Source: Setoptus koraiensis
Taxonomy: Eukaryota; Animalia; Arthropoda
Assembly (NCBI GenBank): GCA_048013815.1
Contig: CM106585.1
Location: 10,540,001 to 10,604,000 of the forward strand
DNA length: 64,000 bases
Reading direction: 5' to 3'
The notes under the pieces are model-generated. The model had not been told where the DNA came from, searched no databases, and saw nothing but the letters and a program-made list of their open reading frames with translations. Below are positions 1-64,000 of the stretch, piece by piece. The position numbers and the translations under genes were made by a program. The first letter of the stretch is position 1; each line of letters opens with the position of its first letter.

Positions 1-1357
1 GGCGAGTCGCTAGCGCCGGCAGGGTCGTCTCCATTTGCTGCACGTTATTCAACTCAATATAGAACTCAATTCGAGCGCTCGAATCCCCCTTCGAATTGGT
101 TGCATCGCTAATCGGCACTGAAAATACGCAAACAGCCAGCCGCGTATTATGGATATTGTGGGCACAGCGACGATGGGGCCCGTCGGACGGAACAACAAAT
201 TCAAAATCAATTTAGTTAATTATAGCGTGCGCGCGGGCCCCAGTGAGCGACTCGCCAGTATCGGTCGCCTGTCTCAATCAGATAGTGCGTTGGTTGCGCG
301 TCTTGCTGGCTGCGTCGCGCCGACTATTAATAAAATTGTGCGACAAGTAAATTGGCAATGGTAATATTATCTTTATTATAAACAGGCGAGCCCGTTTTAA
401 TTTGCGTCTGCTCGATGCCGAGGCTGTCTAACAAACACACCGGGCGCCCCAACGCGATCGCTGGGCGCATACTCGGACGGTGGGCGCGTACGCGCGCGGT
501 GGGCCGACCGACGGGCCGTGGCGCTGTTAGGCGAGCGAGCGCCATTTGCACTGAGCCGCTTGGACTCGAAAGATTAGGGGCCCGCTTGTTGGGGCGCAAT
601 TAGGCGCGCCAATAATCAGCTCTAAAACGCAGCTTCGAGGGCGCTGTCGGAGGCACTGCAAACAGCGATTTGCAGGCCGGGAGGCGGGGGGGGGGTACGG
701 TTAGCCGGTCGCGCGGCTTTGCGACAACAGACTGTGTCGCCAACAGAGACAATGGAGCGTCTTATTGTCCATGTCTAATCTCACCACTGCCACTGCCACT
801 AATCTATTCAAGCGGCTCGGCGGGCGCCCATTGTTTGTTGAGCGCCCGCCGCTCTGCTGAGCGGGGCGCTGAAAATTTATCCGCTGGCCTTTTTGAATGA
901 TGACAAACAAGCATTGTGTGTGTCACCAATTTAGTTGGCTGCCCGAGCTGCTCAGTCAAAGGTTGACTGCTCGCCGGGTCCCGTCATCGGGGCCGCTTGT
1001 TTGACGGCTGCAAACAGCGACCCCTGTCAACCGGGCCCGGCTAATAGCGATCAATAGCTGAAAAGCGAACGTTGGGGCGACGGGCGACGGGGGGATAATC
1101 TCTAGCGGCAGCTCTATTTAAATGCGATATCCGCGTTTAAAGTGCGCACATCCGCACAACGAGCGCTTGTGCTCGTTCGCGATAAACTGTCCCCCACCGG
1201 CCCGTTTGTTTGTGCTCCGTTTTGCACTGCGGGCGCTTGTTACGTAGCGCACCAAATGTTACGTTGATGCTGTCGCCGGCCGCCTCATTAGGTCTGCGCG
1301 GCTCGGCGCGGCGGGCTCCCGCGACCGACGGCCCGCGACTCGGAGCAGCCGCTCGCT

Positions 1358-1426
1358 CCATGCTACGTAGCGCAGCATCCCGATGTTACGTAACGCTGCA
1401 TCGCGATGTTACGTAACGCAGTATCG
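1358..1426. repeat. 23-bp tandem repeat x3 with palindromic core
   Basis: Units start at 1358, 1381 and 1404. Cores are GCTACGTAGC, GTTACGTAAC and GTTACGTAAC. Confidence 0.85.
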
Positions 1427-2852
1427 CCATGTCAGTTGACAAACTGACATTCGGTGCGCCAGCCGAGCGCCCAGTGTATGCATATAATGAGTAGTCATAG
1501 CTGATTGAAAAACGATAATAACCAGCCAATATCGCAATATGCCCGCCACGTCACATGACGCTCGCCCATGTTGACTGTTGGCCTTTGATTAAAAAGCGGC
1601 GCCCCCATCGGGCCCGTCGGCTGACTGGCGCCGCCGCCCGCCGCTCGCCGCCTATCGCCCTGGCGGCCAATGGCGCCTCCTTATGGGGCTTATGGCGGCA
1701 GTATGTCGACAGTTTGCATAGTGCTAGTGCGCATACCGGCCCGCAATGGTGAATGGTGGCCAGCCACGGGTACTGATAGCGGCGATATTACGCAACAAGC
1801 GACCATTCTACTGGCCCGGCCACAAACAGGCGCCGAGCCAGTCGACGGGCTGCTCGTCACTTATCGTCGGCTTATCGATCTTGTCGGCCGCTGTCGCGTT
1901 TGCCGCCCGCCGACGGTCAGCCGACTCGTGCCCGAGTTGGCCCGCTCGCTGACGCCCGCCTGACGAACAAGCGCTGAACGGGCACCGAACGCCCGAGCCC
2001 GTCGAGCCGCGTCGCCCTCAATCCGGCCTCGTTTGGCGCCAAATGTCGACGGGCCGGCGCTCCGATCGCTTAGGTGATAATTCTCGCCCGCTTTACGTTT
2101 ATCGGAGTGCGAGTTCGCCGGAGTGCGGCCTCGCGACTCACAACTTGTGAGGCCGCCGTGCCAAGCGGCGGCCAAGACGAGAGCTGGCTTCTCGAGCAAC
2201 TCAAGCGTACGAGCGACGCCCTTCGAGCCGCTATTTTTATTTTATTGATGCCACATAATGTCACACACACAAACACATATTGTCGGCCTTGTAATTGAAA
2301 TTGCTCGCTGCCGGCAAGCTCCAATTGGCAGCTGACGGCGAACGCAGTTTAACGGGAGGGGGGGGGCCACTTACATAATGGCAGTTGTTACAGTTGAGCG
2401 ACAAGACGATGGATTGGCGCCAATGGGGCCGCATCCAGCGCGACTCGCCCGACGGCCTGGATATTTGTCATTTATGCGCCCTTGTACATGCATAATTTGT
2501 GTTCGGTTGACGCGCCCGTCCCCATACGACAAGCCGGCGACAAATGACAAATGGCGCGCCCCTGTGTCGGCCGGTTGCGGTCGCCCGCTTCGCATGCCGT
2601 CAGCCCGACAGCATCGGGCCGCTCGGTATCGGCGGCGCGGCGCCGCCGAAAGGCTCGCAACAATCGCAGCACTCGCAGCACTCGCAACATGGCAGCGTGC
2701 GGAAGTTGCCAGTTGGAACCGTCGGGAGCGGCGCCCGGGTCGCCGGCACCGGCGCACGGGAGGGCGCCCGTGCAATCGAGAATCGAGCCGAGATCAATCA
2801 CCGGAGTGGCACAAATAAAATTATTTGTGACGTGACGCTGATTTGATTCCGC

Positions 2853-2905
2853 CGCTGGCCACACAATCGCTGGCCACACAAACGCTGGCCAGACAATCGC
2901 TGGCC
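2853..2905. repeat. 15-bp tandem repeat x3.5
   Basis: Unit CGCTGGCCA(C/G)ACAA(T/A) read directly from the sequence. Confidence 0.9.
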
Positions 2906-3313
2906 GGATCGATTGCAACTGGCGCCGGTGGCTGGCATCGTCTGAAATAAACACGCTGATGAGTGATTGTTATGTAATGCCGGCCCGCCGCTGCTCGGTC
3001 GCTGCTCGGTGGCTGGTCAGTGGCTGGTCAGTTGCGTCCGTCTGGCGACGGCATATCGCCAACCATCGGGGCAAATCTGGCGGCCGACCAAACACAAATA
3101 TACCAGCAAACATACCGACAAATATACCGTGCGGACCGTGCACCATACAGTGTGCACGATTGGCGATACCGTCAGGCATTTTGTTGCAAAATTGGCGCAG
3201 TTGCGTGACCACGATATTGATTTGCAAACGGATCGATGTATCGCGCTGTCCGATGTGTCGATTGTTGGCCGTCGGCTAAAATTATTATTCACACTGTGAA
3301 TGGCGCACTGGCC

Positions 3314-3388
3314 AGCGGACAGTGGAAAGCGGACAGTGAAAAGCGGACAGTGAAAAGCGGACAGTGAAAAGCGGACAGTGAAAAGCGG
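3314..3388. repeat. 14-bp minisatellite x5.4
   Basis: Unit AGCGGACAGTG(A/G)AA. Confidence 0.95.
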
Positions 3389-3926
3389 TTTTTGCTCTGC
3401 CACTGGCCCGTCGCGTTGCAAACAGTTTGACAGGTGATACCAAACCACGGTGCCGGTATTACGGCCGGCAGCTATAAATACGCCGAGCCGAGCTAGACAA
3501 GCAGCAACAACCGGCCGACAGGTGGCCCTCGTGCCGTGCGAATGGCAGCCGCCACTGCAACTGGAACGCAAATCAAACGGGGCCCAAATTCGAGCGCGAA
3601 TCAAACGGGCCCCAAATTCGAACGCCCTTCCATCTACGTGATTAATCTAATCTGGCGCGCGCACACAGCAGCAGACTGACAGATCTGGCCGTGATGTATT
3701 ATCCGCGATTTAAAGTGACACTTTAAACAGGCAGCTTAAAGCGCTGAGGCCCGAGCCTTGCGCTTTGGGCGACTGGCCGGCCGCCCGAAGCTGCAGCTCA
3801 GCGCACAGAGGCAGCAAATAAACGCGCCGCAAGCAAACAGTGAAAGCGATCTCTGCTTTATCCGGGCCACAAAGCCCGAATGAAGCGAGGGGCCCCGAAT
3901 GAAGCGAGGGGCCAAATTGTGCTCAC

Positions 3927-4829
3927 CTGATAGTGTCCCAAATTGTCCACCGTGCATATGAGTCGGACGTCTCTGCCGGCCACCGCGCTCACATTGCCGA
4001 TGGGCTGGCCGAACGTGGGCGCCTGCTGGAGGCGAGCGCGCCTCTTGCTGCGCCCCGCCGAATCGCTGTGTCCATTATTATTATGTAACGGCGTCGTTGT
4101 CGTCGTTGTCGCTTTTGCTGTTGTTGTTGTCGGTGTCGCTTTCGTTGTTGGTGTCGTTGTTGTTGCTGGTGCGCGATAATGCGCGGATAATTCACGGCTC
4201 GCAGTGGCTCGGTTATTGACTTCTAATCTTGTAATGTTGTCGCTCGTCGTTGTTGGCCCGCTCACCCGATGTCGCTCACCGTCGACATAATCGGATCCCA
4301 TCAATTGGCTGCTGCCATTTTCGTCTCCGTCATTTTCGCTCACATGATGTTTTGTCGACGCTGATTGTTTGCCAATTTTGTCGCTACCGAGATCATTGGT
4401 CGGCGACAGGGCGACGGTCGCGGCCGCGGCAGCTCGGAGCAACGGCCTGCTCTCGCTTGCGTCAATGTTGCCCTGACGCGGCCCGCTTGTCGCAGTCGAT
4501 GCGCCACCGAGCTCGAGATGGCGCTCCAAATGCTCATGTCGAGCCTGAGGTGAATAATTTGTCAGCGGGGCCGATGATTTGTGGTGGCTTTGGCGTGCGC
4601 TTGTGTCAATTAAACTGACTTGTGATTCAACTGGTTCAAGCGTTGAGCGGTCGCGGGCGACTCCGTCAACTGACTGGCGCGGCCGTTGCGACCAACGTTG
4701 CGGTTGCGGCTCGACGGGCCCGGTCGAGCCAAGCGATTGGCGGCCGCTCGTGCGGTTGATTGGACTATTAGTGGCGATGCAATAATTAATAATTATGATG
4801 AATGGAAGCAAGCGATCGAGCGCGGCCAT
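3927..4829 (-). CDS. First coding exon of an Ig-superfamily cell-adhesion protein (Lachesin/DIP/IgLON-like); partial
   Basis: ATG at 4829 is followed by a hydrophobic signal-like segment (LLPFIIIINYCIA) and a long S/T-rich region. Then comes PTFGQPIGNVSAVAGRDVRLICTVDNLGHYQ, typical of the start of a Lachesin/DIP Ig1 domain. It ends at a phase-0 donor CAG|GTGAGC (intron starts at 3926). Downstream exons were not located. Confidence 0.65.
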
Positions 4830-6146
4830 TGCGAGGGCTTCACTGTTCACACTGAGATGTCATCAATCCGAATGGGGCCATCGACACCGCGCTGCTAAGT
4901 GGCGCTGCTGACGCTGATGCAAATGAAACGAAATGCCACTCGGCTCGAATCGCAATCGCTGGTTGAACGCTGAAGGGAGCGAGGTCTGTGCGCAAACTAA
5001 TTGATTGACTATTAGTTATTATTGGTTGTCAGTTGTGATTGGTTGTCGGTTGTTGTCAGTTGTCGGTTGTTGTCAGTTGTGGGTCGTTGCTAGTTGTCAG
5101 TTATGAGTTGTTGAGTCGATGGGTCATTGGCTGTTGTTGTTGGCCGTCGTTTGGCTGAAATGTCATGCAAATGGCCAGTGACTCGCGCGTGATTTGCGAC
5201 AAGTGCCAGCGTCTAACTGTCCATTGGCTCACTGTTGGCTGGCCGCTTTTTGTTGCTCTGTTGCCGGTCGCTTTTTTGACTGGTTGCACTAGCCTGGCGG
5301 AACCGAAATGAGCCTCTGCAAGGGCGATAATACTTTCAGTGTTTGGGTTGAGGCCCACTGGATATAAACACAAACATCGATGAATATATACGCACAGCAC
5401 AGACGAAACTGCGCACAACCGCACGTTCAAACCGGCCCCTCAGTTCGTTGCGACTCGCACCACAACAAGACACATTATAGAGACGAGGAGCCTCAGTGGG
5501 CCGGCGGGCCCCACTGCGCACGCCTAGCCTCACTGTGTCACACACACACACTGGGTTTGGACACACTGGAGCAAACTGAGCCAACGCGCTGCATTCAATG
5601 GCCAGATTGCGCAGCCAGATTCAATAGCTGGTGTGATAGTGATGCCTCGGTGCAAGGCACCCGGGCAAACCCGGCCAATTGCACCGGCCACCAGCGGCCA
5701 TCGGAAGCGAAACGAGGAGCACGATCTATTGACAACAAAATAATATTTTGAAAATATTGCCCGATTGCCATTTGAATCGCTGCGTTGCTGGCCGCCCAGC
5801 TGATTGCAACTGTTTGATAAAAATTGATGAAAGCTTGATGAAATTGATATGACAAGTTACATAATAGGCATCTCAACTGTGTCATGACTAATTAATGCAG
5901 TGTAAGCCTCAGTCGACCTGCGACCGGCGTCCGACCGGCGACTGGCGACGATTTCATACGACTTCGCAGCGAATCATTTGCAACTACAACTACGCGTCTA
6001 TTTGTTTTTACCTGTTTATACTCTATTGTCCATTGAGGCGTCTCGCGTTGTCAGCGAATGTTGCGGCCGAAGTTTGGTTTTGCTCGTGCTCGCATCGCCT
6101 GCGGATGCGCTTCCGCTTGCTCGGACGCTCATTTTCTAAAAATTCA

Positions 6147-6197
6147 TAATTTCAACAAATTGTTAATTTCGACAAATTGTTAATTTCGACAAATTGT
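6147..6197. repeat. 17-bp tandem repeat x3
   Basis: Unit TAATTTC(A/G)ACAAATTGT. Confidence 0.9.
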
Positions 6198-7538
6198 TTA
6201 TTTCGACGAATGCTCATCTTCGTCAAATGCGGCCGGCCCGACGAGACGGACACAACAACAAGTTCGAGCGGTTTGTTTCGGCCAACGAATTGAACGAATT
6301 TGTCTATAGAGGCGTCGCAATTCGACGCTCAGATTGCTTGTGTGCCAGCGCCAGCCGATTGGGCCGCAGCCTCATAATGACAACACGGTATTCTCCAATT
6401 GGCCCCAATGGAACTTGCTCAACTTGGCTGGCGCCCCCGCATGCACCTTTGCAGCGGGCGAGCAACGTTGTTGCGAGTCAAGTTGTTGCGAGTTTGTTGC
6501 GAGCTAGACAGTTGGCCGGGCCATTAGCCCACGAGCCCATTAGGCCAACAAATGGCATATGTGCGGCGCAAGCCGCACGAGCACGCACTGGGGACCGGCA
6601 AGTGGGGCCAGAGTAATAAGTAGTGATATAGTGACAGTAATTTGCTCAACTGGGCACAGTTTAACTTTGCAGTGGTCAGTTGGAGCGGTTTGCGGGCCTC
6701 GATGGCTCGGTGGGTCGTTGTAAGTGGCGACATGGCGCAACATGATGCGCACAGATGAGGGCCACTTTAATTGAGTGCTCGTGGCCGGTTCAACAACTGA
6801 CACAACTGACAAGCCAGGCCGTTCCGGAAATATTGAGCAAGGGCCAGTATTGATTATGAGCGGTGTTGTTTAAACTTTTGCGCTTTATTAATTATCATCG
6901 CTGCGAGCGGCCATCAGCCGCCAGTTGTGAGCCGTGAGTGTATGGATAATTGATTCAAGAAATTCAGAGCACGTGGTAGCGTCGTCGAGTGAGCTCGTTT
7001 ATCTTTGCCGTTGTCGTGTCTTGGCAACAGATAAACCACGAGCACTAAACAGAGCGACACGAGCAGTAAATAGAGCGATGGACACAGCTCGCTAGTTGCA
7101 ATAAAACAACAAGAGGAAACTCTCAATTAGTCGCTGGCCAGCCAGAGGGCGCCCGTCAAAAAATGATACAATCTCACTGATTGTGTTGCACCAAACGTGT
7201 AACGCAAGCGAGGCGCCCACAACAAGTCGCCAGCTTGACATGGATAAAAGGCGACCTAGACTCGACCGTCGCAACGAGCTCGCCATTAAGCATTTGGGAG
7301 CGATTCGAGTGCAGTTAGAGCTCAATTGTTTCGGTGCACTTGTTGTCGGATCGGACAAGTGCCGAGACAGTCAGTTAGCTGGGCATAATGTCACAACAGT
7401 CAAAACAGCGTCTTGAGTGTCTTGAGATTGCAAAGGGCTCATTACTGTTGTGACGCAACTTGGCGGCGACATTGCGGCATTGTCGTTGCAAGCATTTGCT
7501 TGCAATCGCTATTATTGCTTGGCTCGCCAACTCGCCAT

Positions 7539-7582
7539 TCAATGTTGCAGTCAATGTTGCAGTCAATGTTGCAGTCAATGTT
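7539..7582. repeat. 12-bp tandem repeat x3.7
   Basis: Unit TCAATGTTGCAG. Confidence 0.9.
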
Positions 7583-9795
7583 ATTGGCTGGGCCGTTCTC
7601 GAGACGGCCAGACACACAAACAAGCACGACGCTGCTGTTTGTTATGTTAATTAGAAGCTCAGTTTGTCGCCATGACTAACAACTAACTCGCTGTGTCTCT
7701 CTTTGTGATGTAATTGTACTTGATGAAGTTACGCAACCTTAATGACAGCGAGCGCAGCGTTTTAGTTGTCACTGCCAAAGCCACTGCCAGTTGTTAGTTG
7801 CAATTGCGAATTGCATCACACTGTTGCAGCAAACTGTCGCCAATGAACGCCGGCGCCCATTTGCGGCCCGACCATTTGCGGGCCGCCCAAGAACAAGCCC
7901 GTGTACACAGACTCGAACCGCACAAACTCGAATGTCTTGGCCGATACCCGGCGCGGCCCAGTAGCCGGCCAATAGCCGGCCCGTGTGCCCGGCACCATTG
8001 GCACCCGACGATGGCGTGCTGGCCAAGCGAAATGAGAAATTGATCGAGTGACAAGTGTGCAGTCATCAATCATTTGTTTCATTAGTGATTGTGATAGACG
8101 CCGCCGCAACAACAACAGCAACAACCAAAAAACAGATTTATGTTTGTCGACGGCGACCGACACGACAAACGAACAAAATATCAACGCTCATATCCTCATT
8201 CAAACAACACTGACAACTAACGGCTAGATGATTGTTGTCCGGCTAATTTATTGTTTATCGCTCGCTGCATACTTGAGACTCACACAAAATATATTCACAC
8301 AATATATCATTTATTTTGCTGACTAATCACACACTCCGTGAGCGTCCATACATCTAGACCATATCCAAGGGACAAATTTAATCGCTCGCCAGGACAAGAT
8401 ACACTGATTAATGCGTCGCAAATTACATATGAGTCAGGGGTCCGCAATCAGTGGCCGTGCATTGCGGGGGCGGGGGACCAGCGCATCGCAATCGATATCG
8501 GCAACGAGCGTGGCCGACACGACACTGTGAGTGGGCTGAAGTCGAGCGAAAATCGCCGCAACCTGCTGTTCGCTGCGAACAGTTCGCATTGTCGCTATTG
8601 GGTCGCCCTGCCAGCCAATAAAATAAAAGCTCGTCTGCTTTCAATCAATGCGAGCGAGTTTATCTGACAGCACGATAAAACGACGACAGGTGCCGACTGA
8701 CTTTGTTGTCGACGATTATCTCACGACGACAGGCCGGCCTGCGTGTCGTCTGACAACGCCAGTCTCGTTGTTGTTGTTTGAAAATCTGTACTGCACACTA
8801 GTGACTGGATTTGCTGGACGGGCGCCGAAAACGTTGTCAGAATACAGATGAGCTAGAAGTGACCGGCTATGTTTAGTATGGCGCGGCAGATAGTACAAAA
8901 TTGCAATTGCTAATACAGTGTAACTGTCAATGTTTAAACTGTCAATTTGATAGTCGATCCTCAATGCCGTTCGAGATCGCGAGATTCCTTGCAAGATTCT
9001 TTGCAAGGTGCAAAGACAACAGCACAACAGCATGAGCGACGAAACCAAACGAAACGCGATGGAAAAAGAAAGAGTCAGAGGGATATTTCACAGTATTAGG
9101 TCACTCCTCAGCGACTCCTTTGTAAGGATCTGCCTGTCGCTGGCTGCTGCGGAATGGCCACTAATTTATTGTTTGACCTTTGTGTTGAGCTCCTCTTCTT
9201 CTTCTTCTTTTTTGCCCGTCTAGTCACTTGACAACGCTTAAAATTTTTCTTTCTTTTTTTTTATTGATATATACGCTGTTACATAATATGATGATGCATG
9301 CTTGCGTTTACAAGTCTGAGCAGCTCTTGCTCGTCGTGCTTAATGGCGATCAATTATTGTGATAAATGAGGTGTGAGCTGTTTGTGTTTTCGACGTCGTC
9401 GTCTCCTTTTTCTCGCTGCCTCCTCATATATACAGTATATGTAGTATTTTAGTCTCATATGTAGTCTAGTTATTAGTGTGTTTGTATATAACTTATTTTT
9501 GGTATGTTTTGTTGCTTGATGTTGTCGTTTTCGCAAAGCTAAATCGCATAAGGCAGTATGGTTGCATTTGTGCATCTGTGTCAAGCCCGAAGTCGCCCGA
9601 AAACTGAAATAAATACTCAAACTGTAAGTGCAAGGTGCTCATACAGTTTGAGAGCGCATCTCATCCAATGAGTATTTATAATGACTAACTCAACAATCTC
9701 GTCTTGCGCTCACAATCAAAGCTCACTCGCTGTCTTGGCTCGCAAAGGTAACAAGTGCAATCCGTTGTGCCAACAAATATAAGCTGACTGGCTGG

Positions 9796-12700
9796 CTAAG
9801 CAGTGTCGTGATACTCGATGACAATCTCTGGCGGTGGCGCGCTCGCTATGGCTCCTGTTAGCGACGTTGTCGCTTGCTTCCTAGGTGACACTTTTATAAT
9901 GTTGTCAGAGCAGCTTGAAGAGCAAATGTCAGACCTTTGACATTTGGTTGGCGTTGAATTGACACTGTTGCTGGGTCCGGTATTGTCACCGTTGTAATTG
10001 TTGCGATTGTTTGCATGCGACGGAGAGGCCAAAATTTTGCTCACATTGGCAGAATAATCAAATTCTTCGCTAGTGAGAAAGTCGTTATACGTCGAATTTC
10101 TATCATCCTCTTCCTCATCTTCGTCCTCCTCATCACCGTAGGCGTCTGTGTTTGGCGGAGAATTCAAGCTACTTTTGTCATTGACATCATTATCACAATT
10201 ATCACCGTTATCATCCTCATCGTCGTCCTCTGCATGCGATCCCGGCGAGGACAAGCGACTATTCAGCGCCTCATCATCGTCCTGCTCCGCATCATCGTCG
10301 TCGTCGTCATCGTCGCCGCCAACATCCAGAGAGCCGTCCTCCGACAAAGAGTCGGGCTCATCGTCGAGATGGTCATTGTCGTAACTGGACGTTGACGAGC
10401 TAGACAATGTTGATTTTAGACCAGAGCTGCCGGTATCAGAGGATCCAACAGAAGAAATGGAGAATTGTTGCTCCTCTTCTTGATTGCTCTGATTGTTTGA
10501 TCGCTTGCTGTCCAATCGCAGCTGAATATCTTCCAGTTCGTCTTCGTCCATCGAGCTTGAGCGCCTAGACGACAATTCGAAACCAACTCTCTCACTAATC
10601 TTTTCACAATCATTGTCGTCTTCTTGGTCGTCGCGGTTGTGTTGCTCGTCGCCGCAAGATAGATGCCCATTTTCTGAGCTACGACAACTACTAGAATTGT
10701 GTGTTGTGCCGCTCTCATTATTATCATCATCGGATGAGATCTTTTTATTGTTGACATGGTGCCCATTATTGTCGTGGACAATATCATTATTGATATTATT
10801 GGCTTTGGTGTTGTCGTCGCTCGTTCTAGAATCTATTGTCAACGGTACATTAGCAGCATTGTCATCCAGTATACTCTTGTACAATGCACTGTAGTCAACT
10901 TGTTGATTCAAGAATTCCTCTTTAGACTTGACTCGCTCTTTGATTTTGTCCACTCCATTCATGACCTTTTCATCGTCATTATCAATATTAGTAGTAGTAG
11001 TCATATTTAAGCCATTGTAATCGCCATCACCTGCTACATCAGCCATACCAATTTGGCGCATCTGACGCAATGATGATTGACAGATGACACAAATGAAATT
11101 ATACACAATTTCAGAATCGCCTAGTTGCATGTTATCCATTGCCTCATCTATGCCATCATTATTACTATCATTGTTGTTTGTTAGTTGTGATGATGAGTTT
11201 GCGTTGTTGACACGACCGTTATATGATTGTTGTTTACCATCATCAGCGCCGTTACCGTTGCTTTTATCATTGTTTCTAATTGTTGTTGTGAGCTGTTGTG
11301 ACTTTATCTCATTCAGTCTCAACCTGACATCGCATTTAGAACAAGTTAAACAGCTCCTATGAACTATTGAATCATCAATGACAACTTTATCAATGGTTGC
11401 AACTGAATTTTTACATCTAATGCATACGGCATTCTGGCTATTAGTGCCAATAGGAATGGAGTGATTAAATCGTTTATTGTCATTGACTGCGTTAGCTTGG
11501 CTGCCGTTGTTTTGCTGCTGTTGTTGCTGCTGTTGTTGGTTTCTTTTATTTGAGCCATTTGATGACAGTTCACTGATTGTGCTTGAAGCCGACGATGAGC
11601 CACCAATGGAACTGGCAGTTTTTGCAGTGATAGCAGTTGTTATCTTACTATTTATAGACGATGATTGTGTTAACGCATGATTAGTTTCGACAACATCCTT
11701 ATAAACATTACCACCACCTATGTACTTTTTCTCATCGCTTAATTGCGATTGTCCCCCCAATCTACCATTGATACCGTTTCTGTTGCCGCTCATGTTGTTG
11801 TTGTTGTTGCTGCTGTTGATGCTGCTGTTGTCATTCAATGAGGCACGACTACGATAACTAGTGTAATTGTTGACAGGTGCATACTTATTCTTTGGTTTGT
11901 TCAAACACAAATGATCGTAATGTTGATGTTCGTTTTGCTTTTCATCTTCGTCGTCGTCGTCTTCAAACAACTTCTTTATAACTCTCTTGTGACGACTAGA
12001 ACTGTAAATTGAATTATCGTCACTTCTTTTGCTGGTGCCCGAAAGTTCACCTTTTATTAGATTAACCCACGCGTGCGATCGCGAACCCAATGAGAACTCA
12101 TGACTCTTGTTGCCACTGAGTGAAGAATTGTCATTTGTGTTTGAATTACCCGATGAACCATCACGGCGATATATTTGATTTTTAGTAGCTACACCGTTGG
12201 CTATTTCACTTGGTCTTCTCAATTTATCCGCCATCTCTCTTATTCTTCCCTTAAACACCTCAACCTGCTTTTCCGGTTTTGTGTATTTTCGTCCTGCTTT
12301 CGTGCTATCTTCCACAATATTGGCAACCTTTCTACCAGGTGAATTGTTCTCTGGGCCAGATGCTGTCAACGAGTGACTATTTCTATTATTCTCACATTCT
12401 TCGTACAACATTTGTTTATTGTGATACTTGGCCAGTCTCTCTTCCCAGCATTTGACATTCCAATCGTCTTTAGTTAATTTCATTATTGGCATTTTGGTCT
12501 TCTTTTTCATTGTTAAATCTTTCTCATTGTTCAAAGTTGAGTTTGTCACAAACATCTCTTGCAATGTTGCAAATTGGGGCAAATTTCTTATGTCATCTAT
12601 GTCATTGCTTGTTCTGTCTCTGGCAGCGACAATGGCGGCAGTGGGACTACTACTCAGCCCGTATGATTCGCTCAATTTATTTTCAAAACTCTTCACTCGT

Positions 12701-15700
12701 TCAGCGAAAGAAGCACAACGTCTTACGGAGCCACCGCCGGAAAGATCGTCCGACGAGCTGCCATTCTCACGATTGGCTCGCATCATGTCTCTATAGATGG
12801 CCGCTGCTCCGATTAGAGCATTGGCGCTGCCTCTTTTGCCATAGGTAGGTTGCAGACGCTTCAGAATCTCCTCTCTTTTAGCACCGTTACTATTTTGTTC
12901 TCGTCTATGTCGCAGACACTCGTCAATGTCTCTAGCTCTGCGAGCCTCTAACGAGACAAGATTATTGGCGGATGGCGTCGTTCCGGACAGCGACGACAGA
13001 GGCATTGGATAATCTCTTATGATCTCCTCGTAACTGCAACCTTTCACCGGCGATGTCAAATGCTCACCAGACAAATGATTGTTGTTGTCTGTTTGTGACG
13101 ATGTGTCGATATCATTATTATTATTGTTGGTTGTTAGATTCTTGTAAGAAAGCTCAAACTCCAAAAGAGAGTCGGTGTAACCTGAAGGAGACTTGTTGTG
13201 CTTTGATGACGATCGTGAATTGCTGGTGTTGTTGCTGCTTGATGTTTGACGTTTTCTTTGGGGTGACGGAGAAAGTATCGATAATTGTTGTCTGCTTGAT
13301 GCTTTTGAATTTTGACGAGAAGATGAACGAGATGTAGACCGACACTGGCTACGATTCTGATTTTTGATTGACAGCTTATTGTTGCTATGAGTGTTAGTGT
13401 TTGAGCTAGATGAGTTGCCTGTTTGAAGTTTTGATTTCTTCGAACGTTTGCTTAGAGTATTTGGTGATATCAATCTAGAACGGTGACTACTACTATTGGC
13501 TGTGTTGTTGTCGGATAAGTTATTTAGTATTGACTTAGATACATCTTCTTTAAGATCTTCAAATAAACTTATTCCGTTGTGATAACCGAGCAAATTTCTT
13601 ATCTGACTAGGAACGACTAAGTGTCTATTTAAATTTGGATATCTTGTATGCGGATTCAATGTCCAATGAGAATAATTTTGATGTAAATTTTCACTAGTGG
13701 TTTGAGCCAACAAACGATAGATGGACTCTCTTTCGGCTATTACGCTGAGCACAGATTTAATATTATAATTGTTAGTTAAGGCAGTAGAAGTGGTATTATT
13801 CTTATCGGCATCGACACAATTCGATTGGTTTTTTTGTTGTTTCATTATCGGACATTTGTTGACAGCCCATTGCCTGCACATCCAAGCGGTATCCAACGAC
13901 GATAGAAAACCTCTTGCACATCCGCTTCCTGTAGGCCAAAATGGCTCCAACAAACTATCACCAACAAGATTAATAAGTACAAGACCACCTTCTTTTGTTT
14001 GTAAGGCCTTGCAGGCATTTGAAGCAGCATACATCGATGTGAAATCAAACATGGCACAATCTTCTTGACCGTAATGATTTAAGGCAAAATTTAGAGGCTC
14101 CAGACCGGTTGTCCAACTTGCGGCGTCTTTGGCGTACTCAAGTAACGCTTTTCTATTAATGTTGTCTTCGCAAAGTAACTCGTTGGTCGTAGCAAAATCT
14201 TTTAAAAGAACTTTTCGTTCCAGAAGTGAGCGTTTTTGGGCCGTCATAACAAAATAGTGAGTGTCGTCTTTATAATAGCAAATATTCTCCAATAATATAT
14301 TTGTATCACTTGCCAATGCTTTGAATAGATCCTGATTGTAAATATAAGAAATACCTGATATTTCGGGTATTTTCGCCTCGGCGGGTGTTTGCGCATTAAT
14401 AAAGTTAGCGGTTATTGCTATGGCCAATCTACCTCTAAACTCCTTTCGAGGAAAAAATGTTTTCAAAGTATTGCGTCTTCCATCGGCACCAATGATGACG
14501 TCCCATTTGATTTGATGCAATTCAGTTTCCTGTAATGGGTAATCACATTTAAAATGGGCATTCGAGCCAAACAATCTACTGTTTGTTGATGACTGTTTCT
14601 GACTATCTGTAGTTTGTTCTGTCTGCTGCTGAGGGTGGTCATCCATTCTTTGGTCACTATCAATCGCCGTTTCATGATTATCTGCCGATCCATTAGCGCC
14701 ATCGTCGTCATCAATTAACGGTATGGGCGATGCGCATATTGACGATGGTCTAGTTTCGAGCAATACAACATGGTTGTTTTTAATGCCAGCATTGCCCTCC
14801 TCCGACATGTAGTCGTCATCGTCCTGATTGGCGTTACTCTCCGTTGACTTGTCACATGATGTTCCCGAATCGCCGTCAATAATATCACAATTATTGGTTG
14901 TGCCATCGGCATTGTTAAGGCTAGCCGGACAAAGGCCCATAAATGAGCAGGAGTCGCGGAAGTCGCATCCTATCATGAGGCATATTTTCAGTAATATCAA
15001 TTGTATCTGTCGAATTGAGATATGGTCAATGCTGCCAGCACAAAATTTTCCATAGAATTTTTTAGCGCCCAAACTTCTGAGGTCCTCTATCACAAAGGGC
15101 CAAAGATGTAGAACGTTATTCCTAGAGAAGCGACTTCGCTTTTCTGCTATAACCACTCTCTTTGCTCCCAATAATTGCAATTCAATCGCTGTTCTTAATC
15201 CAGCCGGTCCAGCACCCACGATCAAACAACTGTAGCCTTGCATGGCATTGTTACTGCTACTGTCTTGTTGTTGTTCTTGATGCGATGATGAGTATGAATG
15301 ATCCGGCATTGTTTGGTCACTGTTGGTGGACTTGTTGTTTTGATAGCATCGATGCAGGGCTCTTCGGTCAATTTTGGCAAATATAGCCGCCGCTTTCCAA
15401 TTTTTTCTGACTCTATTGGTGAGTACGGCCTTTTTGAGAGTTGGAAAGAACACATTGAATTGACAGGGGTTCAGGTCTAAATAGTTGAGCATACGGTGAT
15501 GAATAGCTAAAACGTTTCTAAGGGTAGACGCCTCGATGAATAAATCAAATAAATCCGCCAAAGAGACCTCATTGGAGAGCAATTGAATAATGGGTTGCTT
15601 CTTATCTGTGCCATTATTGTTGCTGCCATGTTGTTGTGCAGTTAATCTATTTAGTACCACTTTGTCCGTTTCATTATTATCAACAGTAATGGGCTCGTGC

Positions 15701-15738
15701 TCGCTTTCTAGTGGGGATTTCTGTTTTTGTTGGCCCAT
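9796..15738 (-). CDS. MICAL: MICAL family F-actin methionine monooxygenase
   Basis: Single ~1,980-aa ORF from ATG 15738 (MGQQKQK). It has the FAD motif LIVGAGPAGLRTAIEL and the MICAL hallmarks FSRNNVLHLWPFVIEDLR, FCAGSIDHISIRQIQL, AMFDFTSMYA, VGDSLLEPFWPTGSGCARGFL and YPNLN. A LIM-type Cys/His cluster and an acidic low-complexity C-terminus follow. Confidence 0.95.
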   Translation of the reverse strand: MGQQKQKSPLESEHEPITVDNNETDKVVLNRLTAQQHGSNNNGTDKKQPIIQLLSNEVSLADLFDLFIEASTLRNVLAIHHRMLNYLDLNPCQFNVFFPTLKKAVLTNRVRKNWKAAAIFAKIDRRALHRCYQNNKSTNSDQTMPDHSYSSSHQEQQQDSSSNNAMQGYSCLIVGAGPAGLRTAIELQLLGAKRVVIAEKRSRFSRNNVLHLWPFVIEDLRSLGAKKFYGKFCAGSIDHISIRQIQLILLKICLMIGCDFRDSCSFMGLCPASLNNADGTTNNCDIIDGDSGTSCDKSTESNANQDDDDYMSEEGNAGIKNNHVVLLETRPSSICASPIPLIDDDDGANGSADNHETAIDSDQRMDDHPQQQTEQTTDSQKQSSTNSRLFGSNAHFKCDYPLQETELHQIKWDVIIGADGRRNTLKTFFPRKEFRGRLAIAITANFINAQTPAEAKIPEISGISYIYNQDLFKALASDTNILLENICYYKDDTHYFVMTAQKRSLLERKVLLKDFATTNELLCEDNINRKALLEYAKDAASWTTGLEPLNFALNHYGQEDCAMFDFTSMYAASNACKALQTKEGGLVLINLVGDSLLEPFWPTGSGCARGFLSSLDTAWMCRQWAVNKCPIMKQQKNQSNCVDADKNNTTSTALTNNYNIKSVLSVIAERESIYRLLAQTTSENLHQNYSHWTLNPHTRYPNLNRHLVVPSQIRNLLGYHNGISLFEDLKEDVSKSILNNLSDNNTANSSSHRSRLISPNTLSKRSKKSKLQTGNSSSSNTNTHSNNKLSIKNQNRSQCRSTSRSSSRQNSKASSRQQLSILSPSPQRKRQTSSSNNTSNSRSSSKHNKSPSGYTDSLLEFELSYKNLTTNNNNNDIDTSSQTDNNNHLSGEHLTSPVKGCSYEEIIRDYPMPLSSLSGTTPSANNLVSLEARRARDIDECLRHRREQNSNGAKREEILKRLQPTYGKRGSANALIGAAAIYRDMMRANRENGSSSDDLSGGGSVRRCASFAERVKSFENKLSESYGLSSSPTAAIVAARDRTSNDIDDIRNLPQFATLQEMFVTNSTLNNEKDLTMKKKTKMPIMKLTKDDWNVKCWEERLAKYHNKQMLYEECENNRNSHSLTASGPENNSPGRKVANIVEDSTKAGRKYTKPEKQVEVFKGRIREMADKLRRPSEIANGVATKNQIYRRDGSSGNSNTNDNSSLSGNKSHEFSLGSRSHAWVNLIKGELSGTSKRSDDNSIYSSSRHKRVIKKLFEDDDDEDEKQNEHQHYDHLCLNKPKNKYAPVNNYTSYRSRASLNDNSSINSSNNNNNMSGNRNGINGRLGGQSQLSDEKKYIGGGNVYKDVVETNHALTQSSSINSKITTAITAKTASSIGGSSSASSTISELSSNGSNKRNQQQQQQQQQNNGSQANAVNDNKRFNHSIPIGTNSQNAVCIRCKNSVATIDKVVIDDSIVHRSCLTCSKCDVRLRLNEIKSQQLTTTIRNNDKSNGNGADDGKQQSYNGRVNNANSSSQLTNNNDSNNDGIDEAMDNMQLGDSEIVYNFICVICQSSLRQMRQIGMADVAGDGDYNGLNMTTTTNIDNDDEKVMNGVDKIKERVKSKEEFLNQQVDYSALYKSILDDNAANVPLTIDSRTSDDNTKANNINNDIVHDNNGHHVNNKKISSDDDNNESGTTHNSSSCRSSENGHLSCGDEQHNRDDQEDDNDCEKISERVGFELSSRRSSSMDEDELEDIQLRLDSKRSNNQSNQEEEQQFSISSVGSSDTGSSGLKSTLSSSSTSSYDNDHLDDEPDSLSEDGSLDVGGDDDDDDDDAEQDDDEALNSRLSSPGSHAEDDDEDDNGDNCDNDVNDKSSLNSPPNTDAYGDEEDEDEEEDDRNSTYNDFLTSEEFDYSANVSKILASPSHANNRNNYNGDNTGPSNSVNSTPTKCQRSDICSSSCSDNIIKVSPRKQATTSLTGAIASAPPPEIVIEYHDTA

Positions 15739-17791
15739 TTTGGCAGACCAACAATCAAATGCTTGATACAAACGACTGTTTCGAGAGCTGGTTGAGTATG
15801 TAGCTAGGTAAGATGAGTAAGTGGGGTATCACATGGAGACGATGTTAAATGGACTAGAATTGTTTGTTTGTTTGTTTTTTGATCTTGAGTATTGATTATT
15901 TAATGGTGATGAATATTGTGTTGTAGAGTTGATTATTTTGAATATTTTCTATTTAATGTATGTCAGCTGAGTGAATAATTATTGGGTGTCCGTCGGACAC
16001 ACAGTGAGTAGACAGTTTACAGTTTGTTGTTCACGTCGACACACACTCACACACACAAGTAACGGCATCGAGTGCGTTGTCCAGTTTTTCTTGTCTCGAT
16101 ATAATATAATGTGTTGTTGCTCCTATAAATTCTTCTATATCAAAATATTTCTCTATTCTTTGTCTGTTGTAGTTGAAAAATATTTTCTATTGTCGTCAAT
16201 ATTTATTTTTATTGTCCAGCTGGTCTGGTGTTCACGATGTCATGCATCGAGTGCTTGCAGAATCGAGTGTCTCTTTGTTGTTGCTGCTGCCGCTGTTGTT
16301 GTTGCTGCTCTCACTGTGTTAGACTGGGCCAAACCATGATGCAATTCTTCTTTGGTTAGCCATCTAAATATTTCCAGTTATTCCAACTATTGATTTTCAC
16401 TATTATGATTGCTGTTGCTGCTGTTGTTATTGTGTATCACTGAAAATGGAAGTACACATTTCGAATGGGACTGAGGAACAAAGACTAAACTTTATTGTTG
16501 TGTTAGGCAAGCTATATTGGTCGTCGTCGTCGTCGTAGTCATTAGTACACTATAGTGGAGAGGCTAAACATCAAGATGGCAGTCATAGTGTAGACTTGTC
16601 TATATGATTTATAATGCGAGACTGAACTGCACTGAACAACAACAAGACAGACTCAAAACAAACGGTACACGTATAATGCTGCAATTGTTGCCACTTTTGA
16701 ATTGTGTCTCCTTTGACCTCCGCTAGCTCGACCATTGGCGCTGCTCAGCTATATCATTATAATAGCGGTACAGTTATGCGCCAATACAAGAGAACGCAGC
16801 AAAGCGCCATCTAACTTTTAATGAGATCTTTCTATTTAGACACACGCACACATTTCTCTCTATCGGATAAAGTCTGTCGTCCAATTCCACACGAATGTTA
16901 CAACTAACAAGAATCATTGGTCCGATGGGCATGAGAAATTTAAACTCCGCCCAAAGCTATCTGTCTAGCTATTAGCTTTTGGCTAGTGGTAGAGGTACAA
17001 CAACAACATTATCGCAGTAGTAGTAGTAGTAGTTATATTTAACTGCTCCCTCTCTCTCTCTCTCTCTCTCCATTCTGACTCCGTCTTCTTTCTTCACCCT
17101 TTTACCACCACCTCAGCCGTGCTTATTATTGCACCGTGTTTATTATCAAACCGTTAGCTAGTTAACTCCATTATGCGCTCCATTATGTACTCCATTATGT
17201 TCGAGCTCGACTCGAAATATCCATTCATCGTCATCACATAGCATCACACAACGGCGAGCCCTGAGTCGCGCCCAACTTGAGTCGCATCCATACGACCCGC
17301 ACAACAGCAACTACTACCACTCCATCAGTCATAACAATGTCAGCTGTTGTTGTCGCCCATGCAGTAACAGCAACAACAACATCCTAATAACGGTCAGTCC
17401 GGCTCAAAAATTTGAGGTGAGTCGCGAGATTGCGATTTGATGATGCAAACCTCACCTCCGCGAGTCATCAAGACAGCTAGCAGCAACAACACCAACACAA
17501 TCACCAGCAGCACAAGCAACAGCAGCGCCAACTCAAAATTGTGTATCAGCTGCTACATTTTTCTGTGCTTAAGTGCTAAAGTAAATAATAAATTCATTAC
17601 ATGTAATATGTAATATTATCATCATTATTAGTATTGTCATTATTATTATTTCTTTCATTTCATTATTTCTACTATTACTATTATCATCATCATCAACGTT
17701 ATCGGTTCGGAGCGAGCTCGCCCGGTCCGCCCTCCCCTAGCCAAACGTTATTTTTTCTACGATTATCTGTATCATCTTTTTTACTGCAATC

Positions 17792-18367
17792 ATGACAACA
17801 AAACATCCATCAGATCACAAGGCGCCAACACAATCGCCAAAAACGCAAACAACAACCCAGACACCGCATGGACCACTCACGGACGAGGACAGGGATAAAT
17901 TAAAAGAAAAACTGACACCACTTCAATTCAAGATAACACAAGAAAAACAAACAGAGTTGCCAAATTCGGGAAAATTCAATAAATTCAAAGAGACAGGCAC
18001 TTACGAATGCGTTGTATGCGGTCAGAAATTGTTTAGTTCTGATAAGAAATTTGAATCGGGTTGTGGATGGCCGGCCTTCTACGATACTGTTATTGACGGT
18101 GGCATACGCGAACAAAGAGATGAATCTTTAGCCGGTGGTTCTGCCAATTCGGAATTTGCTGAGAAATTTCTCGTCAGAACAGAGATATTATGCTCAAGGT
18201 GTGACGCTCACCTTGGCCACGTATTTGACGACGGACCTCCCCCGACAAGGCGTCGCTATTGCGTCAACTCGGCCTCAATGAGGTTCAGAACCCCAGATGG
18301 AAAATTGCTTGTAGACGAAGGCCCTGATAGGAATGCTCAACCTGACCTTTATGATTCATTAAAATGA
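17792..18367 (+). CDS. MsrB: Methionine-R-sulfoxide reductase B (Cys-type MsrB/SelR)
   Basis: Motifs LTPLQFKITQEKQTE, zinc pairs CVVC and CSRC, KFESGCGWPAF, HLGHVFDDGP and catalytic RYCVNSAS. Confidence 0.97.
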   Translation: MTTKHPSDHKAPTQSPKTQTTTQTPHGPLTDEDRDKLKEKLTPLQFKITQEKQTELPNSGKFNKFKETGTYECVVCGQKLFSSDKKFESGCGWPAFYDTVIDGGIREQRDESLAGGSANSEFAEKFLVRTEILCSRCDAHLGHVFDDGPPPTRRRYCVNSASMRFRTPDGKLLVDEGPDRNAQPDLYDSLK

Positions 18368-18461
18368 TAACACTTTTATAACAAATATTACTCACTATTT
18401 TCTATTTCAACATCAGTACCTGACTATAATTTATTTATTACAATTAATTAGAATTCAAAAA

Positions 18462-21020
18462 TCACGATTGCTCAGGCCTAGATTCTAACGGTCTCATAAA
18501 TTTCCAACCATCATCAGATGGGTCGAAGTACTGCAACATGTTTTTGGTATTCGATTGTAACGTTGGATAGTAAGGAGTAATAAAAGAAATGTTAGTGGAT
18601 AAACTCTTGAAAATGATGATTTTGCAATCGTAAATTATAAAGTGGCCACTACTCACCCTTGTCTCCCATTTGACTCCCTTTTCTTGACGCTCCTTTAATG
18701 ACTCTCTTTGCTTTTGTTCTATGAACGTCTTAGCCGCTGTGGCATTGGCGACATCCCGAAACTTCAAGGCCCTGGTAACCTCTTTCCAAACATTACGTGA
18801 TTCAAATGTCTCTTGGGCACTTATTGGCCGAACATGTTTCTTAATCACCGGTAATGAACTAGTATCGACAAATATTTCCTTCTCACCTGTGGCTGTACTC
18901 TTGGAGTACATGATCCCATTCCATTCGCCATCAATATTCAGATATGGCTCATTATTGGGCCTAAGAATTTCACCTAAAACACGGTGCTTCTTGCCCCCAT
19001 AAAACGGTTTAGTAACAAATTCGATATTAGCTGAGTACTGCGTCTGAGCACATTTGATAGTTACTGATCCTCCAAGTTCCATCCACGGAACTGTTAATAT
19101 ACTTCTGCCGAAAGCGCTTGGAAATGTGCAAGTATAAGTCTCATTATGATCTAACAAATTAATAGTTCCATGTCCAATATTGTTGACACCAATGGATAAG
19201 CCGAGATATTTTGATTTTGTATAAACATGAGCACAGCATGTAATTCGTTTAGCTTTGTTCTCTGCGTAGAATGCGGAAACTGGAGGGTGATGTGATACTT
19301 GTTCGGCAACAAAAATCAGACTATCCTTGGCGAGCGTGCTAGGGAATTCATCATTTAAATCACATGTGGTAGATTCTTTCTGTCTAGTGTAGCTGTCGGC
19401 CGAGAAAGTTGTTTCATCCGTAGTTCTGTTATTGTTTCCGCTTTTTTCTTTTACGTGACCATTGTCATTTTGATTATTGGCTTCTTGTAGCTGCCAATGA
19501 CAACGGAAAATCTCGCCCAATATAGGATTGTATGGCTTCTTGGGCAGGGAAGAGTTTCTTCCAGCATGGAAAGCGGACAAATACCAGCGAACTACTTGGG
19601 TCATACGTTCTTCTGGTGTCTTGTGATCGGGAATGTTGGAAAATAAATCAGGGTGGGCAAAAAAATCAGCGTACATCTCTAATAGTGATCTCTTTTCTAA
19701 GATAAAAGTTGGTAAAACCACCTTAGTCAAGTCCATTCCAATCCTAATTTGTGACAATAAATGTTTTATCACACTACCATTGCCGTCTTCCATATTTCCT
19801 AGATCCTCTTCTTCTTCATCATATAACGATTCCCAATCAACACTCCCCTCCATGCTTGAGTTGGCTACTTTTGAATGATCCTGTGATAATATAATTTGTT
19901 GTTGCTGATGAGTTGGTGTCGACAGTGGTGATGATGATGGATGTCCTTTACTGATATTACTGCAGGCATCTAAATTATCATGATGGCTGGTAGTATTATT
20001 CAATATTGCTGGAGTCTGTTGCTGTTGTTTATTGATTTCCGAACAGTAAGACGTTTGCGCAGGATTAGAAGTATTAGTGGCAATTTGTTGTTGCTGTGTG
20101 ATTGCAATTAATTCCTTACTCAATGTCAGATTTGTTAAATTTCTATGTAATACATTTTCTCTTGTTGTGGCTGGCGTATCATCATCTGCATCGTAGAATG
20201 GCTCATCATCATCATCGTCGTCGCTAACGTCAACCATTTGCCGCTGCTGTTCATTATTTTGTGGTGTTATTAATAATGATGTTTGGTTGTAGCTACTAAT
20301 ATTGCGCTGCTTTTTCAACGACAACGGCGATGTCGATGACGCTGCCGTCGCCACTGTCGCTGATGTTACTGTTGTGGCCGCGGCAGCTGAATTACAATTT
20401 GAACTATCGACTAGAGCTTGATCTGTAGCTATCGAGTGCCTGTACTGTGGGTAGTGATAAATTTTGCCACTATTATTATCCCTATAACTGATACTATTGT
20501 CTGAGGCCAGTTCCGACGATGATTGCGGCGATAATCTAGCCAATCTATTACTGCTGTTATTGTCTAGTGAGGTGGCCTGTTGTTGTTGTTGTTTTAGGCG
20601 CTGCTTATCCTTGTTTCTGGATTTATCCTTTTTTCTTGATGGGGCCCTGATAGTGGCACCGTCGGCAAGTGGCGCACCACCAGATGGTGACGAGCTAGAA
20701 TTTGCCTGAGATGATGCAGATAAATTGGCTACTGACGAGGTGTTAGGCGAATCGGACGATGCAGCTGACTTAAGTGGTATTGCCTTCACTGTAACCTTGG
20801 CTATCTGTAATAGTACTATTGCATGCTTGATCGAGCCTAATAAATTATCTGAATTGTTCTTTATGGTTATGAGACCATCTCGTTCTTGATCACTAGAGGC
20901 CAATTCTATTTTCTTATCTAGCTTCTCTGTTTGCTCAATAAGTAACTGTAAGTAGGCATCAACCTCTGCCAATTTTTGATCGAAATCGTTGATAGAAACT
21001 TTCTTGTGACTATGGTACAT
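18462..21020 (-). CDS. OSBPL9: Oxysterol-binding protein-related protein, ORP9-like; 2 exons (21020-18657, 18530-18462)
   Basis: ORP9-type coiled coil DFDQKLAEVDAYLQLLIEQ, FFAT-like EPFYDADD, and ORD motifs GMDLTKVVLPTFILE, KKPYNPILGE and EQVSHHPP. Intron 18656-18531 (GTGAGT...TTGCAG) joins WETR|YFDP. Confidence 0.93.
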   Translation of the reverse strand: MYHSHKKVSINDFDQKLAEVDAYLQLLIEQTEKLDKKIELASSDQERDGLITIKNNSDNLLGSIKHAIVLLQIAKVTVKAIPLKSAASSDSPNTSSVANLSASSQANSSSSPSGGAPLADGATIRAPSRKKDKSRNKDKQRLKQQQQQATSLDNNSSNRLARLSPQSSSELASDNSISYRDNNSGKIYHYPQYRHSIATDQALVDSSNCNSAAAATTVTSATVATAASSTSPLSLKKQRNISSYNQTSLLITPQNNEQQRQMVDVSDDDDDDEPFYDADDDTPATTRENVLHRNLTNLTLSKELIAITQQQQIATNTSNPAQTSYCSEINKQQQQTPAILNNTTSHHDNLDACSNISKGHPSSSPLSTPTHQQQQIILSQDHSKVANSSMEGSVDWESLYDEEEEDLGNMEDGNGSVIKHLLSQIRIGMDLTKVVLPTFILEKRSLLEMYADFFAHPDLFSNIPDHKTPEERMTQVVRWYLSAFHAGRNSSLPKKPYNPILGEIFRCHWQLQEANNQNDNGHVKEKSGNNNRTTDETTFSADSYTRQKESTTCDLNDEFPSTLAKDSLIFVAEQVSHHPPVSAFYAENKAKRITCCAHVYTKSKYLGLSIGVNNIGHGTINLLDHNETYTCTFPSAFGRSILTVPWMELGGSVTIKCAQTQYSANIEFVTKPFYGGKKHRVLGEILRPNNEPYLNIDGEWNGIMYSKSTATGEKEIFVDTSSLPVIKKHVRPISAQETFESRNVWKEVTRALKFRDVANATAAKTFIEQKQRESLKERQEKGVKWETRVSSGHFIIYDCKIIIFKSLSTNISFITPYYPTLQSNTKNMLQYFDPSDDGWKFMRPLESRPEQS

Positions 21021-21805
21021 GGATGACAGTGATGTGGTCTCACAGAGGAATAGTAATATTGACTGGTGGCGGCGTTATATGTAATATTGGGTACATTAAG
21101 AGAATACATGTAATAAAACGGATAGGTAATAATAATGATAATAGTTAATGGTAATAATATTTCAATTCATCATTCAATTAGTGTTGATGATCGATAAATT
21201 GACGACTTTCATTGTTTCCTAAATGATGTTGCTGCCTATCCCACTGATCAATTGAATGGTGTTGTATATTGTTGTTGTTATTGTGTTGTTGCGTTCGTAA
21301 TGGCGTGTGCGTGTGGTTGAAAATGGCTGTTCGTTCTTGTGGTTGTCGCTGTCGTCGAGCCAAATAATAATTATAATGAATCACTTTGATAGTTAGCGAT
21401 GCCAACAAATGATATGGCAGGTTAGAAAGTGACTTTTTCCTGATATACGGCTAAACTAATGTGGTGGTAAATAAATAAAATAACACAACACAACAAAAGC
21501 ACCAATCTTGCACAGTAGTTGTGATTTGTGGCAGGCACAAGTATTGCCGCTGCTGCTGGGTGTAATTCGCTCCTCATGCCACTAGATATTATCATCTGAA
21601 TCTATTGTGCCACTCTTGTAAACATTATACTGATGACTTGGTATGAAAATAAATATACAACAATAATCGTATAATATTAAAACGTTGTTTGCATCAGTCT
21701 TTCGATAAAGTTTCTGCTTGAATATTCGATGAAACATGCCATACGAAACCGTCCCGCAGCACTTAGCCACTATCGTATATCAGTAATTTGCGCCCTTCTT
21801 TCGGC

Positions 21806-21946
21806 ATGCCTTGCACTGGGGCAGTACTAGACGCAGTGAAGGGTAACCTGAGCGCTAGTTATTGCTGATTGAAAACTTTATCCAATCATCCACGTACGGC
21901 TCCCTTCGGGGATTGTCATACGTAATTTTTGGGGGCCATCGGCCCT
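21806..21946 (+). ncRNA. U4: U4 spliceosomal snRNA
   Basis: The 5' end CCUUGCACUGGGGC is complementary to U6 stem II. The 5' stem-loop has a kink-turn (CGC-AGU-GA-AGG/GUAA/CCU-GA-GCG). The conserved block UUAUUGCUGAUUGAAAACUUU is present, then a central hairpin with a cUUCGg loop, the Sm site AAUUUUUGG and a terminal hairpin GGGCC-AUC-GGCCC. Ends are approximate. Confidence 0.92.
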
Positions 21947-22398
21947 ATTCTCTTATAATCTTAAAAAAACAAATTAACAAAAGGGTGCCCGCAGACGCAG
22001 TTACCTCTGTCAGCGAGCCATGGACCGTACTCTCTGTGCGGTTCGCGGCCCCGGTGCTAGATCACGCAAGGTGTCACAGATTCTCGGAATCCACCCATCA
22101 TAAAATGCATAGCGCAAGAGGCAAAAGCGTACCTTTTTTAATTAAAAAGAAACTCGTGCAGTTTTGTAAATCTCACGATGGGAGTTGTACACCGACTCAA
22201 CGGATCTACTCTGTTCAGTTGACCGTGACTAACGCTAATGCACTGCATAGAAATTAACAAGTTTGTAAGTTTTGTAAGTTACAATCTGCCGCATAATTGT
22301 AGAATCAAATATCGTAAAATACTGTTTAATGGGGAAAGCAACAATTGCTAGATACAGATATAAAACATGGGCGAATAGGATCTGTGATTTCGACCAGA

Positions 22399-22734
22399 TC
22401 ACGTTGACGATTGCGAATAATTCTTAGTGCTCAGTATCCTGCTGCCACACATACTGCAAATGCCCTTCTTGTAGGCGCAAGCCTGACAGTAATAGCATCC
22501 AGCTTGGTGGGTCTTGGATTTGCATATTCTACAATCCCTGTACTGCTGATAGGGGCTGGCGGCAGCCGATCTAGACGATGACGACGAAGATCCAGATTGG
22601 TAGGCACGCCGAGTAAGCAGCTTGTTCTCGTTTAGCTTCCTTCCACCGCTATCTGTAACATTCCTTGCTCCAGCCTTCCATGAGTCGGGCGTCACTATCT
22701 TGGTCAGTTTTTTCTCGCATTTCTCGCAAACCAT
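22399..22734 (-). CDS. CRIPT: Cysteine-rich PDZ-binding protein
   Basis: MVCEKCEKKL, DSWKAGARN, GGRKLNENKLL, and CRICK...YCQACAYKKGICSMCG. Confidence 0.97.
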   Translation of the reverse strand: MVCEKCEKKLTKIVTPDSWKAGARNVTDSGGRKLNENKLLTRRAYQSGSSSSSSRSAAASPYQQYRDCRICKSKTHQAGCYYCQACAYKKGICSMCGSRILSTKNYSQSST

Positions 22735-23144
22735 CCTGTGAGAGCTTTGCTGGTTGTCAATTGGTAGTCAATCGGTAGTCTGCTGGCAACGAGAAAAGTA
22801 TTTTTTTTTTCTCAAATATCAATCTAATATTGTTTGGTTTGCAATCAACAATGGCAACTGATTGCGGATCCATCTGCTGTCCGAATCATTGTGGTGAATA
22901 CAATATAATATGTTGTTATATTTGCATGCTAAATAGATTGGTGAACAAATCTACTCGAGTGATAAGTAGCTCTAATATTTTTATTCCGATGATGAGATCT
23001 ATCCGATAACAGCCTGGCGGTCATCTGCTGCTATATATCATCGATTGAATGTAAACATTCTGCTGATTTTGGCGCGTGTATTCAAATCAAAAAACTTTTT
23101 CGAAAAACTTGTCCGAAAAACGACGAAGAAAATTCTTACGCCAT

Positions 23145-26100
23145 CTAGGCTGACTTGATGAGTCTCACCAGTGAGTAGCTACAATCGTTCCATTTGTTTG
23201 CGTTGAATCTTATCTTGTTGCCAGATGAAACAAGCAAACGCCTTTGCAACTCTATCAGACAAAGTATCCTGTCTGAACCGGACATAGGCCTGACATACAC
23301 AATGTAGGCCGCTTGAAGCAAGGTGTCGCCCAGTGAGGAGTTGAGTACTTCGGTCAAGTCGTCCAACTCTTTCGTCCATGTATCTATTTGTGTGAGTAAA
23401 TTCTGTTTTAATTTGTCTACATTGGTCAATTGTGTTTGACAGTCATTGACGTTTTTCGCTAAATTAGACTGATACCTAATCTTCTTCTGCAGTATATTGT
23501 GAACGCGTTGCAGTTTCTGATTGACCTTATCGATTTTGTGACGTCTGTTATTCAGGTCCGCCAACAACTCAGAGAGTTTCTTCTCTGATTCAACATATAG
23601 CTTATAATTAGGTTTGACCACATTAATCACTCTGTCGAAGATGTCCACAGCATGTAGCCATTTGGCCAGCAGTTGACATTCGACCGACACACTGCCCAAT
23701 GATTGCAGATTAAGCTGATCCGATTGGAGATATTTCTCTCTTATGAGTTGCATCACTTCCGGTGGAATAGATTTTTTATCTAGACGCTTGAGATCATCTA
23801 GAAAGTTTACACCGTTGGCTTGTATCATTTTCAAACTGGGAGTCCAATAATCAAGGCATATCTTGCCCGTCAATGAGTCGAATTTTCGTATTGGCTGCAA
23901 CACGCCAGCATGTTGATTTTGTTCATGCACTTTCCTTTGATGTCCAAGGCTAGTTTGTATAAAACAAGTCGATCTTAATATGCACACGGCCTCTATAACC
24001 ATTTTGACAGCTTCAGGCGGTTGCGGTTTCATACAGCGAATTGTTTTCAGCGATGATTCGTCCAAGTTGCTAAGAGCTCTGGCGGCTGCCCGAATGGCCG
24101 GTATGGCCCGATGAGTCAATTGGCTTATGCAATCGTCTCGTATCTTTGCCATAGCCTGTTGCTTGTTCAACGCTCTCGCCTCGTCCGCGGCCAGTATCTC
24201 CTGTTCCAATTCCAATCCAACGGTTTCCTGTTCCAGTTTTGCTATCAATTCTTCACTCTCACAACAAGAATCCAATAAGTCTCGCTCGTACATTTGACTG
24301 ATTTCATTGACGAGACCATCCACCTCAACCAGGTTTTCTTTGGCCGATTGAACGGCCTTGAGCAGACTCTCTTTTCTCTTTGCCAATTTCGATCTGTTTT
24401 TGCTCCACAGCGACTTGAATCTACACACAAACTCTATGAACAGCGGGGGCGTAATTAATTTGTAGCTTGTCAGGCAGTGACCAGCTTCCCTATAGCCTCT
24501 AGAGTTCCTAGGGCGACCGGACGATAGTTGCGGTTGAGGCGGATATTGCAACTGCAAATATTGTCGCACGGTGACGTGCATTTCTAACAATGCTCGCGCT
24601 ATCAATTTTTTCCATTCATCTCTGGCGGTATCATCAGTTTCGTCGGGAAAATACTCTATGCTCTCGGCAAACTTCTCTGCCACAATTTCCAGCGCATCGC
24701 TAGGCCATTCTTCCAGCCAATCGCCAATTTTCATGTGCTCCAAGAAAACATCTAGTGCATGTTCGCGATTTGCCATTGTTTGCAATCGTTTCAATTCCGT
24801 CATATATTGCTCTAATCCCAATTCTAAAAATTGAGCCAAAGTTGTGACGGTTGTTGGCGATATCTCTTTGTTGATTATCGCACTCAATTCCTGCCAATGT
24901 CTATCTTTCAATCTATTCTCTGTGAGAATTTTCAAGATAGGCGCACATTTCATGATGAAATCCTCCAGTCTTGTTCGCAAAGTATTAACATTATACGGTA
25001 GATTTTCCGTTATAGCCTCATAGATCAGCATGGTCTCACTACAAACAATTTCCGGTGTCCGTATTGGTGCCCGGATATATTTAGTTTCTAGGAGATTGAT
25101 CTGTTTGGTAAACTCATTCAGTTTATTCTCGACAGATCGGTACTGTATTCGTTTGATTTCGGAATGCATCCATTTGATTTGATTTCTGTCGAATTGATTG
25201 GCGAGCAACCAAAATATTCGCAGTGGCTCTACCCAATAGAGCCATTCTTTCAATATCTGTTCAACGTTCGTGCTGCTATCAATCGGCAATTCTAAATTGA
25301 GCAGTTGTTTCTCCTCTAACAATTGTTGGTATTGTTGCTCCAAAAACAGCAGTCGTTGCTTGAGTTTCTGAGCCACCTCAGAGTTTTCGTTGACATTTTC
25401 AAGAGGCGAGGCCAAACGTTTCTGATAGAAGTCACACATGACTCTATGGAGATCATCGACCAACTGAAACAAGGTGCTTGATTTAATTCCGATCTGTTCT
25501 GTTAGCTTTTGTTTCTTCACGGAATACAATTTCTTGGATTTTCTCACCAAGTGATTCAATCTATGAGGCCAACTATTCAATTGATGTATCAACTCAAAAT
25601 GTTCCTCGTGCATGTCTAGACTGGCCATTTCAATGAGAGACTGGTGCTCATTTATGGCCAATTCATAGACGCTAATCAATTTGGTCATTTTTCCGGTCTC
25701 AATCTCCTTCAAATTGTTTATTTTCTCTATGAGCAAACTGACAGCGGATCTTTTCTCGTGTGTCTGGTCCAAGCTGCCAGATAATGTTATGTTGGAGGCT
25801 ATATCTTCGAATTGTGTCAGGCAACTTTTCAGCGAATTGTTGACCTCTTCAAACTTTGTTCTTGTCATCTCTTGTTGTCGCTTGCATATTAACTGTTGTA
25901 ATTGTTGTTGCAGAGCGCTACAATCGATGGTGACCATGCCACAATCGTAGTGGACATCCAATCTATTGAGTTCCATTTGAATCAACTTCAGACGCCGCAA
26001 TTCGTTGGATAGGTTGTATTGATTCGAATGGTCAGCTGCCGAATCACAACTATCCATTGATTGGGCAGAATCTTGGCCCGAATCAGTGGATGGCTGCAAT

Positions 26101-27719
26101 TGTAGTGTCGATCGCTTCAGGATAGTGACAAATTTCGATATATAGATTGATAGCGCTTGCGAGAGATGCGAATCTTTCGCTGTTATCATTTTGGCGATTC
26201 TTCTCTTGCTGTCAACAACGAAAGGGTCGTCTTTATCAACCGACTCTAGATAATTACCAGACGATGCGCAAGGGTATCTGTGCTCCAATTGATCCATCCA
26301 TATTGATGCAGTAAGCGAAATCAATTCCGTTTCGATACGTGGCAGTAGTAGCTGGGTTTCCACAAGCTCATCCACTGAGAACAATATCAATTCTACCAAA
26401 TCCTCCTCTCCAGGCTCGTAATTAAGGACTGCCTGAGATTCTCTGGATACACTAGTAGATGCCCACCAGTCGTTGATTGATTCCAATGACAGTTTCATAT
26501 TGATAGACAAAATGGGAGGCTTCCGTTTTTTCATAGTCTCTGCCACATGATCGCACCAAGCTTGTATGCAATTGACGAGAAATTGTCGCAGTAGCAAAGA
26601 CATGATACACGTTATTCTATCGAGCAGTATTGTTTCTGGCACTAGTTTCAATAGCATCTCTCTATCTGATTTGTATTTATCATCGTAGATTGTTTGCAGC
26701 ACCAGAGCGGGCCACTCATAACGAATCACAGAGCGAATTTGTTGACACTGACAACATATTGCCAATTTATATTTTGAGGGCGACAATTGTTGAAGTTCGT
26801 TTGTGGATAGCGTCAACGCTTGGAAACATTTAGCTGAGTTGCTAATTATTGCGTGAAATATGGGACTTGTTTTCAGCAGTAATAAATCCTTTGATTGATC
26901 ACGAACTTGTAACAGTTTCTCGTGCCACGGCACGGGTGCTACAATTGTTGTACTGACGTAGCTGTCCAATCTGAGCTTCTCGCCGCCCAACCCGTTGAGT
27001 GTCTTTTGTAGTAAAGCTATATCCCATGCCATGCAATCTAGCATTGCATCTTGACAATTTTCATTGGCCTCACACAACACCTGGTCGATAATTGTCAGCG
27101 ATTTAGGCTGATTTCTTGCGATCAAATTGATGAATCTTTTGCAATTCGTCTTGATGAACTCTGCTCTAACAAGCTTGAATTTGTCCGGAGTGATAACGAG
27201 GTGTTTGTTCGAAGCGCCAAGAGAATGCAATACTTTTTTGATGTTGGACACGAACGAAATATCGTCTTTTATATTTTCATTGGGCAAACTTTTTCGCTGT
27301 TGTTCATCCGGATATTTTGGCCGACAACAGCAACACGACAACCGGTGCCGTTGTTCCTTTGTCTCATTGGTCGGATCTACTATGACGGGTAAAAGGCAGC
27401 TTGTTTGTTTAATGCGATATGAATTATCATATCTACTAGGCCAAGCTACATTGTCCGTTAGACATTTAAGGTATTCGAGTGGCCGAGACGAACTGTAGCA
27501 CAGGCCAACTAAATTATGTGCAATGATGCTGTTGGATTGGTGACCCAGTAGGTCATTTGGGTATCCGAAATTGACACATTGATACTTATTTTCATCGATG
27601 GTATTGGACAGTTTCAGCGATGGCACGTCCATCGACAGGAGAATTGCATTGCTCGTCGGACAGGCACAAGCGTTATGCTGAGTGTCGTTAGCACGGATAT
27701 TGCGCTCCATTTGTTCCAT
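23145..27719 (-). CDS. Axonemal (DNAH3/7/12-type) dynein heavy chain derivative: tail + stalk + microtubule-binding domain, no AAA ring
   Basis: Uninterrupted ORF. Tail motifs are PVPWH and LKDRHWQELS...REHALD. Post-AAA4 WPSDALEIVAEKF and ITPPLFIEF follow, then stalk CC1, the MTBD (PPEAVKMVIEAVCIL...DYW...FLDDLKRLDKKSIPP...LAKWLHAVD) and CC2 ending GDTLLQAAYIVY. No GxxxxGK[ST] motif was seen. Confidence 0.85.
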   Translation of the reverse strand: MEQMERNIRANDTQHNACACPTSNAILLSMDVPSLKLSNTIDENKYQCVNFGYPNDLLGHQSNSIIAHNLVGLCYSSSRPLEYLKCLTDNVAWPSRYDNSYRIKQTSCLLPVIVDPTNETKEQRHRLSCCCCRPKYPDEQQRKSLPNENIKDDISFVSNIKKVLHSLGASNKHLVITPDKFKLVRAEFIKTNCKRFINLIARNQPKSLTIIDQVLCEANENCQDAMLDCMAWDIALLQKTLNGLGGEKLRLDSYVSTTIVAPVPWHEKLLQVRDQSKDLLLLKTSPIFHAIISNSAKCFQALTLSTNELQQLSPSKYKLAICCQCQQIRSVIRYEWPALVLQTIYDDKYKSDREMLLKLVPETILLDRITCIMSLLLRQFLVNCIQAWCDHVAETMKKRKPPILSINMKLSLESINDWWASTSVSRESQAVLNYEPGEEDLVELILFSVDELVETQLLLPRIETELISLTASIWMDQLEHRYPCASSGNYLESVDKDDPFVVDSKRRIAKMITAKDSHLSQALSIYISKFVTILKRSTLQLQPSTDSGQDSAQSMDSCDSAADHSNQYNLSNELRRLKLIQMELNRLDVHYDCGMVTIDCSALQQQLQQLICKRQQEMTRTKFEEVNNSLKSCLTQFEDIASNITLSGSLDQTHEKRSAVSLLIEKINNLKEIETGKMTKLISVYELAINEHQSLIEMASLDMHEEHFELIHQLNSWPHRLNHLVRKSKKLYSVKKQKLTEQIGIKSSTLFQLVDDLHRVMCDFYQKRLASPLENVNENSEVAQKLKQRLLFLEQQYQQLLEEKQLLNLELPIDSSTNVEQILKEWLYWVEPLRIFWLLANQFDRNQIKWMHSEIKRIQYRSVENKLNEFTKQINLLETKYIRAPIRTPEIVCSETMLIYEAITENLPYNVNTLRTRLEDFIMKCAPILKILTENRLKDRHWQELSAIINKEISPTTVTTLAQFLELGLEQYMTELKRLQTMANREHALDVFLEHMKIGDWLEEWPSDALEIVAEKFAESIEYFPDETDDTARDEWKKLIARALLEMHVTVRQYLQLQYPPQPQLSSGRPRNSRGYREAGHCLTSYKLITPPLFIEFVCRFKSLWSKNRSKLAKRKESLLKAVQSAKENLVEVDGLVNEISQMYERDLLDSCCESEELIAKLEQETVGLELEQEILAADEARALNKQQAMAKIRDDCISQLTHRAIPAIRAAARALSNLDESSLKTIRCMKPQPPEAVKMVIEAVCILRSTCFIQTSLGHQRKVHEQNQHAGVLQPIRKFDSLTGKICLDYWTPSLKMIQANGVNFLDDLKRLDKKSIPPEVMQLIREKYLQSDQLNLQSLGSVSVECQLLAKWLHAVDIFDRVINVVKPNYKLYVESEKKLSELLADLNNRRHKIDKVNQKLQRVHNILQKKIRYQSNLAKNVNDCQTQLTNVDKLKQNLLTQIDTWTKELDDLTEVLNSSLGDTLLQAAYIVYVRPMSGSDRILCLIELQRRLLVSSGNKIRFNANKWNDCSYSLVRLIKSA

Positions 27720-29101
27720 GGGTGCGCCCAAGAATAGTTAGTGTCCTCATGTATTAATTTGAATTCTGAGTATTATCAATCGTGCTTGTAAATCCAATTC
27801 AGTGTGGTGATCGCGTGGATATTTTTGGGTGCTTAGATGAGCAGTTTATTCTCCTTGCCCGCCCTCGCATACCACACGCTGGTCGAAAGTAAGCATTGTT
27901 AGATGGTTGCAATGTTTTACATTCTCCATGACCTTTTTCGTTCATTCTTCGAAGCGATTCCAAATACCCACACCTCCACAATTATTGCACGTGCCATAAG
28001 TCAAGCTAAATGAAAAAATAGTCGCACAATCAGTGTTCGTTGAGGCCACAGAGATCAATCGCCCGAAGAAGCTGACCCGTGTGTGCAGTTCACGCGGATT
28101 GCGGATATTGTGAGAACTAACAACGGAAATGACCCAGTTAGGCATCGGTGGTGCGAGTCTGAAGCCAGTAACGTGAAAAAAGATTTGTGCAAAAGTCGAT
28201 CAAATTGCTATTATTCAAAAATATCGACACAAGTGCCGCAGTGAATACAAGTAACAGCAAGTCACATGCTCTAGTGTTCACCCATATTGCGGTGTTCATG
28301 CATGAATATCATCAACTGGCACCAAGAAGAATTCTCTGGATCCTTGTCGCTGAATGTCCGTTCGTTGCCGTTGAGTCACTCGTTGGAACTTGGCTCCGAG
28401 TTACGAAGTCGGTCATCATAACATCGACATGACAGTTCGACAATTCGGCAATTCGGTAAATCGGCAATTCGGCAATTTGGCAATTCTACAATTCGACAAA
28501 TTCGATGCCTACTTGAATTGGCCGCCGCAACTCACTCTGAGACTGTTGGCTCAACAAAAACTCGGCGTGACTACTGTAGCGTGATTCATCAAGTGTGGCG
28601 TCGGTCACAAGGTGAACCGAGTGAATTGCCTGCATGAATAACAGGTGTACAAATGCATTTAACAAGTGCCACGATTATATAACTGAGGTGTGTGCAAATT
28701 TCCACCTGTCCGTTCGTCTGTCTGTTTGTGCAAGTGTATCTGTTGGCGCTGCTTGTGCGTTTGTCTGTTTGTTTGTTTGTTTCTCTGTGTGTGTGTTCTG
28801 TCAGATGGACGCTGGACAAAATAAGCCAATAATGCCACATTTTGCATTCACAAATCAAGTCGTCGTAAGACACACGTCAAAATAGAAACTAAATGTAAAA
28901 AACAGGACTATGATCGTTCAATTGATCTATTAATCGAATCCGACTGAACCAATTATAACAATTATCTAATTGTTGCCAGTTTCAACATTTGATTGGGCAT
29001 AACAAGCAAAATCACAGCAGATTAGTAAGCACCAATCTCAGCATCAATACTGTCTACTGGAATAGATCACACACCGGCCAAGCAACTGTTACTCGAGCGA
29101 A

Positions 29102-30082
29102 ATGCCCACAACAACTGCCTACCTATCAATACTATTATTTTACTCGCTGGCAATATCGAGCCTATCGGCCAGTGAAGACCAGTTGCAGATACACAACACA
29201 TTCAAGCCAGAATATTGCGATAGAAAGGCCAAAGTAACGGACCTGCTGACGCTCCATTACAAGGGTGCCCTTCAAGACGGCACCGAATTCGACTCCAGGT
29301 ACAAACCATCGTAGACTAATGTATCCAGCATTATCATCTGGCACTAGGCTTATATATCTATCTACCTGTATATATCAAACTTATGACAAGCTAGTGTAAC
29401 GTGTCTTCTAACATCCTTTTTATATTCATACCACACCACTCTCATATCGCTCGCTGCAGCTACTCACGCAACGAGCCTTTCTCGTTTCAGTTGGGCATTG
29501 GACAGGTGATTAAAGGCTGGGACAAGGGATTGTTGGATGTTTGTGTTGGAGAGAAACGCCAGCTTATCATACCGCCCGAGCTTGGCTATGGTGATGTAAG
29601 TACAGGTGACAATTGTCACCATAATACTGTATTGTTGCATGCCAATGCAAACTTGTCACACGACAACCACCATACACACCGATTAATAACATGTGACACG
29701 TTGCTCTCTTTATAATCCTCTTAACGATTCGAACCTGTTCGTCGTACATTGGAACCATCAGCAAGCCCATGATAAAATTCCAGCACAGTCTACACTCGTT
29801 TTCGATGTTGAAGTGCTCAAAATTGAAGATGGTCCCAAGCCTGCCAATGTGTTCAAGGAGATTGATACAGATGGCGACAATCAACTCTCAAGGAAGGAAG
29901 TCAGCGAGTTCCTCAAGAAACAGTTTGCCCAATCCAGCAGAGCTGGAGATCCAGCTACGGCCGACGATCCAGACAATGGCCAGATGGTAGAGGAGATATT
30001 CACACACGAAGACAAAGACAAAGACGGCCATATAACTTTGGAGGAGTTTTCCGGACCAAAGTATGATCACGACGAATTGTAG
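29102..30082 (+). CDS. FKBP14: ER FK506-binding PPIase with EF-hands (FKBP14/FKBP7 type); exons 29102-29298, 29460-29595, 29762-30082
   Basis: Signal peptide, then [34 protein letters not shown] and TLVFDVEVL. Two EF-hands ([18 protein letters not shown]) and a C-terminal HDEL. GT-AG introns are phase-compatible; the exon 3 acceptor is less certain. Confidence 0.93.
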
Positions 30083-30643
30083 ATTCAGATAGCTTCCACC
30101 ATAACAATTGTGTTATAGTAATTGTGCAATCAATCGATAAGATGTATTGGCCAGTTTCGATGTATCACATTAATTGAAATGACCAATAAAGTGCAACTTA
30201 AAATCTTATGCTATATATCTCTGAAAATTGTCTGGGGCATGGTCATTTGGTCGTGGCAACCAATCTTTCTCGGGCCATCAATGGTTGAATCTAAAAAAGC
30301 GTCAATGCTCTAGGAGACAATTCAACATTTATACGATATATCTGGCGTCTTTCCAAATCCAATCGATGAATATTAGCTGCTGTTGATCCTAGAAAACTAC
30401 GCCATATGGTACGCTGGCTAGGAGAAGTTGGATGACATTCTAAGGAGGTTCGCATCGAGTGATCACTCTGCCAATGACTGACTCTTACACATCCGAAATA
30501 TTATGTAACATGAGTTATCTGTAGTCGTTGTTGTTCACTATCATACGAAAATGCCTCACTTCGTAAATGAATAACAACCATCATGTTTACATCTGAAAGG
30601 ACGTCGCACACTGTGCTCCTCTGGCACATGATCGTCTTTTAAA

Positions 30644-30979
30644 TTAAATCCAGCACAACAAATCCGACCGATCGTGTCGTGCCGAGGGGCAGAGTCCGAT
30701 TACCCCGGGTTTCGCTGAGAATGCGGATGAAAAGATGACTCGGATTTGATCGGAATGGAGCGCATACCGCAGACCACTCAAGGCAATAGGCGTGACTACG
30801 GGTCTACGATGTGCGGTCTTTTTGGGCCCGTCGCATTTGGCCAACACAACGAGAGTATATTTGACAGGCACAGTTGGTGATTTTGCGCCGCGCGCAGTTA
30901 TTATCTGCACACTGGCTGCAGATACAGAGTATTCATAATGCACTGTGGAGGGCTCATCTATCAGCGACCAGCCTCTCAT
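30644..30979 (-). CDS. Hypothetical 111-aa ORF, unrecognised
   Basis: ATG-initiated ORF just after a strong acceptor-like tract (TTTTTTGTTTGTTTTTTAG). No family motif recognised. Confidence 0.25.
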   Translation of the reverse strand: MRGWSLIDEPSTVHYEYSVSAASVQIITARGAKSPTVPVKYTLVVLAKCDGPKKTAHRRPVVTPIALSGLRYALHSDQIRVIFSSAFSAKPGVIGLCPSARHDRSDLLCWI

Positions 30980-31420
30980 CAGGCGTTCTAAAAAACAAAC
31001 AAAAAACTGGGCCGGGACAATAATCACCTGTACTATTTATCCTCCATTCACTATTTGGCGGCTGGTCTTGTCTGATATGAGGTCAATTAGAGGGATTTGT
31101 ATTTTATATATCAAGTATAGTTAGCAGGACCGTATTTATCGGTCTCTCCGACACTGATAGTGCGATGAAAAACAACACATTGATAATCATCAAATTACGT
31201 TAACCACATGACAAATGATCATCAATGTTTCGTGCCAATTATTTTTAGATTAGGACACTTGTGACAAACTCACACACAGTAAGAGACATTCAATTTTTTG
31301 TATTGTTGACACAACATAGTACAAGAATTGTTTGTCAGACATAGAAAAACAACAGAATTATTACCAAGAATTATCCACCTGTCACACTCCTTTCACTCAT
31401 CGAATCACCATTCACCACTT

Positions 31421-33760
31421 ATGATGATGGACGCAAAACTAGATTTATTCGACGACAAACAATCCAGTCATTCGTCGGATGCCGGCGAGCATGGTCCACA
31501 GTTCGATGCCAACCAATCGCATGATAGTGGAAGAGCTACAAGAACAGTTCCACCAAAAGTGGCTCCCCGAGGCCTTTCAATATCGGCAAATCCCGACGTT
31601 ACAATTACAGAGGACATTCTAAAGTTGTCATTGGCTAACAAGGCCGACAATGAAAACAACGCTCCATCTTCCAGTGCATCGACATCTTCCTACTCTACTA
31701 ATGGGACTAATACTTTTGTTGGGGCTCTCAACTCGCTTACATCCCAATTTACAGGTGGCGGCAGTGGCAATCATGCATCCAATGAGAATGGTAGCTTGAT
31801 AGACAATAGGAAAGCTCAAGTAGAACGTGCAAATCTTATTAGTTTAACAAAGCTCATTGTTAGAGATCTTATATCGTCTTCCATTCGTGTCAATAGGACT
31901 ATTAATCATGATCAAACATTCGTACATTTGAACAATTTTTTTACATTGATTGATAAAGTTTTGAAACATGGATTAAAGGTTCGCATACTGAAAAGTAAAA
32001 CCAACGGTCTATGGAATGCCTTGGACAATTTGCCAAAATATTTAAAAGAATCAACACTCATATCGGAATCAATCAGGTCGTTGCCCAACACTAAAACATT
32101 TGATGGCAAAATCAAAGCCTGGATGAGACTAGCCCTGATGCAAAAGAAATTGCCAGAATATATAAGAGAACTATTGGATCACAAAGATGAACTACTAAAG
32201 GATATCTATCACGAACAAGCATTCATGTTAAATGATGAAGCACAAGTTTTTGCCGGCCTTATTATTGGTGTCAATGTAATAGATTGCAACTTTTTCGTCA
32301 AGGACGAAAACTTTGATAATATGGATGACATAATAGATTTAACACCTTACTTGAAAGTTGCCAATAGTTTCGACGAGCCATCTCCCACAACCGACATCGT
32401 TAAAACTCCAGACTCAAACATCTCCGCTGTGTTAGACCAAAAGAACTACCTGGAAGAATTAAATGGTCATCTAAACCATGTTGTTGCGGATTTGCAAGGA
32501 AAATTGAAAGAGTCTTGTGAGAGGAATCAAATTCTAGAAATGGAGCTCAAACTTCATGAAACACAAATCACAAAATTACAATCAGAAGCATCATCATGGA
32601 ATCGCGAGTCAAGACCGGGCAGTTCTTTGGTTGACACAATAAAAAACACACTCAGTGGTTCTAATACAACATTGAATAATCGACCTGCAAGTGGGTCAGA
32701 TTTTGAAAAACCCACTGAGAGTAACATAACAGAGTGCCTCAATAACAGTGAACTCAGGCCTGATCAGCAGGACGCATCTTATCAGACTGATGACGAGGAA
32801 ATCGATCTGGAATCCAAGAAGTTGTTAGAGTCATACAAAACTGAGATTGCCTCACTGAAAGATCGAGGCGTCATACTTGAGATGAGTTACAGAAATTCAT
32901 TGGAACGCATAAAAGCATTAGAGAAAGATTTGGATATACAAACTTCGATGAACAACGACAAAGAAACGTCAATTCAGATACTGAGTAAGGAAGTGAAGGA
33001 AAAGCAAGAACAGCTATCATCATTAAGAAAACAACTTAGTGAAACGAAAAAAACCAACGACTCTCTAGTTATGAGACTAAACGAAAGCGACACGAAGTCG
33101 GAGGAAAGAATTAGGACTATTTCTCACCTACAAATCGAATTGGACAAATGTAAACTCGAGTATAAAGATTTGATAAATAAGTTTACCAGTTTGCAAAAGG
33201 AACATAAAACTTTGAGTAAGGAGACGGAGATACTGAAACAAACAAATGAGAACTTAGTAGAATCAAGCGAAACAATGAAGGGTGATCTAAAGAAGGAACG
33301 CGAATGTAAACTGAGTTCCTCGGCCGAAGTGGAGAGACAGGCTGCCACAATATCGAGTCTGACATCAAAATTAGAAGCGGTGCAAAGGGAGGTTCTGCTT
33401 TGTGCAGAATACCAGAAAAAATCTGAGGAATTATCTATCAAGTGCAGAGACTACGAATTGAGTTTAGAGGAAGTCGGCAACCAATTGAGAGAGTCCAGGC
33501 TTGAAGTTGAAAATCTAAAAGAAAACTCCTCTGTGTTCCTTGAGGCTCAATGGATGGATAGTAAACAAGTCAAGGCTTGTATCCAATGTCAGCAGGCTTT
33601 TTCAGTGACCAGAAGAAAACATCATTGTAGATTGTGTGGACATGTGTTCTGTCAAACCTGTTCAGATAACAAGATGGAAATGGCGTCCTCTGCCAAGCCA
33701 GTCCGCGTTTGTGACAATTGTCATTCTTTTCTATTGGCGAAGTTTGTGAAAAGCTCTTGA
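31421..33760 (+). CDS. RUFY: RUN and FYVE domain-containing protein (RUFY1/2-like)
   Basis: RUN domain (VERANLISLTKL, KIKAWMRLALMQKKL, GVNVIDCNF), a long coiled coil, and a FYVE finger (W...CIQCQQAFSVTRRKHHCRLCGHVFCQTC...RVCDNC). ATG at 31421. Confidence 0.95.
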   Translation: MMMDAKLDLFDDKQSSHSSDAGEHGPQFDANQSHDSGRATRTVPPKVAPRGLSISANPDVTITEDILKLSLANKADNENNAPSSSASTSSYSTNGTNTFVGALNSLTSQFTGGGSGNHASNENGSLIDNRKAQVERANLISLTKLIVRDLISSSIRVNRTINHDQTFVHLNNFFTLIDKVLKHGLKVRILKSKTNGLWNALDNLPKYLKESTLISESIRSLPNTKTFDGKIKAWMRLALMQKKLPEYIRELLDHKDELLKDIYHEQAFMLNDEAQVFAGLIIGVNVIDCNFFVKDENFDNMDDIIDLTPYLKVANSFDEPSPTTDIVKTPDSNISAVLDQKNYLEELNGHLNHVVADLQGKLKESCERNQILEMELKLHETQITKLQSEASSWNRESRPGSSLVDTIKNTLSGSNTTLNNRPASGSDFEKPTESNITECLNNSELRPDQQDASYQTDDEEIDLESKKLLESYKTEIASLKDRGVILEMSYRNSLERIKALEKDLDIQTSMNNDKETSIQILSKEVKEKQEQLSSLRKQLSETKKTNDSLVMRLNESDTKSEERIRTISHLQIELDKCKLEYKDLINKFTSLQKEHKTLSKETEILKQTNENLVESSETMKGDLKKERECKLSSSAEVERQAATISSLTSKLEAVQREVLLCAEYQKKSEELSIKCRDYELSLEEVGNQLRESRLEVENLKENSSVFLEAQWMDSKQVKACIQCQQAFSVTRRKHHCRLCGHVFCQTCSDNKMEMASSAKPVRVCDNCHSFLLAKFVKSS

Positions 33761-34342
33761 GATTGCACTTGTTTAGAGTCTAAACCAAATGGTCTACAAT
33801 TTGTACAGGTATGTTGCGATTTGTATAATTCTATCTATTATAGAGGCCACTATAATGGGCTATGGTCAGCTCACCATTTTGGTGCCATGAGCTCACATTT
33901 CGACGTGCAAAAGGATAAACAATTTACTTCCTGATATAATCAAGATAGATCATTTGGGCGATGCCGTCCAAATAGTAAAGCTTTATTAGATGCAAGTGTC
34001 TTGGATATTGGGTTTACAAATACACCATCAAGTATTGGCATCGTCAAGGAACATAAAGATACTACACTGCAGTCGACATTGAACAAACTCTAAGAACACC
34101 GTTTGTTCAACTATAACCAAAATGTTGTAGCCTCGTGTCAGGCTGAGACTGTTATAATCTAGGCCGGAACAATCGTGATTTTAGAATCCTAATAAAATCT
34201 GATGTACAGTTTGTTGTGAAGTTGCATAGTACTTTTGCGTTAGGTTTAATCATTAAGGTAACAATAGTGAGTCTAATTTAACAAGTGAAAATCAGCGAAA
34301 ACAGTTAACATCAAGATCACTGATTGAGACATTCCGATCAAG

Positions 34343-36088
34343 TTAGTCGTACATTTCAATGAAGCTTAAGTGAAATTTCCTAAATCTATCCATCATATCT
34401 TCGAAAACATCACGCTGAGGTAATATGGTGGTTCTGAAATGATGAGTATTTGGCAACTGTCCAAAGCCAGAACCAGGAACAACGCAAATTCCGGTCTTCT
34501 CTAGAAAGTTCATACAATAGAAAAAATCCGGAGCGTTTCCCGCCTCTTTCGCAGCTTGAATAGCCTTCTTTGGCAAATCTAACCTGGGAAATGCATACAT
34601 GGCCCCAGCAACTTTGTTACTGTGAACTCCGGGGACCGAGTTGAATGTATCCGCCACTAGTTTTGACTTTTGTTGGAGATCTCGCAAAATGGAGTCGCGT
34701 TCCGAAGCGTAGAGATCGTAAGACGGCTGACCCTTCTTTGGCGGATCAACAACGCAATCCATTATAAACTGGCCCAAAACAGATGAGCACAATCTCGCTG
34801 AAAGTCCTTTGTATAATAGAGCGCGAACATCTTCGCTTATATTAGATAATTCGCAGTAACCTCCTCTCAGGCCGCATTCTCCCATGAATCCCTTACTGGC
34901 GGACATCATGGAAGCAAGTTCTAATTTGTAATTAGTTTCTTCATGCATAACTTTTTTGAACGAATGAAACTTGGAATTTTCATCATAAACATTTTGCTGA
35001 TACACCTCATCAGCGATAATCATCAGTTTGTGCTGATTTGCAAAATCCAAAACTTTCCTGATGTTTTCTTTGGATAGTACGGATCCGGTGGGATTACCTG
35101 GGTTAATAATAACAATGGCTTTGAGATCACATTTATCTTTTTCTTGGTGATAAGCTCTTTCTAGTTCGTCTATCTTCAAACTCCATTCATCAGTTTCGTC
35201 TAGATAGTAGTTAGCTTGATGCATATTGTACTCCGCCAATGTGGCCGAATACAGCGGATATTGTGGTATTGGTATCATGACTCCAACTGGTAGGCCCTTC
35301 TTTCTAGAATGATTCAAAAGGGACAGGATACTCTTGACGGCCTCGCTAGCGCCTGTCGATAAGAAAATATTTTTCCAGTCAGTGTCGATGTTGTCTCGTC
35401 TCTTAATATAATCAGCTATGTGCTTTCTAACTATCTCAACTCCGCACGAGTCGCTGTACGATCCGACAGATCTGCCCCCACATCCGTCTAGTAGCTCGTT
35501 GACCTTGTCCTTGACGTCTTGTGGTGTATCGGGACTTGACAAGAGTTTGGTATTTGCAGCGCACGCTATGACCTGTCGAAAGAAGGTCAAGGGCTTTTGA
35601 TTCATCGCATGGCAGTCTCCTGAGATGTCGAGGGATATCATGCGGAGAGAGGTTGAGAATTTTAAGATTTGCAAGAGAAGAGAATAATCAGGGGTCAGGT
35701 TAATTATAGTCGCATCTATGTAAGTGAGGAGAGAGGGTTTAAAAAAAAAATAATTGCCAATTTCGTTCGGTCTTTGTCCAGTAGAGGAGAGCCCTCTCAG
35801 GAGAGTTTCACTCAATAAGTTTAAACAAGTACCTATGTTAGCTCGAATGATATTGTTGAATGGTTTCTTAGCACCAGACTTGAGTTCATCATCGAGTTTT
35901 GCCGCCCTTATCACAAGGGGTCCCCGAACAGCGTACTCCAAGCGTCTAATGTTTTGATTAATGTTTTCAACAGTGAGCAATTGATTAATACTGCATGTTG
36001 TATGTATCGACGACCTTGAGGAACCTTGAAGAGCGTTGGCCAATCGAGGTTGTCTAAGCGACGACAAGACTATTGCACTATTTGCCAT
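34343..36088 (-). CDS. GPT: Alanine aminotransferase; exons 36088-35833, 35619-34343
   Basis: EYAVRGPLV, RANIG|DCHAM, IPIPQYPLYSA, INPGNPTG, ADEVYQ, the PLP-lysine region SASKGFMGECGLRGGY, and VVPGSGFGQ...HFRTTILP. Confidence 0.97.
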   Translation of the reverse strand: MANSAIVLSSLRQPRLANALQGSSRSSIHTTCSINQLLTVENINQNIRRLEYAVRGPLVIRAAKLDDELKSGAKKPFNNIIRANIGTCLNLLSETLLRGLSSTGQRPNEIGNYFFFKPSLLTYIDATIINLTPDYSLLLQILKFSTSLRMISLDISGDCHAMNQKPLTFFRQVIACAANTKLLSSPDTPQDVKDKVNELLDGCGGRSVGSYSDSCGVEIVRKHIADYIKRRDNIDTDWKNIFLSTGASEAVKSILSLLNHSRKKGLPVGVMIPIPQYPLYSATLAEYNMHQANYYLDETDEWSLKIDELERAYHQEKDKCDLKAIVIINPGNPTGSVLSKENIRKVLDFANQHKLMIIADEVYQQNVYDENSKFHSFKKVMHEETNYKLELASMMSASKGFMGECGLRGGYCELSNISEDVRALLYKGLSARLCSSVLGQFIMDCVVDPPKKGQPSYDLYASERDSILRDLQQKSKLVADTFNSVPGVHSNKVAGAMYAFPRLDLPKKAIQAAKEAGNAPDFFYCMNFLEKTGICVVPGSGFGQLPNTHHFRTTILPQRDVFEDMMDRFRKFHLSFIEMYD

Positions 36089-37443
36089 TGTGACTTTGTG
36101 AGTGACTCCTAAAATGAGGCAGTCCTAATGCTGACTTGAAATAACGGCGTGTTGCTTCTGTTTGATTTAATATTACTACCTAATGAACGGGACTAATGAA
36201 TTGAGCGGCGCGATTTTTTTCAAAATTTTCATTAAAAAGGTTGGATATTTGTGATAGCGTCAAATGCCCAGAAATGCCCTTGCTATGCAGCATAGTGAGC
36301 ACATTACGTAATGTGTTGTGCATGCTAACGTCGAGCCAGCTGATTCTTATGTGTGTCTACTTGCTCGTGAACTGCCGGTAATTTCGAACGGTTTGCATAG
36401 CGCGACGATTTAAAAAGTTCTCGAACCGAACTTTGGAGTGGCGATATCACAGGATACCGAGATACGAGTTGAGAATGGTGCTCCGGTAGAAACTCAACAA
36501 TAAATTAGACCGCTTTCTGCCATTTCCGCCATTTCTTCCGCTTGCCAGGAACGGTTATTACTCCGGTGGAAACGATTGAGACCCCCGTCTTTCTATCGCT
36601 TTCACACGGGCCATTCATGTGTTGCTCGAATTGTCACCAAGATTGTCAACGCATTCTTGTACTTGTGAACCCTAAAATCGGCCTCGCCAGACCCAGACTC
36701 AGACCCAGCTCCCCCTTTTTTGGTGAAATATGCGGCGTCACCACAGCTGGACGTTTACGTTGTGCGAAAACAAATTGAAGACATCGAGCATGGGCAAAAA
36801 GATGGAACAAAGAAGCTAGAAATAGGACGCCGTTATTAGAAAATTAGCCATCAAGGAGTGTTGATATCGATGAGAGACGCGCCCATCTTTGCTCAGTGTG
36901 GTCGCTGCTTATCGGTCATCCATCGGTCGTCCAGAAGTATCATCCTTGTTTGGTCTTAGCACAATGGAAAACCTCTGAAAGTGGGCAATTTCTACCAGTT
37001 CCACCAAGATGGCGAAAAGTCAGAGTACAAATCGTCTGCCGAGACACCATCTAAAAGTTGAGCGTCATTGAGATTGTATTTATGTATTGTATATATATTT
37101 CTCGTATCTTGGCTCTATCTTTATTTTTGCATCATTATATCAAAATCACACTAGTCAGACTAAATCTTTGCATAGCATCGAGCTCATTGCGACCGCGAAA
37201 GTTTTACGAGAGAGCAAAACATTCACAGAGAGTCCTTAACTTACGTCTTCTGCATAGAAAAAATGCAAATACGGGCCGAGTAGACGGAAACAACCACAGT
37301 GTGAAGTTGCAATCTGATGATTCGACATGATCTACGTGACAACGTTAAGAGGCACTGCATTTATTACAAGCTTCAGCATAGAAAACATACATTACATAAA
37401 TAATTATTAGCATGGACAAATCCTCGCCCACCGCATCTCAGTC

Positions 37444-38304
37444 CTAAATCTTAAAACACTTTTCTAAATTTGCTATTTTATCGTGCTTTGCACGCATTGC
37501 TGGATTCTTTAGAGTAGTGTAGGCGTCATTGATTTGGTTGAATCGAAGTTCATTCAACTGGCGAGTCAGCACATCCGATGCAGCTTTCTTATCCGGACGA
37601 GATTTTGTAGACAGATTCACGAAGGCGTTCTTAATGTCATCCTGGTTTGCATCACATGAAATATTCAGGATCTTGTAGGGATCTTTAGAGGCTTCCTCTA
37701 AACTTTTCCATTCGTCCGATAACTTTCTCAAGTTTTCCATCTTTTTGGCTAACTCATCCACATACACTCTTTGGCCTGGTTTACCTTTGAGCTTATTGAT
37801 AATATATTGATAGTCTCGAATGGCCAAAGGGACTGTCTCCAGCTTGAGTTCATTCAATTTTGCAAACAAGGCAAATGGTTCAATGTAGTCGTCACAAGCC
37901 ATTGTTCTCAAGCAGGTTCCTATCGCATATTCGCAAGCCTCCTTGGCATATTCAAGTTCACCTGTCGCCTGAAACACAAGTCCGTACTGATAATAGATCG
38001 TGGCCAACAATTTTAGCATTTCCACATCCGTATCAGAGTCTTTGTGAGCTTTCAACTCTTGACTGGCCTCGTCATAATAATCGAGAGCTCGTTGATAATG
38101 TTTATTTCGCCATTCCTCATCACCATGTCGTTTTAATTTACTTACCAAGTTGATCATTTCTTCGCGTGAAATACTCTCCCTGAAAAGCAACGGCGGTGGA
38201 GGTAAATCATCCAATCCACATTGAACCAGATCAAGCTGTAGCAAGATAGCTAGTGCGACCAGAGAAAACGTCAGTTCTAGTTTCAATTCATACATTTTTG
38301 CCAT
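37444..38304 (-). CDS. Signal-peptide TPR + J-domain protein (DNAJC3/DNAJC7-like architecture, J motif RPD)
   Basis: Hydrophobic N-terminus, TPR-like helices (KRHGDEEWRNKHYQRALDYYDEA; YYQYGLVFQATGELEYAKEACEYAI), and a C-terminal J domain DPYKILNIS...IKNAF...SRPDK...FNQINDAYTTL. Confidence 0.85.
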   Translation of the reverse strand: MAKMYELKLELTFSLVALAILLQLDLVQCGLDDLPPPPLLFRESISREEMINLVSKLKRHGDEEWRNKHYQRALDYYDEASQELKAHKDSDTDVEMLKLLATIYYQYGLVFQATGELEYAKEACEYAIGTCLRTMACDDYIEPFALFAKLNELKLETVPLAIRDYQYIINKLKGKPGQRVYVDELAKKMENLRKLSDEWKSLEEASKDPYKILNISCDANQDDIKNAFVNLSTKSRPDKKAASDVLTRQLNELRFNQINDAYTTLKNPAMRAKHDKIANLEKCFKI

Positions 38305-40071
38305 TTTTTTACTATTTTTTTAATATTATCTTATTATTGGCTGATTCGACAACTTTCCGGTAGATGTGCAAAATCGAAGTCAATTTGAGCAAATGCCTAT
38401 TTACTGTGGTTAAGCTAGCGATGGCTCCTTAATCTATGAGATCGATTCAGAAAAATACTTAACCTCCAAACGTTTCTATATTTAGTTTCCAGCAATCTGT
38501 AGCATTGAAATAATCTCTATGTGTATATTTAGAAAAGATTTTCTGTTTTGTTTCTGGAAATACATGCCGCTTGAACGTGTCCAGTTTCCACTTAGATGAC
38601 AAACTTCTATAAATGAGGATCGAATTTCTATATCAACCTTAGTGAGGTTGCGAAGAAACCGTTGATGCACCCACGACTGGTTTCTATGTACTTAGACAAA
38701 GGTCTCATAATTATGCCTACCGATTATGCCAAGCAGCCAGGATTCGCATTTTTTGAGATCTTATGATTCACAGTAACTCAAAAGTATTATATTAATCTGT
38801 ATTATCTATCTGTATTAATCTGTATTATTCTATCTTTAAAGTCTGATCAGCAACGGCATAAAATGCATTTCGAGCTCAACAACATTTATTGACAATCATC
38901 TTGGGATCTTCGAAGGAAGTCCAGCCGAGATTTTGAAGTTTCTAAAGGTGTCTGCATGTCTGCGACCTAGTTGAATTTTTCTGACGAAATCCAGCGAAAT
39001 CGGCATACATAGGGTTCAGAACCCATCACTGATTTGTCGTTCGTCACGACATCAAGAATTAAAACTCTCTACTCAATAATGAATTCGCTCAAACCCTACG
39101 GACAGGAAATCATTGGGGGGAATCTGGTGGGGAAACTTCCGGTATTGTTGATTAATCCAATTCAGATAGTTATTTATTTTCGGCTATTGATGACCAATTC
39201 TAGGTTTGTGCTGCACTTGAGGGTGGTTAGAACGAGAAATTAGGTCATGGGTTTCTTTTGTCATTGTATTTGCTGTAGTTTTTGACTGAGTTGTCCTCAT
39301 TCTGAGATTTTCATCGATAAGATTCGTTCTATCTAGTAAAGCACGTTTGTAAGCATGGTCATGATTTGTGTCAGTGAAACTACGATGCGATCGATCAATG
39401 TGGCGAATAAGAACAGACATTGAATGGCTTCGATCAAGGAAGTGGCAATGTTTGAGTTGTTTTTGATGTGTCATCGTCCATCTGAGTGAGGGCTATTCCA
39501 GGTGGTGATCGTGAGGTTTCATCAGGTGAATGCTATCTCAGTCATCAGTGAAACACATTATAATCAGGCATGATCAGCGGAAAGGTGATGAAGATACATA
39601 AGGAAAAAATGTAGTGCGAGTATCTGATGAAATAAAATGTAACCGGCCAGATTGTGTCGCAGAATAATGCCCGCCACGAAATGTAGTATCTATGGAAACC
39701 GAATGGAACTAAGCGTGATCTTGCTTGATTTCAGTGACATGACACAATATTGTTTATTCGTTATCAGTGCTATGTGGTGATGTCTGGCCGAGACTAGATA
39801 ACTGTTTCATTATTGAAAACAATGAAAAAACAAATGCACTCGGCAGCCATCATTTCTCCACCATTCGATAGCATCAGACAACCATTCCATGGCGCAACAT
39901 TGTGGCAATCACATTATACCACAAATCGCTAGTTGGGTCTTATCTATCAAGCTCATTTCACAATAGAATTGATTGATATACAAAAATACAAAGTGCACAC
40001 AACTGCCGAAATACCAAATTACCAATTGTCACAATCATATTATTTTATCCAACACAGTCTTCCACAACCAA

Positions 40072-42236
40072 ATGCAGGAACCACTATTGAATCTGGATGA
40101 GGCTCTAATTAGCCTCAACAACACTCTAACAGATGATGGAATCCGACTTTTATTCCAGCTTGAGGAATGCCACAGATGTCCAGCGATAACCATAAAAGAG
40201 GTACCAAAAACGTCTATGTTTGACTTCAAGGTTACCACAAAACATCAGGTAAATTTGCAGCTAAGATCCAACAGCACAGGTGAACATATTTGTGATTGGC
40301 GGGAAACGTTCAATGATCGCGGATTCTATGCTCTAGAGTAAGTAATTTAAACATCTTCATTTTAAGAAATTCGCTATACAGGATTAGTCAGTTTGATTAA
40401 ATTAATAATTAAAACAACATCCCGCCACAACAATAATGACGCCAGCATTATGAAAAGTACCGCTGGCAAAATTTGCAGATTTAACACTCTTGACGAGGGT
40501 CTGTGCAAATTTTGCCCGATAGCAATGCTCACGTTCGCTATATTGTTGATATCTCTAATAGAGGCACTGCTAACATTTACTCGAGCCAGAATGACTAGAA
40601 AGAGGGCCCAGCGAAACGCTAATTTGCCTCGTAGTAAGGATGCCGTTGAAGCCACAACTGATGTTGTTCAATCAGCGGACAAGGATCCTCAGTCAGACAT
40701 AGATGGCGTCAAGTATGTTATTGACAGCCAGGCCACTTCGGATTGTGTCACCGAAAACAGTCAAAACAACATAGATATGAAAGAGGCAAATGGCGAGCCG
40801 AGTGAATCGGCTATGCCTAACGGCCCCAATAATCCTGAAATTGAGCCCATACAAAGCCGACGAGCCGAATCGTTGGATGTTTTCCGTGGCCTCACCATAA
40901 GCGGTATGATTTTCGTCAACTATGGAGGAGCTGGCTATTCGTTTTTGGAGCATGGCGCATGGGACGGCCTCACTGTGGCCGATCTGGTGTTTCCATTTTT
41001 CATATTTATACTTGGTTTCAGTATACCCATAAGCATTAGATCTTTGATAAAATGCAACATTAGTAGCTTGATGATACTGCGAAAAATAGTGACAAGATCG
41101 GTAGTGCTTTTCTGCATTGGATTGTGCTTAAATTCCATCTCTCTAAGTGATGGCGACTGGTTGCACCTGAGAATACCCGGTGTATTACAACGATTTGCGA
41201 TAACATATCTGGCTGTTGCCATAACTTATTATGTGAGCGCACTCTTTCAAAGGAGACTAGATCGATCTCATCCAAATGAAATCAGCAAGCTATATATGTT
41301 GTCGCCGGCATTTGAGTTGTCATTTTCACTTATATGGCTCGGTGCTTACGTCTACCTCACCTTCTTTTGGGAATATGACATTGGCTGTCCCATCGGGTAT
41401 ACCGGCCCCGGGGGTATTAGTGATGAAGGTCGATACTATAACTGTACGGGTGGAGCGTCCAGTTATATCGACAGATACCTTCTCGGAGAGGATCATCTGT
41501 ATCTTGATCAAGAATTGAAAGATATGTACCTAACCAGCGTCAAGCACGATCCAGAGGGACTTTTGGGTAAGTTGATATGAGGAATAACTTGTAATTACGG
41601 GTTGTTTTCGAAATCATTTTGATCTAATTATAATTTCTCGACAAATCCTCATCTCAAATAACGAAAGGCTGCTCAACTTCTATACTGCTGGCAATGATCG
41701 GATTACAATGTGGCAAAATACTACTCGGTTATAAATCGCATCACGAACGGTTGCGTAGATGGCTGAATTGGATTATCATCACAGGTATAAAACTTAAACA
41801 TCACTCCAATGGCAAACAATGATTTATGATTTCAAGCCAAAGACTAGTTCAGATTTTGATTATATTTTTTCATTTTTTTCTTCTTATAGGAGTTCTATCC
41901 AGCCTTGTTTACATTATTCCTGTCAATAAGAAATTGTGGTCGCTGACTTTTGTGTCAATCAGTGCACTCGTGGCCATCATCGTATATCTTCTATTGTACA
42001 TTACGGTTGATTTAGTGAAAGTACGTACAATATTCATAAGATTGCTATCATCAGCCGGAAAGAATTCATTATTTTTATATGTCGGGCACACTATATCGCA
42101 TAAAATGGTTCCATGGTACTTTGCTGTCGACGAAAATTCTCATCCATGGCTCCTAATTCGTCTGACCTGGGCAACATTACTGTGGCTTCTCATTGCACAT
42201 TGGATGGCATCGAGATCAATATTCATCAAGATTTAA
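40072..42236 (+). CDS. HGSNAT: Heparan-alpha-glucosaminide N-acetyltransferase; exons ~40072-40337, 40392-41566, 41668-41784, 41890-42236
   Basis: RAESLDVFRGL, HGAWDGLTVADLVFPFF, LRIPGVLQR, GYTGPGG, HDPEGLLG and IPVNKKLWS. GT-AG phases are compatible. The true 5' start is uncertain. Confidence 0.93.
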
Positions 42237-42432
42237 TCTTTACTTAAACTTAATTTGATGTATCAAAAGGAATTAAACTCAAAACTCATAACTTTTGTAA
42301 CTCTTTACGCGCTTCAATCTTAATCGCTGTCATCTGTGAGGCTGAACACCTCGATCCCCTCAAAATTGTTGTAGACGACATTGCTCACCCGGGCAGTTGT
42401 TCCTTTATAAACGCACAGAAAAGGGGGCACAT

Positions 42433-42567
42433 CAAGTGTGTGGGCCGAAAAGGCAGTTTTTGCCATTTTGGCAACTGCCCGAATGGCAAAAAGGTCGATA
42501 AAGGCGAAAAAGGGCGAAAAGTGCAGGGAGAGAAGGGAGGACAGTGCCCTTTTCGCCCGCACACTAG
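42433..42567. mobile_element. MITE-like 135-bp element
   Basis: Imperfect terminal inverted repeats of about 20 bp (CAAGTGTGTGGGCCGAAAAGGCA vs the reverse complement of TGCCCTTTTCGCCCGCACACTAG). GCACAT is directly duplicated on both flanks (42427-42432, 42568-42573). Confidence 0.5.
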
Positions 42568-42716
42568 GCACATGCATGTACAGATTTCACGTTTTTTACT
42601 TGTATTTGTAACTTGTGTATGACTTGCAAATGCTAACCAGGATTGAATTTGTTGGTCACATTGTAAAACTCAATTTAATGATACTCATCTAATACTCGTG
42701 TATCATTGCATTCGTA

Positions 42717-44885
42717 ATGTCGTCGGATAATTTATGTCGGAATTTATCGAATGGCGAAATAGAACGTCGAATGAAATTATTAAATAATTTTAAGGATTTC
42801 ATGTGTGAAATGAACGAGCTGAGGAACAACAAGTGCTTGTGCGATTTCACAATAACTGTTGATGGTAGAACAATAGCGGTCCACAAAAATGTTCTCGCTG
42901 CCTCTTCTCCTTATTTCAAGGCAATGTTAACGAATGATTTCAAGGAATCTAGAGAGTCTAATGTAGTAATCGAAGACATAGAATTTGATCGTGTTCAATC
43001 GGTAATAGACTATTTCTACACGAGAGAGATAGATATTAACAAAGGAAATTTCATGTCGCTATACGAAGCTGCCTCAAAGATGCAGATACAGTCTTTGATG
43101 GTCGAATGCATTCGTTATCTGAATGAATATTTGGATGGCTCTAATTGTGTCGAAACTTTGAAGAACATTCAGCAGGAAGAACTCAATCAAGCGGCCAAGG
43201 ATTACATTTTGAAAAATCTACATATAATAACTGAAGAGCAAATAGTTCAACTATCATTTGAACAAATGATCGAATTCATGAGTAACGACAAACTGATGTC
43301 TAGAGAATGTGGAGCCCTCCGTTTTATATTGAAGTGGGCCCGTCTCACAAACATGAAGGATCAATTAGCCGATCTTGTTGAACAGATAAGATTTCCCTAC
43401 ATGAGTATTGAATGTTTTAAGGGAGTCATGAGAGACATCGACATTCTATCAAACATCAGATGCCGAGAATATGCCAAAAAAATGGAAAATTTCTGCTTAC
43501 ATTCCTCCAATTCTTCCGGCTTAGATGCTTCCACAATTGAACGTATGTTTCATGCGCGGGAACGCATCGGTACGGATATCTATTACTTTGTATACGACAA
43601 GAATGATGATGAGCTCACATACCGCAAGGAGGTCAATTTCCCTCATCTAGGACCAGTCTTAATCCGGAAGATTCCCATTTCGAGTAAAAAATTTGCGCTG
43701 GCCGTCTGGGACTGCGCCATCTATTTTGCTACTTGTTCCGCAGTAGAAGACGAAATAACGGATGAAGTGTTTCTCTTCCTCGCTGACCGACTCTTCCTTG
43801 CTGCCAACGAGCCTCGCCGCCGTATGCCGCGACTTGAACAGAACACCAAGATTCTAGGAATAACTGCTCTGGTAGGCCAACCATGTATCATTGCGTATAC
43901 ACCTGACAGATTGAAAGGCCAGTCAAATGCCAGAACTACTATTCAACGTTATGAGCCTCATACCGATTTGTGGATCAAATATAAGTGGCCATGGGATGAA
44001 GAAATCAAAGAATTTGGTCTAGTTTCATTGGCCAATATAATTTATGCCATTGGAGGTATACAACTACATAGCAATGATAGTTCAACAAGCTACCGTGAGG
44101 TGCGAAGCTTTGACGTTCAGAATGGACACTCGATAGATATTAAACCAATGAAGTACGCCCGAAAATCCCCAGGATGCTTAATATACGACGGGCATATCTT
44201 CGTTGTGGGGGGACAAAATGGCAACGAGTACCTGAAATGTTGCGAAAGATATGATATCAATCTTGACAAATGGGAGTCGATTGCACCCATGTCGGTGGCA
44301 AGAGCCGATCTGAGTCTAGTGGTAAAGAACAAAGTGATATTTGCCATCGGAGGCGTGACCAGGGACGGTCGGGCACATCAAGTGGAAGCCTACTTTCCAG
44401 AGACTAACAAGTGAGTGACTGAAGCAAAAATTTCACTTATCCGTTGATTCTCTTTCTAAAATATACTGTTTAAACATAAATTTATATTTTCGAGTATGAA
44501 TGTCGGCTACCAATGCTCTTAATGCTCTTAAAGAAGATGATTAGTCTCGAGAATGAACGTCTTGATTCTAATAGCTGAATGTATCGAAATTAAGCAGGCC
44601 GCCAACATCGAATATAACTGATTTCATAGGTTCTCTCATTAACACATATCCATCATACATTTACTTCCACCCGAATTCACTGTATTAATGGCTAGGTGGT
44701 TAGAATGTAGCTCACCAGATTACCTAGTTAGGTTGTCAGAAGAGTACAAAAAATGTATAGACTATCCCGGAGCGGCCTTAGCCGCCAGAAGATCACACCA
44801 ACCCTGCGCTGTCTGTCAAGGAATCGTTAGGTATCGTAAAAATGCGCGAAACGTGAATCGATGGTTCAAACAGCTGGGAAAGTAA
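42717..44885 (+). CDS. BTB-BACK-Kelch protein; exons 42717-44410, 44696-44885
   Basis: BTB (LCDFTITVDGRTIAVHKNVLAASSPYFKAML), BACK (EQIRFPYM) and Kelch repeats (IYAIGG, IFVVGG...CERYD...W, IFAIGG). Donor AA|GTGAGT at 44411 and acceptor TAG|G TGG restore the Kelch Trp. Confidence 0.88.
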
Positions 44886-45262
44886 AGTAGGGCGAAGAAA
44901 TACATTTGTGGTGTGGCCGACAGTTTGCGGCCACTGTCAATGTTGTTGCATAACGGTACTTGCCAGAATGGTGCTCGAGCAAAAATAATCTCTGTTGCCA
45001 TCAATATTACATGTTTACTCGATATTAATACTATTACAGCAACGTAGTAGTTTTGTAGATGTAACGTGATATAAACTTCCTGTATGTGTGATTGATTTTC
45101 TTCTTATCATATATCAACCGTGCAGAGTAGTAAATAAAAAACATAACAAACCAGAGATCAATCCAATCAGATTATAAGACTCATTTATCTACATCAGTTA
45201 CGAAGGTGTCGTTATTATTATTAAGAGTTAATAACCATTGAACAACGAGCCGGTTATAAATC

Positions 45263-46471
45263 ATGTCGTCACTGGTCAGAGGAGTATTTATTGTTGGTGC
45301 AAAACGGACGGCCTTCGGAACATTCGGTGGTAGCTTAAAAGATGTTGATGCTATAGAATTGGGTAGATTGGCAGCAGTGGCAGCCATAGAACAAGCCAAA
45401 ATTTCACCCGACGCCATTGATTCCGTTATAGTTGGTTGTGTCAATCAAGCCACCAACAAGGCCGGCCCCTACACAGCTAGACATGTGGGTCTGAAAGCCG
45501 GAGTGTCCATTAAAACGCCTTGTCTCACCGTGAATCGTCTCTGTGGAAGTGGCTTCCAAGCAATAGTCACCGGTAGCCAGGAGATTCTATTGGACGATGC
45601 CGAAATTGTTTTGTGCGGCTCAACTGAGAGCATGTCGCAAGCACCATTTATTCAAAGGAATTCTCGGTTTGGCGTAAGGTTTTCCAAAGCGCCCGATATG
45701 GAATGTAGTCTGTGGACGACACTAACCGATGAACATTGCAAAACCCCTATGGGTATCACGGCTGAGAATCTGGCTAAAAAATATAAACTGACTCGACAAG
45801 AAGTCGACGAGTTTGCCCTGTTGTCTCAGACTCGCTGGCGTCAGGCTCAAGAGGCTGGCCGCTTCAAAGAGGAAATCGTGCCTGTCACTTTGAAAGTGAG
45901 AAACAAGGAAACTGTTTTCGAAGTTGACGAACATCCACAGCAAACTTCTATGGAGTCATTATCGAAATTGCGCCCCTCATTCGACAAGGATGGTGTCTGC
46001 ACGGCTGGAAATTCGTCAGGTATCGGTGATGGTGGCGCCGCCGTTATTGTGGCCAGTGAGGAGGCAGTCAGAAATCACAATCTTAAGCCATTGGCCAGAA
46101 TAGTCGGCTATGCAGTTGTTGGATGTGAGCCTACCATTATGGGAATAGGTCCAGTTGATGCCATCAAAAAAGTGTGCGACGCTAATGGCTTGAATTTGGC
46201 GAACGATATTGATTTGGTCGATGTCAATGAGGCATTCTCATCGCAATTTCTGTCTGTAGCTAAAGAGTTGTCACTCGACATTAAAAAGACAAACGTGAAT
46301 GGTGGTGCAATTGCTCTAGCACATCCAGTTGGTGCTTCCGGTGGCAGGATTACAGCAAATCTGACTTATGAGCTAATCAAACGAAAGGCTAAATATGGTA
46401 TCGGGGCTGCTTGTATTGGTGGTGGTCAAGGTATTGCATTGTTGATTGAAAATATGTGCATCAACAAATGA
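45263..46471 (+). CDS. ACAA2: Mitochondrial 3-ketoacyl-CoA thiolase
   Basis: GAKRTAFGTFGG, active-site VNRLCGSGFQA, CTAGNSSGIGDG, NEAF, GGAIALAHPVGASG and ACIGGGQG. Confidence 0.96.
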   Translation: MSSLVRGVFIVGAKRTAFGTFGGSLKDVDAIELGRLAAVAAIEQAKISPDAIDSVIVGCVNQATNKAGPYTARHVGLKAGVSIKTPCLTVNRLCGSGFQAIVTGSQEILLDDAEIVLCGSTESMSQAPFIQRNSRFGVRFSKAPDMECSLWTTLTDEHCKTPMGITAENLAKKYKLTRQEVDEFALLSQTRWRQAQEAGRFKEEIVPVTLKVRNKETVFEVDEHPQQTSMESLSKLRPSFDKDGVCTAGNSSGIGDGGAAVIVASEEAVRNHNLKPLARIVGYAVVGCEPTIMGIGPVDAIKKVCDANGLNLANDIDLVDVNEAFSSQFLSVAKELSLDIKKTNVNGGAIALAHPVGASGGRITANLTYELIKRKAKYGIGAACIGGGQGIALLIENMCINK

Positions 46472-46855
46472 TACAGCTGTGTATTACTGAATTGTTCAAC
46501 TATACACAATAGTTTTTTACTGATACAATTTATATCAATTTATTACAAGGTCAGAACTTATATTTTCTTATGGCCAAAAATATCAAAGTTGATTAACCGT
46601 AATAAGAATTTTTCGATATTTTGCACACGAGTCCTCACGCGTATAGTCTGTTATACTTTCATGAATTTGTTTGGCATTCATCGCTTGAGTGAATTATGTC
46701 ACAGAACTCGCCTAGAAGAATTAAAAACATGATGTTACAGGGTTGGATTCACAGGAGTTAAAATCTCAGCTCGAACACATTTGTGGTAGATTGAAAAGGT
46801 CTATGAGAGTTTATGGAAGTTCCATTGAGGAAATTGGGTTTATTTTATTCTTCTT

Positions 46856-48492
46856 CTACTGTTCAGACAAGTATTGTTCTTTTAGTGTACTAGATCCAAG
46901 TATCATTCTATTGGATAGATGACAACCAACCAGTTGGCTATAGTCTAGGACAGCCTCTATCAATCGATTGATCGGTATATTAGATTTGCTTAGTATATCT
47001 AAAAATTTACCTATTGTTATGAGAGATCTCTCATCAAGAATAACGAGCCTAGGTAGGTGAGTCAATTTTGGCCGCACGAAGCCACTCTCTACATCGTCGG
47101 ACGAAAAACGAGCATATTTCGAATGATGCAGTTTCTCAAGACACTTGAAGGAATCAACGAATATATTTGTTTCCGGGCACAATAGTGATGAGGGCTGATA
47201 TTTGATCTTATATGACATCTTTGGGCAGGTGTGAATGTAAAATCCCATGTAGTAGTCAGTTATGTTGCTATTAATAATGTGCAAACTTCTCACCATGCTG
47301 ATCTCATGTAAGGCTGAATAAACGCCCAAATTCAGGAAAGAATATTCTGGATCATAGTATAGATACACGCTAGAGATGCAAGTTGTGAGTATATCTATAA
47401 CTCCAACTGCAATAAGCTTTGTGTTGTCGAGCCAATATTGACAATGGTGTGAACCGTATTCAAGTGGTAGCTGAGGTTTAGTATCATCCTCATCATGAGT
47501 TGCATTGAGATTTTTGAGTATTTTCTTCTTGATGATAGGGCTCTCAATAAGAAATTGCTTATACCTTTTCATTGTCCAATCATCTTCCTTGTGTATGGAT
47601 AACTGATACTTTTGAAGCACATCTAATTCAATATCGCGAGATGCATGACATTCATCTGAGGTGACATGATGAATCCTCAATTCTAAAGTGTGACATGCTT
47701 TTTGCGGTGCCTTTCGAGGATACAAATGATCTTCTAATGATTTCTGGGCGAAACGTTCGCGTCTCCTTTTGCTTTTGTTGATGATAAAGTTATAAGCCTC
47801 CTCATGTGAATATTTTCTCACCTCGGCAAGTCTGTGTATCCTTCGAAGGAGGCGCTTGCTTTTCATTTTACAACTATTTTGCAGATACTCTAATGTTTTG
47901 ATGGTTTCTGTGTTCTGGTTGTGCCGGGTAAAACGACCATTCTTGCAAATGTTTTGGTCAACTTTCAAATGTTCGGTCGAATTAATTTTGGAGCCGTCAC
48001 TCACTGAGCCTACGGCGAAATGTGAAGTTGATCCCTCAGGTTTGTAGTCGTCTTTCTGAGGAGACACTCTAGGCTTAACTCCATAGTGTAAAAAATTGTT
48101 CATATTTCTAATACATCGCCTTTGTGATTTATCCGGTTTAAATCTGAGCGCATCACACGATATGGTATATGAAGGACAACAAATAATACTATTTATCGGT
48201 TTGTAACAATATTTGCCGCTCCTTCTCCATCCTCTATTGAGCAAAATCTGGTAATCTTCGGCCGCCAAGAGCTCAGCCCACAGTGCTTTAGGTGTAAAAC
48301 GACGAAGAAGAGGAATAGATCAGATTAATTAGTACGAACAAATATAAGTGAAAATATAAATACTATGATGAAAACAGATATAATTTGCTCACCATGACTA
48401 CTCATGGAACCATTTCGGCAATAGCCACAATGTTCCCGCTTTTGTGTTCCCAAATAATGAACCAAACTCATTGGTGTATCCCTCCCAGACAT
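46856..48492 (-). CDS. ATE1: Arginyl-tRNA-protein transferase 1; exons 48492-48393, 48285-46856
   Basis: CGYC, DYQILLNRGWRRSGKYCYKP, CCPSYTI, YGSHHCQYWLD...IAVGVIDIL, SVYLYYDPEY and YYMGFYIHTCPKMSYK. Confidence 0.96.
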
Positions 48493-49106
48493 GATGAATT
48501 TGAACAAATGTTGTTATTTGAATTATTTAGATTATGTAGATTTAATTAAAATAAACAAAACGCTTTCCAACAAATGAAATGTAAATGTTATGTATTTACG
48601 TTTACACATGTAAAAATAGGCCAAACGTCAGTATCCAATAAACAAAGCAAACGTGTTTGCGATTATCGGTCATTTGTGTGTGTTGCACAGTTGTGAGTTT
48701 TTCAGTTTGTGCAACATATGATCGGCGTCAAATACCAAAGAGTTGATTTCGTTCGCGTAATCACTCACCCGACACAAACACGATAATCTGACAGTGCCAC
48801 TTGTTATACATTGTAGAAGGAAAAATATTTATTATTATATCGACCACATCTAACCTGGACACAGATGTATTGTGGTGTCACGAGATGAGGCCATAACATT
48901 AGTCTAGCCATCGCATTTACATGGGGCGCTCAAGACAGGTCTATCTCTCCTCTTTTACACCACTATTGGGATCACGATTAATAGACATCAGTATCAGGAC
49001 GACTATGCCATCGAATAGATAGCTGCATCTCTATTATCGTCCATTGTTTATTAGAGATATTTTTCTAAATTACCACCTAAGGTTAAAGCAGTTTTTCTTT
49101 TCCAAA

Positions 49107-51071
49107 ATGGACAAGTATAAGACAAGAATGGCTTCATTCCGATACAGGAGATTCGACCCGTGAGTTTACGCAGTAGCTCTATGGGTATTATAATCTAAGA
49201 ATATATGCTGATGAATATTTACCCCAATCCTGATACCATTGAGCAGTCCACTCATTATAGTCACCCTCATAGTGATGAGTTTATTTTCTGTATCTAATCA
49301 TCATCTCTGCTCTCGCCAATGACCTTATTAATATTTACAGCAACCTGACGTGGCTTCAACAGTTATCATCGCACTATCTGGTGAAAAACGAGAAGTTTCT
49401 TATTTGTTTAGGTATGTAAATTTAGAGAAACTGGTCAGACAATTCATAGATATTATTGGGTAGCACCACTAGTCAAAAATCTCGTTACTTGTCAAAATAT
49501 CAATTATTAACACTAAATCTCTTTCTTAATTCTTGGTTAAACATTATAATAAATTCTCAGCCTTGTTATCACTGAGCCTTTTTTGCTTCACAACCCTACT
49601 TAACTCGCCTAATTATTATACTAGAACAAATTCCGATGTCGAAAACACTGACAACTATGCTGTCGTCGTCGACTGTGGTAGCTCTGGCTCTAGAGCACAT
49701 ATTTACACATGGCCAGATTTAATTTCCATTGAAAACCCTCTTGGTTTGCCCGACATAAAACCTCTCAGGGACAGTGATGGTACTGAATGTATCAAAAAGA
49801 TAGAACCTGGATTGTCTACCGTCCAAGATAACCCAGACGAAGCTTCCAGGTATATAAGTCCTCTGATGGATTTTATTAGTCAAAACATTCCTCAAGAGAG
49901 ACATAACGAAACTCAGATTCACATATTGGCCACAGCCGGTATGCGTTTGTTAGGGAATCGTACGCAATATGAAATTATGTCTGATCTTGAAAACGATCTC
50001 CCTAAACAGTACAAATTTACTAAAATCAAAGCGCGAGTTCTAAGTGGCCAAGAAGAAGGAGTATACTCATGGGTAGCCATTAATTTCAAGGCAAATCGAT
50101 TCGACGAAAGTTCTGACGATATTTCGGAAATTGCGAAAGTGCCTGACAATGCTGTAGCTAGGAGAACAATTGGAATAATTGAAATGGGGGGAGCTTCCGC
50201 TCAGGTAGCGTTTCAGTTGGATACTGATGAGAGCTCATTTGAAAGGAAATTCCTCATCAATTCCCCAGAATTAACTAAAGATAGTATCAAGGAAGTCGAT
50301 TTAAGCAGACACGGCGTTAAACATAGCTACAAGTTGTTTGTAAATACGTTCTTGGGGGTAGGTGTAAACAGCGCCAGGGAAGCAGCAGTGGATCTTTTAG
50401 TGGAGACGATGTTGAAAAATAACAAAAGCATAGATATTGAATCTGTCACATCATTGACGTTATTAGATCCTTGTTTACCTAAGGAGGCAGAAGAGGTAGT
50501 CAAGAGACCTAGGGGGTTGTTATCTAGACATCCGAAGAAGAAGACTATAGGCTTTAGAAATGACGAAAATGGCTCAACTATTGATATTATTCTTAAGGGA
50601 AGTGGCAGCATGAAACAGTGTATGGTCCATTTGACTAAGTTAATAGATGTTGTGAGGGAAGAAAACATGAACTGCGATAGTATATCAAGCTGTCCTATGG
50701 CATTGCTGAAAACGGATTTCATTCCCTTCGACAGTCACGAGTTTTATGGTCTCAGTGAGTTTTTTTACAGCACTGATGAGTTAATCAATTCTGCCGGACC
50801 ATTCAATAGAGGCCAAATACTCTCCAGAACAAATCAGATATGTCTCTCGTCCTTGAGCCAATTACAATCTCAGTTCCCGTATTTTAATAGACACAAACCT
50901 TCACGCATTCTACATGAGTGTTTTAAGGCAACGTGGATAATAACTTTTTTAGAGCACGGTCTTAACATGCCAAAACAATACAGTAACTTCAGGACAGTTG
51001 AGCGAATCAATGGCGAAGAAATTGACTGGACACTAGGTGTTGTAATTGAGAAATCGACGAAGGTAGAGTGA
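49107..51071 (+). CDS. Ectonucleoside triphosphate diphosphohydrolase, ENTPD4/7-like; exons 49107-49159, 49341-49411, 49561-51071
   Basis: Apyrase conserved regions VVVDCGSSGSR, LATAGMR, GQEEGVYSW, IEMGGASAQ and WTLG. The two small 5' exons are inferred from phase-compatible GT-AG sites and complete one N-terminal TM helix. Confidence 0.9.
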
Positions 51072-51345
51072 GAGTTTATTCCATTGTTGTGCCATTCTAA
51101 TCACTCAATAGAATGTTAATAAATTGTCCAACAAATGATTGTTTGTATAACTTAGAAATGAGATGATCTTGAATTCGATCTCTTTCCTTAGTGTAGCTTG
51201 GCTTTAGTTCAATAATAGAAGTCTTTGGTCAAATTACTCCCGTTAGTTTCGTTGTTGATCCAAACAGGTTCTGGTGCTCTGAATGAAGTGGATATCATCC
51301 GTTTCACTTCATCATTCGAAGATTGAATATTCGATGTGTTTGTTT

Positions 51346-54300
51346 CTAGCGAACAAACTCGAACTCAGTCTTCAATATATAACGGATTTTCGCTTGCGCC
51401 TCATTGTAGATGATGAACTCATTGTACAACAATTGGCTCTTGACACCTTTGTTTGGTATTCCTTTACCCATTGGAACCACCAAACCTTTCTCAATATTCT
51501 TGTATGTAGATGGGTCGGCTACTGTTTTACCTACACCCATAACACTGTTACAATCATCTGGAATACCTTTGGGAAACTCAGGTACGCTAGCTGTAACTTT
51601 GTGCATCTTTCCTAGCGCCACTTCGCAAAGTAGTACCAAGCCCGTTTTATTATCAGGATTGGCCATACAGTAGTTGGCAGCTTTTGATACCATGTCCGCA
51701 AAATAGATTCCCTTACCGAACATATAACCGGTAACTGGTGCTTCCGGTGGAGCTATTCGCAGACCTTGCGATAATATACCCGCATAGTTAGTGATTCTTG
51801 AACCATGCCATATTAGAGATCTATCTAAACCTTTAAATTGCTCGAATCTCTCAATATCCTCTTTTCGTGAAACACAGATTATCTCTTGTACATTCAATTT
51901 GTAGTTATTGTGAGTGACGGCATGCGATATTCTGGCATATTCTGTGATCATAGCATATTCAGGAGATTCCTTGGACAAAACGCTCATCTCACAGTCTAGT
52001 TTTATATAGTACTGATCAACAGGTTGAACTTCTCCATCGTTCTCTATATGAGAGCACATATCATAGGCTATCTCGATCTCAGCCAATGCAGCCAACATTT
52101 CATTCTTTTCTTCAATTTCTTTGACTGAACTGATCAGTTTCACCTTTCCATCTCCAAAAGAGTGTGGTATATGGGAATAAAGTTTGTTAGTTAGCGCTAT
52201 TATCTCCTTCTTGTTGGGTTTGGTGTCATCTTTAGGCGAAATAGCTGTCTCCAATTCTTTGAGAACTGACATTGCCTCAAGAATATGTACTTTAGATAAC
52301 TTTCCAAGAGGCATTTTGGTAGTGTCTAGTTCGAATTCAAGCATGGCTCTTCGCATTCTATTGATGTCGAATATACAACTTATGAGATCCTGAATTTCTC
52401 TACTCAACAAAGATTTGTTAGAATAATGAAGCTCTTCCTGATTACCATTGTTCTCGTTCCCCCCGTAGTCCAACTCAATCGGGAAATAGAACCCATGCTT
52501 CTTTACAAAACGATCTCTTTCTTGCCATGAATTATTAGTTCGTTCTTTATAAAGCTTTTCAAATTCATATACAGCATCCTCTGAGTTCTTGTAGTCTGCT
52601 TGTGTATCTCCACCGACTTCACAGCCTATTCTACCCCACGATCTGAATAAAGTGAACAGTTTCTTTTTGCCTTCGTGCTCAATAATTTGCATCTTGTAGA
52701 ATGAATTTTTGTCCTTTTCCACATCAACACAATTCAAGACGACAGAGTAGGTAGAACTCCCTTTCTTGTATATCTTTCCGGTGTGCTGCAAGCCAGATAA
52801 TGGATCTACGGCATTACCGTCTTTTATCACTAAAGTTTGAGATTTCGCAACGCTTCCAGACTTATAAAGTTTTGTATTAGAAGCGGATGATTTGGTCTTG
52901 ATTTTCTCTTTGATTTGCTTTACATTCATTTTCGCATAACGTTGTTCGAAATCTCCGTCCCACTCACTTAGAAGGCATTCTTGTAAGTATTTTGGTACAT
53001 CTTCCGGCTTCTTCACTTTGAATAGAAAATCGGGAGACACTATAGGAATCTTAGCGGCCATGGCAGTCTCAACTTTGACCAGTTCCTTTTCTATCTCTTG
53101 CTTCGAGGCCATAAGTACAAATAGAGATTTATCGATGCTTGTTTGTATGGTACCCCCAAGTGATTTGATTTTGCTCTCGATCTTTGATCGGTCCGGTTTG
53201 AGAGTTTTCCACTGGGAGACACCGATCATTAATCCCTCAAGAGGAGCAAGAGGGTCTAATTTTGGATTTATTTCCGAGTCTTTGGCTTCAATGGCTCGTA
53301 CAAAATTGCTTGGAAATATTCTTTTGCCTGGCTTGAACTTATAAGTAGTTGCGAAGAAGGGGTACTTTTCGACAATTTCCTCTGGTACGTTCGGCGGACC
53401 ACGAGGTGGATCTCTTGTTTCTTCATCACAGGAAGCCCATTCGCCTCCACCAGTACATATGTAGGCGCTCCCACGGAGAATAAAGTGGCCACCGCACTTT
53501 TTACAGTTTGACAGCGGTCCGAATAGTAGGACGTCGGCGGCATGATCAACCAATGATGAGGTTTTCGTAAAGTTATTTTTCTGATTCATCGCATGCAACA
53601 TTTCGACAACATCGGCCTTTTTCATTTTACCCACGACCTCCTTGAGAGCAAAGTATTTATCGGATTGTTTTCGAAGTAGTTTGTCCTCTTTTAATTTCTG
53701 AGCATTGTCCTCGGCTTCCTTCTTATCAACCTTTCCATTTGTCTCTTGTTTCACCTTCTTGTTGGTTGTCGCACTTTCTACACTCTTGTCCTTTTTTATT
53801 GGCTTGATAGCTTTTTTGAGTTGTTTTTGTTCGTCTTCCTCAAGATCAGTGAAGCCAGGAATTTTCTCTACAACACCTTCGGCGAAGTCTAGAGAGGCAC
53901 GTCCATTGCTGAAACAGCCAACATGGAACCACCTCGGCACAGGACCGTTGCTCCAGAAACTTGTTTCTGCCTCATAATCTAGCTTGCAGATCCTGAGAAC
54001 GCCCTTTTCTATTTTTTCTTCGCAAAGTTGGCATTCGGAACGATTTGATTTAGCCGGTTCCACTTTAAAGTCAGTATAGGTGACTCCTGAAGATCCACCG
54101 TCCAGTTTCCTCTTTGAGCCTTTACTTGCCTTTTTCTTACCCTTGGGGTCTTCATCGACATCACCGGCATCTTGACCGAGAACTGAAGCTCCGTTCGTTT
54201 CTACGGCCTTCTCTAGCAGTTTCTGATCCTCGTATTTGAGTTTTTCAAAATGGGCAATATCTGCCACAGTTTTTGGCCGTTTAATCTCGAAGAAACATTC

Positions 54301-54477
54301 CAAATGATGAGATTTTGCGTCCATGCCATCGTGGAAACGCGATTTAACCATGTAAGACATTTTGAGGCTGTCCTTTTCAATGGACAAATCACATTTTTTA
54401 CATTTTGCCCGGCTAGTGGGGGCATATTCTGCACGATAAGGCAATTGTTGTCGGTTTGCGGACTCGGGTCCTTCCAT
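51346..54477 (-). CDS. PARP1: Poly(ADP-ribose) polymerase 1
   Basis: Two zinc fingers (YRAEYAPTSRAKCKKC; KVEPAKSNRSECQLC), ZnF3, BRCT, WGR (LFRSWGRIG), and the catalytic segments WHGSR, GYMFGKGIYFADMVSKAANY and YNEFIIY. ATG at 54477; intronless. Confidence 0.98.
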   Translation of the reverse strand: MEGPESANRQQLPYRAEYAPTSRAKCKKCDLSIEKDSLKMSYMVKSRFHDGMDAKSHHLECFFEIKRPKTVADIAHFEKLKYEDQKLLEKAVETNGASVLGQDAGDVDEDPKGKKKASKGSKRKLDGGSSGVTYTDFKVEPAKSNRSECQLCEEKIEKGVLRICKLDYEAETSFWSNGPVPRWFHVGCFSNGRASLDFAEGVVEKIPGFTDLEEDEQKQLKKAIKPIKKDKSVESATTNKKVKQETNGKVDKKEAEDNAQKLKEDKLLRKQSDKYFALKEVVGKMKKADVVEMLHAMNQKNNFTKTSSLVDHAADVLLFGPLSNCKKCGGHFILRGSAYICTGGGEWASCDEETRDPPRGPPNVPEEIVEKYPFFATTYKFKPGKRIFPSNFVRAIEAKDSEINPKLDPLAPLEGLMIGVSQWKTLKPDRSKIESKIKSLGGTIQTSIDKSLFVLMASKQEIEKELVKVETAMAAKIPIVSPDFLFKVKKPEDVPKYLQECLLSEWDGDFEQRYAKMNVKQIKEKIKTKSSASNTKLYKSGSVAKSQTLVIKDGNAVDPLSGLQHTGKIYKKGSSTYSVVLNCVDVEKDKNSFYKMQIIEHEGKKKLFTLFRSWGRIGCEVGGDTQADYKNSEDAVYEFEKLYKERTNNSWQERDRFVKKHGFYFPIELDYGGNENNGNQEELHYSNKSLLSREIQDLISCIFDINRMRRAMLEFELDTTKMPLGKLSKVHILEAMSVLKELETAISPKDDTKPNKKEIIALTNKLYSHIPHSFGDGKVKLISSVKEIEEKNEMLAALAEIEIAYDMCSHIENDGEVQPVDQYYIKLDCEMSVLSKESPEYAMITEYARISHAVTHNNYKLNVQEIICVSRKEDIERFEQFKGLDRSLIWHGSRITNYAGILSQGLRIAPPEAPVTGYMFGKGIYFADMVSKAANYCMANPDNKTGLVLLCEVALGKMHKVTASVPEFPKGIPDDCNSVMGVGKTVADPSTYKNIEKGLVVPMGKGIPNKGVKSQLLYNEFIIYNEAQAKIRYILKTEFEFVR

Positions 54478-55027
54478 CACGAGCCACGTCACTATTGTGT
54501 AATGTAATTGGAGTTGGGACTGATCACAAGGTTTGATTTTGTATTGGCAAATGCTTTAATTGATCACAAATGTATATACCAGTTTTTTTTTATTTTCTTC
54601 TTTTCCTAAATGAGCGTTACATTGACGTTGGCAGGCTTCTCGTGACGAAATGCCAACGGTAAATTTTCTTTTTTTGTGAGCACGCTTGCAGAACAACACA
54701 CCTGGCAGCGCCTCTAGCGTGGATTTTTCAACGAAATATACGAAGTATAGGCAATTGATTGATGCGATTACAGTCCACCTCGTTCTTGTTTAGAAACTCT
54801 ACCACCAGGGCTCGTGCAGATTATCCTCGGTATTGGCTCCACGTGATATACAGTCGCGAAACAGTAAAGGTATATTATCGGCCGGCTTAATGGTGAAATT
54901 ATTATTTATATATATAGAATATCATTGAAAATAAACTTGTATTATTATTATTACCATATCACTAACTAGTACCATCAGTACAAAATTATAACAGACCACT
55001 CAATCAGACTAGCCCCGGACAGATAAG

Positions 55028-55438
55028 ATGAACACTGCGGATATTATACAACACCAAGCGTGTGATGCCTCAACAAAATTCGCCCAGATATTTTATCAGA
55101 AACTAGATTCAAAAGAGTCCCGAGACACTTTAGGCGAGCTATATCTAGAGAGTGCCACGCTTTTATGGAATGGAGAATGTATAAAGGGCAGAACGGAAAT
55201 TATCAAGCATTACAAGAATCTTCCTCCTACCAGTATAGCTTTACAATCTGTTGATACACAAACAATGCCAATGATGGGTGATTTGGGCGATCTACTAACA
55301 ATAATAGTGGGCGGAAAAATATCGTATACATCAAGTGGGAACACTAATAAAGAGACAACATTTGGACAAACGTTTCTAGTGGTGGCACATAACGGATTGT
55401 TCAAGATTGTTAGCGACAATCTCAGGCTTCAGAATTGA
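55028..55438 (+). CDS. NXT1: NTF2-related export protein
   Basis: FAQIFYQKLD...LYLESATLLWNG...LPPT...SVDTQ...FGQTF...KIVSDNLR. Confidence 0.92.
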   Translation: MNTADIIQHQACDASTKFAQIFYQKLDSKESRDTLGELYLESATLLWNGECIKGRTEIIKHYKNLPPTSIALQSVDTQTMPMMGDLGDLLTIIVGGKISYTSSGNTNKETTFGQTFLVVAHNGLFKIVSDNLRLQN

Positions 55439-55852
55439 CTTGATTAAAATGGTAATCATCTAAAAGCGAACAGAAAACAAAAATGAAAAAACGTATTTAC
55501 GTGTACATTCTCTTAATTTTACAATCAATATTTTGCATTATTTTTGTTGTCATTTAAAATTACTCATAGTTGAATCAGAGTTTAAGGTTGCAGCTCGAAA
55601 TTAAATAAAGCATTAGAGTTTAATGCAACATAAGCGCACACTAGCCTCTCAATTTTGATCTCCAATATCTTTGGTCATGGTGAATAGCATCTAGATACAT
55701 AATTGTGTTGTTTCTTTCATCATAGCATAGATATAAGTGTTTGTCGGATGATCAATTGTCGGGCTTTGCTTGACGTAATTGTTTGTTGGAAACGAATCGG
55801 ATTTATTAGAATGTGACATTTGTAAAAAAGCGGGCGAAAGGAACAAGACTTA

Positions 55853-56974
55853 TTATGCCTTGTAGTTGATGTTTTGTTGTTGTGTCACTGGCACTTGCTG
55901 ACGGATAGTCTGACGGCTGCTGCTGTAACTGTTGCTGGAGCTTGATGGGGCCTGATTGTATCCTCCGTATACCGAGCCTGGTCGTTGGACGGAAGTCGAC
56001 GAGACCTCTGTCTTTTGGTAGCTGTTTGAGCCGGAAGCCTGGGCGGGTCCTGGCTCAGGCTGCGAGCTCCCTGTGGACGAAAATGTCACGAGAAACAGAT
56101 TAATACAAATAGGTTAAATACACGACTTACGTTATGTATATAGCACATATGGCACAAGATTAATTACCCATGTAGGCGTTGGAGCCCCAGTACTGGCTAG
56201 ATTTGCCACAATCAACGGAATACCAGTAGTCACAGTGAAGGATACGTTGATTGAAGACGGTTCCTACTCCGCACAAGAACGAGTCTTTGCGACCATTGTA
56301 GCAAACGTGGTAAGCTTGACATCCGGTCTCTTCGTCGGCGTACATGCCATAGTCGTATGGTAGACCATCGCACGAGAAGCTAGTCTTTGGCACCTGGGTG
56401 TAGCCTGGGAAATCTACTCCTGGCTTTCCGTTGACAGAACCTGAGATTGGCGTTGGGTTATCCGAGATTAGGTTATCTATTTATGCTTGCGATAATGTGT
56501 TTATGTCTACTATTTATTGAGCGAAATGCGCCAAAATGCAGCAGTAGTAGTATTGGTAAAAGTGGTAGCAGCAGTAAGGTACTTACCGTAAGAGGCAGGC
56601 TCGGCGTCGGCCTCAGATATTTGTTCGTTGTAAGAGGACGATGATTGCGACTGTTGGCTCACCACGGGCGCCACTGGGGCCCTGATAGTGTTTATTGATT
56701 GCTGTTTCACGTAGGAGGTTCTTCTATTGTTCACCGGTGCCGATAGGGCCGTTGATTGTTGTTGTTGGACAAAACGCGTCGATTGACTCTCATAACCACC
56801 ATAAACTGAGTCGGGATTTTGCTGCTGAGACAATTGGCTCTCGTAAGAGTTCTGTTGAAAGCCTCCCTTTACGCCCGATCTTTGCGCGTTGGTCCACTCC
56901 ACAAAGATTGGTGCCACCAGAGCAACTATGGCGTAACTTATGATTAATTTTTTTGCACTTCTTAGCGAACTCAT
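55853..56974 (-). CDS. Secreted single peritrophin-A (chitin-binding type 2) domain cuticle protein; exons 56974-56587, 56476-56168, 56070-55853
   Basis: Signal peptide and Q/S-rich flanks. The domain reads GKPGVDFPGYTQVPKTSFSC...GMYADEETGCQAYHVC...SFLCGVGTVFNQRILHCDYWYSVDC (6 Cys). Both introns are phase 1, GT-AG. Confidence 0.9.
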
Positions 56975-57747
56975 TTTGTTGCCGTTGTATATTGACTGTT
57001 GTATATTATGATTTGATATTGTTGTTGTCTGTTTGCAAGACAAGAGTCAAGTGACGAATGGCAAGCAATTGAAACTGGCTCTTATGGTCGTGTATCGAGA
57101 CGGATAGCTACAGGCAAAGACAATTGTCGACAACAACAGCAGCAACAACAACTTAGTGACCGCTACGGTACGTGCCATCGATCCGTCATCACAACATGCA
57201 AAGTCGGCGCCATTACCCAACCCAAGCTGTTTATTGTTGTTTCCTCGTCGTCGTCGTCGTTGTTGTTGTTGTTGTTGTCTATTTAGCAGTAGTTGTCGTT
57301 GCCGTGGTTGTTGTTGTAGGCAGTGGCTAAGTGGTTGTCGAGCTGGAGTGCAAAACTCAGTGGTAGCGAGTTGTATCAAGTTGCGAGGCGGTGGTTACAT
57401 TACAGCCGTGATCACCTGTAATCTGGACACACCTTCGTGGCGCGCTTTGAGCTTCAACCACTGGCAACTCTTTCTTTCTCTCGCTTGATTTGGATATCTC
57501 TTGATTTGAATAAATGATGAATCATCATTGATGATATAGCAACTAACAAGCCAAGTGTACAGGTTGGCCCTTTCACTCAATTAAACTTCGGCGAGCCAAA
57601 GAGAGAGCGAGCGAGCGCGCTACAAGTGCGGCGTCGCTCGTAACAATTAAATCATTTGCACTTTAAAGTTTAAAGAATCAAGAAAATCTCAATCTTACGA
57701 AATTTGAGCTGCAATCTGTGTGAGATGCACCCACAGATCGGGCACTT

Positions 57748-57750
<3 letters not shown>

Positions 57751-57813
<63 letters not shown>
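57751..57813. repeat. (TC)n microsatellite, about 31 units
   Basis: Perfect dinucleotide run. Confidence 0.98.
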
Positions 57814-57814
<1 letters not shown>

Positions 57815-60800
57815 GAGCAGCAGCAACAACAACAAGGACAGATAAAGAGTTGGCAACAATGAAAACAAGTGAAAGTTGAACAATTGCAAGCGCTGTCGTT
57901 GCGTAATCGTCACTCTCGCTCTGTTCCAAGTTCGAACTCGGAATCAGAAAACCAACAGCAATATCACATCTAAACAGTATAACAGCACCTAGACAGATTT
58001 AGATTGTTGCAATTGAGTGTTGTCGCCACCATAGCATGTCGTCGAGGGGAACCGAACATTTCGGAACATTCGACAGGTGAACATCGATAGCCTTGTCTGG
58101 ACTGCCGATTGTGAGTGAGCCCAGCGAATTGTCTGCCGAAATGATAATTCAATTATTACTGTTTTATTGGCGCCACTATGTAGATATGCACGCGACACCA
58201 TATCTACTCAAAACCATTTCATGTAAGCGATTCAGCTGTAAGTTGCCTAGACATTGTTAGCCAGCTATTCAGTCGCCAATCAAGTGGCTGTCACAATTGG
58301 CACAAGCCCAACAGCAACAGAGAATTTATCCTCTCTAAACGACGGTTGAGGCAACAAGTCGAGACAATAGCCCACAGATAATATGGTGATAGACTGAGAT
58401 TTTTTCTAACTCAATTATCAACTGCGACCTTTCATGAGAGAGCCTCCATAAACCTTGAAGTGCGCCTATACCTCTTTTGTTTATGCGCCCTAATGCTATT
58501 ACCTTTTGGGCGCCCTAATGATTGCCAATGGCTCATTAACTCTCTGTCTCTCTTTTGCTAATTCTCGAGTTGCCTTCGGCAAGTTTATCATCTCGTTGTC
58601 GTGGCAACTCGCCATCCAATGTCTGCCACCGCGATTGGCAATTGTTATTACTATACCAAGTTACTTTGCATATGCCAGTTAGTGAAACGATCATCACGTG
58701 ACGCAGTTGAAGGTCGCCAAGTCAGACAGGTGCAATACTCACATTATGAGAGTATTTTTGGTTGTTGTGAGTGTTAATTTCAACAAATTTCAGCAGCAGC
58801 GGCCGGCTGCTGCTGCTGTTGCCAATCAACGAGCACAATCATTAAACAGGCTTGTTAATTGGATTTTTGATCAATCGATCTGTTAAGTCACGATTGATGT
58901 GTTAATTCAAATCAAATATACAAAAAGAAAGAAAAAAGAAACCGAAATATCGGTAATATATCATTACGTGTCGGGATGTTGTTATCATCAATGTCAGTCA
59001 TGGCGAGCGCCTGAGATAGAGATAAAGGGATAGGGAGAAGGAGAAGGAGAGGAATTGTTAGCCATTTGTCGACAATTGGCTTGGTTGCTGGCACAATTGT
59101 GTCAGCCACAACAGTAACCATCTTAAATAATATCTGTCTGGCTGTCAGTCTGGCGCTTGATTGGCAACATGGCATCATTGCGAAATTGAGCAACCATTCG
59201 AAGCTGGCTGGCTGGCTGGTTAGACGGCGAACGCGCTCGGAGGCTTATTTCGCCATCGTCTCGATGGCGTGTGGCCACCACCGCCTGACACGATAAAGCC
59301 ATCAGTCATGTTGCGCGTCGTTGTTCTCATATTCAAATTGGCATTTAATTTTATTTTATTCAATGTCCGACGTGTGCAATAAAACATAACTTGCCAGATA
59401 ACTTGTTGTGCGAGCCAGTTTGCGGGCCGCCAGTGCGTGCGAGATGGCCCAACGATCGCATATTTCGGGGATTACAATCTGGCAGATAAATTGATATTTG
59501 GCCGGCGAATGAAACGAACGAATGAATAATAATAATAATAATTCTAATTATTATATATCATATCAGTGTGGCGTGCAAACATGCATACATGATCTCGGCT
59601 CGAGTTGCAAGTTATCACCTGTCACACACACACACTCACACAACCTGTAGGCATTATAGCCCGATTGGCTCTCCGATGGAAAGGCTCCTTCGAAGCTTCT
59701 GAGAAGCACCGACCAGCCTTAGAAATGATAACAACAACAATCAGACATTCCCACTCCCACTTGAGCTAATCGATTGCGTAATCGCGATGACGCTAATCAG
59801 ATTATATTACTGTGTGTGTCCCATTTGACATATCCGGCTTCCCATTGTGAGCGAGTGTGTGTGTGTGTGTGTGTGTGTGTCTGCGTGTAGCACGTTAATG
59901 AGTCTCGCCAGGGAGATGGGTATCTCTCGTTTATCTGGCCATCCATCTTATACCGCTAATGCCCAATGCAAATTGTTTAGATGTGGTGTTAAGCTCGCAT
60001 GACACACGAAAGCCAACAACTCTTGGCTAGTCTGGTAAATGGCGACAAAATTTAAACTACAACAACAACGGCAACAACATCGGCCACAGCGCCAACAACG
60101 GTAACAACGGTAACAGCAACGGCAACAAATTATCTGGCAAGTTAAATAACATCGGCCCTGCTATTACAAACAATACTCTGGCTGCATTGGCTAGGTAAAG
60201 ATAATGACGATAAACCTGTTGCTTGGCAGCAACAACAACAACAATAACAACAAACGGATATCATCACGGCTAATATCAATCTTGTTTTCGCGCATTCACA
60301 TTGTCGAGCTCACAACACTCGTTGTTGTGTTTGCTGTTGCTGTCGTCGTCGCCGTCGTCGTCGTCGTCGTCATCGTGTTGTGTTAAACTTTTGAGAAAGT
60401 CCGGCCGCCGTGAGCGAGGTGAATTGTTTTTCGTTACTGCCGCGACGGTGGTTGTTTGTGCTGTTGCTGTTGTTGGTCATTCGTTCAAATAAGACCCTTA
60501 ATTAATGAAGTTCTAAATTCAATTTGACTAAGGCTCAACAGCAACAACAACAATTTACATTTGGCCAGGGTCACAGGTATTGCGGCCGCAAGTAACGCAG
60601 CAGCAGCAACAAACTGTATTAATCGTTTTTTCGTTTATCTCCTTCGTCTCTCTTTGTTCTTGTTCTGCGTCCATCCATCTATCTATATATATATATACGT
60701 ATATATATTTATATACCCGAGCATATACACACACAATCGGGCATGGGATGATACAATGCAAACTGAACCGATTGCATTACTGCCACCACCGCCATTGCTC

Positions 60801-61657
60801 ACTAATTGTCTAGCGTCTCCAATCTCATTAAACTATTACGTAATATTCGTCGTTGCTGTTGTTGTTTTCGTTGTTGTCGTCGTTGGTACTTTCACAATTG
60901 CAGTCGGTAAGCGAAATGAGTTGCTTTTAAAGACGAATCTCTCGGTCTTTAACAGCTTTAAAACGGTTGAACTCTTTCTATCCACTTTCATTTAAAACTT
61001 TCATTTAGAACAGTGTCGCTCTGCCTAGATACTCCTCTGTCTAGACACACGGCGTAACTGTTTAACTGTCTGCCAGAGGCAGAGAGGGAGAGAGTGCCGG
61101 TCATCAGATTGTGTTTGTTCATCAGCATGCAATTGTTGCATAATAATAACTTTATCTGTATGACCATTTGCCGCACTTGTTACGCACACTCTGAACACTT
61201 TGATCCTTCGCTCACTGAATTTGTCACACTGTTTTATTTCCGTTCAATGACATGCGATCTCTAATTTGTCGCCGTTGTTATTGTTTGCCGTCCAGCACAT
61301 CCAACAGATGATCCGTCATGCTCGACAGTTGAAGTTAGTTAGATCAATTACGTCATGCGTGTGTATAGAAGGAAACGTGGGCCACGATACACAATTGATA
61401 ACACAATTAGAACACTTTTACTGCCCACTCGTATTGCCTGAGCGCCATTAACATGAACATCGTACATGTATTATATTTTAGTCAAACAGTGGCTAGTTTA
61501 ATATACGCAAATCTGCCAAATATAACTTATAACGATCAACTCAATTCTGTACACGATTTTCAATACGCAATTGTGTAATGTCAAAAAAGTATAATACGCT
61601 GTTGCTTGTCGTCGTTGTCGTCGTCATGATGATATCGTTACGATCAGATCGTTATGG

Positions 61658-64000
61658 TCAAAATGACGACTCGATGTGTCCGCGGCCATCTCGCTTGCCG
61701 CCCGCAGACCTGTTATTTGTGGCTGCTGGGGGCATGCTCCTAACGGCCGCTTGCTGAAACAATTCCTCGGTGTCGTCCGCGTCGTTGTCTGACATTTTGT
61801 TCTTGTTAGAGGCCAGCGAGGCTTGCTTGGCGCTCTTTTTGGCCTCGTCGCCGTACAGATCCTTCAATCGTGGACTCAGGAAAATCATTATAAAGTCAAA
61901 AATAGATCCTATGGCTATCAATACAATGGACACCGTGTGATATGTGGTCCTCAATTTGTTTGTGTCATACAGCCAACAATTGCCCCGTTTGTCGCACGTT
62001 TTGCTCCAAACAACGCAACTGTCGTCGAATATTTTGCCATATATCAACGGATAGGGAATGGACACAAACAACGAATGCCAGAAGCTGGTCATGGCCACCG
62101 CCAGAGCCTTTTGTTCCTGAGTGACAGAGCGCAAAAAGGTGACTATGTTGCCTGCGGGTCGTTCATCGTGTTGTTTTGTGCGTGTCATTTGCATAATCGC
62201 ACAATTATAACGACAACAGTGTGTTAATTATAATGACAGAAGCGATAGATAATTAGTTGATTGAGTGGCTGCAAGTGTGAAAGCTGAGATTTCAAATGGT
62301 CATAACGAAGTCATTGTTGTCGTTGTTATTGCACCACCGCGAGTCGCTTACCTGGCCGGCCCGAGCCTGAGATCATGCCTCCGAGGGCTATTATTGTGGC
62401 ATACGTAATTAGGTTGTTTGTGTCGGGCGGACACTTGTCTGTGGTGCGGATATTTGGCGTTCGCTCGCCCAGGGCGCTGAACAGGCAAGAGCATTCGCCG
62501 AATGCCGTTATGTTTGTGATTGGGTTCACAAACGATTGCTTGCATCCCGCGTGACAGGGCGAAAAGAAGGCCGTTCCCTGGGTTGAGTCGCAAACGGGCT
62601 GATAGTTTTTCACGCCGCAATTACACTCGCGGTTGCAGTCGTTGGTCAGCTCGAGCCTGGGATAATCAATGGAAAGTTGCGGTGATCACCATAGATCATT
62701 CGCAGTATTTGAGATTTCGGAATAGTTGCAATGGATTAGTTTATATTGAATTGGAACGGGAATTTGTGTTGAAATTTGAGTTTGTGAATGCTAAGCCGCT
62801 AGACGGCGAACAGCGATTTATCACTCACATTCCGTTGTACACGTTGCTCGTGGTGCCCGGCATGTAGGGCGTGGGCCCCTTAATGGTGGACGCAAACAAG
62901 AGCGTAAACACCGAGGTGGCCTCAACGAGAAATATGCAAGTGGTGAGAACGCGCGGCCCCGGCTTCAGCAAAGTGATCAACAGGCCGCCCAGTTGAACGC
63001 CTATTATCTTGGACAGTATGCCCGTGGTGCCGCTTATGAGGCTCGCCTTCGAGGCCGACTGCCTGAACTGGGCCTCGTAGTATTTGGTCTGAAAGACAAA
63101 GTGTCCTATTATTCCTATGCCCCTGAACAGACTTCCGGCTAGCGCGCACGCCACTATGGGATTGGTGGCTATTTGATACATTTCGCCAGGTAATTCTTTC
63201 AGGCTGAGCTCGGTTTTTTTCTGTGGCTGTTTCTTTTTGCTTTTTTTTTGTAGGTCGGCCTCGCCATCGGCCAATGGGGCGTGCTTGTTACTGCGACCCA
63301 TTAGGGTGTCGTGGGCACTGGAGGCGGGCACTGTGCCCGTTACCGTGTCCAACTGTTTCAAATGGGGCATCTGGTTGTCGTCCAGGGCGTCGTTCGAGTC
63401 CTCGTTGGCCTCATCCAGGCCGCTGGGCTTCTTCTTGAATTCGCGCGGAAACAACGACAACGGAAAGGCCAACATCAGCAGCGCCATGCCCGATATCAGA
63501 AAGCCTATCCACCAGGCCCCAATCCAGCGCGGGTCCTTCTCTGTGATGCCCTCGGGCACCACCAATGGATTTTCGTAATATTTCATACTGATCGAGGTCA
63601 AATAAAAGCCCAGCGGTGCGCCAAATATTCGCATAGAGAATATAAAGCCAAAAAAGGCCGGCATCTTGCTGCGACTGACATTGTCGTCTAAATACGGCGT
63701 GCCATAGGTGAAATAGAGGCTCGTACCGAAGCCCCGAAAGAAGTTGCTGGCGCCAAATATGAGCACGGCCACCATGGTCATGGTTGAGGCCGATTGAAAG
63801 CTCTGACCGCTACAGTTCTCCACTTCCGGCTTCAAGTGGCACAATTCGTCCACTGTGCGACTCTTTGACAGTGTTATGTTTTTTGCCCGCTCTAAATCGT
63901 CCATTTGAGCTGGCCCATAAATAAAATAAGGCAACGCTGTCAGCATAACACTCAATCCTGTCACTATGCAACCAATGGCCATCCATCTGGGCCTATGCGC
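61658..64000 (-). CDS. Organic anion transporting polypeptide (OATP/SLCO), 5'-partial; exons >64000-62829, 62656-62352, 62151-61658
   Basis: GTPYLDDNV, DPRWIGAWWIGF, Kazal-like CNRECNCGVKNYQPVC...FFSPCHAGC, and PYPLIYGKIFDDSCVVWSKTCDKRGNCWLYD. The ORF runs off the window edge. Confidence 0.95.

What the first reader, a model, noticed from the sequence alone, without database searches (positions are those of the whole stretch)
9796..18367. MICAL and MsrB, writer and eraser of actin methionine oxidation, are head-to-head neighbours
Seen: MICAL (minus strand, ATG 15738) and MsrB (plus strand, ATG 17792) diverge from a ~2.05-kb spacer with no other recognisable gene. A donor-like GAG|GTGAGT at 17417 suggests an MsrB 5'-UTR exon that would bring the promoters closer still. 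Established: MICAL stereospecifically oxidises actin Met to Met-R-sulfoxide, disassembling F-actin, and MsrB/SelR reverses this. I am not aware of these two genes being linked in fly or human. Inference: this may be a co-regulated two-gene redox switch for actin on a shared bidirectional promoter. Chance adjacency in a compact genome remains possible.
Basis: partly seen in the sequence, partly recalled or inferred. Interest (0 to 1): 0.75.

Follow-up and report, generated by a model that had tools for sequence, protein, structure and literature searches.

The report
Conserved MICAL–MsrB divergent gene pair
In gall mites, the gene for the enzyme that oxidises actin (MICAL) and a gene for the enzyme that can undo that oxidation (MsrB) have stayed back-to-back neighbours since near the base of the group while almost all other gene order was scrambled, which suggests, but does not prove, that the two are regulated together.

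Summary
An intronless MICAL gene (minus strand, 9796-15738) and an intronless MsrB gene (plus strand, 17792-18367) diverge from a 2,053-bp spacer in which I found no other gene.

New here: the same head-to-head pair occurs in five other eriophyoid-mite lineages, with spacers of 2.5-4.2 kb. The window's species branches outside all of them, so the pairing dates to near the base of the group. One nested lineage has lost it. Halotydeus and Tetranychus lack it within 10 kb.

Flanking genes are not conserved; their orthologues lie megabases away in this genome. In some eriophyids the pair sits between an HSP20 gene and a membrane-protein gene. In this genome those two genes are direct neighbours 2.3 Mb away. 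So the pair has moved as a two-gene cassette.

The linked MsrB belongs to a mite-specific paralogue lineage; this genome has three MsrB genes.

Not shown: a shared bidirectional promoter, co-expression, or the proposed 5'-UTR exon. Spacers are long and barely conserved in sequence.

Verdict: a real, conserved linkage, probably held by cis-regulatory constraint. Functional coupling is plausible but inferred. This scan's notes hold no earlier record of the pair.

The parts
9796..15738 (-). MICAL coding sequence, single exon, 1,980 aa plus stop
   Evidence: ORF. Pfam Rossman_Mical 3e-51. PDB MICAL3 E 2.7e-147. It is the only MICAL in the 48.8-Mb genome.
13588..15561 (-). FAD monooxygenase domain of MICAL (about residues 60-717), interrupted by a low-complexity insertion of about 135 aa (residues 270-407) and a second of about 30 aa
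   Evidence: Alignments to MICAL3 6ici and to spider MICAL P0149.
11317..11424 (-). Partial LIM zinc finger (residues 1439-1474)
   Evidence: Pfam LIM scores 24.7 bits against a cut-off of 22.9 when the segment is scanned alone. It aligns to the spider MICAL LIM. No CH or bMERB domain is detected anywhere in the protein.
15739..17791 (.). Divergent spacer between the two ATGs, 2,053 bp, 40% G+C, rich in CAA/CAG and ATT microsatellites
   Evidence: No gene, tRNA or Rfam family found.
17047..17071 (.). (CT)n tract, GAGA-like on the other strand; 1.3 kb from the MICAL ATG and 0.74 kb from the MsrB ATG
   Evidence: Read from the sequence. A promoter role is inference only.
17414..17422 (+). Donor-like GAG|GTGAGT, candidate end of an MsrB 5'-UTR exon. 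A pyrimidine-rich TAG acceptor candidate ends at 17741.
   Evidence: Not verified by RNA.
17709..17722 (.). GGAGCGAGCTCGCC, containing a perfect 10-nt palindrome, 70-83 nt upstream of the MsrB ATG
   Evidence: It is the longest invariant run (14 nt) upstream of the ATG in the alignment with the nearest relative's contig L016, apart from the 16-nt ATT-microsatellite run TTGTCATTATTATT.
17792..18367 (+). MsrB paralogue 'a', single exon, 191 aa plus stop; SelR domain at residues 41-166 (17912-18289)
   Evidence: Pfam SelR 2.4e-43. PDB MsrB E about 3e-36. Catalytic and zinc residues are conserved.
18462..21020 (-). Oxysterol-binding-protein gene, convergent with MsrB and 94 bp from its stop. Context only, not part of the conserved pair.
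   Evidence: Pfam Oxysterol_BP 3.5e-68. It is adjacent to MsrB in the near relative L016 but in none of the eriophyid loci.

Best explanation
MICAL and a mite-specific, bare-domain MsrB paralogue (probably cytosolic) form a divergent two-gene unit. The unit arose at or before the base of the sampled eriophoid mites.

Selection has kept it together because both genes depend on the 2-4 kb of regulatory DNA between them. A break in that DNA would therefore harm at least one gene.

The likely pay-off is coordinated expression. Wherever MICAL oxidises actin Met-44/47 to the R-sulfoxide, an MsrB that reduces Met-R-sulfoxide would be made alongside it.

Shown here: the two genes are intact and carry the catalytic motifs, the pairing is conserved, and the pair moves as a cassette. 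Inferred: shared regulation, co-expression, and the claim that this particular MsrB acts on MICAL-oxidised actin. A compact shared core promoter is not required and not shown.
For: 1. The pair is head-to-head in the window and in L001, L002, L006/L007, L008 and L019.

2. In the MICAL tree the window is sister to all 23 other eriophyoid MICALs, including Aceria tosichella. In the MsrB tree the window's a+b copies plus Fragariocoptes are sister to all linked eriophyid MsrBs. The pairing therefore spans the deepest split sampled.

3. Flanks are not conserved. No other ORF of the 64-kb window matches any of these loci. Orthologues of the eriophyid flank genes map 2-8 Mb away or to the other chromosome.

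4. In L006/7 and L008 the order is HSP20 | MICAL-MsrB | membrane-protein gene. In this genome the orthologous HSP20 and membrane-protein genes are direct convergent neighbours at C1:12.818-12.822 Mb. So the pair was inserted or excised as one piece.

5. Published background: 'very little conserved gene order' among eriophyids, with only 5-41% of genes in syntenic blocks (bioRxiv 10.64898/2026.08.24.746826).

6. In the compact eriophyid loci the spacer (2.5-4.2 kb) is the largest intergenic target; the other gaps are about 70-560 bp. Yet breaks fell in the small outer gaps.

7. Two short collinear conserved boxes lie in the spacers of L001, L006 and L019, with a variant in L002.

8. MsrB/SelR reversal of MICAL oxidation is established in fly and mammals (PMC5772675 and PMC9982024, listed; my own knowledge of Hung et al. 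2013 and Lee et al. 2013).
Against: No expression or TSS data could be obtained.

Spacers are far longer than classic bidirectional promoters and almost unalignable between lineages. The two conserved boxes are missing from the window and from L008.

One nested lineage (L015) has no MsrB within 10 kb upstream of MICAL, so the linkage is dispensable.

The genome has two more MsrB genes, so MICAL reversal need not depend on the linked copy.

Only about seven lineages were sampled, and their species names are unknown. The functional link was the reason the pair was noticed, which is a selection effect.
Confidence: 0.45

Rival explanations
1. Regulatory entanglement without functional coupling (a 'bystander' arrangement). 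The long spacer carries the enhancers, alternative first exons or long 5'-UTR intron of one gene, most likely the developmentally regulated MICAL. MsrB merely sits at its far edge. Breaks are selected against for MICAL's sake, and the biochemical relation of the two products is a coincidence.
For: The spacer is 5-8 times the typical eriophyid intergenic length (PMC7738191). The conserved boxes lie nearer MICAL, 0.6-1.0 kb from its ATG against 2-3 kb from MsrB's. Conserved microsynteny in animals is often of this kind (my own knowledge of the genomic-regulatory-block literature).
Against: If only MICAL's regulation mattered, breaks close to the MsrB start would be tolerated. Yet MsrB kept its place in 6 of 7 lineages and travelled with MICAL when the cassette moved. 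The chance that a bystander is one of three MsrB genes among about 10,000 genes is small, although the way the pair was noticed weakens this argument.
Confidence: 0.25
2. Historical accident. The two genes became neighbours once in the eriophyoid stem and have survived together by chance, with no selection on the linkage.
For: Any genome of about 10,000 adjacencies will retain some by chance. One lineage has lost the linkage without obvious harm. Spacer sequence is almost unconserved. Sampling is small and the lineages are not fully independent.
Against: None of the seven other adjacencies of the eriophyid loci that I mapped in this genome was kept. Published eriophyid comparisons show little synteny. 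The large spacer should have been the preferred break target. The pair moved as a unit.
Confidence: 0.25
3. A strict shared bidirectional core promoter, with TSSs less than 1 kb apart, brought closer by an MsrB 5'-UTR exon that ends at 17416.
For: A consensus donor, AGGTGAGT, lies on the MsrB strand 375 nt upstream of its ATG. A random site has only about a 2% chance of falling in this spacer on that strand (derived). A (CT)n tract lies upstream of it.
Against: The putative exon would still leave more than 1.3 kb to the MICAL ATG. The donor region cannot be checked in the near relative because its contig ends 137 nt upstream of MsrB. Eriophyid spacers are even longer. There are no RNA data.
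Confidence: 0.12

Closest known systems
Mical / SelR (MsrB) reversible actin methionine oxidation in Drosophila; MICAL1-3 / MSRB1 in mammals
   Same: The two enzyme families are the same. The MICAL flavin monooxygenase domain carries all FAD motifs. The MsrB carries its zinc CxxC pairs and catalytic Cys. Functional antagonism is established in those systems (papers listed).
   Different: In those animals the two genes are not reported as neighbours. Human MICAL1-3 and MSRB1-3 lie on different chromosomes (my own knowledge, not checked here). No paper in the library links MICAL, MsrB and synteny in a relevant sense. The mite MICAL lacks the CH and bMERB domains. The linked MsrB is a mite-specific paralogue.
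Conserved divergent (head-to-head) gene pairs with bidirectional promoters
   Same: Divergent orientation, functionally related products, and retention across deep divergence while the surroundings rearrange.
   Different: The ATG-to-ATG distance is 2-4 kb rather than under 1 kb. There is no shared core-promoter motif across lineages and no expression data.
Genomic regulatory blocks (a developmental gene plus bystander genes held together by interleaved enhancers)
   Same: The intergenic region is unusually long for these compact genomes. It carries short conserved non-coding boxes and resists breakage.
   Different: The block contains only two genes, and the supposed bystander is biochemically tied to the target gene. 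No enhancer activity has been shown.

Membership tests
MICAL (F-actin monooxygenase) | N-terminal FAD-dependent monooxygenase domain with GxGxxG, DG and GD motifs | tested here: met
   Pfam Rossman_Mical 3e-51. MICAL3 structure 6ici matches at E 2.7e-147, with GAGPAGLR, GADGRRN and GDSLLEPFWPTGSG aligned.
MICAL (F-actin monooxygenase) | Calponin-homology (CH) domain after the monooxygenase domain | tested here: not met
   No PF00307 hit at E up to 1 on the whole protein or on segments. Where spider MICAL has its CH domain, this protein has Ser/Asn-rich low complexity. The domain is also undetected in Halotydeus, Tetranychus, Brevipalpus and two eriophyid MICALs, so this is a clade-wide trait of an orthologous gene.
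MICAL (F-actin monooxygenase) | LIM domain | tested here: inconclusive
   Only the first zinc finger matches: 24.7 bits against a cut-off of 22.9 on the segment, 18.3 bits on the whole protein.
MICAL (F-actin monooxygenase) | C-terminal bMERB (DUF3585) Rab-binding, autoinhibitory domain | tested here: not met
   No PF12130 hit. The C-terminal 470 aa or so are acidic low complexity, not conserved with eriophyid MICALs.
MICAL (F-actin monooxygenase) | Orthology: groups with named MICALs in a tree and is single-copy | tested here: met
   Tree. One copy in the genome.
MICAL (F-actin monooxygenase) | Oxidises actin Met-44/47 to the R-sulfoxide | not testable with these tools
   Needs an enzyme assay.
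MsrB / SelR (methionine-R-sulfoxide reductase) | SelR fold with two CxxC zinc motifs | tested here: met
   Pfam SelR 2.4e-43. CVVC and CSRC align with the solved MsrBs.
MsrB / SelR (methionine-R-sulfoxide reductase) | Catalytic Cys (or Sec) in the RxCxN motif, and a resolving Cys in GCGWP | tested here: met
   RYCVNS and GCGWP are invariant in the alignment.
MsrB / SelR (methionine-R-sulfoxide reductase) | Reduces MICAL-oxidised actin | not testable with these tools
   Needs an assay. Inferred from the fly and mammalian enzymes.
Bidirectional-promoter gene pair | Divergent orientation | tested here: met
Bidirectional-promoter gene pair | Transcription starts less than about 1 kb apart | not testable with these tools
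ATG-to-ATG distances are 2.05-4.2 kb.
Bidirectional-promoter gene pair | Correlated expression | not testable with these tools
   No RNA data were available.
Conserved microsyntenic pair | Adjacency and orientation retained in several divergent lineages beyond background synteny | tested here: met
   Six of the seven informative eriophyoid lineages are linked. None of the seven other mapped adjacencies is retained. Published background synteny is low. The sample is small.

The most novel reading that the evidence does not exclude
Eriophyoid mites evolved a dedicated eraser for MICAL. In this reading a lineage-specific MsrB paralogue, reduced to the bare catalytic domain, was placed head-to-head with a CH-less and bMERB-less MICAL, which may therefore lack the usual autoinhibition. 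The two are co-transcribed from a common regulatory region, forming a two-gene redox cassette for actin. The cassette would have been kept, and even relocated intact, since about the Permian crown of the group.
Probability: 0.25. Interest if true: 0.7.

Novelty: new variant of a known kind. Interest (0 to 1): 0.5.

Why it matters
Gene-neighbourhood evidence for functional coupling is routine in bacteria but rare in animals. Here an oxidising enzyme and the enzyme that reverses the same modification have stayed neighbours through extreme gene-order scrambling. That is independent evolutionary support for MICAL and MsrB working as one regulatory module.

It also points to a specific MsrB paralogue to test, in mites whose MICAL lacks the CH and bMERB domains. 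Finally, it gives a clean case for asking why some gene pairs resist rearrangement in streamlined genomes.

If expression turns out uncorrelated, the pair is still a tidy example of regulatory entanglement, but of modest interest.

Tried and rejected
TSSs, the UTR intron and co-expression remain untested.

2. Fragariocoptes setiger as a counter-example. Its MsrB sits next to EMC1, not MICAL. The tree shows it is the orthologue of this genome's paralogue b, not of the MICAL-linked paralogue a, so it is uninformative.

3. A hidden gene or mobile element in the spacer. None found.

4. Phylogenetic footprinting of the spacer. The nearest relative's contig ends 137 nt upstream of MsrB. The other lineages are too diverged; only two short boxes align within core eriophyids.

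5. Polarising the cassette move through Tetranychus, where an HSP20 gene also follows MICAL. That HSP20 is not the orthologue of the eriophyid/G000 HSP20, so whether the pair was inserted or excised stays open. The 'empty' site holds no MICAL or MsrB remnants.

6. A shared core-promoter motif (TATA, Inr, DRE, GAGA, or the MsrB-proximal palindrome) across lineages. None is shared.

7. L020 (eriophyid) and L021 (Dinothrombium). MICAL sits at the contig end, so both are uninformative.

8. The three exons... no: the two exons of MsrB paralogue c (L013) were not joined. Only its larger exon was used in the tree and the alignment. The N-masked part of L012 was left alone.
Full report
WHAT IS THERE

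The window is C1:10,540,001-10,604,000 of a 48.8-Mb assembly in two contigs. The best named protein matches are eriophyoid mites: Aceria tosichella for MICAL and Fragariocoptes setiger for MsrB.

On the minus strand a single open frame, 9796-15771, has its ATG at 15738 and encodes 1,980 aa. On the plus strand a single open frame, 17792-18367, encodes 191 aa. The ATGs are 2,053 bp apart.

The first protein is a MICAL.
- Pfam Rossman_Mical scores 3e-51, with an N-terminal FAD motif.
- The solved MICAL3 monooxygenase domain matches at E 2.7e-147, with all three FAD motifs aligned.
- Identity to spider MICAL is 48-51%.
- It is the only MICAL in the genome.

The second protein is an MsrB.
- Pfam SelR scores 2.4e-43.
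- Solved MsrB structures match at about 3e-36.
- Both CxxC zinc motifs, GCGWP and the catalytic RYCVNS are present.

I found no tRNA, Rfam family, Pfam-recognisable ORF, conserved coding potential or repeated element in the spacer; only microsatellites repeat elsewhere in the genome.

(a) This MICAL has no detectable CH or bMERB domain, and only half a LIM domain. The same holds for Halotydeus, Tetranychus, Brevipalpus and two eriophyid MICALs. Tick, spider and insect MICALs carry all of these domains. This is an acariform-wide architecture, not a defect of this gene.

(b) The genome has three MsrB genes.
- Paralogue a lies next to MICAL.
- Paralogue b lies at C1:20.31 Mb.
- Paralogue c lies on C2, and has an intron and a long N-terminal extension.

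In the MsrB tree, a (with a near-identical Logan sequence) is sister to b plus the Fragariocoptes protein (support 97/90). That clade is sister to all eriophyid MsrBs found next to MICAL (88/86). Paralogue c groups with ordinary arthropod MsrBs.

(c) A 2-kb gap between divergent genes is ordinary in this window; the others are 1.3, 2.1 and 3.6 kb.

IS THE LINKAGE MORE THAN CHANCE?

Contigs carrying relatives of either protein show the same arrangement, MICAL one way and MsrB the other. This holds in five further lineages:
- L001, spacer 2.9 kb
- L002, spacer 4.2 kb
- L006/L007, spacer 2.9 kb
- L008, spacer 2.5 kb
- L019, spacer 2.6 kb

In the MICAL tree the window's protein is sister to all 23 other eriophoid MICALs, among which Aceria tosichella is nested. 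The MsrB tree agrees. So the pairing spans the deepest split sampled. A recent preprint cites a Permian crown age for Eriophyoidea. I cannot name the species, so I say only 'near the base'.

One lineage, L015, is nested beside the linked L008. It has no MsrB within 10 kb upstream of MICAL, which is a secondary loss.

Halotydeus (L010) and Tetranychus (L017) have other genes upstream of MICAL and no MsrB within 10 kb. The MICAL and the one MsrB retrieved from Brevipalpus lie on different chromosome-scale contigs.

Fragariocoptes looked like a counter-example, with MsrB next to EMC1. That protein is the orthologue of paralogue b, so it says nothing about a.

BACKGROUND SYNTENY IS POOR

Apart from MICAL and MsrB, no ORF of the whole 64-kb window matches any of these loci. 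Orthologues of the eriophyid flank genes lie elsewhere in this genome (MICAL is at 10.555 Mb):

| Flank gene | Position in this genome |
|---|---|
| OST-HTH | C1:12.92 Mb |
| 417-aa gene of L001 | C1:2.62 Mb |
| GFO/IDH | C1:8.38 Mb |
| FERM | C1:2.17 Mb |
| Ankyrin (weak match) | C2:22.4 Mb |

This matches the literature. Only 5-41% of genes lie in syntenic blocks even among eriophyids (bioRxiv 10.64898/2026.08.24.746826).

THE PAIR MOVED AS A CASSETTE

In L006/7 and L008 the order is HSP20, MICAL, MsrB, then a membrane-protein gene with a conserved N-terminal segment.

In this genome the specific orthologue of that HSP20 shares 77-81% identity in the crystallin domain. The homologue of that membrane-protein gene shares 41-52% over its first 51-54 residues (pairwise E 1e-12). 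These two genes are direct convergent neighbours at C1:12.818-12.822 Mb.

The two arrangements differ exactly by the presence of the MICAL-MsrB pair, so the pair was inserted or excised in one piece. I could not tell which. The 'empty' site holds no remnants. The HSP20 next to Tetranychus MICAL is not the orthologous one.

In the compact eriophyid loci the spacer is by far the largest intergenic target. Other gaps are about 70-560 bp, and the published A. lycopersici median is 538 bp. Yet the breaks fell in the small outer gaps.

WHAT IS IN THE SPACER

Sequence conservation between lineages is almost nil, with two exceptions.

- Two collinear boxes, GTGATAATGTTCAC (preceded by AACAATTG) and GGCAGAGGTTAGC, lie 131-135 nt apart. 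They sit 0.6-1.0 kb from the MICAL ATG in L001, L006 and L019, with a variant in L002. They are absent from the window and from L008. The sequence between the boxes is not conserved, which fits protein-binding sites better than an exon or an RNA gene.
- In the window, GGAGCGAGCTCGCC lies 70-83 nt upstream of the MsrB ATG. It is the longest invariant run in the 137 nt that can be compared with the nearest relative, apart from an ATT-microsatellite run.

The donor-like AGGTGAGT at 17415 is one of two such sites in 64 kb (1.16 expected). Its position on the MsrB strand makes a 5'-UTR intron plausible, with a candidate acceptor ending at 17741. That is unverified, and it would still leave more than 1.3 kb to the MICAL ATG. 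No core-promoter motif is shared across lineages.

WHAT COULD NOT BE DONE

So there is no evidence on transcription starts, splicing or co-expression. The look-ups of encoding contigs were exhausted, which prevented wider outgroup sampling and fetching a closer relative's spacer.

INTERPRETATION

The linkage is real and old, and it is better retained than every other adjacency I could test. It has also travelled as a unit. I put selection on the linkage at about 0.7.

Within that, I favour coordinated expression of the oxidising enzyme and its reversing enzyme from a shared or interleaved regulatory region (0.45). The alternative is a pure bystander arrangement serving MICAL's regulation alone (0.25). 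Plain historical accident remains at about 0.25.

The strict version, a single bidirectional core promoter brought closer by a UTR exon, is a sub-case of the favoured reading. I rate it about 0.12 on its own, so the four figures are not meant to add up.

That MsrB reduces MICAL-oxidised actin is established in fly and mammals (papers listed). That this paralogue does so is inference.

NOVELTY

Neither the paper library nor this scan's notes record MICAL-MsrB linkage. Both enzymes are ordinary members of known families. New here are the conserved genomic coupling, the mite-specific linked MsrB lineage, and the CH-less, bMERB-less MICAL.

Noticed in passing
window 9796-15738 (-); also P0144, P0147, P0145, P0127, P0141: MICAL of acariform mites (this genome, eriophyids, Halotydeus, Tetranychus, Brevipalpus) has no detectable CH or bMERB domain and only a partial LIM domain. 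Tick, spider, horseshoe-crab and insect MICALs carry all of them. Loss of the autoinhibitory bMERB domain might change how the enzyme is controlled.
   Followed up: partly
G000 C1:20308806-20312186 (L012) and C2:1318952-1322290 (L013): There are two further MsrB genes. Paralogue b is the orthologue of the Fragariocoptes MsrB that sits next to EMC1. Paralogue c has an intron and an N-terminal extension of about 200 aa (possibly organellar), and groups with ordinary arthropod MsrBs. Part of L012 reads N (withheld) and was left alone.
   Followed up: partly
L001 7889-7912, L002 6854-6877, L006 7939-7962, L019 (spacer, reverse strand): Two short non-coding boxes are conserved in eriophyid MICAL-MsrB spacers: AACAATTGnnGTGATAATGTTCAC and GGCAGAGGTTAGC, 131-135 nt apart. 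They occur once per locus. They are candidate transcription-factor sites, nearer MICAL than MsrB.
   Followed up: partly
G000 C1:12818176-12821985 (L018 6177-9986): A membrane-protein gene (424 aa, with only its N-terminal 50 aa or so conserved) and a Gln-rich HSP20 gene are convergent neighbours here. In eriophyids the MICAL-MsrB pair lies between their orthologues.
   Followed up: yes
window 13588-15561 (-): The monooxygenase domain is interrupted by a low-complexity insertion of about 135 aa (residues 270-407) and a second of about 30 aa (632-661), relative to solved MICAL structures.
   Followed up: no
window 18462-21020 (-): The oxysterol-binding-protein gene ends 94 bp from the MsrB stop. 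Its long ORF seems to read through a short intron near the C-terminus. MsrB-OSBP adjacency is kept in the near relative L016 but in none of the eriophyid loci.
   Followed up: no
L017 27618-28181: In Tetranychus urticae an HSP20 gene also lies just downstream of MICAL, as in eriophyids. By best match it is not the same HSP20 orthologue, so the resemblance may be a coincidence.
   Followed up: partly
window 4851-9795: The 5 kb downstream of MICAL hold no ORF of 150 aa or more. I did not examine whether they hold a spliced gene.
   Followed up: no

What the first reader, a model, noticed from the sequence alone, without database searches (positions are those of the whole stretch)
23145..27719. 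Motorless axonemal dynein: tail fused in frame to stalk and microtubule-binding domain, all six AAA modules gone
Seen: one stop-free ORF of ~1,520 aa. The late-tail sequence (...ANREHALDVFLEHMK) runs directly, at about 24728, into IGDWLEEWPSDALEIVAEKF. Established: in single-headed inner-arm dyneins these two segments are separated by the linker and AAA1-AAA4, over 1,000 aa. After the junction come CC1, a recognisable MTBD and CC2. The ORF stops (NDCSYSLVRLIKSA*) just before AAA5 would begin, and only ~410 bp remain before CRIPT, so no AAA5/6 exons fit. No Walker A motif is visible. Inference: both losses spare the stalk, and the long ORF is undisrupted, which suggests a retained ATP-independent microtubule tether or cross-linker rather than a decaying pseudogene. 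If the host is a mite (aflagellate sperm), this would be an axonemal motor repurposed after loss of motile cilia.
Basis: partly seen in the sequence, partly recalled or inferred. Interest (0 to 1): 0.85.

Follow-up and report, generated by a model that had tools for sequence, protein, structure and literature searches.

The report
Ring-less dynein heavy chain in mites
An acariform (probably eriophyoid) mite keeps, under strong purifying selection, a gene derived from an inner-arm axonemal dynein that retains only the tail, a linker stub and the microtubule-binding stalk; the same ATPase-ring deletion is shared by at least 24 relatives, so a motor appears to have become a non-motor protein.

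Summary
Window 23145-27719 (minus strand) is one 1,524-codon ORF. It reads: inner-arm-dynein tail, first ~150 positions of the linker, a direct join to the end of the AAA4 lid, then CC1, the microtubule-binding domain (MTBD) and CC2, then a stop. About 1,570 residues (rest of linker, AAA1-3, most of AAA4) are missing, as are AAA5, AAA6 and every Walker A motif.

It is not an assembly error. Contigs from three samples in three studies cross the junction.

It is not a pseudogene. An orthologue at 75% identity has the same junction and the same end. Overall dN/dS is 0.14 (95% CI 0.12-0.17) and 0.06 in the MTBD, and all 22 indels are in frame.

The deletion is old. Twenty-four relatives share it, at identical canonical residues (898|2466) in the five members where BLAST could map both breakpoints. 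One clade still carries AAA5 and includes an NCBI protein of the mite Halotydeus destructor, auto-named "DNAH3". A second clade, which includes the window, has also lost AAA5.

The neighbouring gene places the host among acariform mites.

The proposed function, an ATP-independent microtubule tether, is inferred. Neither transcription nor microtubule binding was tested. I found no published description.

The parts
23145..27719 (-). Complete single-exon coding sequence of the ring-less dynein heavy-chain derivative (1,524 aa plus stop at 23145-23147)
   Evidence: ORF list and translation. Orthologue P0001/L001 is colinear end to end.
27150..27719 (-). N-terminal ~190 aa, predicted disordered and the fastest-evolving part
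   Evidence: pLDDT below 50 for residues 1-190 of model mac6c4f9c6f7f. dN/dS is 0.32 for aa 1-250.
25671..27149 (-). Inner-arm-dynein-type tail (helical bundles), aa ~191-683
   Evidence: The family tail profile A2 hits the tails of DNAH3, DNAH12 and DNAH7 at E 3e-21 to 5e-11. Foldseek matches the tail model to single-headed inner-arm dynein tails at about E 1e-10. dN/dS for aa 1-683 is 0.21.
24726..25670 (-). Neck plus first third of the linker, aa 684-998 (Pfam DHC_N2 positions 8-153 at aa 830-997)
   Evidence: dN/dS 0.12.
24717..24728 (-). Deletion junction ...FLEHMK|IGDW|LEEWPSDAL... The flanking canonical sequences both carry 'DW', so the exact break is ambiguous by 1-2 residues
   Evidence: alignments (DNAH3 '...RMKLDWV' at 1016 and 'IDWFQSWPTDAL' at 2589). 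Same break at canonical 898|2466 in five mapped members. Junction alignment. Contigs of three samples cross it.
24450..24725 (-). Remnant of the AAA4 small (lid) domain that forms the stalk base, aa 999-1090
   Evidence: Aligns to DNAH3 2589-2650. The long-form relatives score Pfam AAA_8 positions 186/188-259 of 259 here.
24069..24449 (-). Stalk coiled-coil helix CC1, aa 1091-1217
   Evidence: A 127-residue helix in model m57f7cb96d3ce. Foldseek matches dynein stalks at E 1e-13.
23685..24068 (-). Microtubule-binding domain with beta-hairpin flap, aa 1218-1345. It includes a clade-specific variable insert at aa ~1253-1275 (23895-23963)
   Evidence: Canonical signature residues P1207, PP1234-5, W1292, W1354 and P1370 are kept. 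dN/dS 0.06. Insert seen in all short forms and absent from long forms.
23292..23684 (-). Stalk coiled-coil helix CC2, aa 1346-1476
   Evidence: A 131-residue helix. Pfam MT hit.
23148..23291 (-). Short C-terminal extension (48 aa) where AAA5 would begin, followed by the stop
   Evidence: Alignment to DNAH3 ends at about residue 3020. Conserved in P0001. Long forms continue into AAA_9 here.
22980..22985 (-). Candidate poly(A) signal AATAAA, 160 nt after the stop
   Evidence: Read directly from the sequence. Not tested.

Best explanation
SHOWN. This is an intact protein-coding gene under purifying selection. It descends from a single-headed inner-arm axonemal dynein heavy chain of the DNAH3/7/12 type. 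One ancient in-frame deletion removed about 1,570 residues: two thirds of the linker, AAA1-AAA3 and most of AAA4. A later truncation in the window's clade removed AAA5, and AAA6 is absent in all members seen. What remains is the inner-arm-dynein tail, a linker stub, the AAA4-lid stalk base, CC1, the MTBD and CC2. There is no nucleotide-binding site.

INFERRED. The protein cannot be a motor. It most likely acts as an ATP-independent microtubule-binding tether. The MTBD at the tip of a rigid antiparallel coiled coil (CC1 and CC2 are each about 130 residues long) would bind a microtubule. The tail would dock to whatever inner-arm dynein tails bind, such as a neighbouring doublet or microtubule and light chains.

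The most plausible site is the immotile sensory cilia, or another microtubule array, of an animal whose group has aflagellate sperm. This would parallel nematode DHC-3 in OLQ mechanosensory cilia.

The confidence given is for the whole statement. For the SHOWN part alone I would put it at about 0.95.
For: - Architecture.
- Real DNA: single 5,690-nt contigs in X1 and X2, a 963-nt contig in X4 and a 515-nt contig in X6 cross 24728 with no joints, from three samples in three studies.
- Selection against the L001 orthologue (dS 0.7-0.9): omega 0.143 (CI 0.117-0.171) overall, 0.21 in the tail, 0.12 in the linker stub, 0.08 in the stalk part and 0.06 in the MTBD. All 22 indel runs are in frame.
- Shared deletion: all 24 relatives give one HSP across the junction. 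The five mapped to canonical P0031 break at 898|2466.
- Two well-supported clades: long forms with AAA5, short forms without.
- Fold: the stalk/MTBD model has pLDDT 79 and matches Chlamydomonas single-headed inner-arm dynein chains at E 1e-13. The tail matches inner-arm dynein tails.
- The MTBD core is the most conserved part of the family and keeps the canonical Pro/Trp signature.
- The short-clade MTBD core is more basic (mean net charge +10.7) than canonical dyneins (+3.9).
- Host is an acariform mite.
- Aflagellate sperm is listed among putative shared characters of Acari (PMC6534568). Motility machinery was lost while cilia were kept in Ixodes and in nematodes (PMC10425847). C. elegans DHC-3 is expressed with a p28-like light chain in OLQ ciliated neurons (PMC3112216).
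Against: - No transcript or protein evidence was obtained. The runs that hold the locus cover the intergenic DNA at even depth and look like DNA.
- Microtubule binding is untested.
- The window protein keeps only 57% of the 77 columns conserved in canonical stalks and MTBDs. It has lost some conserved lysines (K1296, K1366, K1371 equivalents) and carries a ~23-aa insert next to the flap.
- Its own MTBD charge (+5) lies within the canonical range.
- Without a ring the coiled-coil registry, which sets affinity in real dyneins, is unknown.
- The rest of the genome could not be searched, so the presence or absence of other dyneins, p28, centrin or other axonemal proteins is unknown.
- The tissue of expression is pure inference.
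Confidence: 0.6

Rival explanations
1. Neofunctionalised scaffold. The gene is real and selected, but the stalk acts only as a rigid spacer. The diverged MTBD now binds something other than microtubules, or the protein's main job lies in its tail.
For: - About 43% of canonical-conserved stalk/MTBD columns are changed in the window protein, and about 49% across the short clade.
- A variable insert of 5-100 aa sits beside the flap in every short form.
- Several conserved lysines are lost.
- The tail is also under purifying selection, omega 0.21.
Against: - The MTBD is the most constrained region (omega 0.06).
- It keeps the fold-defining Pro/Trp residues and the flap hairpin.
- The short-clade MTBD became more basic, not less. 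That is the direction expected for binding the acidic tubulin surface.
Confidence: 0.2
2. Split dynein. The ATPase ring is encoded elsewhere and assembles in trans, as in the two-gene cytoplasmic dynein of Ustilago (from my own knowledge), so the complex is still a motor.
For: The rest of the genome could not be searched. The long forms keep AAA5, which in a ring would contact its neighbours.
Against: - The linker stub is fused covalently to the AAA4 lid, leaving no topological place for AAA1-4.
- Residues at the stalk base conserved in canonical dyneins have degenerated in the short clade.
- No other dynein-like sequence occurs in the 64-kb window or in loci L001-L004.
- The short forms lack AAA5 and AAA6 as well.
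Confidence: 0.03
3. Decaying pseudogene whose frame happens to be still open.
For: It has lost everything that makes a dynein a motor, and no expression data exist here.
Against: - The 1,524-codon frame is open in two species separated by dS of about 0.7-0.9.
- Omega is 0.14 with an upper confidence limit of 0.17, and 22 of 22 indels are in frame.
- Intact ORFs exist in 24 further relatives down to about 25% identity.
Confidence: 0.02
4. Assembly collapse or chimeric contig that created the junction.
For: None found.
Against: - Contigs from three samples in three studies span the junction without joints or loose ends.
- The same junction occurs in independent assemblies of other species, including an NCBI genome.
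Confidence: 0.01

Closest known systems
Single-headed inner-arm axonemal dynein heavy chains (human DNAH3, DNAH12, DNAH7; Chlamydomonas minor inner-arm dyneins in 8glv)
   Same: These are the best sequence and fold matches for the tail, the linker start, the AAA4 lid, the stalk and a flap-bearing MTBD. The protein is clearly the evolutionary descendant of this group.
   Different: It lacks about 1,570 internal residues (linker remainder, AAA1-3, most of AAA4) and everything after CC2. It has no P-loop.
'Dynein axonemal heavy chain 3' of Halotydeus destructor (P0288, 1,532 aa, automatic NCBI name) and its unnamed metagenomic relatives P0021, P0023, P0024, P0282-P0287
   Same: Same family and same deletion junction: DHC_N2 up to about position 157 is joined to AAA_8 at about position 186.
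   Different: These 'long forms' still carry the AAA5 large domain (Pfam AAA_9), have no insert in the MTBD and keep 78% of canonical stalk columns. They form a separate clade with 99/98 support.
DNAHX and DNHD1, the described non-motile dynein heavy chains (PMC11785096)
   Same: They are dynein heavy chains that have given up motility yet are retained.
   Different: They keep the full six-module ring with a degenerate AAA1 site. In DNAHX the stalk/MTBD insertions are reported to disrupt microtubule binding. Here the ring is gone and the MTBD is the best-conserved part.
C. elegans DHC-3 (B0365.7) (PMC3112216)
   Same: It is a non-canonical dynein heavy chain, co-expressed with a light chain similar to axonemal p28, kept in an animal that lost ciliary motility (PMC10425847). 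It is expressed in OLQ ciliated sensory neurons.
   Different: DHC-3 is a large gene (over 12 kb). A Caenorhabditis bovis relative seen here, P0143 (3,176 aa), has a full DHC_N2 and a stalk with about 1,000 aa of unrecognisable sequence between them. That looks like degeneration rather than deletion. I did not test orthology of P0143 to DHC-3.
Engineered stalk-MTBD fragments of dynein used in vitro (from my own knowledge, not tested here)
   Same: An isolated coiled-coil stalk plus MTBD binds microtubules without ATP. That is what this natural protein would amount to at its C-terminal end.
   Different: Those are laboratory constructs with a fixed coiled-coil registry. This is a natural, full-tail protein conserved across a mite clade.

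Membership tests
Dynein heavy chain (motor) family | Ring of six AAA+ modules | tested here: not met
   No AAA Pfam hit in the window protein. The alignment to DNAH3 skips residues 1016-2589 and ends at about 3020.
Dynein heavy chain (motor) family | Walker A / P-loop at AAA1 (and at AAA2-4) | tested here: not met
   No G-x4-GK[ST] in any of the 25 family members, against 2-4 in three canonical controls.
Dynein heavy chain (motor) family | Complete linker (Pfam DHC_N2, 403 positions) | tested here: not met
   Only positions 8-153 are present. The same holds in relatives.
Dynein heavy chain (motor) family | Antiparallel coiled-coil stalk with a globular MTBD | tested here: met
   Pfam MT hit. 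The model shows 127- and 131-residue helices flanking a helical MTBD with a hairpin flap, and Foldseek gives E 1e-13 to dynein chains.
Single-headed inner-arm dynein lineage (DNAH3/7/12 type), by descent | Closest sequence relatives of both tail and stalk belong to this group | tested here: met
   Top phmmer hits are DNAH3, DNAH12 and DNAH7. The tail profile hits the same three. Named hits of the long form are DNAH3 and DNAH7.
Non-motile ring-bearing dyneins (DNAHX / DNHD1) | Full motor domain retained with degenerate AAA1 | tested here: not met
   The motor domain is absent. Family description taken from PMC11785096.
Processed or decaying pseudogene | Frame disruptions and neutral substitution pattern (dN/dS about 1) | tested here: not met
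   The frame is open, omega is 0.14 (CI 0.12-0.17), and all indels are in frame.
Microtubule-associated (non-motor) protein, functional class | Binds microtubules independently of nucleotide | not testable with these tools
   Supported only by inference from the conserved MTBD fold and the strong constraint on it.
Expressed gene | Transcript covering the ORF | tested here: inconclusive
   The RNA-run search returned only runs of unknown kind. Their contigs cover intergenic DNA at even depth, which looks like DNA.

The most novel reading that the evidence does not exclude
Acariform mites converted an inner-arm axonemal dynein into a ring-less structural protein in two steps: first deletion of linker-AAA1-4, later loss of AAA5 in one clade. 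The product now serves as a static, ATP-independent cross-bridge between microtubules. The most likely place is between doublets of immotile mechanosensory cilia. This would be a new class of dynein-derived MAP and a natural minimal stalk-MTBD system.
Probability: 0.35. Interest if true: 0.85.

Novelty: new variant of a known kind. Interest (0 to 1): 0.77.

Why it matters
Dyneins are defined by their AAA+ ring. The non-motile dynein heavy chains I found described, DNAHX and DNHD1, keep that ring. Here a whole clade of animals has kept a dynein heavy chain for a long time with the ring cleanly excised, while the tail and especially the microtubule-binding domain stay under strong constraint.

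Three things follow.
- It shows what parts of an axonemal motor remain useful after a lineage gives up motile cilia.
- It supplies a natural experiment on stalk/MTBD behaviour without allosteric input from the ring.
- The two-step series (AAA5 kept, then lost) offers a readable path for how a motor becomes a structural protein.

It also flags an annotation trap, because the one public member is auto-named "Dynein axonemal heavy chain 3".

Tried and rejected
- RNA evidence. The RNA-directed run search returned only runs of unknown kind. My single read-laying run showed contigs crossing intergenic DNA at even depth, so they look like DNA. Transcription is unresolved.
- Exact look-up of the window protein in the contig collection found nothing.
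- Earlier-notes searches for 'dynein', 'microtubule' and 'cilia' found nothing. I could not learn whether other axonemal genes exist in this genome.
- The ESM Atlas returned only generic dynein-fragment clusters with scores of 0.73 or less.
- Searching papers for the SRA accessions of the relatives' contigs found nothing. Apart from Halotydeus, the species that carry the family are therefore unnamed.
- CRIPT synteny is limited to the closest relative, so I did not treat the neighbourhood as functionally meaningful.
- I considered that the ~23-aa MTBD insert is an unspliced intron. I rejected this because it stays in frame in P0001 with length changes of whole codons, and every short-form member has an in-frame insert of different length at that spot.
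- I considered a chance open frame and rejected it (about 1e-41).
- Literature searches for a motor-less dynein or for mite axonemal dyneins gave no description of this family.


Full report
**The object**

The ORF listing and translation show one stop-free frame on the minus strand from 27731 to 23145. The first in-frame ATG is at 27719, which gives a 1,524-aa product ending LVRLIKSA*. The region is about 42% G+C. Roughly 6% of random codons would be stops, so an open frame this long has a chance probability near 1e-41 (my arithmetic).

The surrounding genes are ordinary animal genes, mostly single long exons:
- MICAL, MsrB and an OSBP-related protein
- CRIPT, 410 bp downstream
- a RUN-FYVE protein and an aminotransferase
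- PARP1, thiolase and others

**Architecture**

Pfam reports only DHC_N2 positions 8-153 of 403 (aa 830-997) and the dynein stalk family MT (aa 1285-1476). There is no AAA family hit.

phmmer against PDB sequences puts human DNAH3, DNAH12 and DNAH7 on top, all single-headed inner-arm dyneins. The alignment to DNAH3 has three parts:
- aa 705-1002 to DNAH3 748-1016
- aa 999-1023 to DNAH3 2589-2613
- aa 1083-1487 to DNAH3 2643-3020

About 1,570 residues are therefore missing at codon 998/999 (window 24726-24728): the rest of the linker, AAA1-AAA3 and most of AAA4. The protein ends where AAA5 would start.

Both canonical flanks carry 'DW' ('RMKLDWV' and 'IDWFQSWPTDAL'), so the break is ambiguous by a residue or two. 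A short remnant of the AAA4 lid survives as the stalk base.

No Walker A motif occurs in this protein or in any relative, while canonical controls have 2-4. tblastn with a full-length canonical dynein finds no further dynein pieces anywhere in the 64-kb window.

**Not an assembly artefact**

The locus is held by runs from several samples and studies. Laid on 22350-28300, X1 and X2 each give one 5,690-nt contig across the whole gene. X4 gives a 963-nt contig over 24288-25250 and X6 a 515-nt contig over 24446-24960. There are no joints or loose ends at the junction.

These contigs also cover intergenic DNA at even depth, so they look like DNA. I obtained no RNA evidence.

**Selection**

A word-index protein search found P0001 (1,541 aa, 75% identity, 99% coverage) on a Logan contig, locus L001. 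It is colinear from start to stop, with the same junction (FLKHMK-SDWLEEWPADAL) and the same end (RLIKTA*). CRIPT is again the downstream neighbour.

Codon-wise results:

| Region | dN/dS |
|---|---|
| Whole protein | 0.143 (bootstrap 95% CI 0.117-0.171; dN 0.133, dS 0.93) |
| Tail (aa 1-683) | 0.21 |
| Linker stub (aa 684-998) | 0.12 |
| AAA4 lid to C-terminus (aa 999-1524) | 0.08 |
| MTBD (aa 1201-1375) | 0.06 |

All 22 indel runs are whole codons. The YN00 method gives 0.20 overall. This pattern belongs to a working protein whose most constrained part is the microtubule-binding domain.

**A family, not a one-off**

An exhaustive HMMER search of 1.84 billion representatives returned a block of unnamed proteins of 1,465-2,749 aa. 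In each, a single alignment runs across the junction to near the C-terminus. A further search seeded with P0023 added P0282-P0288.

All 24 relatives give one BLAST HSP spanning window residues ~820-1480. Against a canonical 3,994-aa dynein (P0031), the window protein, P0001, P0021, P0023 and P0024 all break at the same canonical residues, 898|2466. The junction alignment is unmistakably homologous. One ancestral deletion is the simple reading.

Pfam splits the family into two groups.
- 'Long forms' are P0021, P0023, P0024 and P0282-P0288. They read DHC_N2(2-157) + AAA_8(186/188-259 only) + MT + AAA_9, so they keep the AAA5 large domain but nothing of AAA1-4 or AAA6.
- 'Short forms' are the window protein, P0001, P0012-P0020, P0022 and P0025-P0027. 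They stop 12-80 residues after CC2.

A maximum-likelihood tree of the AAA4-lid-to-CC2 segment separates the short clade (100/100), the long clade (99/98) and canonical dyneins (100/100). The window protein and P0001 form the first and slowest-evolving branch of the short clade.

The long-form gene sits between brahma and nanos both in the Halotydeus destructor genome and on a soil-metagenome scaffold. In both places there is no room for AAA6.

**Host**

The neighbouring OSBP gene has its best named matches in acariform mites: Dinothrombium 63%, Leptotrombidium 59%, Oppia 58%. About twenty closer relatives are unnamed.

The compact, nearly intron-free gene structure fits eriophyoid mites (PMC7738191). 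Other agents of this scan reached the same label for this genome. I treat that as a lead, tested only partly.

The only named family member is P0288, automatically annotated 'Dynein axonemal heavy chain 3 [Halotydeus destructor]'.

**Structure**

AlphaFold2 on aa 820-1524 with the family alignment gives mean pLDDT 79. The model runs as follows:
- a helical linker stub
- a low-confidence junction loop
- lid helices
- a 127-residue CC1
- a helical MTBD with a beta-hairpin flap
- a 131-residue CC2
- two short terminal helices

Foldseek puts Chlamydomonas single-headed inner-arm dynein chains first (8glv_Kg and 8glv_Mm, E about 1e-13, ~505 aligned columns).

The tail model has an N-terminal ~190 residues predicted disordered and helical bundles after that. 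It matches tails of human and algal inner-arm dyneins at about E 1e-10. The tail profile also hits the DNAH3, DNAH12 and DNAH7 tails by sequence, at E 3e-21 to 5e-11.

**State of the MTBD**

Seventy-seven stalk/MTBD columns are at least 80% conserved in 27 full-length dyneins. Long forms keep 78% of them, short forms 51% and the window protein 57%.
- The columns that survive everywhere are the fold signature: CC1 Pro1207, PP1234-5, W1292, W1354 and CC2 Pro1370.
- The columns lost in the short clade cluster at the stalk base, where a ring and buttress would touch. Some conserved lysines are also lost.

Every short form has an in-frame insert of 5-100 aa just before the flap.

Net charge of the MTBD core averages +3.9 in canonical dyneins, -1.7 in long forms and +10.7 in short forms. 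The window protein is +5.

This is compatible with retained, perhaps strengthened, binding to the acidic tubulin surface. It does not prove it.

**Interpretation**

Shown:
- The gene is real and selected.
- It has no ring and no P-loop.
- It is dynein-derived.
- The deletion is ancient and shared.

Inferred: it is a non-motor microtubule binder that links its tail's partners to a microtubule.

Context from the literature:
- Aflagellate sperm is listed among the putative shared characters of Acari (PMC6534568).
- The motility machinery, but not cilia, was lost in Ixodes and in nematodes (PMC10425847).
- C. elegans keeps an odd heavy chain, DHC-3, expressed with a p28-like light chain in OLQ ciliated neurons (PMC3112216).

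A role in immotile sensory cilia is therefore the most attractive site. No data here bear on tissue.

The described non-motile heavy chains DNAHX and DNHD1 keep the whole ring, and DNAHX has a disrupted MTBD (PMC11785096). That is the opposite solution. I found no paper describing a ring-less dynein heavy chain or this mite family.

**Verdict**

Its interpretation is supported and broadened to a family of at least 25 sequences with a two-step history. The main gaps are expression, microtubule binding, a genome-wide inventory of axonemal genes, and species names for most family members.

Noticed in passing
P0143 (Caenorhabditis bovis protein, 3,176 aa): A nematode dynein-like heavy chain scores only a full DHC_N2 (aa 628-1008) and the stalk (aa 2031-2341) in Pfam. 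About 1,000 aa between them and about 830 aa after them have no recognisable AAA family. This may be a parallel case in which the ring degenerated rather than being deleted, in another lineage without motile cilia. Orthology to C. elegans dhc-3 was not checked.
   Followed up: partly
L005 10001-14657 (Halotydeus destructor, GCA_022750525.1) and L002 10001-15529: The long-form gene lies between a brahma-type SNF2 ATPase and nanos in both loci, with HSP70 nearby. This synteny is conserved across distant mites. In the window's clade the gene has moved or the neighbourhood has been rearranged, since CRIPT and OSBP flank it instead.
   Followed up: partly
window 1-6000 and 62000-64000: G+C rises to 0.51-0.59 at both ends of the window, against about 0.40 inside. 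The three ORFs of 160-330 aa at 2472-4850 (minus strand) have no Pfam match.
   Followed up: no
window 22781-22830: An A-run between CRIPT and the dynein-derived gene is length-polymorphic (one extra base in some contigs). It breaks the Logan assemblies of X1 and X2 at the same place.
   Followed up: no
window 22399-22734 (minus strand): CRIPT, itself named a microtubule-associated protein in Pfam, is the immediate downstream neighbour on the same strand. The pairing is kept only in the closest relative L001 and not in L006 or L007, so it is probably coincidence.
   Followed up: yes
runs X1/X4 (organism A) and X2/X5 (organism B): Runs filed under two different organism labels hold this DNA (0.86-1.00 of the sampled words). 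This would fit a tiny mite being sequenced together with, or as a contaminant of, another organism such as a host plant.
   Followed up: no
Pfam confirms both identities.
   Followed up: partly
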